Assembly (NCBI GenBank): GCA_045804965.1
Contig: JBJMMD010000010.1
Span: 46,378 to 110,377, forward strand
From: Thermomicrobiales bacterium
GTDB taxonomy: Bacteria > Chloroflexota > Chloroflexia > Thermomicrobiales > UBA6265
Length of the DNA stretch: 64,000 nt
Direction of reading: 5' to 3'
Below the pieces are notes generated by a model. It worked only from the letters and a program-made list of their open reading frames with translations. It was not told where the DNA came from and searched no databases. Positions 1 to 64,000 of the stretch are shown in pieces. A program made the position numbers and the translations under genes. Numbering within the stretch: position 1 is the stretch's first letter; the number at the start of each line of letters is the position of its first letter.

Positions 1-366
1 CACCGCCGCGAATCGGGTGAAGACGCCCAAGATCAAGGCCAGGCCGACAAGGGTTTCACCAAACGCCACCATGTAGCTGAAGAGTGTGGCGTGGGGCAGG
101 AAGACATGGCGAATGAGCGCGGCATACCAGCCCAACACTTCTGGATGGTCCGCTTGCGCCATGGCGCCACCCGGCGCCAATTGCAGCGAGAAGCCCAAGA
201 ACTGGCGCTCGATCAGACCGGCTTGGGCGCCGATCCAGCCCGCGTGCTCATCGCCGAACGTTTTTGCCCAACCAGCCTGCAAAAACTCCCACCCGACCCA
301 GGCGCGGGCCAGGAGCCAGGCCGCCCCTGTTAGTTTCGGGTCCGTCATCCGTTCCTTCGTGAACAT
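1..366 (-). CDS. DoxX family membrane protein (N-terminal part; 3' end lies beyond the window start)
   Basis: Absent from the ORF track because it runs off the window. My own minus-strand translation starts at ATG 366-364, which is preceded by GAGGAAAAG. It reads MFTKERMTDPKLTGAAWLLARAWVGWEFLQAGWAK...FGETLVGLALILGVFTRFAAV, a W/G-rich hydrophobic DoxX-like pattern. Confidence 0.55.
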   Translation of the reverse strand, partial: MFTKERMTDPKLTGAAWLLARAWVGWEFLQAGWAKTFGDEHAGWIGAQAGLIERQFLGFSLQLAPGGAMAQADHPEVLGWYAALIRHVFLPHATLFSYMVAFGETLVGLALILGVFTRFAAV

Positions 367-441
367 GGTTTCTTTTCCTCTCACTGCAATTAAGCCCGTG
401 CGATGCCACGAGCCAAGCTCGGGTCCGCGACCACATGGTCG

Positions 442-987
442 CTAGGGGATGGGATCACCGTCGGCGGGGAGGTTTTGTCCTGCGGTGGACGCGCAGTGCT
501 GCGGGTGCGAGTCGCCGCCATTCGCCGAGCCGCCCGCTGTGCGAACGAGGACCAGACCAAGTTGGTCGTTGGTGATCTCGCCCGCGTCGCTCAGGACGAC
601 GGTGGATGCGATCAAGCCGCCCGCGCCCGCGAACTGCCCCTCGCCCCCCTCGATCTGCCAGATGGCGGCGCCGTGTCGGCGCCCGTCCTCCGCCGCAAGT
701 TCGAGATACGCGCTGCCGGCAGTACTGAAGTGGAGGCGGTGGCCGCCCGTCCCGAAGACGACGGTGCCGGTCTCCTGGAACGTGGTGGGGCCCGTGAAGA
801 CCCATTCCGATGCCAGGGTCGCCTCGTCGCCGGGTGCCGGACGCACCGTTCCGTTGAGTCCCTCGGTTCCGATCTGAGTGCAGATCGTGCAGCCGTGCGC
901 GCCGGTCGCGACCCTAAGGACGCTCCCGTCGATTCCAGCCCGTTCCGCCTCGCCCCGAAACCGCAGGGCATACATTTGCCGACGCAT
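442..987 (-). CDS. hypothetical protein (181 aa, Gly/Thr-rich)
   Basis: ORF track 442..987. ATG at 987 has AGAGGGAG 7 nt upstream. I cannot name any motif in it. Confidence 0.45.
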   Translation of the reverse strand: MRRQMYALRFRGEAERAGIDGSVLRVATGAHGCTICTQIGTEGLNGTVRPAPGDEATLASEWVFTGPTTFQETGTVVFGTGGHRLHFSTAGSAYLELAAEDGRRHGAAIWQIEGGEGQFAGAGGLIASTVVLSDAGEITNDQLGLVLVRTAGGSANGGDSHPQHCASTAGQNLPADGDPIP

Positions 988-1124
988 CGCAGCGCTCCCT
1001 CTGTTTGTTCGTCCGATGGCCCCGGTCGGGGCGCCGCTGCGGCTCTGCCATCAGGAATCGATCATGCCGGGCCGCTGTGGACTCCGCATGAGGAAGCGTT
1101 ACTCACTCGTAGTGGGGGATGTAC

Positions 1125-3713
1125 CTATTTTTCCGCCGGCCGAAGCACGCCGCCGGCCTCTGCGCTGGTGGCGGTGGCCGACAGGAGGCCGAGGAACCTG
1201 GCTTCGGCGGTAGCGGCGCGGCGCGAAGGGACGCTGAGCTTGGCAAGGATGGCTGCGACGTGGTTGGAGGCGGTGCGGCGGGAAATGAAGAGGCGCTCTG
1301 CAACCTCGCGGTCTGTCAACCCAGTCGCCACCAAGCGCAGGATTTCGACTTCTCGCCGCGTCAACCCGCAGCGAGCTCTGGCCTCCGCCGAGGTTGCGTC
1401 TTCCGCATTGCCCCTCTCCAGAACTCCCTGCATCGTGGCAACGGCCGCGGCCTCTAGGAGCGCCTCGTCCATTGACCAGACTGTACCGCCCACCGATACG
1501 GCGCTAGAAATCCGCCTCAGCACGCTCACCGCGCTGCTGGCGGCCGCAGTGACCAGCCGGGGGTCGCGGTCGATGGGCACGCCCATCTCTTCGCGTATTG
1601 CCGCCGCGGCACCCACCAGGCGAGAGGCCAGCTCCTGGTAACCATCCGTCGCCGCCAGTACGGCGCACCCCTCGAGCGCAAAGACCACAATGCGTCGGCG
1701 CCCAGTCTCGCGCAATAGCGCCAGCGACTCTGCGAAGTGGGCTCGAGCCGCCGCTATATCGCCGAGCTCCAACGTCAGCCACCCAAGATCAGTCGTCGTT
1801 GCGGCGACGTGCGATCGGTCGCGGGCCGCCCGCGCCACGGCGAGGCTCTCCTCCAGCAGCGGCCGAGCGGCGGCGAATTCGCCCTGCGCGATGAGCAGGC
1901 TGCCGAGACCGGCGAGGACGTGGGCAGTCGATCGCAGGTCGCCGGTCGTGCGCGAATGGCCAAGCGCCTCGTGCAACAGCGCCGAGGCCGTCGTCGCGTT
2001 CCCTGCACCCGCCTCAGCCCAAGCCAGGTTATAGAGCGCGCGCGCCAGGCCCCGGTGGTCGCTGAGTTCGCGCCAGATCGCCACGCTCTCCTCGCTGAGC
2101 GACTTTACCGCCGCGGTATCGCCGGTGTCGTCGGCGAGCGCCGACAGGCCCGTCAAGGCTGTCGCTTCCCCGGTTCGATCCCCGCTCACGCGAGCCAGGT
2201 CTCGGGCGAGCGCAAATGAGCGCGCGGCCTCGGCATGCTCGCCGAGATCGCGCAAAAGGTCGCCACGAACGTTCAGCGCGGCCGACCGCACGACCGGGTC
2301 GTCGTCAGGCGCGATTGGAAGCGCGCGGTCGAGCCAATCGCGCCCTTCGCTGTGGTGACCTCGTCGAAAACAGAAGCGCCCAAAACTCGTCGCCAGGCGG
2401 AGAGCGGTACCGGAAGATGTGCTTGCACACGCCCAAGCGAGGGCAGCGCGAATATTAGCGAGTTCGGCTTCCAGCTGATCGAATCCTGCCGCCTCGTCCG
2501 ATTCCATCCCGGACGCGTGCTCGGCCAGCGCCAGGTAATACGTGGCATGGGCCGCCCGGACATCATCCTCGTCGCCGGATACAGCCAGCCGCTCAAGACC
2601 GAACTCGCGGACCGTCTCGAGCATCTCGAATCGCGGCTCGGGATCACTACTCCATTCGCCTCGAAAAGTCGCGGATCGGTTGCTCCGCCGCACGAGGCTC
2701 TTGTCAACCAAGGAGGCGATCATGTCGAGGGCGGTCGCATTACAGGATGCTGCCGACGAATCCTCACCGGCGATCCGTGCTCGGTTCGTCCCCGCCGCGA
2801 TCGCCTCGGCGGCCTCGATCGTGAACCCGCCGGCGAACGCGGCGAGGCAGCTGAAGAAGACTTGTTCCTCCGAGCCGAGGAGTTCGTAGCTCCAGGCGAT
2901 TGCGTTGCGCATGGTCTGCAGGCGCGCCGGGACATCGCGCGAACCGCCGGTCAACACGGGAAGCCGGCGGGCCAGACGCGCGAGTAGCGCCACGGGCGTC
3001 AAATGCGGGCTGCGCGCTGCGGCCAGCTCCAGCGCAAGGGGCAACCCGTCGAGGCGGTGGCAGACGGCGGCTACCGCGGCCGCGTTCGCCGCCGTCAAGG
3101 TGAAACTAGGATCCACTGCCTGCGCGCGCTCGACAAAGAGACGCACAGCCGGGGCCGCGAACAAGTCAGGCAACGCGGGCAGGCGTTCGGGATCCGGAAC
3201 CTCCAGCGGTGGAACCGGCAGGTCGCGTTCGCCGGACAAATGCAGCCGCTCGCGGCTGGTGACTAAGAGCGTCAGATGTGGGCAAGCCACCATTACCTCC
3301 GCCAGCAAAGGGGCGGCCGGCAGGACGTGTTCGAAATTGTCGACCAGGAGGAGCGCTTTGGTCTCGTGGGCGACCGTCCGGAGCTGATCGGCGAACGGCA
3401 GGTGATCCAGTTCGGAAATCCCGAGGGCGCCGGCGAGGACACCGGCCACGAGTTGGTAGTCCTGGAGCGCCGCGAGGGGAACGAAGCGCATATCGTCGGC
3501 AAAATCGGCGGACACGTCGGAAGCCGCGGCCAAGGCAAGTCGGGTCTTGCCGACCCCACCGGGTCCGGTGAGGGTGAGAAGGCGCACGTCATCACGGCGG
3601 AGCAGCGCCCCGATCTCTGCGACCTCGCGCTCCCGCCCAATCAGGCTCGTGAGCGGCTCCGGAACCGGGCTACTCGTCCTGGGCTCAGGCTTGGGGGTAG
3701 CCATCGGGCGCAA
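1125..3713 (-). CDS. LuxR-family transcriptional regulator with N-terminal STAND/AAA ATPase and TPR-like repeats
   Basis: Walker [12 protein letters not shown] lies near the N-terminus. The middle is a long Ala/Leu-rich helical-repeat region. The C-terminus has a LuxR HTH ([43 protein letters not shown]). The first codon is TTG; ATG at 3704 is an alternative start. Confidence 0.85.
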
Positions 3714-4011
3714 CGACCTTGCTCGCGGGCGAAGACTGAACGGCCGGAATGATGGCCGACGGCTGGCGGAGTGTCAACGGCTCCCGCCGGCAATGGAGCT
3801 ACTCCTATGTTTGCTTAACGGTGTTCCAAGCGCAAACGAACGTGGGACTTCGATCCATCGGCGGATGACCGGACCGAGCGGCGGAGCGAGGTGAGCGCCG
3901 CCAATGGTCATGGCAATCATGCTTCTATGGCGGTTGAAGACAATCCGGACGTCGGCGCTTCAGGCTGGGCAACAGGTCGACCAAAATTAGGCCGGTTCGC
4001 GGGCTCGCAAC

Positions 4012-5010
4012 TCAGAACAGGCCGTTGTACACCGCACACGAGCGGCAAATCTCCGGCGGATCGTCGGAGGCCAGGCGTGCCCGAAAGGCCGCGAAGTCGG
4101 GCGCGTTCCAGACTGCTGCGGCACCCTGCTCGATCATATTCCCGAAGTTGGCGCGATCCGGGGTGGAAACCATGCAGCAAGGCATGGCCAGTCCTTGGTA
4201 GCTGACATAGGCCTGATCCCACGGCCAGCTGCACCGCTGCCTTCCCGGCGTGCCCGGCGGGTGGGGTCGCGGCCGGACGCGGGGTAGGCGCAAGTCGACC
4301 GCCAGCTCATCTGCCACCGCTCGCGCCTCGCCGAAGTAGTGGTCGACCCGGTCGGGGTCCTCCTCCTGCAGCGTCTGCTCCTCCACGAAGTCGCGCATTG
4401 GTCGATAGTGGGCAGGCAGACTCTCTTCGCCGAAGTCATGACACAAATGCTGAACCCAGAGGTGGTCCATCCGCCAGCGGTGCGCGAAGCGCACGAGATC
4501 GGGCAGCTCGTGCAGATTCTGGCGCATCACCACGCTCACCATCTGTACGCGAGGGTGGTCGCTGCCGAGCCGCTCCTTGGCCTCGCGCAGCAACCCGAGC
4601 CCGCGCACGACCTTCTCCAGCCGAGACCGCACGCGGATGCGTTCGTAAGTCTCGGCGGTCGCGCCGTCGACCGAGACGTGGAGGCGTGCGAGCCCGCTCG
4701 TCACGCAGGCCGCGGCGCGACGCTCATTGAGCAGCGTCAGATTCGTGTTCGTGCTGACCTGGACTCCCTTACCTGCCGCATAGGCGACCATGTCGAAGAA
4801 GCGCGGGTGCATCATCGGCTCGCCGAGCCCTTGCAAGTGCAACTCGTGCAACCCGGAAAATTGGTTGACGAGGCGAACGAACGCATCGAAGCTCATGAAG
4901 GCGAGCGGCCCGTATGGCGGACCGTCCTGACGGAACTGAATTGCGCACATTTGGCAACGCAGATTGCACTGTCCGACGGGCTCGATCTGCAGGAACGAAG
5001 GCAGGTCCAT
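4012..5010 (-). CDS. radical SAM protein with C-terminal SPASM-like Cys-rich domain
   Basis: CNLRCQMC is the CxxxCxxC cluster motif. The C-terminal Cys-rich region reads CSWPW...MPCCMV...CRSCAVYNG. I moved the start to ATG 5010, which has GGAAGGAG 5 nt upstream; the track ORF extends to 5091. Confidence 0.85.
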   Translation of the reverse strand: MDLPSFLQIEPVGQCNLRCQMCAIQFRQDGPPYGPLAFMSFDAFVRLVNQFSGLHELHLQGLGEPMMHPRFFDMVAYAAGKGVQVSTNTNLTLLNERRAAACVTSGLARLHVSVDGATAETYERIRVRSRLEKVVRGLGLLREAKERLGSDHPRVQMVSVVMRQNLHELPDLVRFAHRWRMDHLWVQHLCHDFGEESLPAHYRPMRDFVEEQTLQEEDPDRVDHYFGEARAVADELAVDLRLPRVRPRPHPPGTPGRQRCSWPWDQAYVSYQGLAMPCCMVSTPDRANFGNMIEQGAAAVWNAPDFAAFRARLASDDPPEICRSCAVYNGLF

Positions 5011-5247
5011 CGTAGCTCCTTCCAAAGGGACAAGGCAACGAGCGGTCGCGTCAACGTGCAGACCCACGCTTTCTCCCAAGAAACACGCCACGGATGGTGG
5101 ATGGTGCCCGCTATCGCACGGTTGTCAGACTAGCATGAAGGGCGGAACGAATTGGGATCCGGCTGCGCCTTGATGACTGGACCAGAGGAGTGACGCACGA
5201 GAATGATGCTAGTTCGCCAAACCGGCGAGGGGTACGGCTCGCGGATA

Positions 5248-6369
5248 TTATGAGAAGCGAATACCGAGTTTGATCGATTGCTCGGGGTGTTCGTCGATCG
5301 CGCGGTACGCGTCAACACTCTCCGCAAATGGAACGATCGGCGTGACGATGCCTTGGGCGCTGAGGCGACCATCGGCCAGCCAGTTGAGCGTCGTGCGCGC
5401 GAGCCGGCCAAGCGTCCAGCCCTGGGCATCACGCATCGGCAGACTCTCGGCGCGAGCGGAGATCAATTGCAGGCGATTGATATGAAACTCCTCGCCGAGA
5501 CGGAGACCGGCCGAGTCACCGCCGTAGAAGGAGAGGACGCAGACCGTGCCGCCATACCGCGTCGCCCGGATTGCGTGGTGCAAGGCTTGGATACTGCCGG
5601 AGGCTTCCACCGCCACGTCGACGCCCAGGTTGCTGACCTGGGTCGCACGCTCTCGGTATCCGCCGACCAGACGCTCACCGTTTTCCGGCTCGAACGTGGC
5701 CGCGTTCCACCCGGCCGGAGCGGTCTGCCGGCGGATCGCGAATCCGATATCCCCATCGCCGTCGCGGGGATCGAGCACGACATCTGCCCCCAACGATCGC
5801 GCGAGTTCTCGGCGCGTCTCGATCGGGTCGACCGCGATCACGCAGTCGGCGCCCGCCTTGCGGGCAAGCTGGACCGCGAACAACCCAATCGCGCCCATGC
5901 CGAACACAGCGACGCGATCGCCAAGCTTGATGTTGCCGTCGCGCATGGCGAAGGCCATCACGGCTGGGTCAAGACAGACTGCCGATTCAGCGGAGAGGCC
6001 CGCTGGCATGGGATCAGCATTGGTCTCGTCGACCGTCTGCGTTTCGCGGATCGGGAAGTGACCAAAGACGCGGTCACCGGGCTGAAAGCGAGTGACGTCG
6101 GAACCTATGGCCTCAACGGCGCCAACCGCCATATTGCCTAGCGGCCGGGGGAAGGTGCCGGTGTCAGATGGACGCGGCAATACCGCGCCCCAAGCGCGGT
6201 CATAGGGGCGATGAGCGGCAGATTCATCGCGATAGCCGACCAGCTCTGTCCCGTGCTTCGGCGAGGCGAACTCCGTCCGGACGCGGATTTGGTGGGCGCC
6301 GAGCGGAGGATCGACGTACTCACGCAGTGCCGGCGTGCGCGGCGCGATCGCGATCAATTCTCGGGGCAT
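5248..6369 (-). CDS. zinc-type alcohol dehydrogenase (MDR superfamily)
   Basis: GroES-like N-terminal part (GDRVFGHFP) and a Rossmann motif VAVFGMGAIGLFAVQLARKAGA. Start set to ATG 6369 with GGAGG 9 nt upstream; the track start at 6378 is TTG. Confidence 0.8.
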   Translation of the reverse strand: MPRELIAIAPRTPALREYVDPPLGAHQIRVRTEFASPKHGTELVGYRDESAAHRPYDRAWGAVLPRPSDTGTFPRPLGNMAVGAVEAIGSDVTRFQPGDRVFGHFPIRETQTVDETNADPMPAGLSAESAVCLDPAVMAFAMRDGNIKLGDRVAVFGMGAIGLFAVQLARKAGADCVIAVDPIETRRELARSLGADVVLDPRDGDGDIGFAIRRQTAPAGWNAATFEPENGERLVGGYRERATQVSNLGVDVAVEASGSIQALHHAIRATRYGGTVCVLSFYGGDSAGLRLGEEFHINRLQLISARAESLPMRDAQGWTLGRLARTTLNWLADGRLSAQGIVTPIVPFAESVDAYRAIDEHPEQSIKLGIRFS

Positions 6370-6424
6370 TGTCCACAACCTCCAACACTCAGTGGCCGGT
6401 GCGCGCGATGCGGCTGAACTCGGT

Positions 6425-7237
6425 TTATGCCTGCTCCCATAGCGCGCGCAGGAAGCGAACCGTCTCGCCCAACATCACCTCCGGGCCCTGATCGGCGTGA
6501 GGTCCGGCCAGCGCGCTGCATTCGATGCTCACAAAGCCGCCGTAGGCGATCTGTTTCAACGCGGCGAAAGGCTTGTGGAAGTCGAGACAACCCGCGCCCG
6601 GTTGCAACCGGTTGTTGTCGGCGATGTGGACGTGGCCCAAATCCTTGCCAGCCGCCAGGATCGGCGCCGCCATGTTCGACTCCTCAATATTCATGTGGAA
6701 CAGATCGGCGAGGGCCAGTACCCGCGGATGGGCAATCGCCTTCGCGAGCGCAACAGCTTGCTCGACGCGGCGCAGGAAGGTGGCCTCGTAGCGGTTGAGG
6801 GGTTCCAAGAAGACCGCGGACCGGCCTTCGGGCAACGTCGACATCCAGTCGTGGAACATCTCCGCCGCGAACGCCGGCAGCTCGCGATCCGGGTCGGCCA
6901 ATTCGGGGAACGTCACCGGTCGCCGAAATGGCACGGAGATCACGCCCGCCGCGCCAAGCTCGTCAGCCAGCCGCAGGAGCTCGGCCAAAGCCGCGAAGCG
7001 GCGCGCGCGCGCGGCCGGATCCGGCTGCAGCGGATCGTGGATCGAATGCGTGCAAATGGCGCAAACGGGAAGGTCGGTCGAGCTCATCGCCCGCTTCACG
7101 TCGTCCAGGCGCTCGCTGAGATCGAAGTCCGGTCCAATACTGACTTCGACCGCGTCGAACCCCAATCGCTTCGCGCTCGCGAACTGCTCGTCAAGGGTTT
7201 CACCCGGCAAGCGCGATGTCTGAATTCCGATCTTCAC
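6425..7237 (-). CDS. sugar phosphate isomerase/epimerase (xylose-isomerase-like TIM barrel)
   Basis: Family-typical segments GFDAVEV, HVHIADNN and GFVSIE. Start set to GTG 7237 with AAGGAG 6 nt upstream. Confidence 0.8.
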   Translation of the reverse strand: MKIGIQTSRLPGETLDEQFASAKRLGFDAVEVSIGPDFDLSERLDDVKRAMSSTDLPVCAICTHSIHDPLQPDPAARARRFAALAELLRLADELGAAGVISVPFRRPVTFPELADPDRELPAFAAEMFHDWMSTLPEGRSAVFLEPLNRYEATFLRRVEQAVALAKAIAHPRVLALADLFHMNIEESNMAAPILAAGKDLGHVHIADNNRLQPGAGCLDFHKPFAALKQIAYGGFVSIECSALAGPHADQGPEVMLGETVRFLRALWEQA

Positions 7238-7351
7238 CCTCTGCTCCTTCGATTCAGCGCGGAACCGCACCACTGCCCGAGTGGCTGCCGGACGAGCCGC
7301 GATGCGCGTTCGCGCACGCCACTGCCCCCTCCGCGGCGGGCGCCGCCCGTC

Positions 7352-8464
7352 TCACGGGCGCCTTGCGCTTTCGCCCGGCGGGCCGGTCGAGGCGCGAACG
7401 ATCAATCGTGTCGATAGCCGCTGCTGGCGGCCGTGGTCGCCCCCATCGTTCGATTCCAAGACCCCGATCGCCAACCGGGCCGCAACCTGACCGATCTCGA
7501 CCATCGGCTGCGCCACGGACGTCAGCGGCGGCGCCAGGTTCGGCGCGTAGGTGTCGTCGAAACCCACAACCGAGAGATCGTCCGGAACGTGAAGCCCTTG
7601 GGCCAGGATCTCTTGGAGCACGCCCACGGCGAGCAGATCGCATCCGGCAAAGATCGCCGTTGGACGCTCGGCCGGCGGCAGGCCCAGCAGACGCCTGGTC
7701 ACAGCGCGCCCGCGCTCGGGCGAGGAGTACACATCGGTCAGCGCGATCAGGTCATTGCGCACCGGAATGCCGTGCGCGGCCAGGGTGCCAAGGTATCCAT
7801 CGAGGCGCTCACGCTCGACCGAGCGCCGTTCCCTCAAGCCGACTGCCGCGGGATCTCCTTGGCCATCCATCGGGGTTGCCGGGTCGAGCCCCACAAAAGC
7901 GATCCGCCGATGCCCGAGCGCAATCAAATGCTCGACCGCCTCGCACGCACCGGGACGATTGTCGACGCTGACTCCCAGCGTGGCCACGGTCCCCACACGC
8001 TCGACCTGGACAACCGGGACGCCGGCGGCGACCGCCAACCGAACATTCGCCTCATTCGTCACCGTCGTGAACAGGATGGCGTCGACGCGGTGGCGAAGGA
8101 GCGTCTCCACCGCCCTTCGTTCGGCGGCAGTGTCGCTCTGGGTATTGAACAGAATGACGCTACAGCCGTGCTTGGCCGCTTCTTGCTGAACGGCGAGGGC
8201 GACGGTCGCGAAGAAGAGATTGGGCGCAATCGATTGGAGCACGTGTCCGAGGAGAAACGTTCGCCGCCGTCGCAGCCCTTGCGCCACGGCGTTGACACGG
8301 TATCCGCTTTGCGCAAGCGCAGCTTCGACGATGAGGCGGGTCTCGCCGGCAACGTACCCGTTGTTATGGAGCACGCGCGCGATCGTCGCGGTCGACACCC
8401 CCGCCAGGCTGGCGACATCCTTCAGCGTCGCATGTTTCCGCGCCGGCGGACGCATGGTCACCAT
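7352..8464 (-). CDS. LacI family transcriptional regulator
   Basis: N-terminal HTH ATLKDVASLAGVSTATIARVLHNNGYV followed by a periplasmic-binding-fold effector domain. The start could be ATG 8464 or ATG 8455. Confidence 0.9.
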   Translation of the reverse strand: MVTMRPPARKHATLKDVASLAGVSTATIARVLHNNGYVAGETRLIVEAALAQSGYRVNAVAQGLRRRRTFLLGHVLQSIAPNLFFATVALAVQQEAAKHGCSVILFNTQSDTAAERRAVETLLRHRVDAILFTTVTNEANVRLAVAAGVPVVQVERVGTVATLGVSVDNRPGACEAVEHLIALGHRRIAFVGLDPATPMDGQGDPAAVGLRERRSVERERLDGYLGTLAAHGIPVRNDLIALTDVYSSPERGRAVTRRLLGLPPAERPTAIFAGCDLLAVGVLQEILAQGLHVPDDLSVVGFDDTYAPNLAPPLTSVAQPMVEIGQVAARLAIGVLESNDGGDHGRQQRLSTRLIVRASTGPPGESARRP

Positions 8465-8474
8465 GCGTTCCGGC

Positions 8475-9359
8475 TCATGATTTCAGCGCCCCCGCCGTGA
8501 TCCCTTCGATGAAGCGGCGCTGGAGGAGCAGGTAGAGCACGACCATCGGCAGCATCGAAATCGTGACCCCCGCCGCGATCATGCCCCGATCGGCAGTGAA
8601 CCGGCCAAAGAAGAACATCGTCCCGAGCGACACGGGGCGCAGCTCGTCGCGTTGGACGAAGACGAGCGGCATCAGGAACTGGTTCCAGGTCCAGATGAAC
8701 TGAAACACGACGAGGGTGGCCAAGCCCGGGACTGCCAGGGGGAGCATGATCTGCCGGAAGACGCTCCACTCATTCGCCCCGTCGACCCGCGCAGCGTCGC
8801 CCAGCTCCGCCGGCAGCCCGCGGAAAAAGGCGCGCATCAGAAAAATGCCGAATGGCAAGCGGAACGCAATGCCGGGCAGGATAAACGCCCAATACGTTTC
8901 CAGCAGATGGATGTCACGTAGCAGATAGTAAATCGGAATCATCACCGACTGGAACGGCACCATCAGCCCGAGCACGAAGATCAGCAGGATCGCCCCGCGC
9001 GCCGGCAGGGGCAGCATCGCTAACGCATATCCGGTCAGGCAGGAAAAGAAGACAACTCCGCCAACAATCGCAATGCAGTAGATAACCGTGTTGCCCATGT
9101 AGCGATCGAAGTGGCCGACGGTCCAGGCCCGTTGCAGGTTCTGCCAGCGGAATTGCTCAGGCAGCCCGAAGGGATCACGGGCGATCTCGATCGAGGTCTT
9201 GAACGCTGACGACCAGATCCAAATGAACGGGACGAAAAATATCAGGAAGAAGGCCACGAGCACGAGGTACCGGCCGATCTCCCAGCCAGCGCCCCGAGGC
9301 CACCGGCGAGGCGCGCCAATGAAGGTTTCTTTCCGCTCTTCGACCGCAGTGATCGCCAT
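8475..9359 (-). CDS. carbohydrate ABC transporter permease (MalG-like)
   Basis: Multi-TM protein with EAA-loop motif LGDAARVDGANEWSVFRQIMLPLAVPG. Confidence 0.9.
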   Translation of the reverse strand: MAITAVEERKETFIGAPRRWPRGAGWEIGRYLVLVAFFLIFFVPFIWIWSSAFKTSIEIARDPFGLPEQFRWQNLQRAWTVGHFDRYMGNTVIYCIAIVGGVVFFSCLTGYALAMLPLPARGAILLIFVLGLMVPFQSVMIPIYYLLRDIHLLETYWAFILPGIAFRLPFGIFLMRAFFRGLPAELGDAARVDGANEWSVFRQIMLPLAVPGLATLVVFQFIWTWNQFLMPLVFVQRDELRPVSLGTMFFFGRFTADRGMIAAGVTISMLPMVVLYLLLQRRFIEGITAGALKS

Positions 9360-9362
9360 CGC

Positions 9363-10286
9363 TCAGGCTCCCCTTCGTTCCCGCACCCGAATGAAGACAA
9401 CCGAGGCAACGAGCGAGATCGCCGTCATGACCAGGGAGAGAGTGGCAGCGTAGCCAACCCGGTTTTGGGTGAACGCCTGCGTGTAGGTGTAAGTGGCGAT
9501 CACTTCCGTTGCGTTGTTCGGGCCACCATTTGTCATGACGAAGATGATGTCAAAGACATTGAACCCACCGATCAGGAGGAGCGCCCCGACCACGGTGATC
9601 ACGTTCGCGAGCTGCGGCAGCGTCACGTCCCAGAACCGCTGCCACGCATTGGCGCCGTCAACGGTCGCCGCCTCGAGCAAATCCCGGCTGACATTCTGCA
9701 GTCCGGCCATGAAAACAACGAAGACGAATCCTGTCTCTGCCCAAATGGCCGCGACCAGGACCGCATAAAGCGCAACGTTCGGATCGCCCAACCAGCCACG
9801 GGAGACGGACTCGAAACCGAGCCGGTCGAGCGCCTCGTTGAGCAGACCGAAAATCGGGTTATAGATCCAGCCCCAGAGGATCGCGATCACGACCGAGGAG
9901 AGGACTTGCGGCATGAAGTAGGCGGTGCGGAAGAGCGTAAACCCGCGCGGCCGGCGCCAGAGGAGCATCGCCAGTAACAACCCAATCACCATCGGCGAAA
10001 TCGTGCCGACGATCACCCAGATCAGATTGTGACGGAGCGATTTCCAGAGCAGGTCATCATGGACGAGCTCGCGGTAGTTGGCGAGGCCGACCCAGTGCTT
10101 GACCGGATCGGCCCCATTCCAGTTGGTGAAGCTGAGGTAGATCGACTGAAAGAACGGGTAGATCATGAAGACGGCGTAGAGCAAAAACGCCGGCAGCACG
10201 AAGAGATAGCCAGCCCGATACCGCGCCCAGTGCCGCCCCAGCCGCCGGGTCAGTGTCTCGTTCGTCGCCACCGCGATCTGTGCCAT
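9363..10286 (-). CDS. carbohydrate ABC transporter permease (MalF-like)
   Basis: Multi-TM protein with EAA-loop motif LLEAATVDGANAWQRFWDVTLPQL. Confidence 0.9.
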   Translation of the reverse strand: MAQIAVATNETLTRRLGRHWARYRAGYLFVLPAFLLYAVFMIYPFFQSIYLSFTNWNGADPVKHWVGLANYRELVHDDLLWKSLRHNLIWVIVGTISPMVIGLLLAMLLWRRPRGFTLFRTAYFMPQVLSSVVIAILWGWIYNPIFGLLNEALDRLGFESVSRGWLGDPNVALYAVLVAAIWAETGFVFVVFMAGLQNVSRDLLEAATVDGANAWQRFWDVTLPQLANVITVVGALLLIGGFNVFDIIFVMTNGGPNNATEVIATYTYTQAFTQNRVGYAATLSLVMTAISLVASVVFIRVRERRGA

Positions 10287-10352
10287 CGCCGCTCCAACGT
10301 CCTCGAAACCGAACGCCTGCTTCGACCGTGTCGTTCGTCCAGATTCGCGCCA

Positions 10353-11687
10353 TTAGGACGTCGGTGTGCCCTCCGACGGGCTGGTCTTCATCCCCTCCTG
10401 CCACGCCGCCTGCAACTCAGCCGCGACTTGTTCGGGCGTTTTTTGGCCGGAGATGATCGCTTGGAAGCCATTGGTCATCGCGTCGTTGAACTGCGGCGGA
10501 GCGAGCACGTCGACGTTGTAGCCGAATTTCGTCTTCGCGTTCGGACCGATTCCGGTCTGCAACACGTCGAGGATCGACTTGTAGAGTGGTGAAACATTCA
10601 GGCTGGTCGTGTCGAGCTGGACCGGGACGAAGAAGTGCGCTTCCTCAGTCCAGCGCTTGACGATGTCGGGCGAGAAGAGGTAGTCGAGGAGCTGTCCGGC
10701 TTCAGTCTGGTGCTGGCTCTTGGCCGAAATGTAGTACGCCGAGCCGACCCCGGAGATCCAATACTGCCCCTTCGCCCCATCAATTGTCGGAAATGGGGTG
10801 AACTGGACATCCTGCCCTTCCATGTTCGTCTGAATGTCGTTAATGAGCCAACTCCCCGTCGTGTTCAATATTGACTGCCCCGAGAAGAAGAGGGAGTTGC
10901 CGTCGTCGTACATCAGCGCGTTCACATCTTTGGTGTAGCAGCCGGCATCCTTGAGGTCGACGAAGTAGGTCTTGATCGCCTTCACGATCTCGGGCGTGTT
11001 CCAATTGCCTTTGCTTTGATAGAGCAGCGCCTTCATCGCGTCGGGGCCGATCATGTCGTTGGCCGCCATCGAGAATTGGTGAAAGGCCTGCCAGCCGGGA
11101 TTGTCACTGAAAGCGATCGGCGGATCGTAGCCCTTGTCCTTCGCCTGGCCGCAGAGCGTCTTCAGGTCGTCAACCGTTTTGGGGGCTTGCCAGCCCTCTT
11201 TATCGAGCAGAGTGTTGTTGTAATACATCCCAATCAGGTCGACCTGCAGCGGCAATCCGTAGATCTTCCCGTTCAGCGAGGTCGCTTCGAGGGACTGGCC
11301 GGCGATCTTGTCCTTCCAGCCGTACTGGTCCGCCATCTGATCCAGTGGCGACAGCAATCCCGCATTCGCGAGCACGCCCGCATACCCTGGACCGGCATCG
11401 TAGAAGATGATGTCGGGACCGGTGCCGGAGGCGAGGGCGGTATTCACCGTTTGCCGCATCTGATCGCTCGAGACCACCTCTCGCTTGATCGTGATGTTCG
11501 GATGCTGGTCGGTAAACGATTTGTAGATAGCATCGGCCGCTTTGCTCGAAGTCTCTTCCGTGAATTGGTCCCAGATCCGCAGCTCGACCTTCTGGTCCTG
11601 AGCGCGACCAATACTCGGCACGGCGCCGAGGACAAGCAGCATCGTGACGAGCATAACGGGAATAGACCAACGGTGGGATCGTAACAC
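10353..11687 (-). CDS. ABC transporter extracellular solute-binding protein (family 1, sugar type)
   Basis: Signal/anchor MLVTMLLVLGAVPSIGRAQ followed by a typical SBP body. Start set to GTG 11687 behind a G-rich RBS (GGGGGAG); the track ORF runs to 11786. Confidence 0.85.
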   Translation of the reverse strand: MLRSHRWSIPVMLVTMLLVLGAVPSIGRAQDQKVELRIWDQFTEETSSKAADAIYKSFTDQHPNITIKREVVSSDQMRQTVNTALASGTGPDIIFYDAGPGYAGVLANAGLLSPLDQMADQYGWKDKIAGQSLEATSLNGKIYGLPLQVDLIGMYYNNTLLDKEGWQAPKTVDDLKTLCGQAKDKGYDPPIAFSDNPGWQAFHQFSMAANDMIGPDAMKALLYQSKGNWNTPEIVKAIKTYFVDLKDAGCYTKDVNALMYDDGNSLFFSGQSILNTTGSWLINDIQTNMEGQDVQFTPFPTIDGAKGQYWISGVGSAYYISAKSQHQTEAGQLLDYLFSPDIVKRWTEEAHFFVPVQLDTTSLNVSPLYKSILDVLQTGIGPNAKTKFGYNVDVLAPPQFNDAMTNGFQAIISGQKTPEQVAAELQAAWQEGMKTSPSEGTPTS

Positions 11688-11756
11688 AATCTCCCCCTCT
11701 CCCCGGCGCAGAGGGCCAGGCAGTCGGCGAACGACGTGGTCGGATATGTCATCGAT

Positions 11757-11770
11757 GACAGAGCGGGATC
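11757..11770. promoter_or_regulatory. candidate LacI-family operator (perfect 14-bp palindrome TGTCATCGATGACA)
   Basis: Perfect palindrome about 70 nt upstream of the SBP gene start. It fits the LacI-family TGnnAnCGnTnnCA operator pattern. The cognate LacI gene sits in the same gene string. Confidence 0.45.
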
Positions 11771-11869
11771 GTAGCACCGCGCACAATTTCGGTCAAGATG
11801 TTTGGTTACACCCGGGAATCAGGTGAATCCCGCGCTCACCGGGTTCAACGAGCCACCCCTCGACCATTG

Positions 11870-13369
11870 CTAACTCCAAACAGAAGCCATCGCCGAGCGA
11901 AATAGTGGGCTCTGACAAAGGCAGCCCGATTCTGATGGCGTCGTCGTGATGCGGTTGATCTCTCTCCGCTCGGGACGCCAGAATTGGAATCGGAAGGTGT
12001 TGTGCATCTCTGTCAGCATCGCTTCTGCCTCAGTCACGCCTCGCTTGAGGTACTCGGCCGCCAAGAGAACACCGGCCAGTGTTGAGACGAAGCCGACCGA
12101 CCATTCGGCGTCTTCGGCGACGTCGGCAAAACGTTGGAGGGTGGTACCCGAGATCGTCCCGCAATGGGTGACCGGGTCGATCAAGTAAGTATCAAGCGCA
12201 GCAGGCTCAACTCCGTGCGCTGCTGCCTTCTTCGCGCGTTCGCTTGATTCGAGATGGCGAAGCCCCTCAATCACGCTCGCATCAGGCAGCACCGCCTCGG
12301 GGCGGTTGCGACACCGCAGGCAGGGGCCGCCGGCTAACACGTCGTAGAGGTTCACCTGCGCCCGCATTTCGTTGGTCGAGGCACCCAACACAAGCCGCGG
12401 CAGCGCGTCCTGGATCGCGTGTCGAGAGCGGTTGCGGTCCACGGCCGAAATGACCAAATCAAGTCGCGGGGTGCCCTGGAACGCGTACCAATCGTCGAAT
12501 GACGCAGTGACCGGTTGGACGATGATGCTGCGTCCGGTGAACGCATGAGCGGCGGTCGACGCTTTGAGTGTCCCTAGCTGATTAAGACCAAACAAGACGC
12601 ATCGGTTGAGGTTGCTATCCGTTATTCCTTCTTTATCGTGGTCGAGCAGTATGAGCGAAGTAGTGACTTGAGGAAGGGCGTAGAGCACCTGGAACAGACC
12701 GTTTGCCACAGCGCCGGCGCCGACGATCACGGCCGAAGGTGGTATTGCGGCAGGTCGAGGCCCCTCACTTTCTGGAGGGGATGAAGAGACACGAAGGGTC
12801 AGTGCGTCCAACCAAACGTTTTGGGCGCTGCTGGTACTCTCCGGTCGACTCGACCGGATGAACTTGAAGACCTCGCCGGCGGTCAGGCACGCCGCCAGAT
12901 ATGCGCCAATCGGATTATCACTACTTCCCAGCTCACCGGTGATCTCGCTCCCAACATGACCTGCCCAGCCGATCGCCGTCGTCACTAATGCCAGATCGCC
13001 GTTGCCGATAGGACCGGGGCCGATTCGGATGCTGATACGTGTTCGCGGTCGGTCAGACCGCGACAGAACCGCAGGGTTGACCCGCTCGATTCCCGAGCGC
13101 AAACAGTCCGATAAGTCCGCGCAATCGCTCGGCATCAAAGGGCTCAAATGTCGAATCGGCGTTACGCCGGTTGGTATATCGAACTCGATGGTTCCGACTT
13201 CCTCGGTCTGCCGCGCAAGCAGGTTCACGAGCATCCAGGCCAGGTGCTGGCCCACCGTGGTGCCGGACGTAACTGCGTCAAGCGAGATGGTCACGCGCGC
13301 AAGACCGTGTTGCTCTGACAGGCGCCCACCCAGGGTTCCGCGATGCCGTTGAGCGATGTCAACACCCAC
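11870..13369 (-). CDS. bilD: E1-like ubiquitin-activating/ThiF-family adenylyltransferase (BilD-like)
   Basis: Rossmann/adenylation motifs VIVGAGAVANG...LILLDHDKEGITDSNLNRC, AVDRNRSR and GASTNEMRAQV. Cys pairs CLRC and CLC, plus Cys in THCGT. Start set to GTG 13369 (GAGGAAG 6 nt upstream), overlapping the JAB stop by 11 nt; the track ORF runs to 13603. Confidence 0.8.
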   Translation of the reverse strand: MGVDIAQRHRGTLGGRLSEQHGLARVTISLDAVTSGTTVGQHLAWMLVNLLARQTEEVGTIEFDIPTGVTPIRHLSPLMPSDCADLSDCLRSGIERVNPAVLSRSDRPRTRISIRIGPGPIGNGDLALVTTAIGWAGHVGSEITGELGSSDNPIGAYLAACLTAGEVFKFIRSSRPESTSSAQNVWLDALTLRVSSSPPESEGPRPAAIPPSAVIVGAGAVANGLFQVLYALPQVTTSLILLDHDKEGITDSNLNRCVLFGLNQLGTLKASTAAHAFTGRSIIVQPVTASFDDWYAFQGTPRLDLVISAVDRNRSRHAIQDALPRLVLGASTNEMRAQVNLYDVLAGGPCLRCRNRPEAVLPDASVIEGLRHLESSERAKKAAAHGVEPAALDTYLIDPVTHCGTISGTTLQRFADVAEDAEWSVGFVSTLAGVLLAAEYLKRGVTEAEAMLTEMHNTFRFQFWRPERREINRITTTPSESGCLCQSPLFRSAMASVWS

Positions 13370-13931
13370 GGGGTTCTTCCTCTGTCGCCATTTCCCATCG
13401 GAAATCGGCGAACCCGTCGATGATTTGGATTCGCTGAGCAACCTGCGGGTGGTCGAGCCGCTCCCACCGCCCACCGCGGCGCTCGTGCACCCCGATACCG
13501 GCCAACTCGTAATCCAACCCAGCCCCATAGTGCGGCCAGACGAAGGACAGCGCTCCCTCACGGGTACTGTAGGCGTTCTCATCGTCGTAGTAGGAGTGAT
13601 CAACCCCGGAGGAGGGATGGGTGTGCACTTGCGCCAGATTGGTTAGCCCTTGGCGACGCATGTCGGCCGCCAACCGGTGCAGCGACTCTGGAATGACCTG
13701 GTAGTAGCCCCGAGACTGCCGCAGTTGTGGCGCGGCCACCGTCGTCACTACTTGCAGTCCCTGACAAGTGACGCCGAACCAGAAACAGACCGCTTCGACC
13801 TTGGCGCGTCGGTACGGTTGGAAGAACTGGTGCGTGTCGCAAATAACGCTGCGCGGAAGAATGACTCTCCGAACTGGGGACGCAGTGGACGGGCTGTTAC
13901 TTGGTACAGGTGGTCGGTCCCGTGTCGTCAT
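13359..13931 (-). CDS. bilC: JAB/JAMM (MPN+) metalloprotease, deubiquitinase-like (BilC-like)
   Basis: Complete JAMM signature: the upstream Glu in KVEAVCFWFG, and HTHPSSGVDHSYYD, which matches HxHx7Sx2D. Its ATG overlaps the E2 stop (ATGA). Confidence 0.85.
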   Translation of the reverse strand: MTTRDRPPVPSNSPSTASPVRRVILPRSVICDTHQFFQPYRRAKVEAVCFWFGVTCQGLQVVTTVAAPQLRQSRGYYQVIPESLHRLAADMRRQGLTNLAQVHTHPSSGVDHSYYDDENAYSTREGALSFVWPHYGAGLDYELAGIGVHERRGGRWERLDHPQVAQRIQIIDGFADFRWEMATEEEPRGC

Positions 13932-14458
13932 TGACCCTGCCTCGCGTATCGCCCCTGAAAATGCTCGGAATTGAGCGCCTTATAGACCGTGTAGATGCAA
14001 GTACCCAAGGTGTGCTTATCTACACGCCATAGCTGATCGACCGTCGGGCTGTGACCGCTAAAGTAATAACCCAAGCTCATTGAACTGCAGACGAGTTGGG
14101 GGGCGAAAGGATAAGACTCAGGAAAACCTGTGTAGTTGGGGTGAACGGCGCAGTAGGGAGCCTGCAACTGTGGCAGGTGGTGCATGTCGCGCTCAAGGTC
14201 GTACTCCAGCGTATCTGGATTGACGAAGCGGACGTCCGGCGGATGGGCTGGATAGTATCCGCAGTTAAGGCGCAGGGTGAACCGGTCGCGCTCACCGGCG
14301 AAGTAGCGCGCCGGCACGACCGCGATCACGGTCAAGGGACCGTGTCGGCGCAGCTCCCAACCGTAGGCGGCCCCGCGTCGATGCCAGCCCGAGGACTGGA
14401 TGAAGCCATCCACCGCCGCCTCGGCCAGCGCTGGGTGGACCCGGGATGGCAGGTCCAC
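13928..14458 (-). CDS. bilB: E2-like ubiquitin-conjugating (UBC-fold) protein (BilB-like)
   Basis: HPN motif followed by a Cys: AVHPNYTGFPESYPFAPQLVCSSMSLGYY. Upstream PPDVRFVNP-type segment. The GTG start shares 1 nt with the Ubl stop (TAGTG). Confidence 0.75.
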   Translation of the reverse strand: MDLPSRVHPALAEAAVDGFIQSSGWHRRGAAYGWELRRHGPLTVIAVVPARYFAGERDRFTLRLNCGYYPAHPPDVRFVNPDTLEYDLERDMHHLPQLQAPYCAVHPNYTGFPESYPFAPQLVCSSMSLGYYFSGHSPTVDQLWRVDKHTLGTCIYTVYKALNSEHFQGRYARQGQ

Positions 14459-14766
14459 TAAGCGCCCCCCGGTACCACGTCAATGTCGAACTCAAATTCC
14501 AGCTTGCCGTGGTCGCCGGTGACACAGATCCCCTGCGCGGCGAGCGCATGCAGGGAGGAGCCTAAGTGAGGCGTCAAATCGACGCGCGGCTCGGCGTGGC
14601 AGAAGTACTGGTCGCCATCGCGGCGCTGCTCGCCCAACCTGTGGTAGGCCTCGTCGACTACTGCCTGGACCGTACTCTCGGTTTCAGCGTTAAACCGCTT
14701 GTCTTCCGCCGTAGAAGTGTAAAACGCGGTTACGTGGACTTTTCGGTGTTCCTGTTCCTGACTCAT
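14458..14766 (-). CDS. bilA: ubiquitin-like protein, single beta-grasp size, C-terminal GG followed by one Ala (BilA-like pro-form)
   Basis: 102 aa ending ...FEFDIDVVPGGA. First gene of the Ubl-E2-JAB-E1 string. ATG 14766 has GGGAGA 7 nt upstream. Confidence 0.7.
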   Translation of the reverse strand: MSQEQEHRKVHVTAFYTSTAEDKRFNAETESTVQAVVDEAYHRLGEQRRDGDQYFCHAEPRVDLTPHLGSSLHALAAQGICVTGDHGKLEFEFDIDVVPGGA

Positions 14767-14826
14767 GGCGGTGTCTCCCTAGCCGATCTCGCTCGATCAT
14801 TGTGCGCTTCAATGGTGCGCAACTGC

Positions 14827-14856
14827 ACTCTAGCAGCAAGCGCATGGGGATGTCAA
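14827..14856 (-). promoter_or_regulatory. candidate sigma70-type promoter of the Ubl-E2-JAB-E1 operon
   Basis: On the minus strand: TTGACA (14856-14851), an 18-nt spacer, then TAGAGT (14832-14827). This lies about 60 nt upstream of the Ubl ATG. Confidence 0.45.
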
Positions 14857-14868
14857 GCAAGCGCTTGC
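14857..14868. promoter_or_regulatory. candidate operator: perfect 12-bp palindrome GCAAGCGCTTGC
   Basis: It abuts the minus-strand -35 and overlaps the plus-strand -35. The half-site recurs: AGCAAGCGC at 14835-14843 and 14856-14864, and GCGCTT at 14804-14809. Confidence 0.45.
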
Positions 14869-14893
14869 AAACTCCAAGCGATCAGGATATAGT
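14865..14893 (+). promoter_or_regulatory. candidate sigma70-type promoter of the HTH/metallopeptidase pair
   Basis: TTGCAA (14865-14870), a 17-nt spacer, then TATAGT (14888-14893). RBS GGAGGAGG at 14910-14917 and ATG at 14924. Confidence 0.5.
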
Positions 14894-14923
14894 GTCAACC
14901 GAACCAGTTGGAGGAGGAATCCC

Positions 14924-15307
14924 ATGACGACCCCGCAGCCGGCAAGGGACTCAGAGATCGGCAAGCAATTGGAGCAGACGCGCAAAAGCCTGAATTGGTC
15001 GCTACGCGATGCGCAGCGTGAATCCGGAGTGTCAAATAGCTACATCAGCCAGATTGAACGGGGGGACGTTGACCCATCCCCAGAAGTGTTGCGGCGCCTC
15101 GGCCAAGCCTACGGAGTGCCATTCGAAGTCCTGATGGAGGCCGCTGGTTACCTTATCAAGCGCACGGAACTTAAGGAGTCAGGCAAAGTCCCGGCGTTCG
15201 TCTTTAGCGCGGCTGAAAAAATGGACGAGCGCGATTGGGAAGCCGCCCAGGCGTTTTTCCAAACGCTCCTCAAGATCCGTAAGAAGGATGGAGACCAGAC
15301 ACCATGA
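14924..15307 (+). CDS. XRE-family helix-turn-helix transcriptional regulator (CapH/ImmR/DdrO-like repressor candidate)
   Basis: HTH_XRE core SLRDAQRESGVSNSYISQIERGDVDPSPEVLRRLGQAYGV, with a roughly 50-aa C-terminal tail. Strong RBS. Confidence 0.85.
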   Translation: MTTPQPARDSEIGKQLEQTRKSLNWSLRDAQRESGVSNSYISQIERGDVDPSPEVLRRLGQAYGVPFEVLMEAAGYLIKRTELKESGKVPAFVFSAAEKMDERDWEAAQAFFQTLLKIRKKDGDQTP

Positions 15308-15325
15308 GCGACTCGGGGTAAGCGG

Positions 15326-16159
15326 ATGTCACTGCTGACCACCGACTCCTCGACGGTGCAGGAGGGCGCCTTGCTCTTCCTTGCCCACCTCGGTATCGCC
15401 GAGCCGCCGATTACTGTGGAGCGGGTGCTTGAAGGGCTCGGCGTCGAGTCTCACCCTTTGCCGACCTTTGACATCGACCGGCTGACTCCCGAGCAACTCA
15501 AGCACTATCACGCGCTCAAGCCCGTACGCGGCCTGCTCAGTCCGGCCGAGCAGCGCATCTACTTCAGCGACGAACTCTCCACCAGGCAATATCCATGGCT
15601 CATCTATCACGAATCCGGGCATGTCCTGATCGATTGGCATCGGGAAGCTCTCTATGTGGACAATGACTACCGTCTCAGTCAGCGGGCGATTGACCAAATG
15701 GAGAAGGAGGCCAACGAATTCGCGGGGCATTTGCAGTTCTTAGGGACTCGATTCGCCGACGAGTCGCGTTCCATGCCATTCGGGCTCGGCACGGCGGTGG
15801 ACCTAGCTGACCTCTTCGTTGCCACCTACGAGTCAGCAATCCGTCACTACGTTGAGACGCGCGAGGAGAATTGCATCTGTCTTGTGTGTCGCGTCATTCC
15901 AGCGGCAGAAGGAGCACGCACACTCCGCTTCCAGTACTTCATCAAGCCGAAGCCATCGCGCGGTTTCTGGAACTTTGAGTTCAAATCCGGGCACGTATTC
16001 CCCCTCGACGACGAGGTGGTGCAGTTGCTCAACCAGGGTGTACTGGATGGGGCCTCACCACACAACGGTACCTACTACAGCCAAGATTCTAAGCAGGCCT
16101 ATCAACGCCAGGTGTTTTGCAACGGTCACAGCGTCTTCGTCTTGGTTAGCACCATCTGA
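15326..16159 (+). CDS. ImmA/IrrE-family zinc metallopeptidase (CapP-like)
   Basis: HExxH in LIYHESGHVLIDWH, and downstream MEKEANEFAGHLQF (the E..AN.FA motif of the ImmA/IrrE family). It starts 19 nt after the HTH gene. Confidence 0.8.
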   Translation: MSLLTTDSSTVQEGALLFLAHLGIAEPPITVERVLEGLGVESHPLPTFDIDRLTPEQLKHYHALKPVRGLLSPAEQRIYFSDELSTRQYPWLIYHESGHVLIDWHREALYVDNDYRLSQRAIDQMEKEANEFAGHLQFLGTRFADESRSMPFGLGTAVDLADLFVATYESAIRHYVETREENCICLVCRVIPAAEGARTLRFQYFIKPKPSRGFWNFEFKSGHVFPLDDEVVQLLNQGVLDGASPHNGTYYSQDSKQAYQRQVFCNGHSVFVLVSTI

Positions 16160-16665
16160 GATTTTCGAACGCCTCCGAGACGCTGGTGAACTTTGAGGAT
16201 TTAGTTGAAGTCTTCAGACGAGACGGCTGCGATACCGTGTCCATAGATGCCCAGGACCAGCGCAATGCTCCGCTTACTTCGCCACAGTTGCGAATCAACA
16301 GACGGGACCAAGAAGAGGGTGTCTCCTTCGAGCGCATTGGTGAACCATTGCGGCCCACGCTTGTACGGCAAGACTCTGTCAGCCAGGCCATGATCGAATA
16401 TGTCTCTTCTCCAATTCGACGGTTCGGGCCGTCACACCCCGCTCACACGTGACAGTCTAGACGTGCAATACAGCCCCGCTCTTGTGGCTCGCCTTCTCGG
16501 CGGTGAACGGATTCTGCCACGCCGTCGAGTCAATCCCCGACTTACGCCCGTTCACCAATTCGCGTACGATCCGTGATCGCCGCCCAGGAGAAGCCGTCGC
16601 CATTGAAGCCGGGGGCCGGCGCCAAACCGAGCAGCGAACGCCGCCTCGCCGCGGCTGGAGTGGTC

Positions 16666-16679
16666 AGAATATTTGTTCT
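16666..16679. promoter_or_regulatory. SOS-box-like (Cheo-type GAAC-N4-GTTC) site AGAATATTTGTTCT, adjoining a TATAAT -10
   Basis: One mismatch to the AGAAC-N4-GTTCT palindrome. TATAAT lies at 16679-16684, about 45 nt upstream of the SRAP ATG. Confidence 0.35.
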
Positions 16680-16726
16680 ATAATTCTCTCGGAAATCCCT
16701 GCGCCGTCAGGGATCAGGAGGACGCT

Positions 16727-17419
16727 ATGTGCGGTCGGTACAGCCTCGAACACCTCACTGAGCTCTCGGAACGTTTCCGGGCGCGGCAGGTCCATCTGGA
16801 CTTGCCCGCTACCTACAACATCGCCCCCTCCCTGGAGTTGCCGGTCGTCGTCGAAGATGAGCACGGGGAGCGGGTCTTGCGATTGATGCAGTGGGGCCTG
16901 CAACGCGGCGGGCAGCTCGGAGGGGTGGCCCCGATCAATGCCCGGGCCGAGTCGGTGGCCGACAAGCCGATGTTCCGTGACCTGATTCGACACCGGAGGT
17001 GTCTGGTCCCGGCTTCCGGCTTCTATCTCTGGCAGCAGGTGGGGCTGCGCAAGCAACCCTACTTCGCGACGGTCAAAGACCAGGCGCTGTTCGCCTTCGC
17101 CGGGCTGTTCGACGAGATCGACCAAGGCGAGTGCCCTCCGCTCGCCTCGTACGTCGTGCTGACCACTCGCGCCAATGCGCGCGTAGCCGAGATCCAGGAC
17201 CGGATGCCAGTGATCATGCGGTCGGAGGCCGAAGGGCGCTGGCTCTCGCGGCAGATCACCGATATTGAGGACATCCAGCCGGTAATGGCGCCGTTGGGCT
17301 CGGACGAGGTCGTTATCTATCCAGTGGCGACCGCCGTGAATGACGCGCACCACGATGGGCCGGAGCTGATCCGGCCGCAGGAATCGAAGCAGCTGCGACT
17401 GGCCCGGCGGGCCAGTTGA
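16727..17419 (+). CDS. SOS response-associated peptidase (SRAP/YedK-type abasic-site processing protein)
   Basis: The trimmed protein starts MCGRYSL, the invariant Cys2 N-terminus of SRAP. AGGAGG RBS 6 nt upstream of ATG 16727. Confidence 0.9.
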   Translation: MCGRYSLEHLTELSERFRARQVHLDLPATYNIAPSLELPVVVEDEHGERVLRLMQWGLQRGGQLGGVAPINARAESVADKPMFRDLIRHRRCLVPASGFYLWQQVGLRKQPYFATVKDQALFAFAGLFDEIDQGECPPLASYVVLTTRANARVAEIQDRMPVIMRSEAEGRWLSRQITDIEDIQPVMAPLGSDEVVIYPVATAVNDAHHDGPELIRPQESKQLRLARRAS

Positions 17420-17433
17420 AGGAGGAACGCACG

Positions 17434-17655
17434 ATGAGCGACGATCAACTTCCCGAGGAGAGCCAGAACCCGGTCAAGGATCCGGCCGACTGGACCACGG
17501 GCGACGAACCGATGACCGGACCGCAGGTCTCGTACCTGAAGACTCTGCTCCAGCAGGCAGGCCGGCGCGAGTCGGACCTCGACCCCAAGCTGACCAAGGC
17601 CGAAGCCTCGCGGTTGATCGACGAGCTGCAGGCCAAGACCGGCCGCGGCGAATAG
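17434..17655 (+). CDS. DUF3072 domain protein
   Basis: DPADWTTGDEPMTGPQVSYLKTLLQQAG...LTKAEASRLIDELQ matches my memory of the DUF3072 pattern. ATG 17434 sits behind GAAGGAGGAA. Confidence 0.65.
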   Translation: MSDDQLPEESQNPVKDPADWTTGDEPMTGPQVSYLKTLLQQAGRRESDLDPKLTKAEASRLIDELQAKTGRGE

Positions 17656-17715
17656 CCCGCACGCACCCGCACCGACAATCGCCTCCACCAATGTGGGGCG
17701 AATCTTGGCTTGGGC

Positions 17716-18213
17716 TCACTGCGCGGCGATGACATCGGCCACAAATTCGTGCACCCGCTCCATCGTTATGCCTTGTCGCTGGTCGATGCCGAGCGGATGC
17801 TCCTGGGAAATGACCTCAAAGCGGGGACGCTGGCCCTGGCACTGCGGTTGAACCTGGACTTCGAGCATGTCGGAATCTGCGTAGTCGCGGATGCCGCCCG
17901 AAAGCCAGCCCGGAAAGGGACCCTGTCTGCCTTCGTCATCCTCCCAAAGCTCGAGATAGCGGGTGAAGTCCTGCTGATCGACGAGCGCCCACGTCCCCCA
18001 CCGGAACTCTTGGTCCGATCCCTTGACCGGCAAGGGGAGGACGCCCCGGATCAGAAATTCTCGGTCGTCGATGACGCAGAGATCGTCGGTGAGGTAGACC
18101 CGCCGGCTCCATTCCTCCTCGGGCACCCGAAAGATGTGGCCTGGCCGCCGGTGGGCCAGATCCATCGGCAACTCATCGTGAACCCTGCCGCAAATTCCGC
18201 AGGTGTACCCCAT
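17716..18213 (-). CDS. DUF2199 domain protein
   Basis: Trimmed start MGYTCGICGRVHDELPMDLAHRRP is the typical DUF2199 N-terminus. ATG 18213 sits behind AAGGGA. Confidence 0.65.
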   Translation of the reverse strand: MGYTCGICGRVHDELPMDLAHRRPGHIFRVPEEEWSRRVYLTDDLCVIDDREFLIRGVLPLPVKGSDQEFRWGTWALVDQQDFTRYLELWEDDEGRQGPFPGWLSGGIRDYADSDMLEVQVQPQCQGQRPRFEVISQEHPLGIDQRQGITMERVHEFVADVIAAQ

Positions 18214-18226
18214 CGTTGTGTCCCTT

Positions 18227-19429
18227 TCACACTGAGCCCGTCGGCAGCGCCAGGCCGGCATCGGATCGCTCCCCCGCGGTGAAGGGATTGGTCCAGGAGG
18301 CACCGGTGCCTGAGAACCGATTAGGATCGAACGGCGCAAGATCGAATCCCGGCGGCCGTCCGTTGACGAGATCAGCAATCACCTGTCCGACGATCGCGGC
18401 CCAGGAGAGGCCGCCGCCGTTGAAGCCGGCGGCCAAGGTCAAGCCGGGCTCTGATTCGTAGCGGCCGATCAGGGGGAGGCCGTCGGCGGTGAAGCCCATG
18501 ATCCCGGCCCAGGCGCGAACAACCTTGACCCCGCGCAGCGCCGGAAACAGCGTCGTCAGGCAGCCGGCGATACCGGCGATGACGGCGGGGTTGACGCGCT
18601 CCTCGTAGTGGCCGAGGCCCTCGTCGTCGTCGAGGCGGCGGTAGCCGCCGCAGAGGACTTGGCCGCCGGGCGTTTGCCGCCCGTATTCCTTGTCGAAATT
18701 GGTGCCGAAAGAGTACGGAATAAGCGGCGGTATCGGTTGGGTGACGAGGATTTGGCCACGGGCCGGGACGAGCGCGCCGGGCGGTAGGTCAAGCAACTGC
18801 GGGGTGTAGGCGTTGGTGGCGAGGATGACGTCGTCAGCTTCGATCACGTCGCCGCCGGCCAGGACGACGCCGGCGACTCGGTCGCCGCGGCGATGGAGGC
18901 ATTGCACCGCGGTCCAGGTGCGAAAGGTCGCGCCATGGCGGCGGGCGGCGTTGGCGAGGCCGTGGACGAGGGCGAAGGGCCAGAGGTGACCCACACCAGC
19001 TTTGAATTCCGCGCCGAGGATGGCGTCGCTCACCGCAGGCAGCAGCGCTCGCGTCTCCTGACCGTCGAGCCAGTGCACGTCGAGACCGGCCGCCCGCTGG
19101 AGCGCGATGCTCCGGCGCAGATGCTCAACCTGGGCTTCGGTGGTTGCGAGGTCGACGGCTCCGGGGAGACGCAGCTCGAAATCCGCGTCGAGCTCGTCGG
19201 GGAGCTCACGCAGCATGGCGAGATTGGCGGAGGTGAGCGCGTAGATTGCCCTGCCTTCAGCGGAGTGCATGGCCGAGCCGGCACCGGTCGAACCGTTGTT
19301 TCGCCCGGAGGCGCCCGAGGCAATGCCTCGTTTGTCGATGACCAGCACTTGGCGCCCCGATTGTGCGAGGCGGTAGGCAATCGAGCAGCCGACCACGCCT
19401 GCCCCGACCACGATCACGTCAGCCGTCAT
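18227..19429 (-). CDS. FAD-dependent oxidoreductase (DAO family; glycine/D-amino-acid/sarcosine oxidase-like)
   Basis: Dinucleotide-binding motif DVIVVGAGVVGCSIAYRLAQSGRQVLVIDK. Start set to ATG 19429. Confidence 0.85.
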   Translation of the reverse strand: MTADVIVVGAGVVGCSIAYRLAQSGRQVLVIDKRGIASGASGRNNGSTGAGSAMHSAEGRAIYALTSANLAMLRELPDELDADFELRLPGAVDLATTEAQVEHLRRSIALQRAAGLDVHWLDGQETRALLPAVSDAILGAEFKAGVGHLWPFALVHGLANAARRHGATFRTWTAVQCLHRRGDRVAGVVLAGGDVIEADDVILATNAYTPQLLDLPPGALVPARGQILVTQPIPPLIPYSFGTNFDKEYGRQTPGGQVLCGGYRRLDDDEGLGHYEERVNPAVIAGIAGCLTTLFPALRGVKVVRAWAGIMGFTADGLPLIGRYESEPGLTLAAGFNGGGLSWAAIVGQVIADLVNGRPPGFDLAPFDPNRFSGTGASWTNPFTAGERSDAGLALPTGSV

Positions 19430-19594
19430 GCGTGCCTCATCTCCCCAATCGATTCGGAACCCCGCCGGATTGCCCACCAGATTCTATGGTCTTCTGGAAC
19501 AAACGGCGAGAACTGTTGATTCCTTAGGCAAAAGTGGGCCGTATACTTCAGTTGCCTACGCCTCGCACGACGCACGGGGGACGCTGACGCAACC

Positions 19595-21724
19595 ATGCGG
19601 AACCTGCTCGGACGGCTCAATGCGCGCTCAGCCGAGGAGCTGACCAGGATCGCCGCCGCCTGGCTCGTCCCCTTGACGGCGACCGATCGCCACGCCCAGG
19701 TCGGTCAGCTCTATCGCGCGCTGTCCGACCCGCGCACGGTGCGCGACTTCTGGGAGCTGTTGGACGACGACGAACGCGCCCTCGTCCGCCTGCTCGCCCT
19801 CGACGAGGACATTGTCCTCACTATTGGACAACTCGCCAACCGCCTCGGCTTGACCGAGGAGCAGACGCATGCGATCGCCGCCCGGCTCTATCGCAAGGGT
19901 GTGGTCGTGCGCGAGGGTGACGATGAGCCGCTGCCCGTCGGGGTCGCGCCCCGGCTGTTTCTCCCGCGCGAGCTGTCCTCGCTCTTTCGTCGCGTGCTCG
20001 ACGAGATCGAGGTTGGCGATGTGAGCCGGACGCCGCTCAGCGCCCTGTTGGCGCTGTTGGACGACGCGGAGATCGACGAGGCGGCGCGGATTTGGGGCCT
20101 GAACGTCATCCCCGGCATCCGCGGGCGCGACGAGATGACCCGGCGACTGCTCGACCAAGTCAGCGACCTCTCACGGGTGCACGCGGTTGCGGCGCAACGA
20201 CGGCGGGATGCCGATCTGATCTGGCGCCGGTTGCTCGACGATTCGACCGGAGCGCCCGTGCCGCTGCGGGACGCGGCGGCAGCAGCCGGTCTCTCCGGCC
20301 GAGATCCAGACCATGCGCATCGGTTGCGGGTGGCGCTGGCGGAGCTCGAAGGCGCGCTCCTCGCCTGGCATACCTACCGTCCGGACGGCAGCCGCTGGCT
20401 CTTTGTGCCGGCCGAAATCCGCACCCCGCGGCCAACGGAAGCCGGCGAGCAGCTCAGCCTAACGCCGGTACTCGCGGAGCTGGTGACGCCGCCGGCGTGG
20501 CGGCATCCGCACGCGGTTGCTTGGGACTTGCTGACCATTTTGCGCGGCATCTCGGCGCCGAACGCGCCGGAAATCTATCTCCGCTCAGAATTGCCGCGAA
20601 GTTGGCGCCGCCGGCTCAATCGCCGCTGCTGGATAAACGGTCCGGATGTTCCGCCGGTCGGTTATGTCGAGTTTTTGCTCGCCCTTGCGGTCGCCGAGGG
20701 ATTGCTGACGGGCAGCGACAAACCGGATTCGCCCGTTCGCGCGACAGCCGCGATCCACACCTGGCGCGATCAATCGTTCGGAGAGCAGACAGCGCGGTTG
20801 CGGAAGCGATGGATGGAGAGCACATCCTGGCTCGAAGGAGCGGAGCGGGAGGATGTCGAGGTCTGGGGCGCCGATTGGCGAGGGTTTCGGCGGCGCTTAC
20901 TGACCAAGGTCGATGCCCTCGACGCTGGCGTTTGGTTTCCGCTCGACGACGTCACCTCGTGGCTGGCGGCCTCCGATGCCGATATGCTCGGTCCGACCTT
21001 CACCGCGGCCACGGCCAGGAGCACGGCCGCCGGCGATGAGCTCACCCGCCGGCGGGCGGCGATCGCGGAGGTCGCCGGTGTGGCGCTGACCACCTCGCTG
21101 GAATGGTTTAGCATCGTCGAAATCGCGACGATCCCACGGCGGGCAAAGGTCGTCCGGCGCACGAATGTGCCGGGCGTGCCTTCGGCCAATGCGCCGCTGT
21201 TTCAAGCCGCGGAGGCCGGGCCGCGGTCCTTCGAGCTCCGACCTGGATCGATTGTCGCGGTGGAGAATCCTTCGCCGCGGCAAATCTGGACCCTGAACGC
21301 GTTTGCAATGCCGGAAACACTCGACCGCACGAGTCTCTACAAACTCACGCCGGACACGGTATCCGAGGCGTTGGCCTCGGGATACGATCCCGAGCAGATC
21401 ATCGCGTTTCTCGAGGCGGAAACGCGCGCCCCGCTCGATCCTGCCTTCCGGGCCGAGTTTACGAAATGGACGAGTGAGCTCTGCCGGATTCAATTTCGGC
21501 GCACATTGAGCCTGACCACGGACGAGACCGAAACGTTGGAAGCAGTCAACTCGAGGCTCGTGCTCGCCGGGTTCGCGGTCGAGTTGGCTGGCAACACACT
21601 CCTTGTCGAGCTACCCCCCGGCAACAGCGCGAACGCCGAACGCGCGATACTGCAACTGCTGCGCGAAGCCAATTTCGCGCCGCAAGCAGCCCCGCCCCAG
21701 TTCGGCCGTCAACGCGAGGGATAA
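19595..21724 (+). CDS. large conserved protein with helicase-associated (p52/Tfb2-like, 'Helicase_C_3'-type) C-terminal region
   Basis: 709 aa. The C-terminal segment LYKLTPDTVSEALASGYDPEQIIAFLEAETRAPLDPAFRAEFTKWTSELCRIQF resembles the XPB-partner/p52 family pattern. The function call is tentative. Confidence 0.5.
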   Translation: MRNLLGRLNARSAEELTRIAAAWLVPLTATDRHAQVGQLYRALSDPRTVRDFWELLDDDERALVRLLALDEDIVLTIGQLANRLGLTEEQTHAIAARLYRKGVVVREGDDEPLPVGVAPRLFLPRELSSLFRRVLDEIEVGDVSRTPLSALLALLDDAEIDEAARIWGLNVIPGIRGRDEMTRRLLDQVSDLSRVHAVAAQRRRDADLIWRRLLDDSTGAPVPLRDAAAAAGLSGRDPDHAHRLRVALAELEGALLAWHTYRPDGSRWLFVPAEIRTPRPTEAGEQLSLTPVLAELVTPPAWRHPHAVAWDLLTILRGISAPNAPEIYLRSELPRSWRRRLNRRCWINGPDVPPVGYVEFLLALAVAEGLLTGSDKPDSPVRATAAIHTWRDQSFGEQTARLRKRWMESTSWLEGAEREDVEVWGADWRGFRRRLLTKVDALDAGVWFPLDDVTSWLAASDADMLGPTFTAATARSTAAGDELTRRRAAIAEVAGVALTTSLEWFSIVEIATIPRRAKVVRRTNVPGVPSANAPLFQAAEAGPRSFELRPGSIVAVENPSPRQIWTLNAFAMPETLDRTSLYKLTPDTVSEALASGYDPEQIIAFLEAETRAPLDPAFRAEFTKWTSELCRIQFRRTLSLTTDETETLEAVNSRLVLAGFAVELAGNTLLVELPPGNSANAERAILQLLREANFAPQAAPPQFGRQREG

Positions 21725-21790
21725 AGCCGAAGCAGTCCCGCAAGGCCGGATGAGCCGGATGCCCGGGCTCAAAGGCGCGGGCTACGGTTC

Positions 21791-21928
21791 ACGAAGCCCT
21801 TCCAGGGCTGACGGGAGAGGACATCCCCTGAATTCGCCCTAGGCTCAGCCTCCAGAAGGGCTTCGTTGTCTTCGCGCTGGGCACCTTCTGGGTCACTTCC
21901 AGCCCGGCAGCGCGGCGCAGCCGCGTAG
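21791..21928. repeat. intergenic dispersed repeat, copy A (contains internal inverted arms ACGAAGCCCTTC / GAAGGGCTTCGT)
   Basis: The 22-mer at 21791-21812 is the exact reverse complement of 47327-47348. The 17-mer at 21912-21928 is identical to 43664-43680. Confidence 0.5.
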
Positions 21929-22081
21929 GCGTGTCTACCAATCGCGTGCGAGGGTCGGAATATTGCGCGCCACCCGTCTTCCTTCGTCACAAGGCGGACG
22001 CCTCTTGGACGCGGCTGGGGGTAAGAGTACTGCCGGGATTTGGGGCAGAGAGCGCTTGGGGCCGCCTTTGTGAGAGCAGCA

Positions 22082-22576
22082 CTACTTCCGATGCGCGAAG
22101 GGTCGTTGGATCGCGTGCTCGTTTTCGAGCTCGCCGACAATACGATCGAGGATTTCGAGTCCGCGTTCCAGCGCTTCCATCTCGTGCGCGCTCAATTTCC
22201 TGACTTGAGTCGCGATATCGGAGATAAGGAAGTTCTCGACTTCGATGCTGCGCGCCCGGCCTTCCTCTGTGAGGGCAAGATGAATCCGGCGACGATCGCC
22301 CGGCTGGTTGACCCGCTGCACATATCCGCGCTTTTCCAGGCGATCGATCAGTCCGGTCACCACAGCCGGGGTGACCATGAGCCTGCGGGCAACCTGGCCG
22401 AGGGTCGCCGATTCGTGGCGAATGATATAGAGCGCGCTCAGTTGGCGAAGGCTGAGATCACCACCAAGTTCACGGCGCTCGATGCGCGACTGAGCCCATC
22501 GGTTGATGCGCGGGAAGAGCCGAAGCGCGAGCTGGGCCGGGCGATCGGTATCATGCTCTGTTGCGGTTTGAGACAT
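22082..22576 (-). CDS. MarR family transcriptional regulator
   Basis: Winged-helix core LRQLSALYIIRHESATLGQVARRLMVTPAVVTGLIDRLEKRGYVQRVNQPGDRRRIHLALTEEG. Start set to ATG 22576. Confidence 0.85.
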   Translation of the reverse strand: MSQTATEHDTDRPAQLALRLFPRINRWAQSRIERRELGGDLSLRQLSALYIIRHESATLGQVARRLMVTPAVVTGLIDRLEKRGYVQRVNQPGDRRRIHLALTEEGRARSIEVENFLISDIATQVRKLSAHEMEALERGLEILDRIVGELENEHAIQRPFAHRK

Positions 22577-22846
22577 AACGCTTCCCCTCGTTGACGAGGA
22601 AACCTGGCGCGCCCATCGCGCTCCCATGACCCCCGGTGTCGAACATTTCGACGCCGCGCTTTACATGTACCCATGAGAACGATATCAGTAGTTTGTACAC
22701 GACAAGTAACCCGGACGGCAACCCCGCTCTCTTTAGTCAAGAGACGACATTCGCCGCGCTCCAGGTATTTATTGCATCACCCCAGCCGAATTTGATTCTG
22801 TTCTTCTCTTGGTCGACGTCGATCGTGCCGGTCTTCGCGGATGATG

Positions 22847-24487
22847 TTATCCCATGCCGCCGATCTTGAAGGCGATGAGCTGATTGACTGGTTCGACATC
22901 GCGCGGGGAATCCGCGGTCTTCGCGAGATAACCGGCGGCGGCCACGATCACCATGTCACCCGCGATCGCGGGCGCGGCGTTGAACCCAGCCGTCGCTCGA
23001 TACGACCAGAGCAGATCGCCCGTATCAGCATTGAAGGCGCGGAACACGCCGTCCAGGCCGGAAGTGAAGACGATGTCGTTGGCCACGGTCGCGCCGCCGA
23101 AGATCGATTGGGAGATCCTCGTGGTCCACGCCTCCGAGCCGTCGATGACGTTCAAGGCGACCAGCTCGCCGGTTCCGCTCGTGAGATCTAGGCTTTGCGC
23201 GTCGTAGCCGGTACTCGTCTGCTTGGTCGGCAAATTGACGACCGGGACGAAGACCTTGCCGTCGGCGTACGCGATCGGCGTCTCGATGCCACCGAAGATG
23301 CCGGGATAGACCTCGACCGACTTCCCGGCCGGGATCGCTTGCAGTTCATCGTTCTGATGCTTGCCGACCGCCGCCTTCCACACGACCTCGCCGGAGTCGG
23401 CGTTGACCGCAACTACGGTGCCGGTTTTGCCTGACCCGATCGCGAGCGTGATGGTTGCTCCGTGCAGGTTTGTGCTGACGATCACCGGCGTGTTTTGGAA
23501 GTCGAGATCGAAGAGATCGTGCGGTTTGGCATTGTAACTCCAGCGCAGGGAACCAGACCGTGGGTTGAGCGAGACTATTGAGCTCGCGTAATCGTTGTTG
23601 CCGGGCCGGCTGCTACCATTGGGGAACTCGTCGTTGCCGGGATACGGCCCCGCATTACCAGTGCCGAAGTAGATGTTGCCGTGTTCGTCGACCGAGGGCG
23701 GGTACCAGAGACCACCTCCGCTATTGACGCGAGCATTGCCCCAGAGATTGTCAGTCGTGGTGTCCCATTGCCAGAGCGTTTTCCCCGTCGCGGCGTCGAG
23801 GGCGAAGAAGACGCCTTTTGTTCCGCCGCGGTAGAACCCGCTGCTGTTACCTGGGACAGTGCTGACGTAGACCGTGTTGTCATAGACGATTGGCGCCATG
23901 TCGATGCCTTCGCCTGCGTTGTTCGAAAGCTTGACCCGCCAGATTTCGTCGCCCGTTCGGGCATCGAGTGCAAACATCTCGGCGGTGTCGCCGAGCGCGC
24001 CGTAGAGCATGCCGTATCCGGCCGCGAGCCCGTTCGGCCCGATGCTTGGGACATCGTACCTGGTTTGCCAGAGCACCTTGCCGGTCGCTCGATCGAGCGC
24101 AAAGACGTTGCTCTGCATGTCTTGAGCGTAAACCCTGTCGCCGAGGATGAGCGGCGTCGCGGTCATCCCGCCATAGGCCGCCGCGGCGTCGATCGTGAAT
24201 GTCCAGGCGACGTCGAGATCGAAGATCGTGCTGGCATCGATAGTCGAGCCTAGGGTGGCGCGGGTGGCGGCGAGATTGCCGTCCGGCGCCGGCCAATCAT
24301 CCTTGTAGGTGTCTATTTCGGGAGGAATGGCCGGCCCAAGCGGCTGCGCCGTCGCCGCGACTTGCGCATCTTGCGCGCGGCTCGGCCCGCTCGCGGAGAT
24401 CATCAGTCCGATGCACAGCGCAAATACGACCGTCGCTCGAAACGGTGTGTTGGCAGTGGTTCTCGTCCGCTTGCAATTGATCAACAA
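22847..24487 (-). CDS. secreted PQQ-like beta-propeller repeat protein
   Basis: N-terminal signal peptide. Repeated G(K/D/E)xxW blades: GKVLWQT, GDEIWRV, GKTLWQW, GEVVWKA, GDLLWSY. Confidence 0.75.
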   Translation of the reverse strand: MLINCKRTRTTANTPFRATVVFALCIGLMISASGPSRAQDAQVAATAQPLGPAIPPEIDTYKDDWPAPDGNLAATRATLGSTIDASTIFDLDVAWTFTIDAAAAYGGMTATPLILGDRVYAQDMQSNVFALDRATGKVLWQTRYDVPSIGPNGLAAGYGMLYGALGDTAEMFALDARTGDEIWRVKLSNNAGEGIDMAPIVYDNTVYVSTVPGNSSGFYRGGTKGVFFALDAATGKTLWQWDTTTDNLWGNARVNSGGGLWYPPSVDEHGNIYFGTGNAGPYPGNDEFPNGSSRPGNNDYASSIVSLNPRSGSLRWSYNAKPHDLFDLDFQNTPVIVSTNLHGATITLAIGSGKTGTVVAVNADSGEVVWKAAVGKHQNDELQAIPAGKSVEVYPGIFGGIETPIAYADGKVFVPVVNLPTKQTSTGYDAQSLDLTSGTGELVALNVIDGSEAWTTRISQSIFGGATVANDIVFTSGLDGVFRAFNADTGDLLWSYRATAGFNAAPAIAGDMVIVAAAGYLAKTADSPRDVEPVNQLIAFKIGGMG

Positions 24488-24876
24488 CCGTGCTCTCAGC
24501 TTATCGATCCACGTTCGCTTGGCGTCGCTAAGCGCGCTAGTTCCGCCGCCAACGCGAAATCACCGGTGAGCTCCCGCGCCCTCGCCTGAACGATCCCGAA
24601 ATTTCGATCGTCCATGTTGATCGCCTCGTACGGTAAGCAACGGGCAAACTGAAACGCGTCGTGCCGCTTGCGCCGAAATCGTGACATCGACGGACGTGAG
24701 AGCCCTGATGATTCGCCATTCATCCGACTCCGAGTAGTCCACGGTTGATCGTGCAGTTGATCCAGCCGGTCTTGCCGGGTACTTCGATAGGGTCCGCAGC
24801 CAAGTCGCCGTTCAGGCTTGTAAGCCGGAGACTTTTCCTCTGCTTCGCCTCTAGTTGGCGTCCGTGAGTCCCCCAT

Positions 24877-25869
24877 CTATTTGAGCACCATCGCTTGACT
24901 CTCCGCGATGTTGTCCGCGGACCGAGCGTGGATGCTGCCGGCAATCGCGTAGATCGTGCTGCCGATCGCCGCTAGAGGCATTCCGTGCCGGGCGACCGTG
25001 AGTTTTGGCAGCGCCCGCCACTGATCAGCGGCGGGATCGTATTGGTTCACGTCGGCGAACGCCTTGTCGCCGCGCTCGCCTCCCGCCACGATGACTGTGT
25101 CCACCGCGAAGGCGCCGTGGAGCCCGCCTCGTGGCACGGGCAGCGGCGGCAGCGTCGACCACTGACCTCCCACGGGATCGAGCACTTCGTTGGCGGCGGC
25201 GAATTGATCGTCCTCGCTGCCGTTCGCGCGCCCGCCGACTGCGTAAATCTTGTCCTGACTCGCGACCACGGCGAGATGTTCGCGGGGAGTCAACATTTCC
25301 GGACCGTCACTCCAAGCATCGGCCGCGGGATCGTACACTGAAACCGCGCCCGACACCGGACCACCCAATCCTTCTTTGGCTCCGCCGACCGCGTAGAGTT
25401 TTCCCGCCACCGGCGCCATTCCGAACGCCCCGAGCGCGACAGGGAGCGATGCGCCAGGCTGCCATGCCTTTACGGTCGGATCGTAAACCCACAGATGATC
25501 GAGCGCGCGGAGATCACTACCATAGCCGCCGGCGACGTAGACCTTGCCGTCAAGTACCGCGACGCCGGGATGATTGACGCCAACCGGCAGATCTTCGAGT
25601 TGCGTCCAAGCGTTCGTCGGGGCATCGTAGCGGTCCACGCGGCGATCCCCGCCAAATCCGCCGCAACCGTAGATCAAGCCATCGAGGGTGACGCCCGGCG
25701 TTTCCGAGCGCGCGGTCGGCAACGGCGCGATCGCATGCCAGACCAACACCCCGGGCGATGGGGTGGCCGCTGATTGCGATGTCGCGTACGCAGGCCTGGG
25801 CAAGCGCGCGGAAACCGCCGCCAAACCAATGCCTTGGATTAATCCACGACGGGTCACACGATCCCGCAT
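24877..25869 (-). CDS. Tat-secreted Kelch-repeat beta-propeller protein
   Basis: Twin-arginine signal MRDRVTRRGLIQGIGLAAV. Repeated Kelch-like blades (GKVYVAGG, GKLYAVGG, DKIYAVGG, STIYAIAG). ATG 25869 sits behind AAGGAGG. Confidence 0.8.
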   Translation of the reverse strand: MRDRVTRRGLIQGIGLAAVSARLPRPAYATSQSAATPSPGVLVWHAIAPLPTARSETPGVTLDGLIYGCGGFGGDRRVDRYDAPTNAWTQLEDLPVGVNHPGVAVLDGKVYVAGGYGSDLRALDHLWVYDPTVKAWQPGASLPVALGAFGMAPVAGKLYAVGGAKEGLGGPVSGAVSVYDPAADAWSDGPEMLTPREHLAVVASQDKIYAVGGRANGSEDDQFAAANEVLDPVGGQWSTLPPLPVPRGGLHGAFAVDTVIVAGGERGDKAFADVNQYDPAADQWRALPKLTVARHGMPLAAIGSTIYAIAGSIHARSADNIAESQAMVLK

Positions 25870-25892
25870 GCTCGCCTCCTTCGTCCGCCGAC

Positions 25893-26804
25893 TTAGGCTG
25901 AGATCGAGGATTCGACTCTCGTCAGGAACCGATCGAGGACCTGCAAATAGCGTTCCTGCTCTTCGACGTGCGCCACATGCGCGCTGTTCTCGAAGGTCAC
26001 CCACTCGGCGCGCGGAATGCCCTTGGCCACGATCTCTGCTTGCATCGGAGTCAGCTCGTCATAGCGGCCGGAGGTGAGCAGGGTCGGTAAACGTATCTCG
26101 CCCAAGCGGTGGCGGATATCCCAATCCTTGAGCACGCCAATGACGTGGAACTCGCTTGGCCCATTCATCGTGTTGTACACCTGCGCGCCCATCCGCTCGA
26201 ACGCGCGTTGGACAGCGTCGGGGAACGGTACAACTCGGCAGACATGGCGCTCGTAGAAAACCATCATGGCGTTTTGATAGTCCTGGGATTCGGTCGTCCC
26301 AGCCGCCTCATGCTTCAACAACGTGGCCTGCACTTCAGGCGGCAGTTCTGCGCGAAGGCGGTTGGCTTCTTCGACCCACAATTTCATGCTCGCTGGTGAG
26401 CTGGCAATGGTCAGGCTCACAATCCCTTCCGGTTGCGTCAGCGCGTATTCCATCGCGAGCATCCCGCCCCATGATTGCCCGAGCAGGTGGATTCGATCGA
26501 GCCCGAGCTCCCGCCGCACCGTCGCTAACTCGTCGACGAAGAGCTGCACCGTCCACATGCTGGGGTCGTCTGGGCGGTCGGAATTGCCGCAACCCAATTG
26601 ATCGTAAAAAATGACCGGCCGGCCGGTCGCGGCCAGCATTTCCAGATTTTCCAAGTAGTCGTGGGGGACGCCTGGTCCACCATGCAGCATCAGCACTGGA
26701 AACGAGCCGACGCCTGGATGCGCGAGATTGCCGGTGATCCGATACCAGGTCTTGTATCCGCGAAATGGCACATACCCTTCGGTCACGGCCGGACCATTGG
26801 TCAC
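25893..26804 (-). CDS. proline iminopeptidase-family alpha/beta hydrolase
   Basis: HGGPGVPHDY motif and nucleophile elbow GQSWGG. Confidence 0.85.
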   Translation of the reverse strand: MTNGPAVTEGYVPFRGYKTWYRITGNLAHPGVGSFPVLMLHGGPGVPHDYLENLEMLAATGRPVIFYDQLGCGNSDRPDDPSMWTVQLFVDELATVRRELGLDRIHLLGQSWGGMLAMEYALTQPEGIVSLTIASSPASMKLWVEEANRLRAELPPEVQATLLKHEAAGTTESQDYQNAMMVFYERHVCRVVPFPDAVQRAFERMGAQVYNTMNGPSEFHVIGVLKDWDIRHRLGEIRLPTLLTSGRYDELTPMQAEIVAKGIPRAEWVTFENSAHVAHVEEQERYLQVLDRFLTRVESSISA

Positions 26805-26822
26805 GGGCTCGCCCCCTTCCGC

Positions 26823-27683
26823 TTAACCGCCGGCGCCGATGAGGATGACTCCGGCGGCGACCATCATACAAGCCGCATAGCGGTCCCGGCCGAACGCCTC
26901 GTGCAGCACGAAGGCGCCCATCAGCGCCGCGAAAACGATGCTGATTTCCCGAACCGGGATGACATACGCGACCGGCGCGATCCGCAGCGCGCTGAGCACG
27001 ATTAGGTACGTGCCGAACGACCCGATTCCGGCCAGCACGACTGGCTTCGGATCCTGGAGCGTTGAGCGAATCGCCGGACCTCGAGTGCGAACGATAAACG
27101 GGGCAAGTGCCGCGGCGATTATCGCGAAGAGCAGATACAAGTACACAACTTGGTTGATCCGGCGAACGCCGCCGGCATCGACGAGCGAGTAGCAGGAAAT
27201 CGTGATCCCAGTCAGGAGCGCCGGTCCTGTGACCAACGTCCGCCACCCGCCCGAGCGGGCAGCCTTGGAGATGGCCGGGGCGTGCAGCCAAAGAATGCCG
27301 GCCAGGATCGCCGCGATCCCGATCCAGGCGACGACCGTTGGCCGATCGCCGAAAATCACCGTCGCCAGCAGCGTCGTGAGCAGAACTCCGAATCCACGTG
27401 CAATCGGATAGGACAGCGAGAGATCCGAGCGGTCGTAGGCAAGCGAAAGGAGCGAGTAGTACCCGAGATGCGCAAGGGTGGAACTGAGCACGAAAAGCAA
27501 GCCGGGTCGCACGATCGGATGACGCACGATCTCGACGGCAAACACCGGCAAGAACAGCACGAGCGCGGCAACTGTAAACAGCCACATGAACGTCAGCCGA
27601 TCCGTGCTTCGCTTCGCGAGCAAATTCCAGCCCGCGTGCATCGCCGCGGCGACCACCACGAACCCGAGCGCAAGCGCGCTCAT
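26823..27683 (-). CDS. DMT (EamA-like) family transporter
   Basis: About 10 TM segments in a duplicated EamA-like pattern. Start set to ATG 27683. Confidence 0.75.
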   Translation of the reverse strand: MSALALGFVVVAAAMHAGWNLLAKRSTDRLTFMWLFTVAALVLFLPVFAVEIVRHPIVRPGLLFVLSSTLAHLGYYSLLSLAYDRSDLSLSYPIARGFGVLLTTLLATVIFGDRPTVVAWIGIAAILAGILWLHAPAISKAARSGGWRTLVTGPALLTGITISCYSLVDAGGVRRINQVVYLYLLFAIIAAALAPFIVRTRGPAIRSTLQDPKPVVLAGIGSFGTYLIVLSALRIAPVAYVIPVREISIVFAALMGAFVLHEAFGRDRYAACMMVAAGVILIGAGG

Positions 27684-27807
27684 GCGCACCACCTTCCCCT
27701 CGTCTCCGAGCCCGAATGCGCAGTCTCGCATGAAGGTCGAAGGTCGGAAACTGCGCGTTTATGCCCGGTCTCGGGCTTAGAAGCGTCGCTTACCTTTTCG
27801 CGAGCGA

Positions 27808-28386
27808 GTGGAGCGCGTACCATCTTCCGTGGACCGGCGACATGCCGGTTTCTTTTGGGCGATGGAACTCATCGGAAGCACCGTGCAGCAACGACCACGA
27901 CCACATCGACGCGGTTCCTGGACCTGGATGATCTTTGCCTTTGGCGCCATCGCCGTGCTGGCCTATGGCGTTTACCAGAATCAGCATGAAAAGAATGCGG
28001 AACCGACCATCGCTCCGCCGACAAGCACGAGCGGCAGCAACAATCTCATTAACATCAAACAGGCGCTGGAGCATCAGGGTCTCGACGTCAAGATCGTGCG
28101 TTCGTCGTTCCGCTCGCCGCAGTTGACCGTGCCCGGCCAGGGGCTCGCGGTTGATGGCGCCAAGGTGTACGTCTTCATCTATAACGGGCAACAAGCCGTT
28201 GAGCAGCGCAAATTGGAGTCGAAGGACCTTGACCCGGCGACGTTGACTGTGCTCACTATTTCCGGCACGCCTGTTTCGGGAAGCAATCCGCATGTGGCGG
28301 CGAATAGCAATGTCATCGCGGTGTTGCCTTCGGCCTCACAGGATGTCATCACTACGGTCGACGCGGCGATTCAGGGACTACCATAG
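27808..28386 (+). CDS. hypothetical membrane-anchored protein
   Basis: Single TM segment WTWMIFAFGAIAVLAYGVY followed by a soluble domain. The start is uncertain: GTG 27808 or ATG 27862. Confidence 0.45.
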   Translation: MERVPSSVDRRHAGFFWAMELIGSTVQQRPRPHRRGSWTWMIFAFGAIAVLAYGVYQNQHEKNAEPTIAPPTSTSGSNNLINIKQALEHQGLDVKIVRSSFRSPQLTVPGQGLAVDGAKVYVFIYNGQQAVEQRKLESKDLDPATLTVLTISGTPVSGSNPHVAANSNVIAVLPSASQDVITTVDAAIQGLP

Positions 28387-28394
28387 GCGCGCCT

Positions 28395-29042
28395 GTGCAA
28401 TCGGACGACCACCTCGCTCCTCCATCCTCCGCACCCGCGCTCGACGCGGACGATCGTGAAGATCATGGCCGGATCGGCTATGGCCGGTATAGTCGTTTCA
28501 CCCCGGCCGCGATCGCCGCGGTTATCGTGATTGCCTTGCTTGGGGCTGGGTTTTCCCAGTGGAGACAGTCGTCCGGCGACAGCAAGCCGCCTCGCCTCGC
28601 CAGCAAGCCCGCACCCGATTTCTCGCTCGACCTCTTCAACGGCCAACAACTCACGCTTTCCGAGTATCACGGCTCGATCGTCGTGCTCAATTTCTGGGCG
28701 TCTTGGTGCGGGCCGTGCAAGGAAGAAGCGCCCTTGCTGCAGCACATCGATCCCAACGCGATCCCAGCCGGCGCCCATCTTGCCGTGATCGGCGTCGACC
28801 TCAAGAACGACACGGCGGACGACGCCCGCGCGTTCGTTTCCGCCTACGGGATTACCTATCCGACGGGACAAGACGCGGGGGGGAACATCCGCTACCGCGG
28901 CCCGATCGAGGTCGCCTTCGGCATCGCCGCCAACTATCCAACCACGGTCTTCATCCGCCCCGACGGCGTCATCGATTCGGTCTACATCGGCCAACTCGAC
29001 CAAGAAACGTTGAATCGATCGATTGCCGCGGCTGCGAACTGA
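28395..29042 (+). CDS. TlpA-family thiol:disulfide oxidoreductase (membrane-anchored thioredoxin fold)
   Basis: NFWASWCGPCKEEAP, a WCxxC active site, after an N-terminal TM anchor. Confidence 0.85.
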   Translation: MQSDDHLAPPSSAPALDADDREDHGRIGYGRYSRFTPAAIAAVIVIALLGAGFSQWRQSSGDSKPPRLASKPAPDFSLDLFNGQQLTLSEYHGSIVVLNFWASWCGPCKEEAPLLQHIDPNAIPAGAHLAVIGVDLKNDTADDARAFVSAYGITYPTGQDAGGNIRYRGPIEVAFGIAANYPTTVFIRPDGVIDSVYIGQLDQETLNRSIAAAAN

Positions 29043-29201
29043 TAGGGCTGCGTCCCCTCACCGGCAGGAGTTCCTTCATCCTTCCCTGCGGGCCACCGCA
29101 CCGAGTACCTTCTGGGTGTGGTACCCGCATGCATGAGAGAGGGAACGTTGATAAACCTGATCGGGAGTTTGCTTCGTTTTATATGAACCACTGTGAAGGT
29201 T

Positions 29202-29229
29202 CCCCTTCTCCCGTGCGCGGGAGAAGGGG
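29202..29229. terminator. GC-rich hairpin between convergent genes (12-bp stem CCCCTTCTCCCG / CGGGAGAAGGGG, loop TGCG)
   Basis: I verified the perfect inverted repeat base by base. It lies between the TlpA stop (29042) and the stop of the minus-strand gene at 29250. Confidence 0.5.
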
Positions 29230-29249
29230 GCAGGGCTTGAGGGAACTTC

Positions 29250-30419
29250 TTACACGCCCGATGCGTCCAACAAGGCCGCGATCAGCGGGCGAAGCGTCGC
29301 TGCTTGTGAGTATTTCGCGGACGCGGAATCGAGCGAGGCATCGGTGCCGTTGATGATGTAATCGGAGAAGTCCTCCGCCGCGCCGGCGAGAAAACCCGTG
29401 AGCTCGGTGTAGAGCTCTTGCGTGCTGGCCTGACTGGCTGGTGCGTCCAGCGCCTTCGCCGCGGCGTCCGTCTGCTCCCAAAGGGTGAAGATCGTAGCCA
29501 GTTGATTCCCCCCGGTCGTTGAGTCGACGGTTCCGGCGCTCAAGTCGTCGAGCAGTTTTTGAAAGTCGTCCATTGATTGGACCAGCGGGTCGAATTGCTG
29601 GCGGACTTGCGTGAGGTAGTTCTTTTCCTCTTGTGTCAGCGCACCGCCGTTGTTGTCGCTGGATTGTTTGCCTGTCTGCAAGGTGCTGCCGAGCGCGATC
29701 TCGACCGAGTCGACCTTGCTGTCATCGTTCAGCCGGAGCACATAGAACAGATCACCGACATCACCGTCGGCGCCATATTTTTCATACGTCGACTTACCGA
29801 ATCGCTTTTCAAGCGCTTTGCTGTGACCGGTCGTTATCGCATTGCCGTCGCCGGTGTTTTTGGCCTTGTCGAGCTTGACATCGGACGGCAAGAATGCCTT
29901 GACGAGCAGGTTCGCTTTGATCTTGGTCCAAGGCGACTGCGGATCGGCGGTGAGAGTGAGATAGGCAACGTAGTTCTTGTGATAGAAGGCGTTGACCGTC
30001 TCAAAGTCTTTCGCCTCGTATTCGAAACCCAGCGGATAGCCCGCGTCCTTGTCGCTGGTTGGATCACCGTACTTCGTTTCAAACGAGTCGCGCGTGCCGC
30101 CAAACCGCGCGGTCAACGGCCCAGACTTGCTGTCATTCGAGCTTGTGGAAGTCTCTTCGTCGGCGGCGACAGTTGGTTTGGGCGTCGGTTGATTTCCCTG
30201 CGAGGACGGCAAGTCTTCACATGCCTGGCCATCGCCATCCGGATCGAGCGCGCGCTCGGTCGCCGCCCCTGGGCCGGAATCCAGGATTGCCTGCGCTGCT
30301 TCCTGGGTATTGAAATCGGCGCAGGCGAAGCTCGCGCCCTGCGCTGATCCAAGCGCTGGAGCGGCGAGACCGCCCACAAACAAGAGGACCCATAACGCAA
30401 TCAACGACCTCACGAGCAC
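29250..30419 (-). CDS. secreted protein with Excalibur calcium-binding domain
   Basis: Signal peptide, then CADFNTQEAAQAILD...LDPDGDGQACEDL (Excalibur DxDxDGxxCE). Start set to GTG 30419 behind GGAAGGGA. Confidence 0.65.
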   Translation of the reverse strand: MLVRSLIALWVLLFVGGLAAPALGSAQGASFACADFNTQEAAQAILDSGPGAATERALDPDGDGQACEDLPSSQGNQPTPKPTVAADEETSTSSNDSKSGPLTARFGGTRDSFETKYGDPTSDKDAGYPLGFEYEAKDFETVNAFYHKNYVAYLTLTADPQSPWTKIKANLLVKAFLPSDVKLDKAKNTGDGNAITTGHSKALEKRFGKSTYEKYGADGDVGDLFYVLRLNDDSKVDSVEIALGSTLQTGKQSSDNNGGALTQEEKNYLTQVRQQFDPLVQSMDDFQKLLDDLSAGTVDSTTGGNQLATIFTLWEQTDAAAKALDAPASQASTQELYTELTGFLAGAAEDFSDYIINGTDASLDSASAKYSQAATLRPLIAALLDASGV

Positions 30420-30553
30420 AGTCTTGTCCCTTCCGCTGCTAACACACCCCAACTCTGTCGTTCACCCGGTCGGGGCTCCCCTCCTCCGACTGAGCAGCAA
30501 CGCAACACTGAACATCCTACCCGCTGCGAGGCCGCGGGCGGAGTTTGGTTTTC

Positions 30554-31504
30554 CTATGAAGCGGTCGCCGCCGCGACCCGGGGGCGAACCGGCGTAATGA
30601 AATCGCTGTATTTGCTTGAGCGGCCGCGCACGATGTCGAAAAAGATGTCGCGCAAGCGTGAGGTAATGGGTCCAGGATCGCCGTTGCTAATCGGCCGGCC
30701 GTCGATCGACGCGATTGGCGCGATCTGAACGCCGGTGCCGCAGAAGAACGCCTCGTCGGCGATGTACAGCTCGGAGCGGTCGATTTCGCGCGTCTCGATC
30801 GGAATACCCTCGTCCTGCGCGAACTGGATGAAGCTCCGACGGGTAATCCCTTCCAAGATATCGCTCGTGATCGGCGCAGTGATCAACGCTCCATTGCGGA
30901 CGATGAAGAGGTTGCAGCCGCTTCCTTCCGCCACTTTGCCCGAGGTGTTGAGCAAGATCGCCTCGTCGGCGCCTTTTTCCTCTGCCTCGTCCTTGGCGAA
31001 CGCGGAATTGATATAGGCGCCGGACACCTTGCCACGGCGAGGAATGGCATTGTCCGGAATTTGGACCCATGAGGAGATAATCGCCCTCTGCCCGCGAGTC
31101 GTGTCAAGGTAGTCGCCGAGCGAAAGCATGTAGATCGTAAGCTCGTCGCCGATACCGCGCAGTCGCGGGGTCAATTGCGCCGCTGATTTGTAGATAAAGG
31201 GGCGAATGTAGACGTCGCCGCTCGGCGCGTTCTTTTCGACGAGCGAAATAATGGTTGCGGCAAGCGAGTCGCGGTCGTACGGCAACTCAGCCCGGAGCAA
31301 CTTCGCGGAATTGAGCAACCGCGCGGTGTGGTCCTTCAGGCGGAAGACGTTGATCGTTTCGCCATCGGCGTCCAGGTATCCTCGGATACCGGCGAACGCT
31401 CCCGTTCCGTACTGGAGGGCGTGCGTGCCGACGCTTACCTTTGCTTCAGAGAACGGGACGATCTGTCCTTCGAAAAACGCATACTCCAGCATCGGCGACT
31501 TCAT
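30554..31504 (-). CDS. ilvE: branched-chain amino acid aminotransferase
   Basis: Class IV aminotransferase pattern (THALQYGTGAFAGIRGY, EGSGCNLF, GITR). AAGGAG RBS. Confidence 0.9.
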   Translation of the reverse strand: MKSPMLEYAFFEGQIVPFSEAKVSVGTHALQYGTGAFAGIRGYLDADGETINVFRLKDHTARLLNSAKLLRAELPYDRDSLAATIISLVEKNAPSGDVYIRPFIYKSAAQLTPRLRGIGDELTIYMLSLGDYLDTTRGQRAIISSWVQIPDNAIPRRGKVSGAYINSAFAKDEAEEKGADEAILLNTSGKVAEGSGCNLFIVRNGALITAPITSDILEGITRRSFIQFAQDEGIPIETREIDRSELYIADEAFFCGTGVQIAPIASIDGRPISNGDPGPITSRLRDIFFDIVRGRSSKYSDFITPVRPRVAAATAS

Positions 31505-31655
31505 GACGACACTCCTTGACTGTACCGTTACCTTCGACGGACGAAAGTAACGACCGGCCGAAGCGATGTTCTCCGCTCACGTTTAGCCTTGGATTATCGC
31601 ACACCTAGTCGCTGGCTCAGTCTGAGCGGCAGGTCTTTTTCGCCCGAGCCGGCAA

Positions 31656-32402
31656 CTAATCCAACTTGAAATAGCGGTACCCCTCAGCGTACTTGCCGCC
31701 GGGGTTCAGATTCGCCGCCGCTTCCGTCGCCCACTCCCGAACCCACTCGCCAACTTCTTCGACATTGATTTGGCTCGTGTGCGCTTTCAGCGCTTCCAGC
31801 TTAAGGTCGAAGTAGTCGGTGATATCCACCCAGAAGTCGGCCTGGTCCAAGCCGGTAAGGTAGACCTCGGAGACCTTGTGCGGCTCCAGGCCCTCTTCCG
31901 TGATCAGTTCGTGAAATGTCAAGCGGTCACGCGCGGCCGGGTAAATCGCGTCGAGCGTCACGTCGCCGGTGACGCGATGATCGGGATGATTGATGTATTG
32001 GCCGCCGACGTATCTGACGGTCGGATCAAACGTAATCACCGCATCGGGCTTGATCGTCCGAATCACGCGCACGAGCTCTTTGCGCAGCTCAAGCGTGTTT
32101 TGCAACATCGCGTCAGGGTGACGCAGGAAGATCACGTCTTGGACGCCGAGCACTTTGCACGCGGCACGTTGTTCACCTTCTCGCATCGTGACCAACTGCT
32201 CCGACGTCATAGAGGGATCGTCGCTTCCCTTGTCGCCGCTCGTCATCAGGACATAGGTGACGTGCTGACCTTCGGCCGCCCATTTCGCGACCGTGCCCGC
32301 GCAGATAAATTCGGCGTCATCTGGGTGGGCAAAGATTGCGGCGACGCGTCGAGGGACGTTGGGCTGATCGGTTCCATTCGCGGTCTCTTCGGGTATTGGC
32401 AT
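31656..32402 (-). CDS. PIG-L/LmbE family deacetylase
   Basis: AHPDDAEF motif (VAAIFAHPDDAEFICAG) and HPDH. Start set to ATG 32402. Confidence 0.85.
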   Translation of the reverse strand: MPIPEETANGTDQPNVPRRVAAIFAHPDDAEFICAGTVAKWAAEGQHVTYVLMTSGDKGSDDPSMTSEQLVTMREGEQRAACKVLGVQDVIFLRHPDAMLQNTLELRKELVRVIRTIKPDAVITFDPTVRYVGGQYINHPDHRVTGDVTLDAIYPAARDRLTFHELITEEGLEPHKVSEVYLTGLDQADFWVDITDYFDLKLEALKAHTSQINVEEVGEWVREWATEAAANLNPGGKYAEGYRYFKLD

Positions 32403-32559
32403 GCTGTTCTGTCTCCGAGTCGAGTTCGACTTGGTCGAGCAAACCGTCGACCACGTCGCGATGAGCACGTGCTGCGGTGATTCTCAATGATCGCGCCGAG
32501 ACCTCGCAACCGCACTGCCTTGACAATGGGCGCAGCCGACCGCCACGATTGAGGAGCCA

Positions 32560-33303
32560 TTGCCGTGCTCAGAGGCAGGACCGTACGTGACATCGACCGA
32601 CGATCTCGAGCAACCTTCGACAACCGACCGACCACAGGTCACCCACGCCATGGAAGACTACCTGAAGGCAGTCTACCGGTTGCGGGAGGTGGACAAGCAA
32701 GTGACGACGCAACGTCTCGCCGACGAGCTGGGCGTGACTGGGCCGTCTGTGACGAACATGGTGAAGCGCCTCGCCGAGCTGCGTCTGCTCAGCCATACCC
32801 GTTACCACGGAGTCGATTTCACGCCGGCGGGCGAAAAAATCGCGCTCGAAGTCGTTCGCCACCACCGGTTACTCGAGCTCTATCTCGCGGAAACACTCGG
32901 CTACGCGTGGGATGAAGTGCACGCGGAAGCTGAACGCCTCGAGCACCACGTTTCCGACGAGCTGGAAGCGCGCATGGATTCCGCGCTCGGATTTCCAACC
33001 ACCGATCCGCACGGCGATCCGATTCCCAGCGTCGAAGGCGTGATCTCAGAGACAGCCCACACGGGCCTCCTTGAAGCCGTGCAAGGGCAAGAAGCCACGG
33101 TGGTGCGGGTCTCAGATCGCGACCCGGAACAGCTCCGGTACCTCGGCGGACTCGGGCTCTACCCTGGCGCGCGTGTCACCGTCATCGAGGTGCTCCCCTT
33201 CGACGGCCCCATCCGCTTGCTCGTCAACGGCATCGAACACATTATCGGCCGCCCCCTCGCCGCCACCGTCTACGTGCGCGAACCAAACCGGGTTGGCGAA
33301 TAG
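32560..33303 (+). CDS. metal-dependent transcriptional regulator (DtxR/IdeR/MntR family with C-terminal FeoA/SH3-like domain)
   Basis: MEDYLKAVYRLREVDKQVTTQRLADELGVTGPSVTNMVKRL and HHRLLELYL. The start is uncertain: TTG 32560 or GTG 32587. Confidence 0.85.
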   Translation: MPCSEAGPYVTSTDDLEQPSTTDRPQVTHAMEDYLKAVYRLREVDKQVTTQRLADELGVTGPSVTNMVKRLAELRLLSHTRYHGVDFTPAGEKIALEVVRHHRLLELYLAETLGYAWDEVHAEAERLEHHVSDELEARMDSALGFPTTDPHGDPIPSVEGVISETAHTGLLEAVQGQEATVVRVSDRDPEQLRYLGGLGLYPGARVTVIEVLPFDGPIRLLVNGIEHIIGRPLAATVYVREPNRVGE

Positions 33304-33312
33304 GGAGTTTTC

Positions 33313-34353
33313 TCAGCTCAACAGCAGCGTCGCGTAAGCCGCCAGCCAGTGTTCGACCATGTACGTGCTGCCCGAAACGTAGGGGAGGGATGCCTCGGCG
33401 TGCCGTTCCGCGGCCGCCAAGAGCGGCGCTGTCCGAGCATCGTCAGGAGGAAGGCGGGCGGCGATGGTCGTGAACGCCCAGGCACGGCTAAGGTTGAGAC
33501 CGTGCAAATGGGCGATTTGCCCATCGGTCGGATCCGAGACTTCGGCGGGCTCGAAAAGCGTGGCTGGATCGCCGGCGGACAACCCGGGGAGGAACTGGCT
33601 TAGCCAATCGCCAAACATCGTGGACTCGACTAAACGCGATATCAGCTCAGCCTCGGTCAACGCCGGTGAGAGGAAGTCCGCGCCGTCCGGCTCGTAGCGC
33701 GCCGGATAGTCCACGTCATCCCAGAACCACCTCGCCATCGCGTCCTGAATGGCGGATTGGAGACGGCTGTCGCCTTCCGCGGTGCGCAGCCGGGCAAGGT
33801 CAATGCAGCGGGAAAGCGAAAACGCGGTGTTGGGATGGAACCCGGAGCGTTGCGGATAGGTGAGCACCGGCAGCCAAGCGACAAGATTGGTCGTTAAGAG
33901 ATCGGCGAGGGGTCGCACCGCGGCTGTCCAGCGCTGCCCGTCTGGGTTCTCCCACGTTTCCAGTTCATGCGCCAACGTCAGCAGCCATCCCCAGCCGTAG
34001 GGGCGATTGAGCGTACGGTGATTAGGATCGTGATAGAACGCGATTTCGGTGCCAATATTCTCCGGCGTTAAGTGTGCATCGAGCGTCGCGCGGGCTTGCT
34101 CCGCCGCAACATCGTTGGGAAAGCGGCGAAGCAAGCGAACGATGACCCAATGCATCTCGACGCACGAATGCCAATCAAAACAGCCGTAAAACGCGGGGTG
34201 AAGTTCCCGATGCGTCGGGTAGGGCCCAGGCCCCGTGGCGATGAAAAACGGCATCACCGGGAATTCGCGCGTAATGCCTTCGAGCGCAACTTGAACATAA
34301 GTCGCCGCTCGCTCGCGCAGGATTGCGGTCCGCTGGGCTTCATCAAATGGCAT
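33313..34353 (-). CDS. DUF2891 domain protein
   Basis: The FYGCFDWHSCVEMHW motif and overall size match my recollection of DUF2891. Confidence 0.6.
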   Translation of the reverse strand: MPFDEAQRTAILRERAATYVQVALEGITREFPVMPFFIATGPGPYPTHRELHPAFYGCFDWHSCVEMHWVIVRLLRRFPNDVAAEQARATLDAHLTPENIGTEIAFYHDPNHRTLNRPYGWGWLLTLAHELETWENPDGQRWTAAVRPLADLLTTNLVAWLPVLTYPQRSGFHPNTAFSLSRCIDLARLRTAEGDSRLQSAIQDAMARWFWDDVDYPARYEPDGADFLSPALTEAELISRLVESTMFGDWLSQFLPGLSAGDPATLFEPAEVSDPTDGQIAHLHGLNLSRAWAFTTIAARLPPDDARTAPLLAAAERHAEASLPYVSGSTYMVEHWLAAYATLLLS

Positions 34354-34419
34354 GAACGTCCTCCCGGCGAACGCAACTCACGCGGCCCGGGAGGGTACCA
34401 CATCGACGGTTCTCAGAGA

Positions 34420-36312
34420 CTAGGAATTCTCCTGTGAATTGGTGTCATCTTGGTTGCTGGCGGTTGGGGAGTTGGCGCCCGCGGCTAACGCCGCTGTCGT
34501 CGGGGGTGCGATCTTGTCCGGCTCGCCGATGCGGTGGCGCATCGTCCGGAGATCGCTCCGGACAGCGGAGAGGTCCATATCCATCCGGGTAAGCTTCTCT
34601 TGCTCCGTCCGCACGAAGCGGGTATACGGTGCGATCGCTTCTCGAATTCGATGCACGGAGCGGGCCAATTCGTGCTCGAACTGCTCGCTCATGACTCCGA
34701 CCAACCGCTGCTCGAGTTCTTCCGAGCGTCTGCGGAACTCGTTGCGCGATTGTTTTCGCTTACGTGGCAGAATGAAGAGACCGAGTCCCGCGACCAGGCT
34801 GGCGGCGAGAATCCCGGTCACGTCGACCGCGACCGTGCTCGCCGCGGCCACGATGATCGCGCCGAGACCAACCGCCCCTGCTTCCGCGACCGCGACTTGC
34901 GCCACCGCCGACCGAACCGAGAGCGACAGATCGTGCGCCGACTGTTCGGGATCGTAGCGATCGACTTCCTCTTGGGCGCGCTTGGAAACCGATTCGAGCA
35001 GCGCCCGGCGATCGTAGCGGAAGGTTCCGCCAACCTCACCGATCATTTCATCTTCGTATTTGCTGAGCCGCCGGCGGTCGATGTACTCGTTGACCGCCTG
35101 CCATGTGCGCAGGTCTTGCTCCACCATCCAATCGATCAACTCGTTGATGGTGCTGTCGATCCGGTCCTCGGTGTCGCTGACCACGGTGCGCTCGAATTGC
35201 CCGCGGATCTTGTCGCTATTGAGGAGATCGAAGATGCGGCCCAGGCGAATCGTTTCTTCGAAGAATTCGTCGCCGCGGGCCGTCATCTTGGCGATAATGT
35301 TCTCGATTCGAGTCAGGTGATAGGCAAATTGGCGACGCATATCCTCTTGATAGAGCGCCAGCTGTCGTTCGATGTTCTCGATTGTCGCCAAATCATCCCG
35401 GAGCACGGTCAGCCGATCGCTCGTCGCCTTGAGATAGCGGTCGGTGAGGTGCTCAGCAATGCCCAGCGGGCTCAGGAGCTTGAGCCGGATCCGGCCCTCC
35501 TCATCGAGTGTTTCGAACACGTACCGCTCGAGCGCGTCGAACCGACTCTTCTTCCACAGCCGGTCTCGCTCGCTCGGATTGCGCTCGCCCAGCGTCTTCG
35601 CCTGCTGCGCGAAGAGCGACGACACCGGGAAGACTTCCGGCACGAAATCGAGCAGCCGGGCGATGTTCTCCTGGACGAACGTGACGACTTGGGCGACATC
35701 CGCGTCCTGGCGCAAAAGATCTATCTTGTTAATGATGATGACGATTTTCTTGCCCCATTCGCGAATCGCGGCCATGAACTCGCGTTCGCTCTCGGTAAAG
35801 GGGCGATCGGCAGAGGTGACGAAGAGGACGAGATCGGACCGGGGCACGAATCGCTCTGTCAGCTCCTCGTGCTCGCGGATGATCGCGTTCGTGCCCGGGG
35901 TATCGACGACGGTAATGTCCTCCAGAAAGTCGGCGGGATACGTGCGTTCGATGATGCCTTCCGGCAGCATTCCTTCGCCCTGTGTCTCGCCATACCGAAG
36001 CAGATTGATTACCGAGGTTGTCGGCGTCACCCCTTCCGGCATCACCTGCCCGCCGATCAGCGCATTGACGAAGGCCGATTTCCCCGAGTTGAACTCGCCA
36101 ACGATTACCAGAAGGAACAGCGAGGTCAGATGTTCGGCCGCATCGGCGATCGAGTTCTTGTCTTCCTCGGTGGCCGGATAGTCGTCGAGGATCTCCGCGA
36201 GCCGCTCCAGCAACGCAAGCTCTTCCGCCTGCAGATCATGCTGCTGGTCGGTCAGGATCGCGCCGCCATCACCGCGACCACGGCGCCGGAGCCGGAAAAC
36301 CTCGCGGACCAT
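34420..36312 (-). CDS. bacterial dynamin-like GTPase
   Basis: G1 GEFNSGKSAFVNALIG, G3 DTPGTNA, G4 NKIDLL. C-terminal hydrophobic paddle AGAVGLGAIIVAAASTVAVDVTGILAASLVAGLGLFILP. Confidence 0.85.
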   Translation of the reverse strand: MVREVFRLRRRGRGDGGAILTDQQHDLQAEELALLERLAEILDDYPATEEDKNSIADAAEHLTSLFLLVIVGEFNSGKSAFVNALIGGQVMPEGVTPTTSVINLLRYGETQGEGMLPEGIIERTYPADFLEDITVVDTPGTNAIIREHEELTERFVPRSDLVLFVTSADRPFTESEREFMAAIREWGKKIVIIINKIDLLRQDADVAQVVTFVQENIARLLDFVPEVFPVSSLFAQQAKTLGERNPSERDRLWKKSRFDALERYVFETLDEEGRIRLKLLSPLGIAEHLTDRYLKATSDRLTVLRDDLATIENIERQLALYQEDMRRQFAYHLTRIENIIAKMTARGDEFFEETIRLGRIFDLLNSDKIRGQFERTVVSDTEDRIDSTINELIDWMVEQDLRTWQAVNEYIDRRRLSKYEDEMIGEVGGTFRYDRRALLESVSKRAQEEVDRYDPEQSAHDLSLSVRSAVAQVAVAEAGAVGLGAIIVAAASTVAVDVTGILAASLVAGLGLFILPRKRKQSRNEFRRRSEELEQRLVGVMSEQFEHELARSVHRIREAIAPYTRFVRTEQEKLTRMDMDLSAVRSDLRTMRHRIGEPDKIAPPTTAALAAGANSPTASNQDDTNSQENS

Positions 36313-36464
36313 GTCTGTCGTTTACTCCTCTTCTGCATGCGGACGCGCCCACCTTGCCACGCGACGTCCACTCGTTACATCTCAGCATGACCCACCGCGC
36401 TCCCACCTGCAAGCCCTGACCAGTTCTGACGCTTGAACTGTGCCTGAAAACCACCTGGATACGA

Positions 36465-36496
36465 CAAGAGACCGACGCCTAGGCGTCGGTCTCTTG
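36465..36496 (-). terminator. hairpin terminator candidate (15-bp perfect stem CAAGAGACCGACGCC / GGCGTCGGTCTCTTG, 2-nt loop)
   Basis: I verified the perfect inverted repeat. It lies 21 nt downstream of the stop of the minus-strand gene at 36517. Confidence 0.55.
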
Positions 36497-36516
36497 ACCA
36501 CGAATACGCGGGGCAA

Positions 36517-36906
36517 TCAGCGCGGATTCGTGTCGTTCATCGTCTGATTCTCGGTGGGAGACGGCATGGTCGACGATGTTGACTCGGTCATTGGCTCGCG
36601 GGAGCCGGCGGTAGCCGCGCCCATTGTGGCGGGATTGGCCTCCCGGTCGAACACCGGTTCTTCCATCGGTTCCTGTTCCCAGCCCTGGCTCAACGCTTCG
36701 TCCTTGCTCACGGTGAGATAGATGCGATTGCCGTCGTAGGTTGAGATCGCGCTAGTCGGAATATAGTAGTCAGTCGGGAAAAAGAATCCCTTCTCGACGA
36801 CAATATAGCGTGGTCGCACAGCGACGATTTTGCCAACCTTGCCGCCATCGCCGCCGAATACTTCATCGCCTTCACGAAATTTCCACTGTTGCACTGTGGG
36901 ATCCAT
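36517..36906 (-). CDS. PRC-barrel/DUF2171-like small protein
   Basis: VGKIVAVRPRYIVVEKGFFFPTDYYIPTSAI pattern. Start set to ATG 36906 behind GGAGAGGAG; the track ORF runs to 37176. Confidence 0.5.
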   Translation of the reverse strand: MDPTVQQWKFREGDEVFGGDGGKVGKIVAVRPRYIVVEKGFFFPTDYYIPTSAISTYDGNRIYLTVSKDEALSQGWEQEPMEEPVFDREANPATMGAATAGSREPMTESTSSTMPSPTENQTMNDTNPR

Positions 36907-37063
36907 AACTGCTCCTCTCCGTTCGCTTTGGGGCACGGTTTCGACCGAGTCCCCTTCCGCACTAGGAGCCAATTGCCCCGCGTTTACGACGCATTGTGCG
37001 TGCCACGCTTTTCTCGAAGCAAGTATCCGGGTTTCCCATGACCAACGTCGGTAACAAGCGCTC

Positions 37064-37738
37064 CTACGAGCTGAAATGCACCACCGCGGGCCCACAGCCG
37101 ACACCCTGGATCCACACGTTCTGGACGCCGTCAACCTCGGGATCGAGGTCGTCCTCTGACACGAACATCTTCGCACTGAACGACGCGACGTTGCCGTCTC
37201 CTGCCCGGTAGAACTCAGCCTGCATCACCACAACTCGGTCGCTTGTGAACGCCGTCTTGAGGCTCTCGCTCCCAATGCATTTGAACCCTGAGCTGGCGAG
37301 CAGCGCTTCCGCGTCCCACCGGACGCCTTCACCGTCGGCGCAGCCGGTGAGCTGCCCTTGCGTCACGTCCCCTATGCAGCGGAATCCGCCGGCAGATTTG
37401 ACGAAGCCGGTCTCCGGATCAAAGACTGGAGTGAATGAGCCGCCGCCGGTAAGAAACACTTCGCTTGTGCCGGCGCTGACATCGCTGTTGAAGCCGAAAC
37501 CACTATGGTCTCCTGCCGCGAACCCCTGGCTCGCGAACAGCACGGCGAGCGCGATGACTGACGCCAGACAAGCGCCCCGTACGAGCCAAATCGCGCGCGA
37601 GTCAGGGTCGCCTCGCCGTTTATTTGCTTCACGGTGCGTCGCTTCCATCATCGCGCGCTCGTCGCCGCTGGCGTTGTTGTGCGTTGCCAGGCTGCGCATA
37701 GAGTTGTAGAGCATTAGCTGTCTCAAGTCATTAATCAT
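37064..37738 (-). CDS. hypothetical secreted/membrane-anchored protein
   Basis: TM/signal segment AIWLVRGACLASVIALAVLFASQGFA followed by a Gly/Cys-containing domain. The start is uncertain; ATG 37651 is an alternative. Confidence 0.4.
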   Translation of the reverse strand: MINDLRQLMLYNSMRSLATHNNASGDERAMMEATHREANKRRGDPDSRAIWLVRGACLASVIALAVLFASQGFAAGDHSGFGFNSDVSAGTSEVFLTGGGSFTPVFDPETGFVKSAGGFRCIGDVTQGQLTGCADGEGVRWDAEALLASSGFKCIGSESLKTAFTSDRVVVMQAEFYRAGDGNVASFSAKMFVSEDDLDPEVDGVQNVWIQGVGCGPAVVHFSS

Positions 37739-38009
37739 CCCGATTCTCCTTATCTACATACTGTGGAATGACAAGCGGGCCGACCCCGCTGCCTCATCCT
37801 TGCCCACTGCGGCGCAATCCGGATCCGGGCGTTGCCGGTTCGGCGTGTCGTTTCCGGCTCGAAGCGTGGCCGCACCGGACTTTGGACGACGAGTCCAGTC
37901 TACGGCGCACGAAGTCGCCGCACATCCGTGGAATTGCCAACTCGGGGAAGGCGCAGTGAAGCCAGTTGGCTCCGCAGAATTACCTAGCTCACTTTTAGTA
38001 AACCGAACC

Positions 38010-39212
38010 TTAGGTGAAGCTCAGTCGCCCGTAGGGGGGGAATGGATCGGGCCCGAGAAGGGGGAGCGCATAATGGCGAAACGATGCCGTCACCGAACGG
38101 CCGTCATCCCCAATGAAGTCGTCCGGCAGCGACCGCACGTGATTCGCGATCACGACTAGGGGCGCCGTGAAGATCTCGGACCGATAGTCATCGCTCGCGA
38201 CTCGGCTAAGCGCGGTCATCTTGTCCGACTCACCCCGCGCCACGGACCGCGCGGCTTCGGCGCCAACCCGGCTCGCTTCGTCCAGATCGACAGCTGACGC
38301 GAGCGAGATCGACATTCGCGATGCCGTTCCCGGGCGATCGAACCTCGCCCGCATCCCGAGTTCGAGGGACACTCGCCGGGCCAGCGCGGCAGCCGGCGAG
38401 GCGAAATAGGGATGGCCGAATTGATCGACGTAGTCGGGAGTTTCACCGCCAAGATGGTGATGCATAGCATCGCGCAATGTTTCCGGCACGACGGAAATCG
38501 CGAACCCCTGGCTTTCAACCCGAGCTTCAATCTCTTCGAGGATCAGCTCAGCCGATTGAGGCGGTCGCTCCGGGAGATAAATGAGTGGCGTCAAATCCTG
38601 CTCGCCTTTGCCAAACCCGAGCGCGCAGGCTGCCGCTACCCAACCGGCGTCGCGCCCCATGACTTCGATGAACTTGACCGGGTAAAGCTGAGGCGCGGCG
38701 ATCGTGTCGTAGGTCGCGTCGCGCGTTGCGTTCGCCACATAACGGCTGATCGACCCATAACCGGGACAATGATCAGTCTCCGGCAGGTCGTTATCGACCG
38801 TCTTCGGCGTCAAGACGACCGCGAGTTCGTACCCCCTCACCGCCGCGTGCATGTGCAAGCGGTGAGCGGTATCGGCGGAATCGTTGCCGCCGATGAACAC
38901 AAGGGCGTGGATGTCGTGTCGCCGCAAGACCTCGATTGCATGATCGAGGTCCCGGTCGCGGAGCTTGTACCGACCCGTGCCGAGGGCGGCGGACGGCGTT
39001 CGCCTCAGCAGCTCGCGCGTCGCCTTCGGCAAGGAGGTCAGATCGACGAACTGCTCGCCGAGCAACCCCTCAATCCCGCCGCGCATCCCCAGCACGCGCG
39101 CGAACGAGGCGGCTTCGACAGCCGCCTCGACGACGCCGACAAGACTTGCATTGATGACCGCGGTTGCCCCTCCGGATTGACCAACGAGGAGCGTCGAAGA
39201 CGCCTTGCTCAT
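38010..39212 (-). CDS. 6-phosphofructokinase family enzyme (PfkA family, possibly PPi-dependent clade)
   Basis: QSGGATAVINASL, FIGGNDSADTA and PKTVDNDL motifs. Its ATG overlaps the upstream gene's stop (ATGA). Confidence 0.85.
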   Translation of the reverse strand: MSKASSTLLVGQSGGATAVINASLVGVVEAAVEAASFARVLGMRGGIEGLLGEQFVDLTSLPKATRELLRRTPSAALGTGRYKLRDRDLDHAIEVLRRHDIHALVFIGGNDSADTAHRLHMHAAVRGYELAVVLTPKTVDNDLPETDHCPGYGSISRYVANATRDATYDTIAAPQLYPVKFIEVMGRDAGWVAAACALGFGKGEQDLTPLIYLPERPPQSAELILEEIEARVESQGFAISVVPETLRDAMHHHLGGETPDYVDQFGHPYFASPAAALARRVSLELGMRARFDRPGTASRMSISLASAVDLDEASRVGAEAARSVARGESDKMTALSRVASDDYRSEIFTAPLVVIANHVRSLPDDFIGDDGRSVTASFRHYALPLLGPDPFPPYGRLSFT

Positions 39213-39835
39213 GAAGCATCCGGCGCAATCAGACCATCGTTCGCGACGAGCTCGATCCGCCGCTCTTTGAGGAGCGACAACACGAAGGGGTTCGCCTGCC
39301 GCATTTTTGCGCGCCAGTCATCCGGCCGGTAGTAGGCGAGCTCAATCGCGCCCGGCGGCAAATTGAGGACCGCGGTCGGGCGACCCTCAAGGGCGTCGAG
39401 CTCTTCCAACGGCAGGTCGCCGATGACGACGAGCAGGACTGGTCCATGACCGGGCTTGCGTGGCAACTCGCCGGCAAGAAACGCCGCCTCCACACCTGGC
39501 ACCTCGGCGAAGGCCGCGCGCAACGCCTCGTCAACCCCGATCGCGGCGACGACCACCGCCGTCAGTGGCGGGAGCAATTCGCACGCGGGATTTCCCCGGT
39601 AGCGGTACGCGTTTCCCTCTCGCCGCCCAGCGAGCACGCCGAGCCGTTCCAGCTTGTAACACTCGTGCTGCAAACTACTGATCGGCAAACCAAGCACACG
39701 CGAAAACTCGGTCAATGAGAATCCGAGATGGGGCCGCGGCAAGATCCGGCAGAGCACCGCCGCCCGCACGCGCGACGAGAAGAGCTCTTCGAGCAGGTCG
39801 CATCCCACAGGTTTCGGAAGGTCGGTGTCACTCAT
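39209..39835 (-). CDS. winged-helix (ArsR-like) DNA-binding protein with uncharacterised C-terminal domain
   Basis: FSLTEFSRVLGLPISSLQHECYKLERLGVLAGRREGNAYRY is wHTH-like. AGGAGAG RBS. Confidence 0.45.
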   Translation of the reverse strand: MSDTDLPKPVGCDLLEELFSSRVRAAVLCRILPRPHLGFSLTEFSRVLGLPISSLQHECYKLERLGVLAGRREGNAYRYRGNPACELLPPLTAVVVAAIGVDEALRAAFAEVPGVEAAFLAGELPRKPGHGPVLLVVIGDLPLEELDALEGRPTAVLNLPPGAIELAYYRPDDWRAKMRQANPFVLSLLKERRIELVANDGLIAPDAS

Positions 39836-39892
39836 CCAGGCTCTCCTGGGTGCGGCTGGGAGTTACGGTTCTGTCGTAACATCGCCGAGTAA

Positions 39893-40384
39893 TCAGCCGA
39901 TCGGCGGTTCACGGTCGAGGCGAACATCGGCGCTGCCGCACTCCGAGCACGTTTCCTGCCTGGTGAAGCCGCGCTCGAACGCTCCGCAGTTCGTGCACGT
40001 CCAGCGCACGATCGCAAACAGGCGCACGAGGTCTGCGCGGCTGACGATGCCGATCAACTCGCCATCGCGCACGACCGGCACCCGCCGGATCCCGTGCATG
40101 CTGACGATCGTCGCGACTTGCTCGGCTTCGGCCTCGGCGTCGACGCTGATCACGCCGCGGCTCATGATGTCGCCGGCCGTTTTGCCACGTTTGCTGATGA
40201 TGTCGTATTCGCTAATCATCCCGACCAGGGCGCCATCTGTATTGACGACCGGCATCCCACTGATCCCATGCTTGCTCAATTGCCGTGCCACTCGCTCGAC
40301 CGGTTCGTCGATCGACGTCGTTATGACGTCGCGAGTCATGATCTCTCGTACCGTCACCACTTGGTCGCCTGTTGCAGTTTCCAT
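39893..40384 (-). CDS. CBS-pair domain protein with C-terminal zinc ribbon
   Basis: Two CBS repeats (IMTRDVITT...GISGMPVV; IMSRGVISV...GIRRVPVV), then CTNCGAFERGFTRQETCSECGS. Confidence 0.8.
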   Translation of the reverse strand: METATGDQVVTVREIMTRDVITTSIDEPVERVARQLSKHGISGMPVVNTDGALVGMISEYDIISKRGKTAGDIMSRGVISVDAEAEAEQVATIVSMHGIRRVPVVRDGELIGIVSRADLVRLFAIVRWTCTNCGAFERGFTRQETCSECGSADVRLDREPPIG

Positions 40385-40503
40385 CGGTTTACTCCTCTTG
40401 CCCGGTCGCTGTCGCTGAACGTCGATTGTAACCCGTTACCAATTGCGCGAGGATCGCTCCGGCGTTAACGTAGGCACGGTTGGGATGATTTCGCGAGGCG
40501 ACG

Positions 40504-41073
40504 ATGGCGACACAAGATCAAGACAAGCACACCGCCGCGGAGATGCCGGCGGAACATGCGATTCTCGGACTCCTCGCGCTCGACGAGGGGACGGGGCACG
40601 GCTACGACCTCGCTCGTCATTTCGGCGAAGGTCAGCCGCTCGCCGGTGTCATCCGGCTCGAACCCGGCATGCTCTACCACCATTTGAAGAAGCTCGCCCG
40701 CACCGGTTGGGTGACGTCGACGACCGAGCTGCAAGGCAACCGCCCGCCCCGCCTGGTCTACAACCTCACCGACGAGGGTCGCGCCGAGCTCACGCGCTGG
40801 CTCCGCGAACCTGTCGCTCACACTCGCGAAATTCGTCTCGAATTCCTCGTCAAGCTCTATTTCGCCCGCCGACTCGACCCCAAGCACGCTGCCCGCCTCA
40901 TCGCCGAGCAGCGCGAGACGCTGCACAAGTTGGAAGAATCGCTTTCCGCCCAGCTCGCGCAAGCTCCCACGGATGACGGTGACGCCTTCCCACGACTTGT
41001 GCTCGATCTTCGATTGGAGCAAACGCGGGCAGCGTTAGCGTGGTTAGATAGGGTGGATGGGGAGAACGTGTAA
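40504..41073 (+). CDS. PadR family transcriptional regulator
   Basis: AILGLLALDEGTGHGYDLARHF...GMLYHHLKKLARTGWV. Confidence 0.85.
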   Translation: MATQDQDKHTAAEMPAEHAILGLLALDEGTGHGYDLARHFGEGQPLAGVIRLEPGMLYHHLKKLARTGWVTSTTELQGNRPPRLVYNLTDEGRAELTRWLREPVAHTREIRLEFLVKLYFARRLDPKHAARLIAEQRETLHKLEESLSAQLAQAPTDDGDAFPRLVLDLRLEQTRAALAWLDRVDGENV

Positions 41074-41122
41074 GGCTCGTATCAGCTGTGTGCCTTCTCG
41101 GCGCAAGTGGGGAGGTATTCCA

Positions 41123-42589
41123 TTGACGACAGAGCCAGCAGTTCTGCAAGAAGAGACCCTCGATCCTGACGATTGGGTAGCTGCGCGCGAACTTGGTCAT
41201 CGTATGGTCGATGACATGCTGGACTACCTCCAAGGAATCCGCGATCGACCAGTTTGGCAACCAATTCCTGAGGATGTGCGCGCCCGATTCAAACAACCCT
41301 TGCCGATATTTCCCGAAGGCCCCGAGCAACCCTATCGAGATTTTCTCCAGGATGTCCTGCCATATCACCTCGGTGCGAACCACCCGCGATTTTGGGGATG
41401 GGTGTGTGGCACAGGCACAGTCACGGGCATGCTCGCCGATATGCTTGCCTCGGCAATCAATCCGAACCTTGGTGGGGCGAATCACATTCCCAATTACGTT
41501 GAAGCGCAGGTCATTGACTGGTGTAAGTCCATGCTCGGCTTTCCCACTTCGGCGAGCGGAGTTCTGGTCAGTGGCGGGTCGATGGCGAATCTGATCGGTT
41601 TAGCCGTCGCTCGAAACGCGCAGGCGACGTTCGACCTGCGCGATCAAGGGTTGCACGAATCTCCGCGTAGGATGACCATCTATGCCTCAGCAGAAGCTCA
41701 CAGTTCGAATCAAAAATCTATCGAACTTCTGGGTCTAGGGACACAGGCGCTGCAAAAGATCCCGGTCGATTCCGAGTTTCGGGTGGACCTACCCAGTCTG
41801 GAACAGGCGATAGCTGGAGACCGAGCGGCTGGACACCAGCCTTTCTGCGTTATCGGTTGCTGCGGAGCCACCAATACGGGAGCCATCGACGATTTGAATG
41901 GCTTGGCGGATATATGCGAACGCGAAGGACTTTGGTTTCATGTTGACGGAGCATTCGGCGCGCTCGCGGCGATAACACCCAGTCTACGCTCCTTTGTGTC
42001 TGGCCTTGAACGTGCGGATTCCCTGACTGTTGACCTTCATAAATGGGTCTATTTGCCAGTCGACATAGGCGTCATCCTCGTACGGGATGCCGAGCAACAT
42101 TTCCGGACGTTCTCACTCACCCCCACCTATTTGGAGCATGGCGGCGTCCGAGGTTTAGCAGCCGGCCCCCATTGGTTCAGTGATTACTCAATTGAACTTT
42201 CGCGACGTTTCCGCGCGCTCAAAGTCTGGATGACTTTCAAGGAACAAGGGATTGAGAAAATTGGCCGCGTCATCGAACAGAACGTTCGGCAAGCCCAGTA
42301 TCTCTACGAATTGATCGAGGCCGATCCATTCCTGGAAAACTTATCGCCGGTCAGTTTGAACGTCGTCAATTTCCGATTTCGCGTGGACGACAAGGATGAC
42401 CAAGCACTCAATGAACTCAACGAGGAACTCCTCCTCCGCCTGCAGGAGAGCGGGATCGCCGTGCCCTCGAGCACGGAACTGCACGGCAAATACGCTCTTC
42501 ACGTGGCGATCACTAATCATCGAAGCCAGCGCGAGGATTTCGACCTCCTGGTACGCGAAGTCGTCCGGCTGGGAAAGCAGCTACTTTGA
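41123..42589 (+). CDS. PLP-dependent group II (aromatic-L-amino-acid/glutamate type) decarboxylase
   Basis: SGGSMANLIGLAVARN, and DLHKWVYLPVDIG containing the PLP lysine. Start set to TTG 41123 (GGGGAGG 7 nt upstream). Confidence 0.85.
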   Translation: MTTEPAVLQEETLDPDDWVAARELGHRMVDDMLDYLQGIRDRPVWQPIPEDVRARFKQPLPIFPEGPEQPYRDFLQDVLPYHLGANHPRFWGWVCGTGTVTGMLADMLASAINPNLGGANHIPNYVEAQVIDWCKSMLGFPTSASGVLVSGGSMANLIGLAVARNAQATFDLRDQGLHESPRRMTIYASAEAHSSNQKSIELLGLGTQALQKIPVDSEFRVDLPSLEQAIAGDRAAGHQPFCVIGCCGATNTGAIDDLNGLADICEREGLWFHVDGAFGALAAITPSLRSFVSGLERADSLTVDLHKWVYLPVDIGVILVRDAEQHFRTFSLTPTYLEHGGVRGLAAGPHWFSDYSIELSRRFRALKVWMTFKEQGIEKIGRVIEQNVRQAQYLYELIEADPFLENLSPVSLNVVNFRFRVDDKDDQALNELNEELLLRLQESGIAVPSSTELHGKYALHVAITNHRSQREDFDLLVREVVRLGKQLL

Positions 42590-42667
42590 GGCTTCTCAAG
42601 CCAAGTGTCACCGCAATTTCTTTGTCCAAACTCGAAGATCCGATAGCGCAAATGTGAGAAGTCAGAC

Positions 42668-43066
42668 ATGAGTATCGAATTGAAAACAATCGGCGTCGTC
42701 CGGACGAACGCCGAGGCCATTCCGCGGCATTGGAGCGTCTCAGATGTCGATGGAACCCTCGAAATCGCCGAGCACTACGCGGCGGGATTGCGCGATATCG
42801 AGCCCGGTCAGCGGATCGTCGTGCTCTTCCACTTCGATCGCAGCGAACCCTTCTCGTCCGCCGATCTCATTCAAATGTCGGGAGGTGAAGGCAGAGAACG
42901 GGGCGTCTTCAGCACGTGCTCACCGGTCCGCCCGAATCCAATCGGTATGTCCGTGGTTGAGGTGACCGCTGTCCGCGGTGCGGCCATCGATGTCCGTCAC
43001 CTCGACATGCTCGACGGCACCCCCATCCTCGACCTCAAACCATATATCGACGTGACCGCCGGTTAA
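42668..43066 (+). CDS. trmO: TsaA/YaeB-family tRNA methyltransferase (TrmO)
   Basis: IGVVRT..., RGVFSTCSPVRPNPIGMSVVEV and LDMLDGTPILDLKPY. Confidence 0.8.
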   Translation: MSIELKTIGVVRTNAEAIPRHWSVSDVDGTLEIAEHYAAGLRDIEPGQRIVVLFHFDRSEPFSSADLIQMSGGEGRERGVFSTCSPVRPNPIGMSVVEVTAVRGAAIDVRHLDMLDGTPILDLKPYIDVTAG

Positions 43067-43093
43067 ACACGGAGAAATGAGCAAGCAACCACG

Positions 43094-43501
43094 ATGAGCA
43101 ACTTTACGTCAGCGGAAATCGACTTCCTCCAGCAGGCGCGACTCGGACGGCTGGCGACCATTGGCCCGGATGGAATGCCGCACGTGGTTCCAGTGGGATT
43201 TCGGTACAACCCCGACGAAGACGCCATCGATATCGGTGGCCACGGCTTCGGCAAAAGCAAGAAGTACCGCGATGTCCTCAAGAATCCACGGACCGCGTTC
43301 GTCGTCGACGAAGTCGTCTCGCGAGAGCCGCTTCACCTTCGCGGCCTAGAGATTCGCGGGCTGGCTGACGTGCTCCCCACCGGCGGCGAATCCTGCGGCG
43401 CCGGCGTTGACCCTGAAATGATTCGCATCCGCGCCAACCACATCGCCAGCTGGGGCATCAACGATGAATCGATCTACGCAAAATCCCGCTCAGTTGGATA
43501 G
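43094..43501 (+). CDS. PPOX-class F420-dependent oxidoreductase (pyridoxamine 5'-phosphate oxidase fold)
   Basis: LQQARLGRLATIGPDGMPHVVPVGFRYNPDEDAIDIGGHGFGKSKKYRDV. Confidence 0.8.
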   Translation: MSNFTSAEIDFLQQARLGRLATIGPDGMPHVVPVGFRYNPDEDAIDIGGHGFGKSKKYRDVLKNPRTAFVVDEVVSREPLHLRGLEIRGLADVLPTGGESCGAGVDPEMIRIRANHIASWGINDESIYAKSRSVG

Positions 43502-43605
43502 GCGAAGGTTTTCAGACTTTTCCGTGCCTAATGAGCCGGCCTGAACCCCCGATGCCGGCAACAGACCGGCTCACGAGCGGCCGCGGCTCCAGCCATGGGG
43601 GTGCC

Positions 43606-43680
43606 GGGCTCAGCCCCCAAGCGGGGGCTTCGTCGTCTTAGCGCCGGGCTTGAACCCGGCGTCGCGGCGCAGCCGCGTAG
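43606..43680. repeat. intergenic dispersed repeat, copy B
   Basis: Shares GGCTCAGCC..GGGCTTCGT.GTCTT.GCGC.GGGC and the exact 17-mer GCGGCGCAGCCGCGTAG (43664-43680) with copy A. It contains the hairpin GCCGGG-CTTGAA-CCCGGC. Confidence 0.45.
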
Positions 43681-43731
43681 ACAGATACGGACCCAAACAA
43701 GACCGAATTGGGCCGCTGAGGAGACCGCCCC

Positions 43732-44250
43732 CTATCCAATCACTCGCCGCGACGTGATCACACCGGTATTCATCCCAACCAAATTCAGGCCGCCAAAGAA
43801 GCGGGCGTGTTCGATCTTGACGCAGCGGTTCATGACGACCTCGAGCCCAGCGGCACGAGCGACCTTGGCGGCTTCTTCGTTTTCGATCCCGAGTTGGAGC
43901 CAGAAGACTTTTGCGCCGATCTCGACCGCTTGCTTCGCCAGGTCTGGCGCTTCCTCGGCGCGGCGGAAGACATCGACGATTTCGACGGGACGGGGGATGT
44001 CGGCGAGCGAGGCATACACCTGCTGACCGAGGATCTCCTTACCGGCGTAGCGCGGGTTGACCGGGATGACGTCATAGCCGTAGGAGAGCATGTAGATCGC
44101 GGCGAAGGCGCTCGGCCGGTAGAGATCGGACGAGAGTCCAACCATCGCGATCGTGTGGTTGGTGGTGAGGATGCGCAGGCGGTCGTAAGCGCCGGTCGTC
44201 GCGATCGTCGTGCCCGCTCCGCCTGGATCGATTTGCGTTTCCGTCGCCAT
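43732..44250 (-). CDS. CoA-binding domain protein (YccU/YneT-like)
   Basis: IAMVGLSSDLYRPSAFAAIYMLSYGYDVIPVNP...VDVFR...VFWLQLG. Confidence 0.85.
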   Translation of the reverse strand: MATETQIDPGGAGTTIATTGAYDRLRILTTNHTIAMVGLSSDLYRPSAFAAIYMLSYGYDVIPVNPRYAGKEILGQQVYASLADIPRPVEIVDVFRRAEEAPDLAKQAVEIGAKVFWLQLGIENEEAAKVARAAGLEVVMNRCVKIEHARFFGGLNLVGMNTGVITSRRVIG

Positions 44251-44251
44251 C

Positions 44252-46185
<1,934 letters not shown>

Positions 46186-46232
46186 ACTCTGTCTCCCTGG
46201 TTGTGCGATGGAGCGCGACGCGCCGTCTAAGT

Positions 46233-46631
46233 CTAGGCCGCGGCCTCGCTCAATTGTCGCAAGAGTCGGTGGGCGTCGGCCAATCCGCCGTTGACGCCGA
46301 TAATCCGGCCATCCGGCGCCGCGACGACAGTGGTCGGCACGACGATGACGCCGAAGGTGTGGGCAAGATCCGGCTCGTCGGCCGCATCGACATATGTGAC
46401 GTCGAGGCTGCCGCGCCACTCGGCCACGACCGCGTCGAGAATGCGCCGCTGTGTTCGGCACTGGGTGCAGCCGGAGGTCGAGAATGTGATCAGGCGCGGC
46501 AAGCGGGTAGCCGCGAGATTCAAGGATCCCAGCCGCCGGCGTCGCCAGCGCGCGACCACACCTTGCAGGACGAGCCCGATCACGGCGATCGCAACGATCA
46601 CGATCAGCGCCATCAGCAGACGCTCAATCAT
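46233..46631 (-). CDS. membrane-anchored thioredoxin-like protein
   Basis: N-terminal TM segment LLMALIVIVAIAVIGLVL, then FSTSGCTQC (CxxC) and a VVPTTVV cis-Pro region. ATG 46631 sits behind GGGAGG. ATGA overlap with the upstream gene. Confidence 0.7.
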   Translation of the reverse strand: MIERLLMALIVIVAIAVIGLVLQGVVARWRRRRLGSLNLAATRLPRLITFSTSGCTQCRTQRRILDAVVAEWRGSLDVTYVDAADEPDLAHTFGVIVVPTTVVAAPDGRIIGVNGGLADAHRLLRQLSEAAA

Positions 46632-47101
46632 GCCGTCGAGCCTCCCACCCGGCGCCTGAAACGGTTGATCTGCAGATACACTAAGCACCCCGCGCAGAAC
46701 CCGAACAGCAAATTCACCAGCGCAAGCGCAACGACGATGAAGGCAAGAACCCAACCGAGCGTGTCCGCGCCCGCGAAGAGGGCAATCGCCGCGAGGAGCA
46801 AGAATGTCGCGCCGAGCGCCTGCGCGAAGCGGTGTTGGGCCGGATCATCCGGACGCCGTTGCGGTTTCACCCATCCAGTCGGAAGCAGCATGTGCCGGTA
46901 GAAGCGTTGAAACGGACCATATCCGGGAAGGGCAGCTCCGACCGCAAGGCTCGCCGACACCAACAACACTACCCACGCGCCGGCGGTCGCCCCAAGCACG
47001 AATGCGAGCACGACAAAGATCACGATCAACGCCTGATTCGTGCGCAGGGCGTTGACGTCGACGATAGGTCCCGGTTGATTCGAGGTCTGCGATCTGTTCA
47101 C
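46628..47101 (-). CDS. DUF4395 domain membrane protein
   Basis: Four hydrophobic segments ending LFGFCAGCLVY, the typical DUF4395 tail. GTG 47101 sits behind GGGGAAG. Confidence 0.65.
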   Translation of the reverse strand: MNRSQTSNQPGPIVDVNALRTNQALIVIFVVLAFVLGATAGAWVVLLVSASLAVGAALPGYGPFQRFYRHMLLPTGWVKPQRRPDDPAQHRFAQALGATFLLLAAIALFAGADTLGWVLAFIVVALALVNLLFGFCAGCLVYLQINRFRRRVGGSTA

Positions 47102-47326
47102 GGTGCTTCCCCAAGTCTTTAGTGGAGTTGTTGATAGTGAACTGTATTATGCCTTGAGGTCGCCGACTGAGCAACTGTTGGTCGTGTTTCCGCGCACCCT
47201 CCCCGTTATGCCGAGCTCGTCGAGGCAAAGGGCTCTGGTGACGACGGTGGTTGGCAGGCAGAGACTCTTCGCTATCGCTCAGCGATCTGTCCAAACATTC
47301 TTGATGTGCTGGGGGTGGTTCCGTTC

Positions 47327-47403
47327 GTCAGCCCTGGAAGGGCTTCGTCAGGCGTAGCCCGGACCTTGAGTTCCGGGCGCGGCAACGCGACACGCACGCC
47401 TAG
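47327..47403. repeat. intergenic dispersed repeat, copy C
   Basis: GTCAGCCCTGGAAGGGCTTCGT (47327-47348) is the exact reverse complement of 21791-21812. It is followed by the hairpin GCCCGGA-CCTTGAGT-TCCGGGC. Confidence 0.45.
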
Positions 47404-47459
47404 ATTGATTACTCAGCATGATTGGGGGTGGGCGCTCATCGCGTAAGAGCGAGGGCCCC

Positions 47460-48728
47460 TCACACGGTCTCTGGTTTGACGTCCGGCTGTACCCGCTCGG
47501 CGACCGGCTCGCCGAGCAGCCCCAGGCGCCGGCCAAGTTGGGCAATTGTCAGACCTTGGGCCAGCAGCGTGAACAGCACGGCGCCATATGTCATCGCCAG
47601 CAATTGGACCCGGTGCGGAAAATCGGCAGGCAAGCTTAGCGCCGCGGCCACAGCGACTGCTCCCCGCAACCCGCCCCAGAAGAGCATGTGGCGCTCTCCC
47701 CAGCTCAATGGGAAGCGGGCGAAATTCAGCAGAAGCGGCATGCCGTATGCAACCGCTGCCCGACCCGCCAGAGCGGCGACGATGCCGATCACGACCTCGC
47801 CGGGATGATTCAGCAAGCCCGACGCGTGCACAGCAATGCCGATCATCAGGAAGAGGGCGGCGTTGGCGATAAAGGCAAGGAATTCCCACAAATCGGTCAG
47901 CAACGCTTCCGAGGCATCGCTATAGACCCATCCCCTACTCCGCCCTAGGTGCCCCAGCGTCATCGCCGCCGTGATCGTCGCGAGCACGCCGGAAAGGTGC
48001 AGGAGCTCGGCGGCGAGAAACGCCCCGTACGCCACGGCGACGGAGACGCTCATCTCAACCAAGTGTTGATCGACGGTCGCGATCAGCAGGTGGCCGAGCC
48101 AACCAAGCGCAATGCCGATTAGCGCGCCAGCCCCTACGGAGAGGACGAAAAGACCAACCGCCGAACCAAATGAGAAGCCATGATCAACCGAATGCACCAG
48201 CGCGGCCAGCAAGCCGAGGGCCATACCGTCGTTGAAGAGGCTCTCCCCTTCCAGTAGAACAGTTAACCGCTTTTCGGCATTGAGCTGGCGGAACGTCGCC
48301 AGCACCGCCACGGGATCGGTCGCAGCTACTATCGCCCCGAACAACAATGCGAACGTCCATTCGAGCCCGAGGGCCCAGTGCACAATCGCGCCGCCCACCA
48401 CCATTGCCAGCAAGACGCCCGGCAGGGCGAGCGCCGTCACGCCGACGCGCACCGACCACAACGACCGCAAATCGAGAATGAACGCTGCCTCGAAGAGGAG
48501 TGGAGGAAGGAAAATCAGCAGAATCACGTCAGCGTTCAGCTTCGCGTCCGGGGCAATCGATGATCCGCCGATGATGAGCCCCAGCAACAAGAGGGCAAGT
48601 GTGTAGGACAGGCGTATCCATTCCGCGAAGACCAACGTGATCGACGCGGCAACCAAAAGAAGGACGAATCGCTCAATCTCGTCCACAGGCGATCGACTCC
48701 ATCCAGGTCCCGGTGAACGCTGCGGCAA
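47460..48728 (-). CDS. cation:proton antiporter (CPA1/NhaP-type Na+/H+ exchanger)
   Basis: About 12 TM segments, with FLPPLLFEAA and ATDPVAV motifs. Confidence 0.85.
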   Translation of the reverse strand: MPQRSPGPGWSRSPVDEIERFVLLLVAASITLVFAEWIRLSYTLALLLLGLIIGGSSIAPDAKLNADVILLIFLPPLLFEAAFILDLRSLWSVRVGVTALALPGVLLAMVVGGAIVHWALGLEWTFALLFGAIVAATDPVAVLATFRQLNAEKRLTVLLEGESLFNDGMALGLLAALVHSVDHGFSFGSAVGLFVLSVGAGALIGIALGWLGHLLIATVDQHLVEMSVSVAVAYGAFLAAELLHLSGVLATITAAMTLGHLGRSRGWVYSDASEALLTDLWEFLAFIANAALFLMIGIAVHASGLLNHPGEVVIGIVAALAGRAAVAYGMPLLLNFARFPLSWGERHMLFWGGLRGAVAVAAALSLPADFPHRVQLLAMTYGAVLFTLLAQGLTIAQLGRRLGLLGEPVAERVQPDVKPETV

Positions 48729-48904
48729 CGACCGATACGCAAAAGGGACCGCCGCTTGGCAGTCCCCTCCATCAGCCGCGGTGGGTACGGGGTTCCCGGC
48801 GCCCCCGGCGCCTTAAATGGCGCTCCACAGCAGAGTATAGGGCATCGCATCGGCTGGCCTCGCCGGTCTCGACCACGCGGCCATGTTTTGTCGGTCGACG
48901 ATGC

Positions 48905-48936
48905 ATCCCGGCTCCTGCACGTGCAGGAGCCGGGAT
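48905..48936 (-). terminator. perfect 32-bp palindrome ATCCCGGCTCCTGCAC|GTGCAGGAGCCGGGAT downstream of the NlpC/P60 gene
   Basis: I verified the palindrome base by base. It lies 26 nt after the stop at 48962. There is no U-tract, so the terminator role is tentative. Confidence 0.4.
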
Positions 48937-48961
48937 TCGAGTCCCTTCTTCGTTGAAGGCG

Positions 48962-49678
48962 CTATGCGAGGCGAGTCGCTCCCCAATAGTGGGAGGCGTA
49001 GTAGTCAGCATAGAGGCTGGAGATCGTCACGCCGGTGCTCGGGTTCTCGGCGTGGATAAACAGCCCATCGCCGAGGTAGATGCCGACGTGCGAGATGCCC
49101 ACGTCATAGGTGTTTTGGAAGAAAACGAGATCACCCGGCAGCCAATACCCGTAGTCGACCCAGGCGCCCATGAAGGGTTGACCTGCGACCGCATGGCCGA
49201 TGTCGATGCCGAGGGTATTCAGGATGACGAACTCGGTAAATCCGGAGCAGTCAAATCCATAGGGCCCATTCGCCGCCCACACATATGGGTATCCAAGATA
49301 GGCCTGGGCGAATTGGACAATGATCTGCCCGGCAGGCGGTGGGGCGGGAGCGGCAGGCGGCGCGAGAGCAGTGGTCGGCGCCTGCGCCTCTGTCGGCCTT
49401 GGCATTTCACTGCTCACGACCCGATCCCAAGAATTTCCCTCGGCATCGGTCGTCACGCCGGCATCGGCGGAGGAGCTACTCGAGCCTTGGAGCGGTGAGA
49501 GCGATCCCGAATCCCCTCCGGCTCCGCGTACGTGGACTATCGTCTCGTCAGAACGGTTCTTTGCAAGTGTCGCAACGGGAGCGGACAACGCTAAAAACGT
49601 CACCGCAACAAAAGAGAGCACGACCTTCGTCACGTCCAGCCAACGTGGACGAGGGGCGCGCGGCATTAGCCACGCCAT
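48962..49678 (-). CDS. NlpC/P60 (C40) cell-wall peptidase
   Basis: GYPYVWAANGPYGFDCSGF contains the catalytic Cys, and ISHVGIYLGDGLFIHA the His. N-terminal TM anchor. Start set to ATG 49678. Confidence 0.8.
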   Translation of the reverse strand: MAWLMPRAPRPRWLDVTKVVLSFVAVTFLALSAPVATLAKNRSDETIVHVRGAGGDSGSLSPLQGSSSSSADAGVTTDAEGNSWDRVVSSEMPRPTEAQAPTTALAPPAAPAPPPAGQIIVQFAQAYLGYPYVWAANGPYGFDCSGFTEFVILNTLGIDIGHAVAGQPFMGAWVDYGYWLPGDLVFFQNTYDVGISHVGIYLGDGLFIHAENPSTGVTISSLYADYYASHYWGATRLA

Positions 49679-50191
49679 GAGTTCAATCCCTACTTCATCA
49701 CCAACCGAGCCCCCGCTCGGATGTCCCGCAGGCACCGGGACTGTCTGTTCCTGCCAATCTCCTTCCAGCCTGGAGAGCGGTGAGCGGGGTTTGCCATCCC
49801 GCAAAACGCACAACGATGCCCTATCGCGCCGCCCATCCGCGGCGCGACAGTTCGTAGACAAGGCGAGTTCCTGGCACCGGCGAACGCCGGTGCGTCGAGC
49901 GGATCTCTTGCCTTGGAGGACCACAGGCTACCATCGGATCAGGACATGTGTCCAAGTGAACGTTTAGCTTGATCGTCCTCCAAGGGAGCAGACTAAGTGC
50001 CCGGCCGCAGCGAGCATGACACGCCCGGGCGAGCGAGCGCCGTACGGTACAATGCCGCCGAGTGGAACCGTATGGTCACGGTTTAACTGCTTGCTTGGTG
50101 CCCAGTACGACCGTCATCGCAGGCGCCGCACGGCTGGTCATCACCGCGACGGGCGATTCGACGCAGTGGATGAGAAAGGGGTTGGAGGCGG

Positions 50192-51061
50192 ATGGCCTAC
50201 CGGTTCTTGCTCGAAGTGCCGGAGACGCTCGCGGCTGAAGCCGGGATAGTGATCGGTGAGGCGGGCGATGCGGAAGTCGTGGTCGTGCGTGACACCCACT
50301 ACACGGAGTATGACGAGCCGTATCTTGATTTGACCGTTGCCGCTCACTCGCTGCGGGTAGTCGACAACCTCTATCGCTGGTTCGACGAACTCGGTGCCTC
50401 GCGGCCTGATGTCCGGCTGGTGCTGAACAGTGGAGACAAGGTCACGCTCGAAGCCCACGATGCAAGCTCAATGGTTGCTGCCATCCGGCGCGACCAACCA
50501 TGGGTCGAACGCAGTATTCCGAAAATCGGTGAGCATGAAGCCGAGGAGCTGACCGCCTCCGACAAGGTGCAGGCGCGGGGAGCGATCGAAGTCGCCACCG
50601 GCGCCTCCGTTGCCACCGAGCGCGAGGTCGTCATTCGGGAGTTGAATCACATCGCCCTGCAGGTGGCGGACTTGCCGCGCGCGGAAGCGTTTTACATGAG
50701 CCTCTTCTCAATGGACCTCGTCGGACGCGCTTATCGCACCGCGCCGGGGGAATACGAGGTGCTCGAAGGCGGTTTCCCGGCGAATGCGGCGTCCACCGGG
50801 ACAGAAGCAATTGTCAGTTTTCTGCGCAATGGTCCGCTCACCCTCGCCCTGCGAAGTGTCGGACGCGGTGCGCGCATCGAGCGCGCGGTCTTGTCGCATA
50901 TCTCGATCCGGGTCGACGCTACGACCTTCACGAATCTCAAGGGTCAAATCCTGATGCGCTCCTATGAAGTGCTGGAGAGCGGGCAAACTTCGTTCGTGTT
51001 CAGCGATCCCTTCTCGGTTTCCTGGGAGATCACCTTGCACGGCACGCAACTCACGCACTGA
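50192..51061 (+). CDS. protein with C-terminal VOC (glyoxalase/bleomycin-resistance/dioxygenase) domain
   Basis: LNHIALQVADLPRAEAFYMSLFSMDLVGR is the typical VOC beta-alpha-beta start. GGAGG RBS. Confidence 0.6.
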   Translation: MAYRFLLEVPETLAAEAGIVIGEAGDAEVVVVRDTHYTEYDEPYLDLTVAAHSLRVVDNLYRWFDELGASRPDVRLVLNSGDKVTLEAHDASSMVAAIRRDQPWVERSIPKIGEHEAEELTASDKVQARGAIEVATGASVATEREVVIRELNHIALQVADLPRAEAFYMSLFSMDLVGRAYRTAPGEYEVLEGGFPANAASTGTEAIVSFLRNGPLTLALRSVGRGARIERAVLSHISIRVDATTFTNLKGQILMRSYEVLESGQTSFVFSDPFSVSWEITLHGTQLTH

Positions 51062-51084
51062 TCGCGACGAATCGGGATTGATCA

Positions 51085-51516
51085 ATGCTCGATAATTATC
51101 AAGACCTGATTGAAGAACTCCTCGGAACGCCGAAAGTGGTCCGGGCGCTGCTGGCGGACGACGGCACACCTGAGGCTTGGGCGCTCGTCGACGAGCTGCG
51201 GAATCGCGACACCGCGGTGCTCGACCGCCTGCAGCGCTTGACCCGCCAGCAAAACGCGTATCTTCGTCCTCTGCCCACGACAGATGAACTCGCGGCGAAT
51301 CGAGCTGCGCCGGCCGAAGCGGGCGACGCGTTGCTGACCAGTCTCGATATCGCGCGCGGCGACCTGATTTCGCTCTTGATGAATCTGACGTTGAAGGATT
51401 GGGAGCGAACCGGCACGCATGAGATCCTCGGTGAGATCACCGTCGCCGACGAGGTCGAAGCCCATGTCGAGTTCGATGAGGCGCACCTGGAGGGCATCCG
51501 CGCCGCTGCTTCATAA
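51085..51516 (+). CDS. DinB-like four-helix-bundle protein
   Basis: Size and pattern (W.RTGTHEILGEITVADEVEAHVEFDEAHL) resemble the DinB_2 family. Confidence 0.5.
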   Translation: MLDNYQDLIEELLGTPKVVRALLADDGTPEAWALVDELRNRDTAVLDRLQRLTRQQNAYLRPLPTTDELAANRAAPAEAGDALLTSLDIARGDLISLLMNLTLKDWERTGTHEILGEITVADEVEAHVEFDEAHLEGIRAAAS

Positions 51517-51555
51517 CGGTCACATGGCACAGCGCTCAGCGAGCGGGCGGGGGGC

Positions 51556-51583
51556 GAGCCGCCGGCGTGGGGGCCGGCGGCTC
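51556..51583 (+). terminator. GC hairpin (11-bp stem GAGCCGCCGGC / GCCGGCGGCTC, 6-nt loop) after the DinB-like gene
   Basis: I verified the inverted repeat 40 nt after the stop. It has no T-tract. Confidence 0.4.
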
Positions 51584-51838
51584 AGAGGGGAAAAGGAGGA
51601 GAGAAGGAGAACGGTGAGGGGTTCGCGCCGCCGCCGAGGGGGTGCGGTCGACACGATTATTCGGGCAGACGTAGAGTAGCACATATGTTCTATTTCGGCA
51701 ATACGCAATCCTTGAATCTTGTAGCCCGCGCGACGTCTTCTCGCACGCGCGAAACGGCCCCTCCGGTCCCAGGACGTCTAGACGATGGGGCGCGACTGCT
51801 TCCCGATCGCTCGCCGCGGCACCGCCTCGGAGGTAAGG

Positions 51839-52138
51839 ATGCACGGGGCGTATAAGACGCCGGGCGGGAAGCTCGTCGCCGTCGATTTCGACATTGACAA
51901 TGGTCGGCTACGCAGCGTCGTGGTGCATGGCGACTTCTTCCTTTATCCCGAAGAAGCGCTGACGACGATCACCCAGGCACTCGAAGGCATGCCCGCCGAC
52001 TTCGTCGAAAGCGAGATCGCCGCCCGGGTGCGCGCGGCGATCCCTGAGGGGACAGAAATGCTCGGGTTTTCGCCCGAGGCGATCGGCATCGCCGTGCAGC
52101 GCGCGTTTGCGGACGAGGAACCTTCCCCCCATGACTGA
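51839..52138 (+). CDS. lipoate-protein ligase C-terminal (accessory) domain protein, LplB-like
   Basis: YKTPGGKLVAVDFDIDNGRLRSVVVHGDFFLYPEEAL is the LplA C-terminal-domain pattern. ATG 51839 sits behind GGAGG. Confidence 0.7.
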   Translation: MHGAYKTPGGKLVAVDFDIDNGRLRSVVVHGDFFLYPEEALTTITQALEGMPADFVESEIAARVRAAIPEGTEMLGFSPEAIGIAVQRAFADEEPSPHD

Positions 52139-52934
52139 ACTGACCCAAGTGCCAATGGCGCTCGCCGCACGCTGGCGCGCCTACCAATGGCGGCTCATTC
52201 CCGGCCAACCACTGCCTCCGCTGATGAACATGGCGTTGGACGAGGTCCTCACCCTCCGCGTTGGCCGCGGCGAACGCCCGCCCACGATTCGCGTTTGGGG
52301 GTGGAGCGATCCTTGCGTTGTCCTCGGCCGATTCCAGTCGGTGAGGAACGAGGTCAATGAAGATGCAGCCCGTGACCTCGGGATTCAGATCGTGCGGCGG
52401 ATCAGCGGCGGTGGCGCGATGTTCATTGAACCCGAAGGCGCGATCACGCACTCGATATACGCGCCCGACGAGATCGTGGCGGGCCTAACCTTCCCCGAGT
52501 CGTATGAGTTTTTCGACGCTTGGGTGGTCGACGCATTGCGCGATCTCGGCGTCGCGGCCTCGTACGCGCCCTTGAACGACATCACCTCGAGCGCCGGGAA
52601 GATCGGCGGCGCAGCCCAGGCACGGCGGGGCGGGGCGGTTTTGCACCATACGACCATGGCTTATCAAATGAACATTCCGCTGATGCTCAAAATTCTCCGT
52701 ATCGGCCAGGAAAAGCTCAGCGACAAAGGGATCAGTTCAGCCGATAAGCGCGTCGGCCCGCTGCGCCAGCAGACTGATCTGCCGCGCGATGTCATTATTG
52801 AGCGCCTGATCGCCAGCTTCCGCGATCGTTACGGCCTGACTGATGATGCGCTACAACGCGATGAACTCGTCGAGGCGCAACGGCTTGTCGAGACTCGCTT
52901 CGGCACGCACGATTGGATCTACTTCCTCCCTTGA
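52131..52934 (+). CDS. lplA: lipoate-protein ligase catalytic (BPL/LPL) domain protein
   Basis: MNMALDEVL...PPTIRVWGWSDPCVVLGRFQ...RRISGGGAMF...GKIGGAAQ. ATG 52131 overlaps the upstream stop by 8 nt. Confidence 0.85.
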   Translation: MTELTQVPMALAARWRAYQWRLIPGQPLPPLMNMALDEVLTLRVGRGERPPTIRVWGWSDPCVVLGRFQSVRNEVNEDAARDLGIQIVRRISGGGAMFIEPEGAITHSIYAPDEIVAGLTFPESYEFFDAWVVDALRDLGVAASYAPLNDITSSAGKIGGAAQARRGGAVLHHTTMAYQMNIPLMLKILRIGQEKLSDKGISSADKRVGPLRQQTDLPRDVIIERLIASFRDRYGLTDDALQRDELVEAQRLVETRFGTHDWIYFLP

Positions 52935-52969
52935 GGAGCGAAGAACTTAAGTCGAATGGATCAGAACCG

Positions 52970-53479
52970 ATGACAGACGACCCCAGCACGCAATCACAAC
53001 CGCCCCAACAACTGGCACTGTTCTGGCAAGTCCTCGGGCGCTTGCCGCGCTATCTCAGGATGTCGATGGCGCTTGTGCGCGACAATCGCGTTCCCGCTGC
53101 GGCGAAGGCCGCGCTGGCATTTGGCGGCGTGTACGCAATCTCGCCGGTCGACGCGATTCCGGGAGTTATCCCCGTCGCTGGTCAGCTCGACGACCTCGTC
53201 GTCGCGCTGCTCGCGATCCGCGGCGCCCTGGCCCTATGCCCGGATCACGTTGTCGCCGATTATCTTGCCCGCTACGGTCTCGCGGAGCCCGGCATCGACG
53301 CTGACCTCAAAACCACATTCGCTACCGTTCGTTGGTTGACTGCCAAGACCCTTCGCGGCATCCGCCGCTTGGCCGTCCGGGAAGGCAGAATGCTGCTTCA
53401 CACGAGCAAGCGTGTCGCGGGAAAACTGGAAGAACGTTTGCGGCCGACTCAACACACGGGGCCGCCTGGTCCGGCTTAG
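52970..53479 (+). CDS. DUF1232 (YkvA-like) membrane protein
   Basis: VPAAAKAALAFGGVYAISPVDAIPGVIPVAGQLDDLVVALLAI. Confidence 0.75.
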   Translation: MTDDPSTQSQPPQQLALFWQVLGRLPRYLRMSMALVRDNRVPAAAKAALAFGGVYAISPVDAIPGVIPVAGQLDDLVVALLAIRGALALCPDHVVADYLARYGLAEPGIDADLKTTFATVRWLTAKTLRGIRRLAVREGRMLLHTSKRVAGKLEERLRPTQHTGPPGPA

Positions 53480-53481
53480 GA

Positions 53482-55707
53482 ATGTTCTCGATGACCGAGC
53501 TTGGCCCCGCAATTAAGACGAACACGACTCCACCGGCTTGTCCGGTCTGCGCGAATGCACCACGCGGCGGCGCGAATTTCTGCGACAAGTGTGGCTATCC
53601 GCTCGGCACCGACTCGACTCTCTCGAGTTCGGCCGGCGACTCCGCGGCATTGCAACGCGTGCTCCACGTCCTGGCCGGCGGTCTCGAGCTCGCCTCCACG
53701 CTCGAAGAAGTCGCGACGGCGAGCGTCGGCATCGCCGGCGCCGAATGCTGCACTATCGATCGCTGGCTGCCGCGGACGCAAGAGTTCATCGTCCTCGCCG
53801 AGTCGTCGACCGCGGACTGGACCGAAGGCGACGTCGAGCCGGGATTTCGGTATTTCCTTTCCGACAACCTGACGCTCACACCCGTGCTTGCCGGCGAAAT
53901 CGTGCGCCACGAACCGGACGATCCTCGCCTCTCGCCGCACGAACGCCAACAATTTCTCGAGTGGGGCGTCGGCTCGGCGCTCTTCGTGCCGATCATGCTC
54001 AATCAGCAGCTTGTCGGCATGCTGGAACTCTATAGCCGAAAGCCAGACGCCTTTCCGCCGCGGCGGGTAGCGGCATGCGCCGAACTTGCCGCCTACGCCG
54101 CGATCGGATTTGAACGAGGCATCGCCTTCGAGCGGGATAGGAAGCTCGCGGCCCGACTGGGCGCGGTAGCGGAGGCGGCGACGCGGGTCGTAAAGGAGCT
54201 CGATCTTGACCAGCTCGTCAGCGAGATCCCGGTCACTATTCGTGAGACGCTCGGTTATGACTTGGTCAACGTCTTCATGGTCGATTCTCAGATCGGTGGC
54301 CTCATTCTTCGTGCCAGCGCCGGTTTTCCAGGTGATGCGCCAATCGGTTCCAGTATGTCCGCGGGAACGGGCATCATTGGACGCACTGCCGCCACTGGCG
54401 AGTCTTACGTCTCAGACGATGTCACCCAGGACTCCTTCTACATCGCTGGTCCGGAATTAAGCGAGATTCGTTCCGAACTCGCCGCTCCAATTGTTGGCTA
54501 TGAGCGAGTGCTTGGCGTGTTAGACGTGCAGAGCTACCAGGCGGCGGCATTCGACGAAACCGACGCGGTCGCGCTGAACGCCCTCGCTGCCGAACTCGGC
54601 GTCGCCTTCGAGAACGCGCGGCTGTTTGAGCGCATCCGGGCGGACGACTACCAGCTCCGTGCTGTCATGGAATCGGCGCCGAATCCACTCACCATCTATG
54701 ACGCGCGCGGACGGGTCATGCTCGTAAACGAGCGCATGCGCGAGCTGTTCCAATTCAGCGACGAGGTCGTCGGACTCACCTTCGAGGAGGCGATCGCCCT
54801 CGCCCCACCATCCGTGCAAACAACGGTTGCCAATCTCGTGGAAGCCGAGACCAGTGCTTCCGAGGTGGTCGAAGACGAGCTCAATTTTGCCGATCCCCCG
54901 CGCACCTTTCTTCGCCGGGTGACGCCGGTGACCGCCGGCCAGACGCCGATTGCGCACGTGGTCGTCTATCAAGAAGTGACGAAGGAGCGGGCCGCGCTTC
55001 GGGCCAAGGATCAGCTCCTATCGATTGCTGCCCATGAGCTTCGCACGCCCTTGACAGCCATGCTCGGTTTCGGCGATCTCGTTAAGTCCCAGCTCGAACA
55101 AGAAGAGATCGACCGCGAAGCGGTCAACCGGCGTATGGCCACCATTCAGCGCGAGGCCCGCCGCCTCGCCAAACTCGTCGAACAATTGTTGGGGCTGGCG
55201 CAGCTCGAGTCGGGCGAGTCGCCACTCGAACTCGCCTCGGTCGAGCTGGGCGAGCTTGCGCTACGCGTCATGGAGCGGTTCGATCTCAATCCAGAACACA
55301 GCGGTCGCCTCCGCCTGGTTCAGCAAGGAGCGCCGATCATTGGCACCTGGGACGAGAACCGCCTCGACCAGATTTTGACCAATCTCGTCGACAACGCGAT
55401 CAAATATTCGCCGCCCGGTAGCCCAATCGAGATCGTGATCGATCAGTTCGACGCGAGCGAGGCCTGCCTCGAGATTCGCGATCATGGCTCTGGGCTTACT
55501 AGCGACGAGCTCGGCCACTTATTCCGCCCGTTCTCCCGGCTCGGCGCGGACAGATCGCGGGGCAGCGGTCTTGGCCTTGGTCTCTACGTCAGCCGGATGC
55601 TCGCCGAGCGCCACGGCGGCAAACTCTGGCTCGAAAGCCCGCCTGATGGCAACGGGGTGACCGCGCGCGTGACGCTTCCACTGGACACCTCAGTAACCGG
55701 TCCTTAG
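53482..55707 (+). CDS. cytoplasmic sensor histidine kinase (zinc ribbon - GAF - GAF - PAS - HisKA - HATPase_c)
   Basis: CPVCANAPRGGANFCDKCGYP, H-box SIAAHELRTPLTAM, N-box DNAIKYSP, and G-boxes RDHGSGL / GSGLGLGL. No TM segment is seen. The start could be ATG 53482 or ATG 53491. Confidence 0.85.
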   Translation: MFSMTELGPAIKTNTTPPACPVCANAPRGGANFCDKCGYPLGTDSTLSSSAGDSAALQRVLHVLAGGLELASTLEEVATASVGIAGAECCTIDRWLPRTQEFIVLAESSTADWTEGDVEPGFRYFLSDNLTLTPVLAGEIVRHEPDDPRLSPHERQQFLEWGVGSALFVPIMLNQQLVGMLELYSRKPDAFPPRRVAACAELAAYAAIGFERGIAFERDRKLAARLGAVAEAATRVVKELDLDQLVSEIPVTIRETLGYDLVNVFMVDSQIGGLILRASAGFPGDAPIGSSMSAGTGIIGRTAATGESYVSDDVTQDSFYIAGPELSEIRSELAAPIVGYERVLGVLDVQSYQAAAFDETDAVALNALAAELGVAFENARLFERIRADDYQLRAVMESAPNPLTIYDARGRVMLVNERMRELFQFSDEVVGLTFEEAIALAPPSVQTTVANLVEAETSASEVVEDELNFADPPRTFLRRVTPVTAGQTPIAHVVVYQEVTKERAALRAKDQLLSIAAHELRTPLTAMLGFGDLVKSQLEQEEIDREAVNRRMATIQREARRLAKLVEQLLGLAQLESGESPLELASVELGELALRVMERFDLNPEHSGRLRLVQQGAPIIGTWDENRLDQILTNLVDNAIKYSPPGSPIEIVIDQFDASEACLEIRDHGSGLTSDELGHLFRPFSRLGADRSRGSGLGLGLYVSRMLAERHGGKLWLESPPDGNGVTARVTLPLDTSVTGP

Positions 55708-55816
55708 CGCCTGAAATGGTCCTTAGCAGCGCGCGTATCTTCTTTTGAGGCGTCAAAAGAAGATAGCTGGCGGGTGCTAACCGCCTCACCTAACCTGGCG
55801 TTGATAGGGAGCGGCG

Positions 55817-57064
55817 CTAGAGCGGTTCGGTTTGGACGATGACAGCCAAACTCGCCGTGAACCCGTGGACGAACGTCCGGCGACCAACGGGTCCGATCTC
55901 GCCGTTGCAAAAGAGTCCGGCAAGCGGCAAAGGCCCAAGCTTTTTCGCGATCGCCGAGGCATCGTGGTTCGGTGTTCCGAAGAGCCCGATGCCACGGCCA
56001 TTGCACGTGCACAACACTGCCGCGACCGCGCCGCGCCCATAGATCTGGTCGCGAAGGCGGTCGAGCAGCATCGATAAATCGAGATCGGCGGTCGCGGCAT
56101 CGCGCATCTGAAACTGGATGGTCTGCCCGGGTTGCGGAAACGCGGAAAGCGCCAGCCCGCCAGTCTCGCCGTCGTAGCCGACCATGTTCCGGATCAAGAA
56201 ATCGCCACGCGCAAACTCGTGTAAGTATTCATCGACCGCGAGCCCAACCAGTAAGTTGCGCTGCGCTCGCTGTTGGTTTTCCGGTGGCAACGCGTTGAGC
56301 GTGTCGGCCATGACGTGCGCCGCCGCGCGGTTGGAGATCGTCTGAACCCAGTTGTCTTGCGTGGTGGTAATCATCCAAGGCTCGCCTATCGGCTGGCAAC
56401 CCTGGGAGACGAGTGGGGCGATCGCATAGGGGCCGCCTATGGCGAGCCCGATCCCGCCATCAGCGACCAGTTGGTCGTTGAAGAAGACCCACGACCGGCG
56501 CTCATATGGATCGGCTGAGGCGAGTCCACCTATGATCGGCGTGCCGGGATAGGCGTCCGAAAGCTTGGCGACCAAGTACTCGCAATTTATCCGAAATGGG
56601 TCGGCGAACACGAGCCAGCCGTTGACGTCGTCCCGCTCCACCCCGAACGGAGCGCCGATTGGCGCTCGGGAACCCTCGCCAAAATCGCCCGGCTCCTCCC
56701 CGAGCGGAACCGACGCCTGATCGCGAGCGCTCATCTCATCGAGCATGGCCTGGTCAAAACGCACCGTCTGCAACTTGGCGCCGGGCAAGGCCAGTTGCAG
56801 CACCGCGATCGCGGGCTGGTCCTCCACCTCGCGCTCGGGACCGATGATGCCTGCGCCGGAGCAACCGATCAGGATCGGGGCGCCGCTGTGCTGCCGCGCC
56901 GCAGCCAGCAGGTCTGGAAAATCGGCCGCAAAAGCCGAACTGGCAAAGAGCATCGTGACGTCTGGTTCGACTTCGGCCGTCTCCGCGAACGCCTGCGACA
57001 GCACCAGCCGCCAATCACTTCCGGCGACAAGGGCGGCGCGCCCGGCAGGAACCCGGTCGATCAT
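55817..57064 (-). CDS. FIST (N+C) signal-transduction domain protein
   Basis: Overall FIST_N/FIST_C pattern (LFASSAF...GCSGAGIIG...; C-terminal LAGLFCNGEIGPV). Confidence 0.75.
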   Translation of the reverse strand: MIDRVPAGRAALVAGSDWRLVLSQAFAETAEVEPDVTMLFASSAFAADFPDLLAAARQHSGAPILIGCSGAGIIGPEREVEDQPAIAVLQLALPGAKLQTVRFDQAMLDEMSARDQASVPLGEEPGDFGEGSRAPIGAPFGVERDDVNGWLVFADPFRINCEYLVAKLSDAYPGTPIIGGLASADPYERRSWVFFNDQLVADGGIGLAIGGPYAIAPLVSQGCQPIGEPWMITTTQDNWVQTISNRAAAHVMADTLNALPPENQQRAQRNLLVGLAVDEYLHEFARGDFLIRNMVGYDGETGGLALSAFPQPGQTIQFQMRDAATADLDLSMLLDRLRDQIYGRGAVAAVLCTCNGRGIGLFGTPNHDASAIAKKLGPLPLAGLFCNGEIGPVGRRTFVHGFTASLAVIVQTEPL

Positions 57065-57149
57065 GAGCTACATACTCCATGGCGCCGATGAGCGAACACA
57101 CCGGTGGCGAGCCGTTGGAGACCGGAACACCGGCCACGGTGAAGGAAGC

Positions 57150-57911
57150 TTATCGCGCTTGGGAAATCGGTTCAGGTGTGCGAATGGAATGGGGTCGAGC
57201 TTCGCCACCGGGGACGAGCATCCCGCGGTCGCAGAGGTTCAACACCGCTTCGCCCAGTGTGCGCTCATCGAGCGCCATCTGCCATGTCAATTCCGCCAGC
57301 GATTTCGCGCCAGTGCGCAATGCGGATATGACCATCGACTCGGCGGCCGGCAATTGGGCGATCGCGCCCGTCCCCTCGGTGGTGATCGTGAGTGGCGCAC
57401 TTGGACGTGGCAAACGGCTGCGAATGTCCCTCAAATTTTGCGCCCGCTCCGATGCCTTGCGCAAAAGCTCCTCAGGGGTAAGCGGCACCGGCTCGATGTT
57501 GCCCGGTGAAAGTGGTCCGGCATCGAAGACGAACATGCCGGCTTGGTCGCTGATCACCCGCGCCAGCGCTTCGATCGACTGTTCTTCGACACAGCGACTG
57601 AGATCTTCCTCAGTCACCCAGCCTTTGTCGACGAGGATCGCGCCGATCGGACGCATGTTGCCGGCTTCCGCTTGCACGGAAAGGGCTTCGAGCAGATGGT
57701 GACTGCTGAGCGTGCCCTGGCGGATCAGCATGCGTCCGAGTCGGAGCGTAAGATCGGACGATGTCACAAAAACGAGGCGGCCATGGTGGAAGAAGAGCTG
57801 CACCTCATGGTCGCTCATGCGGATGGTGAGGCGTCCGGTATGTTTGCGCCGACTGAATATTTCGATCAAGTCCGGGACTGAGATGTCAGATAACTCACCT
57901 ATCGTGGACAC
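57150..57911 (-). CDS. DUF4388 domain protein
   Basis: GELSDISVPDLIEIFSRRKHTGRLTI...HGRLVF is the DUF4388 N-terminal pattern. GTG start behind AAAGGTGG. Confidence 0.65.
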   Translation of the reverse strand: MSTIGELSDISVPDLIEIFSRRKHTGRLTIRMSDHEVQLFFHHGRLVFVTSSDLTLRLGRMLIRQGTLSSHHLLEALSVQAEAGNMRPIGAILVDKGWVTEEDLSRCVEEQSIEALARVISDQAGMFVFDAGPLSPGNIEPVPLTPEELLRKASERAQNLRDIRSRLPRPSAPLTITTEGTGAIAQLPAAESMVISALRTGAKSLAELTWQMALDERTLGEAVLNLCDRGMLVPGGEARPHSIRTPEPISQAR

Positions 57912-58058
57912 CGTACCACCTTTGTTGCTCGGGCCAAATCAGTGCTTTTGCTTCTGGTTGAGCTGCCGTCTGCGTGACACGACTGAAACTATCACTCGTG
58001 CGCAGCGCCCGCGACATTTCCACACTGCCGGTTAGTCCTGATTTGACGGAAGCAAACA

Positions 58059-58096
58059 AGAACAAACCGTACGGGAGGTCCCGTACGGTTTGTTCT
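58059..58096 (-). terminator. strong hairpin terminator candidate (18-bp perfect stem, 2-nt loop)
   Basis: AGAACAAACCGTACGGGA-GG-TCCCGTACGGTTTGTTCT, verified. It lies 17 nt downstream of the LLM gene stop (58113). On the minus-strand RNA it is followed by a T-rich stretch TTGTTTGCTT. Confidence 0.6.
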
Positions 58097-58112
58097 GGCC
58101 GGCGAAAGCGAC

Positions 58113-59012
58113 TTACCGACCGGCGACCGTGATCCCCGAGGCATCCGGCACAAGTCGCTCACCGAAGAGGTCAAAGGCGTGCGGATCGCTGACAGTCGGG
58201 AGCGCGAGCATAACCTGATCGATGCCGAGATTCGCGTACTCGCCGAGCTGGTCGATCGCCCGTTTCACCACGTCTCCGCCGTCCTTTGCCGGCTGGTTCA
58301 CGTTGAGATTCAAGAGCACCGTCTTCTCAATCTCCTCATACGGCCGACCTTCGGCGGCGCAATGTTCTTTTAATACGTCGAGTTTGCGCGGCAGCTCGGG
58401 TGTGGGGAAGAGATTGCATGCGTCACCGTACTTGGCGACGAGCCGTAGCGTTTTCTTCTCTCCGCCCCCCCCAATCAGAATCGTCGGGTGGGGCTTCGAG
58501 AGTGGCAGCGGCCGGCAGATCGGCTCAGGAAGCTGGTAGTGCTTGCCGGCAAATGGCTTGGCCTCGCCGGACCACATCTGATGCGCGATTTGCAGCGTTT
58601 CTTCGAGCCGCTCGAATCGTTCCCTGATCGCTGGAAATGGCGCGCCCATGTCGTGATGTTCCTGTTCGTTCCACGCGGCGCCGATGCCGAGATAGGCTCG
58701 TCCCCTGGATAGCACGTCGAGCGTCGTCACCTGTTTGACAAGGATGCCCGGATAGCGATAGGTGACGCCGGTCACCATCGCCCCGAGTTTGACGCGAGAG
58801 GTAACGCCCGCGGCGAATGAGAGCGCGGAATATGCTTCTAGCATCGGATCGTGCGCAGGACCGATGAATCCAATCTGGTAGAAGTGATCCATCACCCACA
58901 CAGAGTAGAAACCGGCGTCCTCGGCCCGCCGCGCGATATCGGCAAAGGTTGGACCAATCGCGGCATCGCCGCCCGGCCACTTGAAATCGTTGACTTGCAA
59001 CCCGATCCGCAT
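58113..59012 (-). CDS. LLM-class F420-dependent oxidoreductase (luciferase-like monooxygenase family)
   Basis: MRIGLQV...GFYSVWVMDHF...LGIGAAWNEQEH. ATG 59012 has GAGGAGG 7 nt upstream. Confidence 0.85.
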   Translation of the reverse strand: MRIGLQVNDFKWPGGDAAIGPTFADIARRAEDAGFYSVWVMDHFYQIGFIGPAHDPMLEAYSALSFAAGVTSRVKLGAMVTGVTYRYPGILVKQVTTLDVLSRGRAYLGIGAAWNEQEHHDMGAPFPAIRERFERLEETLQIAHQMWSGEAKPFAGKHYQLPEPICRPLPLSKPHPTILIGGGGEKKTLRLVAKYGDACNLFPTPELPRKLDVLKEHCAAEGRPYEEIEKTVLLNLNVNQPAKDGGDVVKRAIDQLGEYANLGIDQVMLALPTVSDPHAFDLFGERLVPDASGITVAGR

Positions 59013-59167
59013 ATGCACGCCTCCTCGGTTGACGGTTGAATGAACCACCATCCCTTAGCATCGCCTGACTTGGAAATTCCCGCACGAGCGATATGCCGAG
59101 AAAACTGCCCAGATATCTGAGCAGGAAGTTGCAAACACGCGGGCCTTCGAATCCGGGTGGAGTTGCT

Positions 59168-60175
59168 CTAGTACGCTGGCACGTAGTCCGGATCGACCGG
59201 GCGGATACCGCCTTCGGGCGGAGCGTAGCCATGGGCCACGAGGACATCGACGACTTCCTGGATGACGTCGTCAGGGGTTGATGCGCCGGCGGTAACGCCG
59301 ACGACATTCGCCCCCTCAAGCCAGCCGTCTTCGATCTCGTCTGGACGCTCGATGTGATAGGACGAAACGCCCATTAATTGCCCAACCTCGGCCAGACGGG
59401 CAGTGTTGCTGCTCTTGCGGCCGCCGATGGCGAGGATGAGATCGACGCGATCGTGCTCGACGAGACGCTTGAGTGCGTTCTGGCGTTCGCTCGTGGGTTC
59501 GCAGATCGTATTGCAGAGGCGGAACTCTCCGCCTTCGGGAACAACCATTTCCTGCAGCTGGCGAGCGAATTTCATCAGTTCGTCGACGTTCTTCGTTGTC
59601 TGGCTGACGAGCGCGACTTTTCGCGGTGGCGAACTCTTGCCTTCGCCTAGCTCGCCGCGCTTGGCGTTCCAAGGCAAATCCTCGATGTGCTTCGCCGCGA
59701 CGGCCTTGCTGGTCGCTGCCCAACCAAGTACGCCTTTGACCTCTGGATGGTATGAATCGCCGTACACCACCAGGTAGTAGCCCTGGCGGACGAGCTTCTG
59801 GGCAAGCCGCTGAACCTTGGTCACGAGCGGGCAAGTGGTATCAATCAGTTCGACCTGCGCTTCGGACGCCTGCTTTGCGAGGTGCGGGCCCATGCCGTGC
59901 GCGGTGATCGCGACTCGCCGGAAACCATGATCGACGGCCTCTTGCACCGATCCCGCGCCTTCGACGCCGACCACGCGGAGCCGTTCGACTACCTGTGGGT
60001 TATGGATGATGTCGCCAACCGGCGCAACCGGTCCGGTCTTTTCCGCGGCGTCTTGAATGATGTCAAGTGCTCGGCGGACGCCCCAGCAGTAGCCGAGTTC
60101 CTCCGCGACGACGATGCGTTTCTGGGTGGCGGACGCATGTGCATTCGACTGCGCATCCGCGGTGACGGTGATCAT
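59168..60175 (-). CDS. ispH: 4-hydroxy-3-methylbut-2-enyl diphosphate reductase
   Basis: The three cluster Cys contexts are GYCWGV, TTCPLVTKV and NTICEPT, plus IIHNPQV. Confidence 0.9.
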   Translation of the reverse strand: MITVTADAQSNAHASATQKRIVVAEELGYCWGVRRALDIIQDAAEKTGPVAPVGDIIHNPQVVERLRVVGVEGAGSVQEAVDHGFRRVAITAHGMGPHLAKQASEAQVELIDTTCPLVTKVQRLAQKLVRQGYYLVVYGDSYHPEVKGVLGWAATSKAVAAKHIEDLPWNAKRGELGEGKSSPPRKVALVSQTTKNVDELMKFARQLQEMVVPEGGEFRLCNTICEPTSERQNALKRLVEHDRVDLILAIGGRKSSNTARLAEVGQLMGVSSYHIERPDEIEDGWLEGANVVGVTAGASTPDDVIQEVVDVLVAHGYAPPEGGIRPVDPDYVPAY

Positions 60176-60318
60176 ATCGGCCTCTCAGCGTGCCTGCAGA
60201 CGATTGCTGCGCAATCGTCTGCGTTTCTCTATGCGCAATGACGAGCGCGGCGGACGCGGCGCCTCCGCTGCACGCGCCAAGTATAGTCTGAGGAGTTCCG
60301 TTCTTTCCGGTCGGGCGC

Positions 60319-61590
60319 CTAGTAGCGGATGACCTCTTTGTCGGCTGCCTTCGCCTCGTCGAAGGTGCCCTGGAGATCGGGCGGAAGCTGCGCCGGGAGC
60401 GTGACGGTGTTGGGATTGCCGTCGCTTGTGTAGAGGTTCGCGGGTTGGGCCTCGAACCTGGCGAACCAATCCGACAGCGCCCAGTCTCCATCGAACGCCT
60501 GAATTCGGTAGATGTACACCGGATCCCACGAGGAGCTGACCGGCGAATACGATGGCTGCGCGCCGACCATCAACGAACCGATGAGTTTGATCTGCTTCCC
60601 GTTGTAGTCGAACCCGTTGGCGAGCCAGTCCCGCTGCTGCGGGTGTTTATCTTTGTCCGGGTAATTTCCCTTCGGCATGGCGAGAATGTTCGCTTCGACC
60701 CGGGGGTCGAGCGCTTGCAACGTCAAAATCGCCTGGCCAATCTCCTTCTTGAAGGCGTCATCATCGACATCGGCGAGATCTTGATGGTCTTGCGTATGGT
60801 TGCCAATTTCATAACCGTGATCGAGCAGCCATGTGATCTTCTCTTGGCAGAATGGTGTCTGGTCGTCGAAGACCTCGCCGCTCTTCCAATTGAAACAGTA
60901 GTACGGCAGCACGGAGAACAGACCGCCCCGCCCGAAGTCGGGGTGCTGGCCGTAAAACGCTTCCAGAATCCCGACCACGGAGTCGGGATCGATCGACTTC
61001 GTGCCATCGTCATTGATAATGTAGCGGAATTGGCTGCCCATCGAATCGTCAAACGTCAGGACGGCCGGGTGCTTGCCGGCGGGGGCGCTGATGTTGTCGG
61101 TGATCAAATCCTTCATCGGGATGACGAAGAAGTTGTGGTCGTACAACCACTGCAGATCGGCCTTGAATTTTTTCACGGGACGGGTGAACTGGTCTTCCTT
61201 GGCGTCGTTCGTCGTGATGTCGTGATATTCGAGCACTGGGATGACCCCGACCTCGTCCGGTTTGAACTGCTCGAGCTGGGCCTGGGTGAGACGGGCAGTA
61301 GAACCATTCGTGTCGGCGACCGCGGCCGTTGGTGACGTCGCGGACTCGGCTGGATTCGTTGCCGCTCCGTCCGCGGGTGGTTGTGTCGCCTCGGAGGTCG
61401 CCTGCCGCTCGCTCGCGCCATCGTCTGCGGGAGCCTGGGCGGGGCCCGGTGGCGTGCCAGGTTTCCAATTAATCGGCTCACCGCTTTGTTGGTTGGCGCC
61501 GCCACCGCCACATGCGGCGAGGGTGAGTGAGAGCAGCGCGACGGCGAGAAATCCGGAGAAATGTCCCCAGTGGCGATTTATTCTCTGCAC
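60319..61590 (-). CDS. polysaccharide deacetylase (NodB-homology) lipoprotein
   Basis: Lipobox LTLAACGGG. VLTFDDS and GNHTQDH motifs. Start set to GTG 61590 (GGAGG 10 nt upstream). Confidence 0.8.
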   Translation of the reverse strand: MQRINRHWGHFSGFLAVALLSLTLAACGGGGANQQSGEPINWKPGTPPGPAQAPADDGASERQATSEATQPPADGAATNPAESATSPTAAVADTNGSTARLTQAQLEQFKPDEVGVIPVLEYHDITTNDAKEDQFTRPVKKFKADLQWLYDHNFFVIPMKDLITDNISAPAGKHPAVLTFDDSMGSQFRYIINDDGTKSIDPDSVVGILEAFYGQHPDFGRGGLFSVLPYYCFNWKSGEVFDDQTPFCQEKITWLLDHGYEIGNHTQDHQDLADVDDDAFKKEIGQAILTLQALDPRVEANILAMPKGNYPDKDKHPQQRDWLANGFDYNGKQIKLIGSLMVGAQPSYSPVSSSWDPVYIYRIQAFDGDWALSDWFARFEAQPANLYTSDGNPNTVTLPAQLPPDLQGTFDEAKAADKEVIRY

Positions 61591-61944
61591 GAAAACGAAA
61601 CCTCCGCTGGCAAAGCAACTGTCGTTGCCTCGGACCGGAGCAGCTCTCAAGAAGCATTGAGCGGGTATGCGGGTGGACACGCCGCATCGGCGTGATGAGT
61701 ATGGCCTTCTGAGCCGGTCCGCGCGAGTATAGGAGGCCTCAACCACGCCTGTCGAGCGATCCTCAGCCTTCACTCAGCGAAGCTGTCCATTCCCAGGCGG
61801 GCCCCAGCCCGACCCTAAAGGGCTCTCCTCTCCCTGATCCTCGGGGTGAGGATACGGATCGAGGCAACTTGCGCTAACCGGCTCGGCCCTTCTCCCTTTC
61901 CAATAGGGAGTGAAACTGGTAGTGAGGGTTGTTTCGGGCCGGCG

Positions 61945-62673
61945 TCATGGCCGTGTATCCCCAGCCCCAAGTAATGCCCTGACCTCTTCCAAGTCACGCG
62001 CCTCGTAATCGGGCGGAGGGAGCTCGACCGCCCATGGCTTGCCGGTGCGATTGACCCAAATCGACCTGATCCCTGTCGCCTTGGCGCCCGCGATGTCATA
62101 TTCCGGCGAATCGCCAATGAAGATCGACTCGTGCTGAAGGGCGCCGCCAAGGCGCAACGCTTCCACGAAAATCGCTGGATCGGGTTTGCCAGCGCCAAAC
62201 TCTTCGGAGATCAGGATGAAATCGACCATGGCCATGAGATCAAACATCTCGATTTTGGCCCGCTGCACCTCGGTCGGCCCGTTTGTGATCATCCCAATCG
62301 CCTTGGTTGTTGGTAAACGGCGAACGGCAGCGAGTGTTTCCACGGCGTCAGCGAAAAGTGCCAGACTGTGGAACCGATGTTCGCGATACCATGTGCTCGC
62401 TGTTTCCGCCACGCTTGGATCTTTGATCCCGTAGCGCAGCAGAAGCTCCACAAAATGGTCCGTGACATGCGGGTGAATCGCCAGCGATTGCGCGATGAGG
62501 TCCTCAAGATCGATTGTCGGGGGCGGGTTTACGGATTGAAACGCAACTGAAAACGCTTTGCGCAAGCGGACGAGGCGGGCGCTGGCGTAGTCGCACAGCG
62601 TATCGTCAAGGTCAAATAAGATAAGCCTGGGCGCAGGGACAATCGGTCGCACGGTTGCCCATTGGTGCTGCAT
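61945..62673 (-). CDS. HAD-superfamily hydrolase
   Basis: Motif I LILFDLDDTL. Motifs ITNG and GDSPEYDI. Confidence 0.8.
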   Translation of the reverse strand: MQHQWATVRPIVPAPRLILFDLDDTLCDYASARLVRLRKAFSVAFQSVNPPPTIDLEDLIAQSLAIHPHVTDHFVELLLRYGIKDPSVAETASTWYREHRFHSLALFADAVETLAAVRRLPTTKAIGMITNGPTEVQRAKIEMFDLMAMVDFILISEEFGAGKPDPAIFVEALRLGGALQHESIFIGDSPEYDIAGAKATGIRSIWVNRTGKPWAVELPPPDYEARDLEEVRALLGAGDTRP

Positions 62674-62787
62674 GGCAGCAGACTAGAGACGAACGGATGC
62701 AGCGTCAAGCTGCTTATTGTGTGTTAACGTGTCGGCACTTCGCTTTCCTTCCGGTCACGCCGGCTCTCATCCGCGCGAGGAACAACG

Positions 62788-63345
62788 ATGATCGATGCCC
62801 GGGATGACCAGGATCACGCATACGAGGACGAGGAATCGCCACTTTCAGAGGAAGAACTCATCGCCGCCACCCCGCAGCCCTCGGCACGGGTGTCACAGGG
62901 AATGCGGGATCAATCCGGCCGGATTCTGGCGAACTGGTCCATGCGGGTGACGACTATTCCTGAGTTCCGGGCGACGCCGGACATCAATCTCGCTCAGTTA
63001 CAGGAAGGGATGCCGGAGCTGCTCGAAGCGGCGCTGGCGGCGATCGCCGCGTCTGACCCCGCCATCGATTCTGCCGTTCAGACCCGCGCCGACGAGCTGG
63101 CGACTGCCCACGGACGGCGACGAGCGAGCGAAGGTTTTTCAATCGGTGTGCTCATCGCCGAGCTCCAGGAGTTGCGGGCAGAACTCTGGGCAGCGATTTT
63201 GCGAATTGTCGAGATCGATCCAGCGTTGTCTGACGTTCTGATCACCATCCAGGAGCGACTCGGCCGCACATTTGACCCCTTGATTGTGGAAGCCGCAGAA
63301 GCTTGGGTTGCAGCGCAGGCAGGCGGAGAGACCGCTAACCCGTAG
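62788..63345 (+). CDS. hypothetical helical protein (possibly an RsbRD-N-like sensor module)
   Basis: Acidic N-terminus, then helical segments with the RILANWSMRV...FSIGVLIAELQELRAELW pattern. The family assignment is weak. Confidence 0.4.
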   Translation: MIDARDDQDHAYEDEESPLSEEELIAATPQPSARVSQGMRDQSGRILANWSMRVTTIPEFRATPDINLAQLQEGMPELLEAALAAIAASDPAIDSAVQTRADELATAHGRRRASEGFSIGVLIAELQELRAELWAAILRIVEIDPALSDVLITIQERLGRTFDPLIVEAAEAWVAAQAGGETANP

Positions 63346-63375
63346 GGGCAGTTCCTTGGGGGACGGGAAACTGTT

Positions 63376-63780
63376 ATGGCCGGGTCAGCGCCGGAGGATG
63401 AAGCAATCATGGCCACGCCGGCGACTGTTGTTATCGTCGAAGATCAGCAAGCGATCGCCGAGCTGCTCTGCGAGGTCCTTGTTGATGCCGGCTACGTGTC
63501 GCACTGCGCGCCGACCGCGATCGGCGCCGCTGAATTCATTCGCGAAGTCGGCGCCGACCTCGTGCTGCTCGACGTGATGATGCCTGATATCAGTGGTTGG
63601 GCAGTGCTCGACGAGCTCCGCGCCAATCCGCTGACGCGCGAAACTCCGGTCGTGATTACCTCCGCGGTTTACGATCGCCCAGGTCTCCATTCGCTCCCAC
63701 CCGGCGGTCCGATTCGCTTCGCCGCCAAACCGTTCGACATCGTCACGCTCGTCGAGACTGTAAACGAGCTCATCGCCTAA
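63376..63780 (+). CDS. single-domain response regulator (CheY-like receiver)
   Basis: VVIVEDQ, phospho-acceptor context DLVLLDVMMPDISGW, then VVITSA and KPF. Confidence 0.85.
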   Translation: MAGSAPEDEAIMATPATVVIVEDQQAIAELLCEVLVDAGYVSHCAPTAIGAAEFIREVGADLVLLDVMMPDISGWAVLDELRANPLTRETPVVITSAVYDRPGLHSLPPGGPIRFAAKPFDIVTLVETVNELIA

Positions 63781-63786
63781 ACGGAA

Positions 63787-64000
63787 CTACGGCGCTCCGA
63801 ACGGGCACCCTTCCACGCTGCTGACAAAAAAGCTCGAAATCGCGCTCCCGGATCGCGGACTGAAACGCGCGATCAACGAGGTCGTGCCGTCCGCCAACTG
63901 TCCTTGCTGAATTCCTTGATAGCCGAACGCGTCCGCCAGAGCACCCTGCTCAGCCCGGATCTGCTGGTCGAATGCCGATTGTTGGTCTGCAAGCGCCCGC
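63787..64000 (-). CDS. hypothetical protein, C-terminal fragment (gene continues beyond window end)
   Basis: My own minus-strand translation, in frame from 63999, reads RALADQQSAFDQQIRAEQGALADAFGYQGIQQGQLADGTTSLIARF...CPFGAP and stops at TAG 63789-63787. No start is visible in the window. Confidence 0.3.
   Translation of the reverse strand, partial: RALADQQSAFDQQIRAEQGALADAFGYQGIQQGQLADGTTSLIARFSPRSGSAISSFFVSSVEGCPFGAP

What the first reader, a model, noticed from the sequence alone, without database searches (positions are those of the whole stretch)
14767..14923. Back-to-back divergent promoters sharing a perfect palindromic operator in the 157-bp gap
Seen:
- Plus strand: TTGCAA (14865-14870), 17 nt, TATAGT (14888-14893), then RBS GGAGGAGG and ATG 14924 of the HTH gene.
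- Minus strand: TTGACA (14856-14851), 18 nt, TAGAGT (14832-14827), upstream of the Ubl gene.
- A perfect 12-bp palindrome GCAAGCGCTTGC (14857-14868) abuts the minus -35 and overlaps the plus -35.
- Its half-site recurs: the direct repeat AGCAAGCGC at 14835-14843 and 14856-14864 (spaced 21 bp, two helical turns; the first copy sits inside the minus-promoter spacer), and GCGCTT at 14804-14809.

Inference: one dimeric XRE-type repressor could shut both promoters at once, giving auto-repression plus operon repression.
Basis: partly seen in the sequence, partly recalled or inferred. Interest (0 to 1): 0.65.

Follow-up and report, generated by a model that had tools for sequence, protein, structure and literature searches.

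The report
CapH/CapP switch controlling a Bil operon
The 157-bp gap holds two back-to-back promoters that share a conserved repressor-binding site, and it is an ordinary new example of the already described CapH/CapP DNA-damage switch controlling a bacterial ubiquitin-like (Bil) anti-phage operon.

Summary
In a 5.1-kb scan, two of the three sigma-70-like promoters fall inside the gap.

The 12-bp perfect palindrome alone is weak evidence: the window holds 36 of them, giving about an 8% chance in 157 bp. It is also not the conserved unit. In 15 independent homologous loci (16 with L050), where CapH is 64-91% identical and the flanks have diverged to random, the conserved dyad is CAAGCR-NN-YGCTTG. 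It overlaps the TTG of both -35 boxes. A weaker copy with the same geometry (14817-14828) covers the start site of the leftward promoter, and conserved RAGC half-sites lie 21 bp away.

The motif travels with the regulator genes whatever the cargo: Bil in most loci, CBASS in two.

The genes are capH (XRE helix-turn-helix) and capP (M78 peptidase with the IrrE/PprI/CapP fold), divergent from bilABCD. Published work already describes this arrangement.

Most likely mechanism: CapH dimers or tetramers repress both promoters, and ssDNA-activated CapP cleaves CapH to induce them. Binding, start sites and cleavage are untested.

Verdict: a new member of a known kind, of modest interest.

The parts
14854..14867 (.). 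O1, the main operator: CAAGCAAGCGCTTG, matching the consensus CAAGCR-NN-YGCTTG. The left arm overlaps the - strand -35 box and the right arm overlaps the + strand -35 box.
   Evidence: The arms are invariant or nearly so in 15 loci: pairwise identity 0.95, against 0.39 for the spacer and 0.26-0.32 for the flanks. There are no indels between the arms. The exact motif occurs once per locus in 17 loci, always upstream of capH, and only once in the window.
14857..14868 (.). It is specific to this window and arises from the O1 right arm plus a spacer that copies the left arm.
   Evidence: Present here but absent as such at this position in the homologous loci, where the spacer varies. The window holds 36 palindromes of this length.
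14817..14828 (.). O2, a weaker dyad with the same geometry as O1: GCGCA-AC-TGCAC, consensus rmGCA-NN-yGCAT. It overlaps the last base of the - strand -10 box and the predicted start site of the Bil promoter.
   Evidence: G14819, C14820, A14821, G14825, C14826 and A14827 are invariant in 15 loci. Arm identity is 0.84. Its role as an operator is inferred.
14838..14842 (.). Conserved half-site B (AAGCG) inside the spacer of the - strand promoter. It lies 21 bp from the left arm of O2.
   Evidence: Consensus mr.GCr, identity 0.62 against about 0.3 background. CAAGC/GCTTG is the most enriched 5-mer across the loci: 49 observed against 10 expected, z = 13.
14876..14880 (.). Conserved half-site D (AAGCG) inside the spacer of the + strand promoter. 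It lies 21 bp from the left arm of O1.
   Evidence: Consensus mA.GCr, identity 0.62.
14803..14807 (.). Conserved reverse-orientation half-site (TGCGC, consensus yGCky), 21 bp from the right arm of O2.
   Evidence: G14804 and C14805 are invariant; identity 0.70. It also forms an inverted repeat with the left arm of O2.
14851..14856 (-). -35 box TTGACA of the Bil (cargo) promoter.
   Evidence: Promoter scan. TTGAC is invariant in 16 loci.
14827..14832 (-). -10 box TAGAGT of the Bil promoter, with an 18-nt spacer. The start site is predicted near 14820.
   Evidence: Promoter scan. TAnnnT is kept in 15 of 16 loci with a 17-18 nt spacer. The start site is inferred, not mapped.
14865..14870 (+). -35 box TTGCAA of the capH-capP promoter. 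It is a weak box, and only its TTG is conserved, which is the part that belongs to the operator arm.
   Evidence: Promoter scan. TTG is kept in 14 of 16 loci. The last three bases have identity 0.37.
14888..14893 (+). -10 box TATAGT of the capH-capP promoter, with a 17-nt spacer. The start site is predicted near 14900.
   Evidence: Promoter scan. T14888 is invariant, and A14889 and T14893 are kept in at least 90% of loci. TAnnnT is kept in 15 of 16 loci.
14910..14917 (+). Ribosome-binding site GGAGGAGG of capH.
   Evidence: Read directly from the sequence.
14924..15307 (+). capH: a 127-aa XRE-family HTH repressor with a C-terminal two-helix region.
   Evidence: Pfam HTH_3 3e-15. PADLOC capH 8.7e-12, covering profile positions 7-100 of 103. 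The recognition helix is invariant across 44 homologs. The AF2 model has five HTH helices, a linker and two helices. Foldseek matches DdrO and the E. coli CapH N-terminal domain 7t5u.
15326..16159 (+). capP: a 277-aa M78/IrrE-family Zn-metallopeptidase with a GAF-like C-terminal domain. It has no cysteine-switch loop.
   Evidence: Pfam Peptidase_M78 4e-5. PADLOC capP 1.4e-11. H95, E96, H99, E126 and E128 are conserved. The AF2 model has pLDDT 83. Full-length Foldseek hits: PprI/IrrE at 5e-12 and Thauera CapP 7t5t at 1e-6.
14458..14766 (-). bilA-like ubiquitin-like protein of 102 aa, ending in PGGA.
   Evidence: First gene of the divergent operon. The C-terminal GGA is invariant in 8 homologs. 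It has no Pfam or PADLOC hit of its own.
13928..14458 (-). bilB-like E2.
   Evidence: PADLOC BilB 2.6e-4, a weak hit. Homologs carry Pfam BilB-like.
13359..13931 (-). bilC-like JAB deubiquitinase.
   Evidence: PADLOC BilC 2.3e-11. Pfam Prok-JAB 1e-4.
11870..13369 (-). bilD-like E1. The mechanical ORF runs on to 13603, but homology begins at about 13369.
   Evidence: PADLOC BilD 3.1e-20. Pfam ThiF. The alignment to the 501-aa homolog starts at residue 81 of the ORF.

Best explanation
The gap is the control region of a CapH/CapP-regulated Bil (bacterial ISG15-like ubiquitination) defence operon.

Two sigma-70-type promoters fire in opposite directions, with their -35 boxes only 8 bp apart. A dimer of CapH, the 127-aa XRE repressor, is inferred to bind the symmetric site CAAGCR-NN-YGCTTG at 14854-14867. 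Each arm of that site contains the TTG of one -35 box, so one bound dimer blocks RNA polymerase at both promoters.

A second, weaker dyad of the same geometry (14817-14828) sits on the -10/start region of the Bil promoter. Conserved half-sites flank the dyads at 21 bp. The cargo promoter is therefore probably repressed more tightly, possibly by cooperating dimers or a tetramer, than the regulator's own promoter.

Induction is inferred to follow the published CapH/CapP mechanism. Single-stranded DNA produced by DNA damage or phage infection activates the CapP metallopeptidase. CapP cuts CapH in its C-terminal dimerisation region, CapH falls off the DNA, and bilABCD and capH-capP are transcribed.

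Shown here: the sequence elements, their conservation and linkage to capH, and the family and fold of the proteins.

Inferred: binding, repression rather than activation, start sites, cleavage, and the ssDNA signal.
For: Promoters:
- Both were found by the mechanical scan.
- Their diagnostic bases are conserved in 15-16 loci whose flanks have diverged to random (identity 0.26-0.32). These bases are TTGAC, and TAnnnT at a 17-18 nt spacing on each strand.

Operator:
- The O1 arms have identity 0.95, while the 4-nt centre has 0.39.
- The first central base is always a purine and the last always a pyrimidine. Both half-sites therefore read CAAGCR, the symmetry expected for a dimer.
- The GC just outside each -35 hexamer is invariant. 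The last three bases of the + strand -35 box are not conserved (0.37). The constraint is therefore more than the promoter itself.
- CAAGC/GCTTG is the most enriched 5-mer: 49 against 10 expected, z = 13.
- The exact motif occurs once per locus in 17 loci, always upstream of capH, and once in the 64-kb window.
- The same motif and layout accompany capH-capP next to different cargo: Bil in most loci, type III CBASS in L048, and a SAVED/SMODS CBASS in L040. This ties it to the regulator rather than to the cargo.
- The CapH recognition helix (SNSYISQIERG) is invariant across the clade.

Proteins:
- PADLOC hits: capH 8.7e-12, capP 1.4e-11, BilC 2.3e-11, BilD 3.1e-20.
- The CapP model matches IrrE/PprI and Thauera CapP over its full length.

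Literature:
- E. coli CapH represses its divergent CBASS promoter by binding a conserved site next to the -35 box. Dimerisation is required and tetramerisation increases affinity. CapP cleaves CapH when ssDNA is present (bioRxiv 10.1101/2022.04.27.489752; 10.64898/2026.05.16.725639).
- 15% of Bil operons carry a divergent capH-capP pair sharing the promoter region (PMC10557695).
Against: - No experiment exists for this locus or this clade. Start sites, binding, direction of regulation and cleavage are all inferred.
- The sequence link to characterised CapH/CapP is distant. CapP has no PDB hit by sequence search. The CapH N-terminal domain is 32% identical to E. coli CapH, and its fold is generic XRE.
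- The CapP here lacks the cysteine-switch loop of the studied enzymes.
- The centre of O1 lies at about -40 relative to both predicted start sites. That position is also used by class II activators, and the capH -35 box is weak.
- One CapH homolog (74% identical; L008/L039) shows no operator in the 162 nt available upstream.
- Two loci have a mismatched right arm: L010 and L044.
Confidence: 0.8

Rival explanations
1. The perfect 12-bp palindrome GCAAGCGCTTGC (14857-14868, centre 14862/63) is the operator, and its 9-bp direct repeat 21 bp upstream is a second copy of the site.
For: The palindrome and the repeat exist. AGCAAGCGC occurs only at these two places in 64 kb. The N0-spaced form AAGCGCTT also appears at other sites in some homologs (L007, L038, L044).
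Against: In the 15 aligned homologous loci the bases 14859-14862 vary (identity 0.39), while C14854-C14858 and G14863-G14867 are fixed. The conserved dyad axis is therefore 2 bp to the left. The second copy of the direct repeat starts in that variable spacer. Perfect 12-bp palindromes are common here, with 36 in the window.
Confidence: 0.07
2. There is no operator. The conserved block is simply two strong promoter -35 elements placed back to back, and the symmetry is a by-product of TTGAC facing TTG.
For: Both arms contain the TTG of a -35 hexamer. TTGAC on the - strand is what a good -35 box needs.
Against: - The GC 5' of each hexamer is invariant, although sigma-70 does not read it.
- The + strand hexamer is conserved only in the part shared with the arm (last three bases 0.37).
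- The purine/pyrimidine symmetry holds at the inner positions.
- The spacing between arms never changes.
- The same 5-mer recurs at conserved positions elsewhere in the region.
Confidence: 0.05
3. CapH bound at O1 represses the Bil promoter but activates its own promoter, as lambda cI does at OR2/PRM. The region would then be a bistable-type switch rather than a doubly repressed one.
For: - O1 is centred about 39.5 bp upstream of the predicted capH start, a class II activator position.
- The capH -35 box is weak in all loci, with 3-4 of 6 matches.
- The extra full dyad O2 lies only on the Bil side.
Against: - In the characterised E. coli system, loss of CapH function raises expression, and no activation has been reported.
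- Conserved half-site D lies inside the spacer of the capH promoter, which is more typical of repression.
- The start sites are only predicted.
Confidence: 0.1
4. The HTH/peptidase pair is an ImmR/ImmA-type regulator of a mobile element, or a toxin-antitoxin-like pair. The conserved site would then control element functions, and the Bil operon would be only a neighbour.
For: The closest long relative (L050) lies among integrase, ArdC, ParA, primase and TIR genes. L039 and L048 have integrases next to capP. CapP also hits RmrA-type models weakly.
Against: The pair is directly divergent from a defence operon in at least 13 independent loci with different surroundings, and sits co-directionally upstream of a CBASS operon in a further locus (L040). 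The conserved block includes the promoter that reads into that operon. ImmR/ImmA and CapH/CapP are mechanistically the same kind of switch, so this rival mainly changes the name of the regulated cargo.
Confidence: 0.03

Closest known systems
CapH/CapP of the E. coli MS115-1 type III CBASS system (Lau et al. 2022, bioRxiv 10.1101/2022.04.27.489752; Calloji et al. 2026, 10.64898/2026.05.16.725639)
   Same: - An XRE HTH repressor plus an M78/IrrE-like peptidase, encoded upstream of and divergent from a defence operon with a shared promoter region.
- A conserved repressor site adjacent to the -35 box.
- Repressor architecture of an HTH domain plus a C-terminal helical dimerisation region.
- A peptidase with the IrrE/CapP three-domain fold.
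   Different: - The cargo is Bil, not CBASS.
- The proteins are distant: no sequence-level PDB hit for CapP, and 32% identity for the CapH HTH domain.
- This CapP has no cysteine-switch loop.
- The operator is defined here as CAAGCR-NN-YGCTTG overlapping both -35 boxes, with a second dyad on the cargo start site. The E. coli site is described only as a 22-bp conserved region upstream of the -35 box.
- Binding and cleavage are untested here.
Bil (CEHH/6C) operons with divergent capH-capP (Chambers et al. 2023, PMC10557695; Hör et al. 2023, bioRxiv 10.1101/2023.09.04.556158)
   Same: The gene order is bilA-bilB-bilC-bilD, with capH-capP upstream on the opposite strand. This is exactly the arrangement reported for 25 of 162 Bil operons.
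   Different: The host is a Thermomicrobiales MAG. No operator or promoter anatomy was described for the Bil-associated regulators in the passages read. The Ubl here ends in PGGA.
DdrO/IrrE (PprI) of Deinococcus
   Same: An XRE repressor is cleaved in its C-terminal region by a GAF-containing M78 peptidase that senses ssDNA. The best structural matches of the CapP model are PprI/IrrE, and DdrO matches the CapH model over its full length.
   Different: DdrO controls a dispersed regulon through a palindromic motif upstream of many repair genes (established knowledge). Here the operator occurs once in 64 kb and only next to capH in every locus, so this is a local, cassette-borne switch.
Lambda-type divergent switch (cI at OR controlling PR/PRM) and R-M controller (C) proteins
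   Same: A small HTH dimer binds symmetric sites placed between or over two divergent promoters, with several sites of graded strength. C.BclI, C.AhdI and P22 c2 are among the structural matches of the HTH domain.
   Different: - Inactivation is by a dedicated partner peptidase rather than by RecA-stimulated self-cleavage.
- There is no antagonist repressor such as Cro.
- The direction of autoregulation is unknown.

Membership tests
CapH/CapP regulatory module | CapH has an N-terminal XRE-family helix-turn-helix domain. | tested here: met
   Pfam HTH_3 3.1e-15. PADLOC capH 8.7e-12. The AF2 HTH domain has pLDDT above 90. Foldseek matches the E. coli CapH N-terminal domain 7t5u at rmsd 1.6 Å and 32% identity. 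The fold is generic to XRE proteins.
CapH/CapP regulatory module | CapH has a C-terminal two-helix dimerisation domain that contains the CapP cleavage site. | tested here: inconclusive
   The AF2 monomer shows a disordered linker (residues 80-88) followed by helices 92-97 and 102-123 at low confidence. The PADLOC capH profile is matched through position 100 of 103. The motif PAFVFSAA (residues 90-97) is nearly invariant and is a candidate cleavage region. Neither dimerisation nor cleavage can be tested here.
CapH/CapP regulatory module | CapP is a Zn-metallopeptidase (HExxH, M78) with a helical domain and a GAF domain, as in IrrE. | tested here: met
   Pfam Peptidase_M78 scores 23.8 bits against a cut-off of 22. 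PADLOC capP 1.4e-11. H95, E96, H99, E126 and E128 are conserved. The model has pLDDT 83. Full-length matches: 8sln/3dti (PprI/IrrE) at E 5e-12 and TM 0.6-0.69, and 7t5t (CapP) at E 1e-6.
CapH/CapP regulatory module | capH-capP are adjacent, upstream of the defence operon and on the opposite strand, sharing a promoter region. | tested here: met
   Window gene map. The same layout is found in L033, L034, L037, L038, L041, L044, L048 and L050.
CapH/CapP regulatory module | CapH binds a conserved site in the shared promoter region and represses transcription. | not testable with these tools
   A conserved symmetric site linked to capH is demonstrated. Physical binding and repression need EMSA or footprinting and reporter assays.
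CapH/CapP regulatory module | [quoted passage not shown] | not testable with these tools
   Known only for E. coli and Thauera proteins.
CapH/CapP regulatory module | Cysteine-switch loop in CapP. This is present in only 33% of CBASS-associated CapP proteins, so it is not strictly defining. | tested here: not met
   There is no cysteine between HESGH (residues 95-99) and MEKEANEF (residues 125-132) in the window protein or in most homologs.
Bil (BilABCD) ubiquitin-like conjugation defence system | Four genes in the order Ubl, E2, JAB deubiquitinase, E1. | tested here: met
   ORF order on the - strand. PADLOC hits: BilB 2.6e-4 (weak), BilC 2.3e-11, BilD 3.1e-20. Homologs carry Pfam BilB-like and BilD_N.
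Bil (BilABCD) ubiquitin-like conjugation defence system | The Ubl has a ubiquitin-like fold and a C-terminal glycine for conjugation. | tested here: inconclusive
   No family hit for the 102-aa protein. The C-terminal GGA is invariant in 8 homologs, which suggests a di-Gly exposed after trimming. The fold was not modelled.
DdrO/IrrE radiation-desiccation response regulon | The repressor motif is present upstream of many dispersed DNA-repair genes, forming a regulon. | tested here: not met
   CAAGCNNNNGCTTG has one exact match in the 64-kb window. Matches with one mismatch are no more frequent than in shuffles: 4 against 2.6. In the other loci the motif is found only next to capH. Only 64 kb of this genome was available.

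The most novel reading that the evidence does not exclude
The roughly 90-bp block at 14803-14893 is a portable, self-contained regulatory cassette that moves together with capH-capP between unrelated defence cargos (Bil, two kinds of CBASS, small unknown genes).

It carries a graded array: one strong dyad on both -35 boxes, one weak dyad on the cargo start site, and phased half-sites at 21 bp. A CapH tetramer or higher oligomer would occupy this array cooperatively.

The result would be very tight, switch-like repression of the toxic cargo with looser, possibly even positive, control of the regulator's own promoter.
Probability: 0.3. Interest if true: 0.45.

Novelty: new member of a known kind. 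Interest (0 to 1): 0.3.

Why it matters
It gives a concrete operator for a clade of CapH repressors found in Thermomicrobiales and Actinobacteria-type metagenomes: CAAGCR-NN-YGCTTG, plus a second dyad on the cargo start site. This is testable at base-pair level.

It also shows that the operator and both promoters travel with capH-capP as a unit between Bil and CBASS cargos. That is useful for annotating defence islands, for predicting which operons are induced by DNA damage, and for designing reporter or EMSA experiments.

It does not change the current picture of how these switches work.

Tried and rejected
- **The 12-bp perfect palindrome as the unit.** Rejected. It is not conserved, and the dyad axis is 2 bp to the left.
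- **A regular array of five dyads every 19 bp** (14803.5, 14822.5, 14841.5, 14860.5, 14879.5). Considered, but the right halves of the alternate sites are present in only 3-8 of 16 loci on my reading of the alignment. I describe them only as conserved half-sites.
- **An RNA or DNA hairpin at the 5' end of the Bil transcript** (site 14803-07 pairing with 14817-21). RNAalifold gives 5 pairs with some two-sided changes. The changes largely follow one clade, and the window leader folds no better than shuffles (z = -1.7). It is left as a side note.
- **Sequence search of CapP against PDB chains.** No hit. Fold comparison was needed.
- **Exact-pattern scan of viral contigs** for the operator plus the Bil promoter and O2. 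No matches.
- **The search for related loci in genome contigs.** It returned only one close relative, and that one lacked upstream sequence. Most useful loci came from the look-up of encoding contigs.
- **SRAP as a regular partner of the island.** Seen only in the window and in L050.
- **Loci L008/L039** (CapH 74% identical) lack the motif in the short upstream stretch available. This remains unexplained.
Full report
**Observation**

- TTGCAA (14865-70), 17 nt, TATAGT (14888-93), then GGAGGAGG (14910-17) and ATG 14924 on the + strand.
- TTGACA (14856-51), 18 nt, TAGAGT (14832-27) on the - strand.
- The palindrome GCAAGCGCTTGC (14857-68).
- AGCAAGCGC at 14835 and 14856.
- GCGCTT at 14804.

A mechanical promoter scan of 11500-16600 finds three sigma-70-like sites against 1.3 expected, and two of them are exactly these. 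The repeat finder recovers the 21-bp direct repeat and the inverted arms.

The palindrome alone is weak. The window contains 36 perfect 12-bp palindromes, so one in a 157-bp gap has about an 8% chance.

**Genes on either side**

On the + strand:
- 14924-15307 is an XRE HTH protein (Pfam HTH_3 3e-15; PADLOC capH 8.7e-12).
- 15326-16159 is an M78 peptidase (Pfam 4e-5; PADLOC capP 1.4e-11).

On the - strand the operon has four genes:
- a 102-aa protein with no family hit;
- a weak BilB-like E2;
- a JAB protein (BilC 2.3e-11);
- a ThiF-type E1 (BilD 3.1e-20).

The listed E1 ORF is over-extended. Homology to a 501-aa BilD starts at residue 81, so the true start is near 13369. The small protein and seven homologs all end in PGGA, which fits a ubiquitin-like protein that needs C-terminal trimming. 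An identical CapH is annotated from a Thermomicrobiales MAG.

**Related loci**

A protein search found 45 CapH relatives at 52-100% identity. Their DNA was fetched. Most loci have the same layout, Ubl-E2-JAB-E1 divergent from capH-capP, with a gap of about 157 bp. Three loci differ:
- A 72%-identical CapH sits divergent from a type III CBASS operon with Trip13-like, Cap8, HORMA, SMODS and 4TM genes (L048).
- A 69%-identical CapH precedes a SAVED/SMODS/E1 CBASS operon on the same strand (L040).
- A 64%-identical CapH faces small unknown genes (L046).

**What is conserved in the gap**

Fifteen non-redundant upstream regions were aligned (A2). The flanks have diverged to random (pairwise identity 0.26-0.32). 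Discrete blocks stand out:
- The - strand promoter has an invariant TTGAC and the T, A and final T of its -10 box.
- The + strand promoter has T14888 invariant, and A14889 and T14893 in at least 90% of loci.
- Spacers are 17-18 nt throughout.

Both promoters are therefore supported by phylogenetic footprinting.

The strongest block is GTCAAGC-N4-GCTTG:
- The arms CAAGC (14854-58) and GCTTG (14863-67) have identity 0.95, and the four central bases 0.39.
- No indels occur between the arms.
- The first central base is always a purine and the last always a pyrimidine. Each half-site therefore reads CAAGCR on its own strand, the symmetry expected of a dimer.
- The invariant GC next to each -35 hexamer is not a sigma-70 contact.
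- The last three bases of the + strand -35 box are not conserved (0.37).

The constraint therefore exceeds what the promoters themselves need. The 12-bp perfect palindrome arises because this genome's spacer happens to be AAGC. L046 has the same spacer, and L040 has the mirror case GCTT.

**Additional sites**

- A second block, rmGCA-NN-yGCAT (14817-28), has the same arm spacing as the main dyad. Six of its bases are invariant and its arm identity is 0.84. It overlaps the last base of the Bil -10 box and the predicted Bil start.
- Conserved RAGC-type half-sites lie at 14838-42 and 14876-80, each 21 bp to the right of a left arm.
- A further half-site lies at 14803-07, 21 bp to the left of a right arm.

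An unbiased k-mer count ranks CAAGC/GCTTG first: 49 occurrences in 15 x 125 bp against 10 expected, z = 13.

**Specificity**

- CAAGCRNNYGCTTG occurs exactly once in each of 17 fetched loci, always upstream of capH, and in none of the loci that hold only distant HTH relatives.
- In the 64-kb window it occurs once. One-mismatch matches are at chance level.
- The motif is present whether the cargo is Bil or CBASS, so it belongs to the regulator rather than the cargo.
- The CapH recognition helix is invariant across the 44 homologs, matching the invariant arms.

**Proteins**

*CapP.* The CapP alignment conserves H95, E96, H99, E126 and E128 and has no cysteine-switch residue. The AlphaFold2 model (pLDDT 83) matches several structures over its full length, and little else:
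- Deinococcus PprI/IrrE (E 5e-12, TM up to 0.69);
- a mycobacterial regulator of the same architecture;
- Thauera CapP 7t5t (E 1e-6).

*CapH.* The CapH model has a confident five-helix HTH domain, a disordered linker and two C-terminal helices. It matches DdrO over its full length and the E. coli CapH N-terminal domain at 1.6 Å, alongside many generic XRE repressors.

**Literature**

- Lau et al. showed that E. coli MS115-1 CapH binds a conserved 22-bp site next to the -35 box of its divergent CBASS promoter and represses it.
- They also showed that dimerisation is required and that tetramerisation raises affinity about tenfold.
- CapP cleaves CapH at F82|R83 only when ssDNA is present, and DNA damage induces the operon.
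- A 2026 preprint adds the ssDNA-groove mechanism.
- Lau et al. already noted CapH/CapP next to ubiquitin-like operons.
- Chambers et al. report capH-capP divergent from bilABCD, 'sharing a common promoter region', in 25 of 162 Bil operons.
- 31% of Bub operons have the same pair.
- Bil systems conjugate the Ubl to phage tail proteins (abstract).

**Mechanism proposed**

CapH dimers occupy the main dyad and block both -35 boxes. Further CapH occupies the weaker dyad over the Bil start, perhaps cooperatively as a tetramer, with the phased half-sites assisting. The cargo would thus be shut more tightly than the regulator. On DNA damage or infection, ssDNA activates CapP, CapH is cut in its C-terminal region and both promoters open. 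The nearly invariant PAFVFSAA (residues 90-97) is a candidate cut region.

- Shown here: the sequence anatomy, the conservation, the linkage to capH, and the protein families and folds.
- Inferred: binding, repression, start sites (about 14820 and 14900), cleavage and the signal.

**Rivals**

- The literal 12-bp palindrome is contradicted by the alignment.
- The 'promoters only' reading is contradicted by the conserved non-promoter bases and the recurrent half-sites.
- Activation of the capH promoter, in the manner of lambda cI, cannot be excluded. The dyad centre is near -40 and the capH -35 box is weak.
- A mobile-element ImmR/ImmA reading is the same kind of switch under another name. It does not fit the constant pairing with defence operons, although the closest long relative does lie in an integrative element.

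**Verdict**

It is a further example of the published CapH/CapP-Bil arrangement. What is new is a precise operator consensus, the second dyad, and evidence that promoters plus operators move with the regulator genes between cargos. Novelty: a new member of a known kind. Interest is modest.

Noticed in passing
window 16673-17419 (+); L050 5871-6455 (-): An SRAP/YedK-like gene (Pfam SRAP 2.9e-58) lies just downstream of capP. In the closest long relative, an SRAP gene lies just downstream of bilD, next to a Y-family polymerase gene. SRAP proteins act on ssDNA lesions, and the switch is thought to sense ssDNA. The association was seen in only these two loci.
   Followed up: partly
window 14458-14766 (-): The ubiquitin-like protein and all seven aligned homologs end in PGGA. 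That is a di-glycine followed by one alanine, which implies C-terminal trimming before conjugation.
   Followed up: partly
window 11870-13603 (-): The mechanical E1 ORF (577 aa) overlaps the JAB gene by 245 nt. Homology to a 501-aa BilD begins at residue 81, so the real start is near 13369, with an 11-nt overlap as in homologs.
   Followed up: yes
window 14803-14821; alignment A3: Site 14803-07 and the left arm of the second dyad form an inverted repeat whose arms change together between loci: GCGC/GCGC, GCTCTC/GAGAGC, GCTTTC/GAAAGC. This could be a 5' stem-loop of the Bil mRNA. The evidence is weak: the changes mostly follow one clade, and the fold z-score is -1.7.
   Followed up: partly
L040 3900-4072: In this locus the CBASS cargo lies downstream of capP on the same strand. 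The divergent promoter (TTGACA / CATAAT) and the second dyad are still present, with no convincing divergent gene. It is either a relic of a cargo swap or a driver of an unannotated transcript.
   Followed up: partly
L008 1-150; L039 1-165: A CapH homolog (74% identical) with a CapP gene and an adjacent integrase shows no CAAGC...GCTTG motif in the 162 nt available before the contig end.
   Followed up: no
L050 10824-20837: The closest long relative of the island (CapP 84% identical) sits beside integrase, TIR-domain, type I R-M specificity, primase-like, ArdC and ParA genes. This suggests the Bil/CapHP island rides on an integrative mobile element. In the window it instead lies between a sugar ABC-transporter operon and SRAP.
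   Followed up: no
window 14859-14862; L046; L040: In 3 of 16 loci the non-conserved centre of the main dyad is itself a copy of an arm: AAGC in the window and L046, GCTT in L040. This creates overlapping, shifted palindromes. About 0.5 such loci are expected given the purine/pyrimidine constraint, so it may hint at a second binding register.
   Followed up: partly

Follow-up and report, generated by a model that had tools for sequence, protein, structure and literature searches.

A CapH/CapP-type repressor–peptidase pair divergent from a BilABCD-like operon in a Thermomicrobiales genome

The locus described here raises the question of whether a gene pair resembling the CapH/CapP regulators of bacterial defence systems controls the ubiquitin-like (Ubl) operon that diverges from it, and which signal would be involved. 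The original prediction, made from the letters of a 64-kb stretch of DNA from a Thermomicrobiales MAG (the window, meaning the whole stretch analysed), was that a CapH/CapP-like pair is the likely trigger of the Ubl system. Computational analysis established the gene pair, the folds and catalytic motifs of its products, a divergent architecture, an operator-like palindrome that is conserved, and a repeated association with Ubl operons. A CapH/CapP-type (DdrO/IrrE-type) module therefore probably controls transcription of the divergent BilABCD-like operon, and the pair would most likely keep this neighbouring ubiquitin-like anti-phage operon off until DNA damage occurs.

The first gene of the pair (14924..15307, forward strand) encodes a 127-aa XRE-family repressor, its ATG start being preceded by the Shine–Dalgarno (SD) sequence GGAGGAGG, and the second (15326..16159, forward strand) encodes a 277-aa Zn metallopeptidase of the ImmA/IrrE family. 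The spacer between them is 18 nt (15308–15325), the 19 nt given previously being the difference between the coordinates. The repressor matched Pfam HTH_3 (3e-15) and the PADLOC capH model (8.7e-12, spanning residues 12–117), whilst the peptidase matched the PADLOC capP model (1.4e-11) and Pfam Peptidase_M78, the latter with 23.8 bits against a gathering cut-off of 22. HESGH occupies residues 95–99 of the peptidase and EKEANEFA residues 126–133, giving a HExxH zinc-peptidase motif with a downstream glutamate ligand (E126/E128). Residues E96, H99, E126, E128, A129, N130, F132 and A133 were invariant among 13 close homologues; in the wider family of 130 sequences H95 and H99 were invariant and E96, E126 and E128 were conserved in at least 95 % of members. 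ORFs, motifs and Pfam and PADLOC matches thus bore out the earlier description of an XRE HTH protein followed by a peptidase with HExxH and E..AN.FA motifs. Given these matches and the invariance of residues in homologues, the pairing is not due to chance, and the two genes are a repressor–protease pair of the known CapH/CapP (DdrO/IrrE) kind. NCBIfam gave a specific name to none of the six proteins encoded by the pair and the bil operon. As the peptidase barely exceeds the Pfam threshold, the pair might be regarded as a decayed or non-functional remnant beside a constitutive bil operon, but this is extremely improbable: both ORFs are intact, all catalytic residues are present, the putative operator described below is conserved, and the CapH-like protein is 64–94 % identical across loci, a higher conservation than that of the cargo.

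Both genes are divergent, by ORF layout, from an operon with the gene order Ubl–E2–JAB DUB–E1 and a multidomain ThiF-type E1, which is the BilABCD order. Its first gene, bilA-like (14458..14766, reverse strand), encodes a putative 102-aa ubiquitin-like protein ending in ...VVPGGA, for which there was no Pfam match and no PDB sequence match; homologues with 45–76 % identity were located at the equivalent position in related loci L006, L009, L014, L008, L029, L031 and L033. The bilB-like gene (13928..14458, reverse strand) encodes a putative E2 of 176 aa that matched PADLOC BilB (2.6e-4) and, weakly, Pfam DUF7665/BilB-like (0.038), and its orthologues in L029, L030, L033 and L034 have precomputed BilB-like matches. 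Metal_CEHH, the hallmark of Type II E2 proteins, gave no match to the window E2 even at E values up to 10, so the window operon is not demonstrably a Type II Bil operon; L013, a related locus, encodes an E2 that matched Metal_CEHH at 2.4e-7. The bilC-like gene (13359..13931, reverse strand) encodes a 190-aa JAB-family deubiquitinase-like protein (PADLOC BilC, 2.3e-11; Pfam Prok-JAB, 1.1e-4), and the bilD-like gene (11870..13369, reverse strand) encodes an E1, a ThiF-type adenylyltransferase (Pfam ThiF, 1e-11; PADLOC BilD, 3e-20). The latter probably starts at GTG 13369, preceded by the SD sequence GAGGAAG, to give 499 aa, in line with the 494–505 aa of called bilD orthologues; a start at TTG 13603, which gives the longest ORF, was rejected on account of a 245-nt overlap with bilC.

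The capH–capP pair and the bil operon have a common promoter region, an intergenic region of 157 bp. Consensus scanning found two promoter-like sites against 0.5 expected, both calls being consensus matches only and thus predictions. The predicted bil promoter (14827..14856, reverse strand; 10/12 consensus matches) consists of a −35 TTGACA (14856–14851), an 18-nt spacer and an extended −10 TG-n-TAGAGT (14832–14827). Back-to-back with it, the predicted capH–capP promoter (14865..14893, forward strand; 9/12 consensus matches) has a −35 TTGCAA, a 17-nt spacer and a −10 TATAGT. The −35 hexamers of both sites are overlapped by the putative main operator O1 (14854..14867), a palindrome CAAGC-AAGC-GCTTG of the form CAAGC-N4-GCTTG, with the core GCAAGCGCTTGC (14857–14868) being a perfect 12-mer palindrome; exact CAAGCNNNNGCTTG was present in one copy only in the 64-kb window, that of O1. 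A second operator-like repeat, O2 (AGCAAGCGCATG, 14835..14846), defined by a direct repeat (D1) and an inverted repeat (I1), lies 21 bp from O1 within the bil promoter spacer, adjoining the −10 of this promoter, and a third CAAGCG (14876–14881) falls within the capH promoter spacer. With O1 and the repeats placed over −35 boxes and spacers of back-to-back promoters, their occupation would be expected to repress both transcription units.

Comparison of related loci indicated that this arrangement is maintained. Of 12 independent related loci, 11 had the CAAGC-N4-GCTTG motif, allowing at most one mismatch, at a distance of 57–187 bp on the upstream side of capH; in six of the 11 there was no other copy, and the motif was kept whatever the cargo. 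In aligned intergenic regions the −10 and −35 blocks of the bil promoter were also conserved, and an O2 equivalent (AGCAAGCG or ATCAAGCG) adjoined the conserved CTGCA..CTA (−10) block in L006, L009, L008, L013 and L007.

In related loci of this clade, the pair was found beside nine distinct Bil-type operons (the window, L006, L009, L013, L014, L029, L031, L033 and L008), with the divergent layout of the window in L006, L009, L013, L014, L029, L031 and L033. Pairs of the same clade were located beside one 6E/Bub-type operon (L020), one unknown small operon and one type II CBASS, the last lying directly downstream of its pair (L028; CapH 69 % and CapP 42 % identical). Distant plasmid homologues of the CapP clade also stood beside Bub-type operons, and a search of genome contigs returned five distant loci. 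Because it adjoins Bil, 6E/Bub, CBASS and other cargo, the pair is a regulator that is portable, and in most cases its partner is a Ubl system.

According to the literature, prophages and ICEs widely carry XRE plus M78 pairs, PDB entry 7t5t has the label ‘CapP toxin’, and the window pair could be a self-contained XRE–COG2856 module (toxin–antitoxin-like or the ImmR/ImmA immunity switch of a mobile element) that adjoins the Bil operon without regulating it. The region around the module in L006 is mobile-element-like, with an integrase, ArdC and ParA, close homologues in L007 and L012 do not adjoin a Bil operon, and GC content is lower across the island, all of which would fit such a module. In the window, however, no integrase, phage or conjugation genes flank the pair, no tRNA was present when looked for in the prophage/ICE context check, and 50,697 phage records yielded no match. 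Moreover, the operator overlaps the cargo-side −35 box and spacer, the cargo promoter is conserved with it, and the divergent arrangement with Ubl operons recurs at 38–84 % CapP identity amongst different flanks and phyla. We therefore regard an independent module as very unlikely. Of the two flanks in the window, one carries LacI with a sugar ABC transporter and the second SRAP, DUF3072, DUF2199 and DAO; as these are housekeeping genes, the bil operon is the only plausible target, and regulation of this operon by the pair is the reading followed below.

The AF2 model of the repressor comprises an HTH domain (residues ~11–73, helices at pLDDT >90), a disordered linker (74–91) and a tail with a short helix (92–97) and a long helix (102–122), the tail being modelled at low confidence (pLDDT 54–67). 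Fold matches included DdrO (6jq1 and 6rnx) and the N-terminal domain of CapH (7t5u; rmsd 1.6 over 62 columns for the HTH), and the HTH matched DdrO by sequence also (6jq1, 8e-6; 6rnz, 1.2e-4). The modelled succession of HTH, linker and two-helix tail agrees with the published description of CapH, in which the cleavage site lies in the first helix of a C-terminal two-helix dimerisation domain. In a 36-sequence alignment the tail motif VPAFVFSAAE..D..DW.AAQAFF, including PAFVFSAA, was invariant, with P90, F92, S95, A96, A97, D104, W105 and A110 among the invariant residues of the CapH-like protein. An equivalence of W25 with W35 of E. coli CapH, a CapP-contact residue, was considered and dropped, as the helix registers had no obvious match.

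[quoted passage not shown] Foldseek returned the PprI/IrrE structures 8sln, 3dti and 8slm (5e-12 to 4e-11), the best being ssDNA-bound PprI 8sln (4.6e-12), and Thauera CapP 7t5t (1e-6). These alignments were full-length (~275 columns for IrrE/PprI and 312 for 7t5t), and the fold was nearer to IrrE/PprI (TM 0.58–0.69) than to CapP 7t5t (TM 0.52), with a sequence identity to IrrE/PprI of 15–16 % in the structural alignment. Searches of PDB sequences with the single peptidase or with a 13-sequence profile reached no solved CapP or IrrE. The 130-sequence family profile matched IrrE (6e-16, covering positions 68–274 and so extending through the GAF domain) and CapP (1e-13), and it is this profile and the fold comparison only that link the peptidase to IrrE and CapP.

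The peptidase has cysteines at positions 183, 185, 188 and 265, and a cluster of them had been put forward as a candidate metal or regulatory site. The letters are indeed present, but conservation does not support the proposal: neither C188 nor C265 is constant even within the set of 13 close homologues, and C185 is a cysteine in just nine of 130 family members. A Zn or Fe–S site was rejected, as the sole widespread cysteine is C183 (96/130), which lies opposite alanine in the solved Thauera CapP and valine in IrrE/PprI. The Zn/Fe–S idea had been prompted by a fold match to the M. tuberculosis regulator 6d2s.

The cysteine switch of CapP, located between HExxH and the third zinc ligand, is absent from the peptidase. 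In the 130-sequence profile alignment Asp112 aligns with the switch residue Cys113 of Thauera CapP and is of the same residue type as in IrrE; across the family this column is D in 65/130 and C in 57/130 sequences, and all Bil-linked relatives read YLD. A Cys switch is present in 33 % of CBASS CapPs and absent from 67 % according to the CapP literature, so it is not a defining feature. Its absence here may nevertheless mean that basal activity is less tightly locked than in E. coli CapP. When the profile alignment was read by hand, the E. coli CapP ssDNA contacts R90 and K195 were opposite Gln88 and Gln203, whilst Y204, a conserved aromatic residue, occupied the position of W196, with R87 adjacent. 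With glutamine replacing the basic contacts but Y204 and R87 retained, ssDNA sensing by the peptidase is plausible, not assured.

These residues leave room for a different signal acting through the same architecture on the same target, whether free Zn2+ or redox stress, both reported for IrrE, or another GAF ligand or phage protein, or for an enzyme that is partly constitutive because it lacks a Cys switch. An aspartate, Asp112, takes the place of the switch cysteine, which is also the case in IrrE; IrrE cleaves DdrO without ssDNA and needs free zinc according to the literature, both basic contacts are glutamine, and the best fold matches are to IrrE/PprI and not to CapP. Yet the top match is to the ssDNA-bound form of PprI, PprI/IrrE is itself stimulated by ssDNA, most CBASS CapPs also lack the Cys switch and the aromatic position is conserved, and on balance we consider such a signal unlikely. 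A broader version, which we hold to be rather unlikely too, is that the Bil-linked CapP clade forms a mechanistically distinct branch. Its invariant Asp112 could be an ‘aspartate switch’ or the mark of a switch-less IrrE-like enzyme, the clade could answer a signal other than ssDNA, given the glutamines at two basic ssDNA contacts, and the highly conserved, PAFVFSAA-bearing CapH, the private operator CAAGC-N4-GCTTG and the CapP could constitute a dedicated regulator lineage. If true, several Ubl-conjugation systems (Type I-like Bil, Type II Bil and 6E/Bub) as well as CBASS would have exchanged this lineage.

Under the preferred reading of DNA-damage-responsive repression, we infer DNA binding, activation by ssDNA, cleavage and its site, and de-repression from characterised homologues. 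The CapH-like protein would form dimers or higher oligomers via its two-helix C-terminal tail, occupy the intergenic CAAGC-N4-GCTTG palindrome together with the CAAGCG repeats that flank it, and so repress both bilABCD and capH–capP. A damage signal, by homology most likely ssDNA bound in the peptidase–GAF interdomain groove, would activate the CapP-like Zn peptidase, which would then cut the CapH-like protein where its tail begins, within or beside the invariant PAFVFSAA. Cleavage would part the HTH from the oligomerisation domain, free the operator and raise bil expression. The pair would thus act as a transcriptional de-repressor and not as an activator of conjugation. The CapH/CapP-like assignment of the original prediction therefore holds, whilst the word ‘trigger’ overstates the role, since in the CBASS system that has been tested CapP raises expression yet is dispensable for phage protection, constitutive expression protecting better (CapH/CapP literature).

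The closest precedents are the CapH/CapP pairs of CBASS in E. coli MS115-1 and Thauera sp. K11 (Lau et al., 2022, 10.1101/2022.04.27.489752; Calloji et al., 2026, preprint), which have the same HTH-then-peptidase order. As in those systems, the window pair lies ahead of a defence operon and is transcribed away from it, combines an XRE HTH and a modelled two-helix C-terminal tail (the oligomerisation tail in CapH) with a HExxH/Glu peptidase, helical linker and GAF domain, and has a conserved, here putative, operator near the cargo −35. It differs from Cys-switch CapPs in having Asp112, which is within known CapP variation, and from solved CBASS CapP in being too diverged for a direct PDB sequence match. 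The repressor is also longer (127 aa, compared with 107 residues in CapH), with a longer linker and, as a feature of its own, the invariant PAFVFSAA motif; the operator sequence is clade-specific and the cargo is a Bil-like operon.

DdrO/IrrE (PprI) of Deinococcus provides the best structural match to the window peptidase (E ~1e-11), likewise lacks a Cys switch, with an Asp in its place, and resembles the window repressor in the length of DdrO and in its HTH by both sequence and fold. DdrO and IrrE control a chromosomal DNA-repair regulon via RDRM sites and are not known to be arranged as a divergent cassette beside a defence operon, unlike the window pair. ImmR/ImmA of ICEBs1 and phage phi105 is likewise an HTH repressor cleaved by a HExxH peptidase upon DNA damage, as described in the literature, and Pfam M78 is common to both peptidases. 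ImmR/ImmA control mobile-element excision, however, whereas the window pair has neither flanking mobile-element genes nor a relative in the phage records searched. ImmA is not known to have an IrrE-type GAF domain.

Association of CapH/CapP with Bil operons has already been published, and the locus is a further instance of a system whose kind was known before. CapH/CapP were reported in divergent orientation upstream of 25 among 162 (15 %) Type II Bil operons, and 31 % of Bub operons also have them as companions (Chambers et al., 2023, 10.1101/2023.09.26.559546; PMC11601596). The window has the same bilA–bilB–bilC–bilD order with capH–capP upstream on the opposite strand and a common promoter region, its E1 gave a match to 8tyz, the solved BilD of E. 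aridi (7.6e-18), and the Bub association is paralleled by same-clade CapP relatives beside 6E/Bub-type operons. Unlike Type II Bil systems, its E2 gives no Metal_CEHH match and only weakly matches BilB and BilB-like models, and the host belongs to the Thermomicrobiales, whereas most reported Type II Bil operons are from Rhizobiaceae.

The current picture of how CapH/CapP–Ubl systems work is unchanged by the details of this locus, which adds a case from the Thermomicrobiales (Chloroflexota) to the published pattern of DNA-damage-responsive CapH/CapP placed before bacterial ubiquitin-like defence operons. What it offers are specifics for this clade, namely a candidate operator, CAAGC-N4-GCTTG, over both −35 boxes and a candidate cleavage or recognition motif, PAFVFSAA, and these could be used in reporter and cleavage assays and in the annotation of similar loci. 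Cargos of the Bil, Bub-type and CBASS kinds share one regulator lineage.

Both ORFs were confirmed at the positions first assigned to them, and family models agreed with the original prediction. The capH-like gene (14924-15307, + strand), whose ATG lies six bases after GGAGGAGG, encodes a 127 aa XRE-type helix-turn-helix (HTH) repressor that matched Pfam HTH_3 (3e-15) and PADLOC capH (8.7e-12, residues 12-117). After 18 nt follows the capP-like gene (15326-16159, + strand), encoding a 277 aa peptidase that matched Peptidase_M78 (23.8 bits, cut-off 22) and PADLOC capP (1.4e-11, residues 30-188); NCBI lists an identical protein as 'ImmA/IrrE family metallo-endopeptidase [Thermomicrobiales bacterium]'. 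The two genes share a reading frame (starts 402 nt apart, with TGA and six codons between), and read-through would give a CapH-CapP fusion, of a kind reported adjoining DISARM systems. The shared frame is probably fortuitous, since the genes are out of frame in L006 (labels of this form denote related loci in other genomes).

The peptidase carries HESGH at residues 95-99, EKEANEFA at 126-133 and cysteines at 183, 185, 188 and 265. Residues E96, H99, E126, E128, A129, N130, F132 and A133 were invariant among its 13 close homologues from a word-indexed search, and an exhaustive profile search returned 1063, 599 and 25 cluster representatives at E≤1e-3, ≤1e-10 and ≤1e-30, respectively, mostly of 270-310 aa and matching over the full length. 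The AF2 model (pLDDT 83) gave full-length fold matches to ssDNA-bound PprI (8sln, E 4.6e-12), IrrE (3dti) and PprI (8slm; TM up to 0.69), the M. tuberculosis regulator 6d2s and Thauera CapP (7t5t, E 1e-6, TM 0.52). These matches point to a predicted arrangement of peptidase, helical linker and GAF domains, the architecture that defines IrrE and CapP. A profile of 130 family sequences matched IrrE/PprI (6e-16) and CapP (1e-13).

In Thauera CapP, the regulatory cysteine between HExxH and the third zinc ligand, known as the cysteine switch, is Cys113. Opposite it in the 130-sequence profile alignment was Asp112 of the window peptidase, each lying 13 residues past the second His; the column (window 15659-15661) held Asp in 65 and Cys in 57 of the 130 sequences (alignment A3). 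As Asp also occupies this position in IrrE/PprI, and YLD is found there in every Bil-linked relative, the window peptidase is of the switch-less, IrrE-like type. Lack of the switch is within known CapP variation, only 33 % of CBASS CapPs carrying it, and a switch-like role for Asp here was not discussed in the CapP studies compared. The CBASS-linked CapP of L028 reads YLDCD, with Cys one residue past the Asp position. The proposal that the C-terminal cysteine cluster forms a conserved metal or regulatory site was not supported by the alignments: C188 and C265 varied even among the 13 closest homologues, C185 was Cys in 9/130 family members, and at the aligned position of C183 (Cys in 96/130) Thauera CapP has Ala and IrrE has Val. 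In the AF2 model C183, C185 and C188 all lie on the first GAF β-strand (residues 183-192).

The CapH-like protein shared ≥55 % identity with 44 clusters. Conservation in a 36-sequence alignment covered the HTH and a C-terminal motif, (V/I)PAFVFSAAE..D..DW.AAQAFF..LL, with P90, F92, S95, A96, A97, D104, W105 and A110 invariant. In the AF2 model, five confidently predicted helices form the HTH (residues 11-73); after a disordered linker (74-91) come a short helix (92-97) and a long one of lower confidence (102-122). Fold matches were to generic XRE proteins, DdrO and the N-terminal domain of CapH among them. The modelled fold by itself does not discriminate between families. The modelled layout of HTH, linker and helical C-terminal part corresponds to that of published CapH, whose C-terminal dimerization domain is cut by CapP in its first helix, at F82|R83. 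By analogy, a CapP-like cut is predicted within or beside PAFVFSAA.

Directly upstream of capH, on the opposite strand, four genes follow the order bilA-bilB-bilC-bilD: bilA-like (14458-14766; 102 aa, ending PGGA), bilB-like (13928-14458; 176 aa; PADLOC BilB 2.6e-4), a bilC-like JAB protein gene (13359-13931; 190 aa; BilC 2.3e-11) and a bilD-like ThiF-type E1 gene (11870-13369; BilD 3e-20; best PDB sequence match E1(BilD) 8tyz, 7.6e-18). The bilB-like E2 did not match Metal_CEHH, and the operon was therefore classed as Bil-like without subtype. In its longest form, starting at TTG 13603, the bilD ORF (- strand) additionally covers 13369-13603 and shares 245 nt with bilC, which is read in a different frame. 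The first 90 residues of this form, including 78 upstream of GTG 13369, were ~40 % identical to the corresponding alternative frame of L009, L014 and L006 (E 2e-8 to 4e-3). Conservation of bilC in GC-rich DNA probably explains this similarity, and the true start is probably GTG 13369, which has a Shine-Dalgarno (SD) sequence.

The island is flanked by housekeeping genes, LacI and a sugar ABC transporter on one side and SRAP, DUF3072, DUF2199 and an FAD oxidoreductase on the other, and no tRNA was found near it. Its GC content (~55-62 %, against 65-69 % in most of the flanks) is weak evidence for horizontal acquisition, because the neighbouring ABC-transporter genes are also at ~58-61 %; GC falls to 55-60 % at 14600-16800, over capH-capP and the 513 bp gap past capP. 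Beyond that gap, the SRAP (SOS-response-associated peptidase) gene (16673-17419, + strand) overlaps the DUF3072 gene by 4 nt. In L006 a SRAP gene (3871-4455, - strand; product 38 % identical) lies directly past bilD, followed by two small genes and a Y-family polymerase (IMS) gene. SRAP was not found at the other related loci, and its adjacency may therefore be coincidental.

The 157 bp region between capH and the bil operon contains two predicted back-to-back σ70-like sites (0.5 in shuffles): TTGACA, an 18 nt spacer and TG-n-TAGAGT on the bil side, and TTGCAA, a 17 nt spacer and TATAGT on the capH side. A candidate operator palindrome, CAAGCAAGCGCTTG (14854-14867), extends into both -35 hexamers; a second operator-like copy, AGCAAGCGCATG (14835-14846), lies within the bil promoter spacer and a third repeat, CAAGCG (14876-14881), within the capH promoter spacer. 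In the 64 kb window the palindrome pattern has a single exact match. Copies with ≤1 mismatch were not enriched there (4 observed, 2.6 by chance), and the operator argument thus rests on conservation: among 12 independent loci, 11 have such a motif 57-187 bp upstream of capH, six of them as the sole copy, irrespective of cargo. On the bil side the -10 and -35 blocks align among loci.

Related loci shared 64-94 % identity in CapH and 38-84 % in CapP. Far from having unrelated neighbours only, the pair recurred divergently from Ubl-E2-JAB-E1 operons, so the original interpretation stands. Besides the window, these loci were L006 (CapP 84 % identical), L009/L010 (57 %), L014/L015 (44 %), L013 (44 %; Type II, as its E2 is CEHH-type), L029/L030, L031/L032, L033/L034 (Actinomycetota) and L008 (bilA at the contig end). 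In L031 (9372-13257) and L032 (8784-12203) the module adjoins a cluster of ThsB_TIR, TIR_2, LD_cluster3 and HIT genes. The cluster resembles a Thoeris defence island, which would fit a role of the Bil cargo in defence. Elsewhere the pair stood beside a 6E/Bub-type operon (L020: Multi_ubiq, Prok-E2_E, JAB, ThiF), small unknown ORFs (L007) or, co-directionally, a type II CBASS (L028, 257-10714), whose genes are SAVED, SMODS and ThiF-type Cap2-like; L028 has the clade's palindrome upstream of capH and a LexA gene 3 kb off. A close CapP-like homologue in L012 (592-2678; 48 % identical, tblastn) has no adjacent CapH; an apparent HTH-M78 fusion gene (broken by masked bases) precedes it and a large TPR protein gene follows. 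This gene is either an orphan or a variant with different wiring. On plasmids, distant relatives (25-27 % identical) lie divergently beside operons of multiubiquitin, ThiF and DUF6527 genes, and no relative occurred in phage records.

Earlier CapH/CapP work noted related pairs adjoining ubiquitin-like operons. According to Chambers et al. (2023; 10.1101/2023.09.26.559546; PMC11601596), 25 of 162 Type II Bil operons are accompanied by CapH/CapP, which with a single exception lie upstream in opposite orientation and share the promoter region. Both genes also occur with 31 % of Bub operons; the association with Ubl systems is therefore already known. Family models, fold and neighbourhood upheld the core of the original prediction, a CapH/CapP-like pair controlling the Ubl system, but 'trigger' was an overstatement: in the tested CBASS system capP was dispensable for protection and constitutive expression protected better. 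By analogy, the window pair would be a transcriptional de-repressor rather than a trigger of effector chemistry. The locus is a further example of the known CapH/CapP-Bil pairing, in a Thermomicrobiales MAG, and adds minor new details: a candidate operator specific to this clade, the PAFVFSAA motif, an Asp in place of the switch cysteine, and a change of cargo between Bil, Bub-type and CBASS operons.
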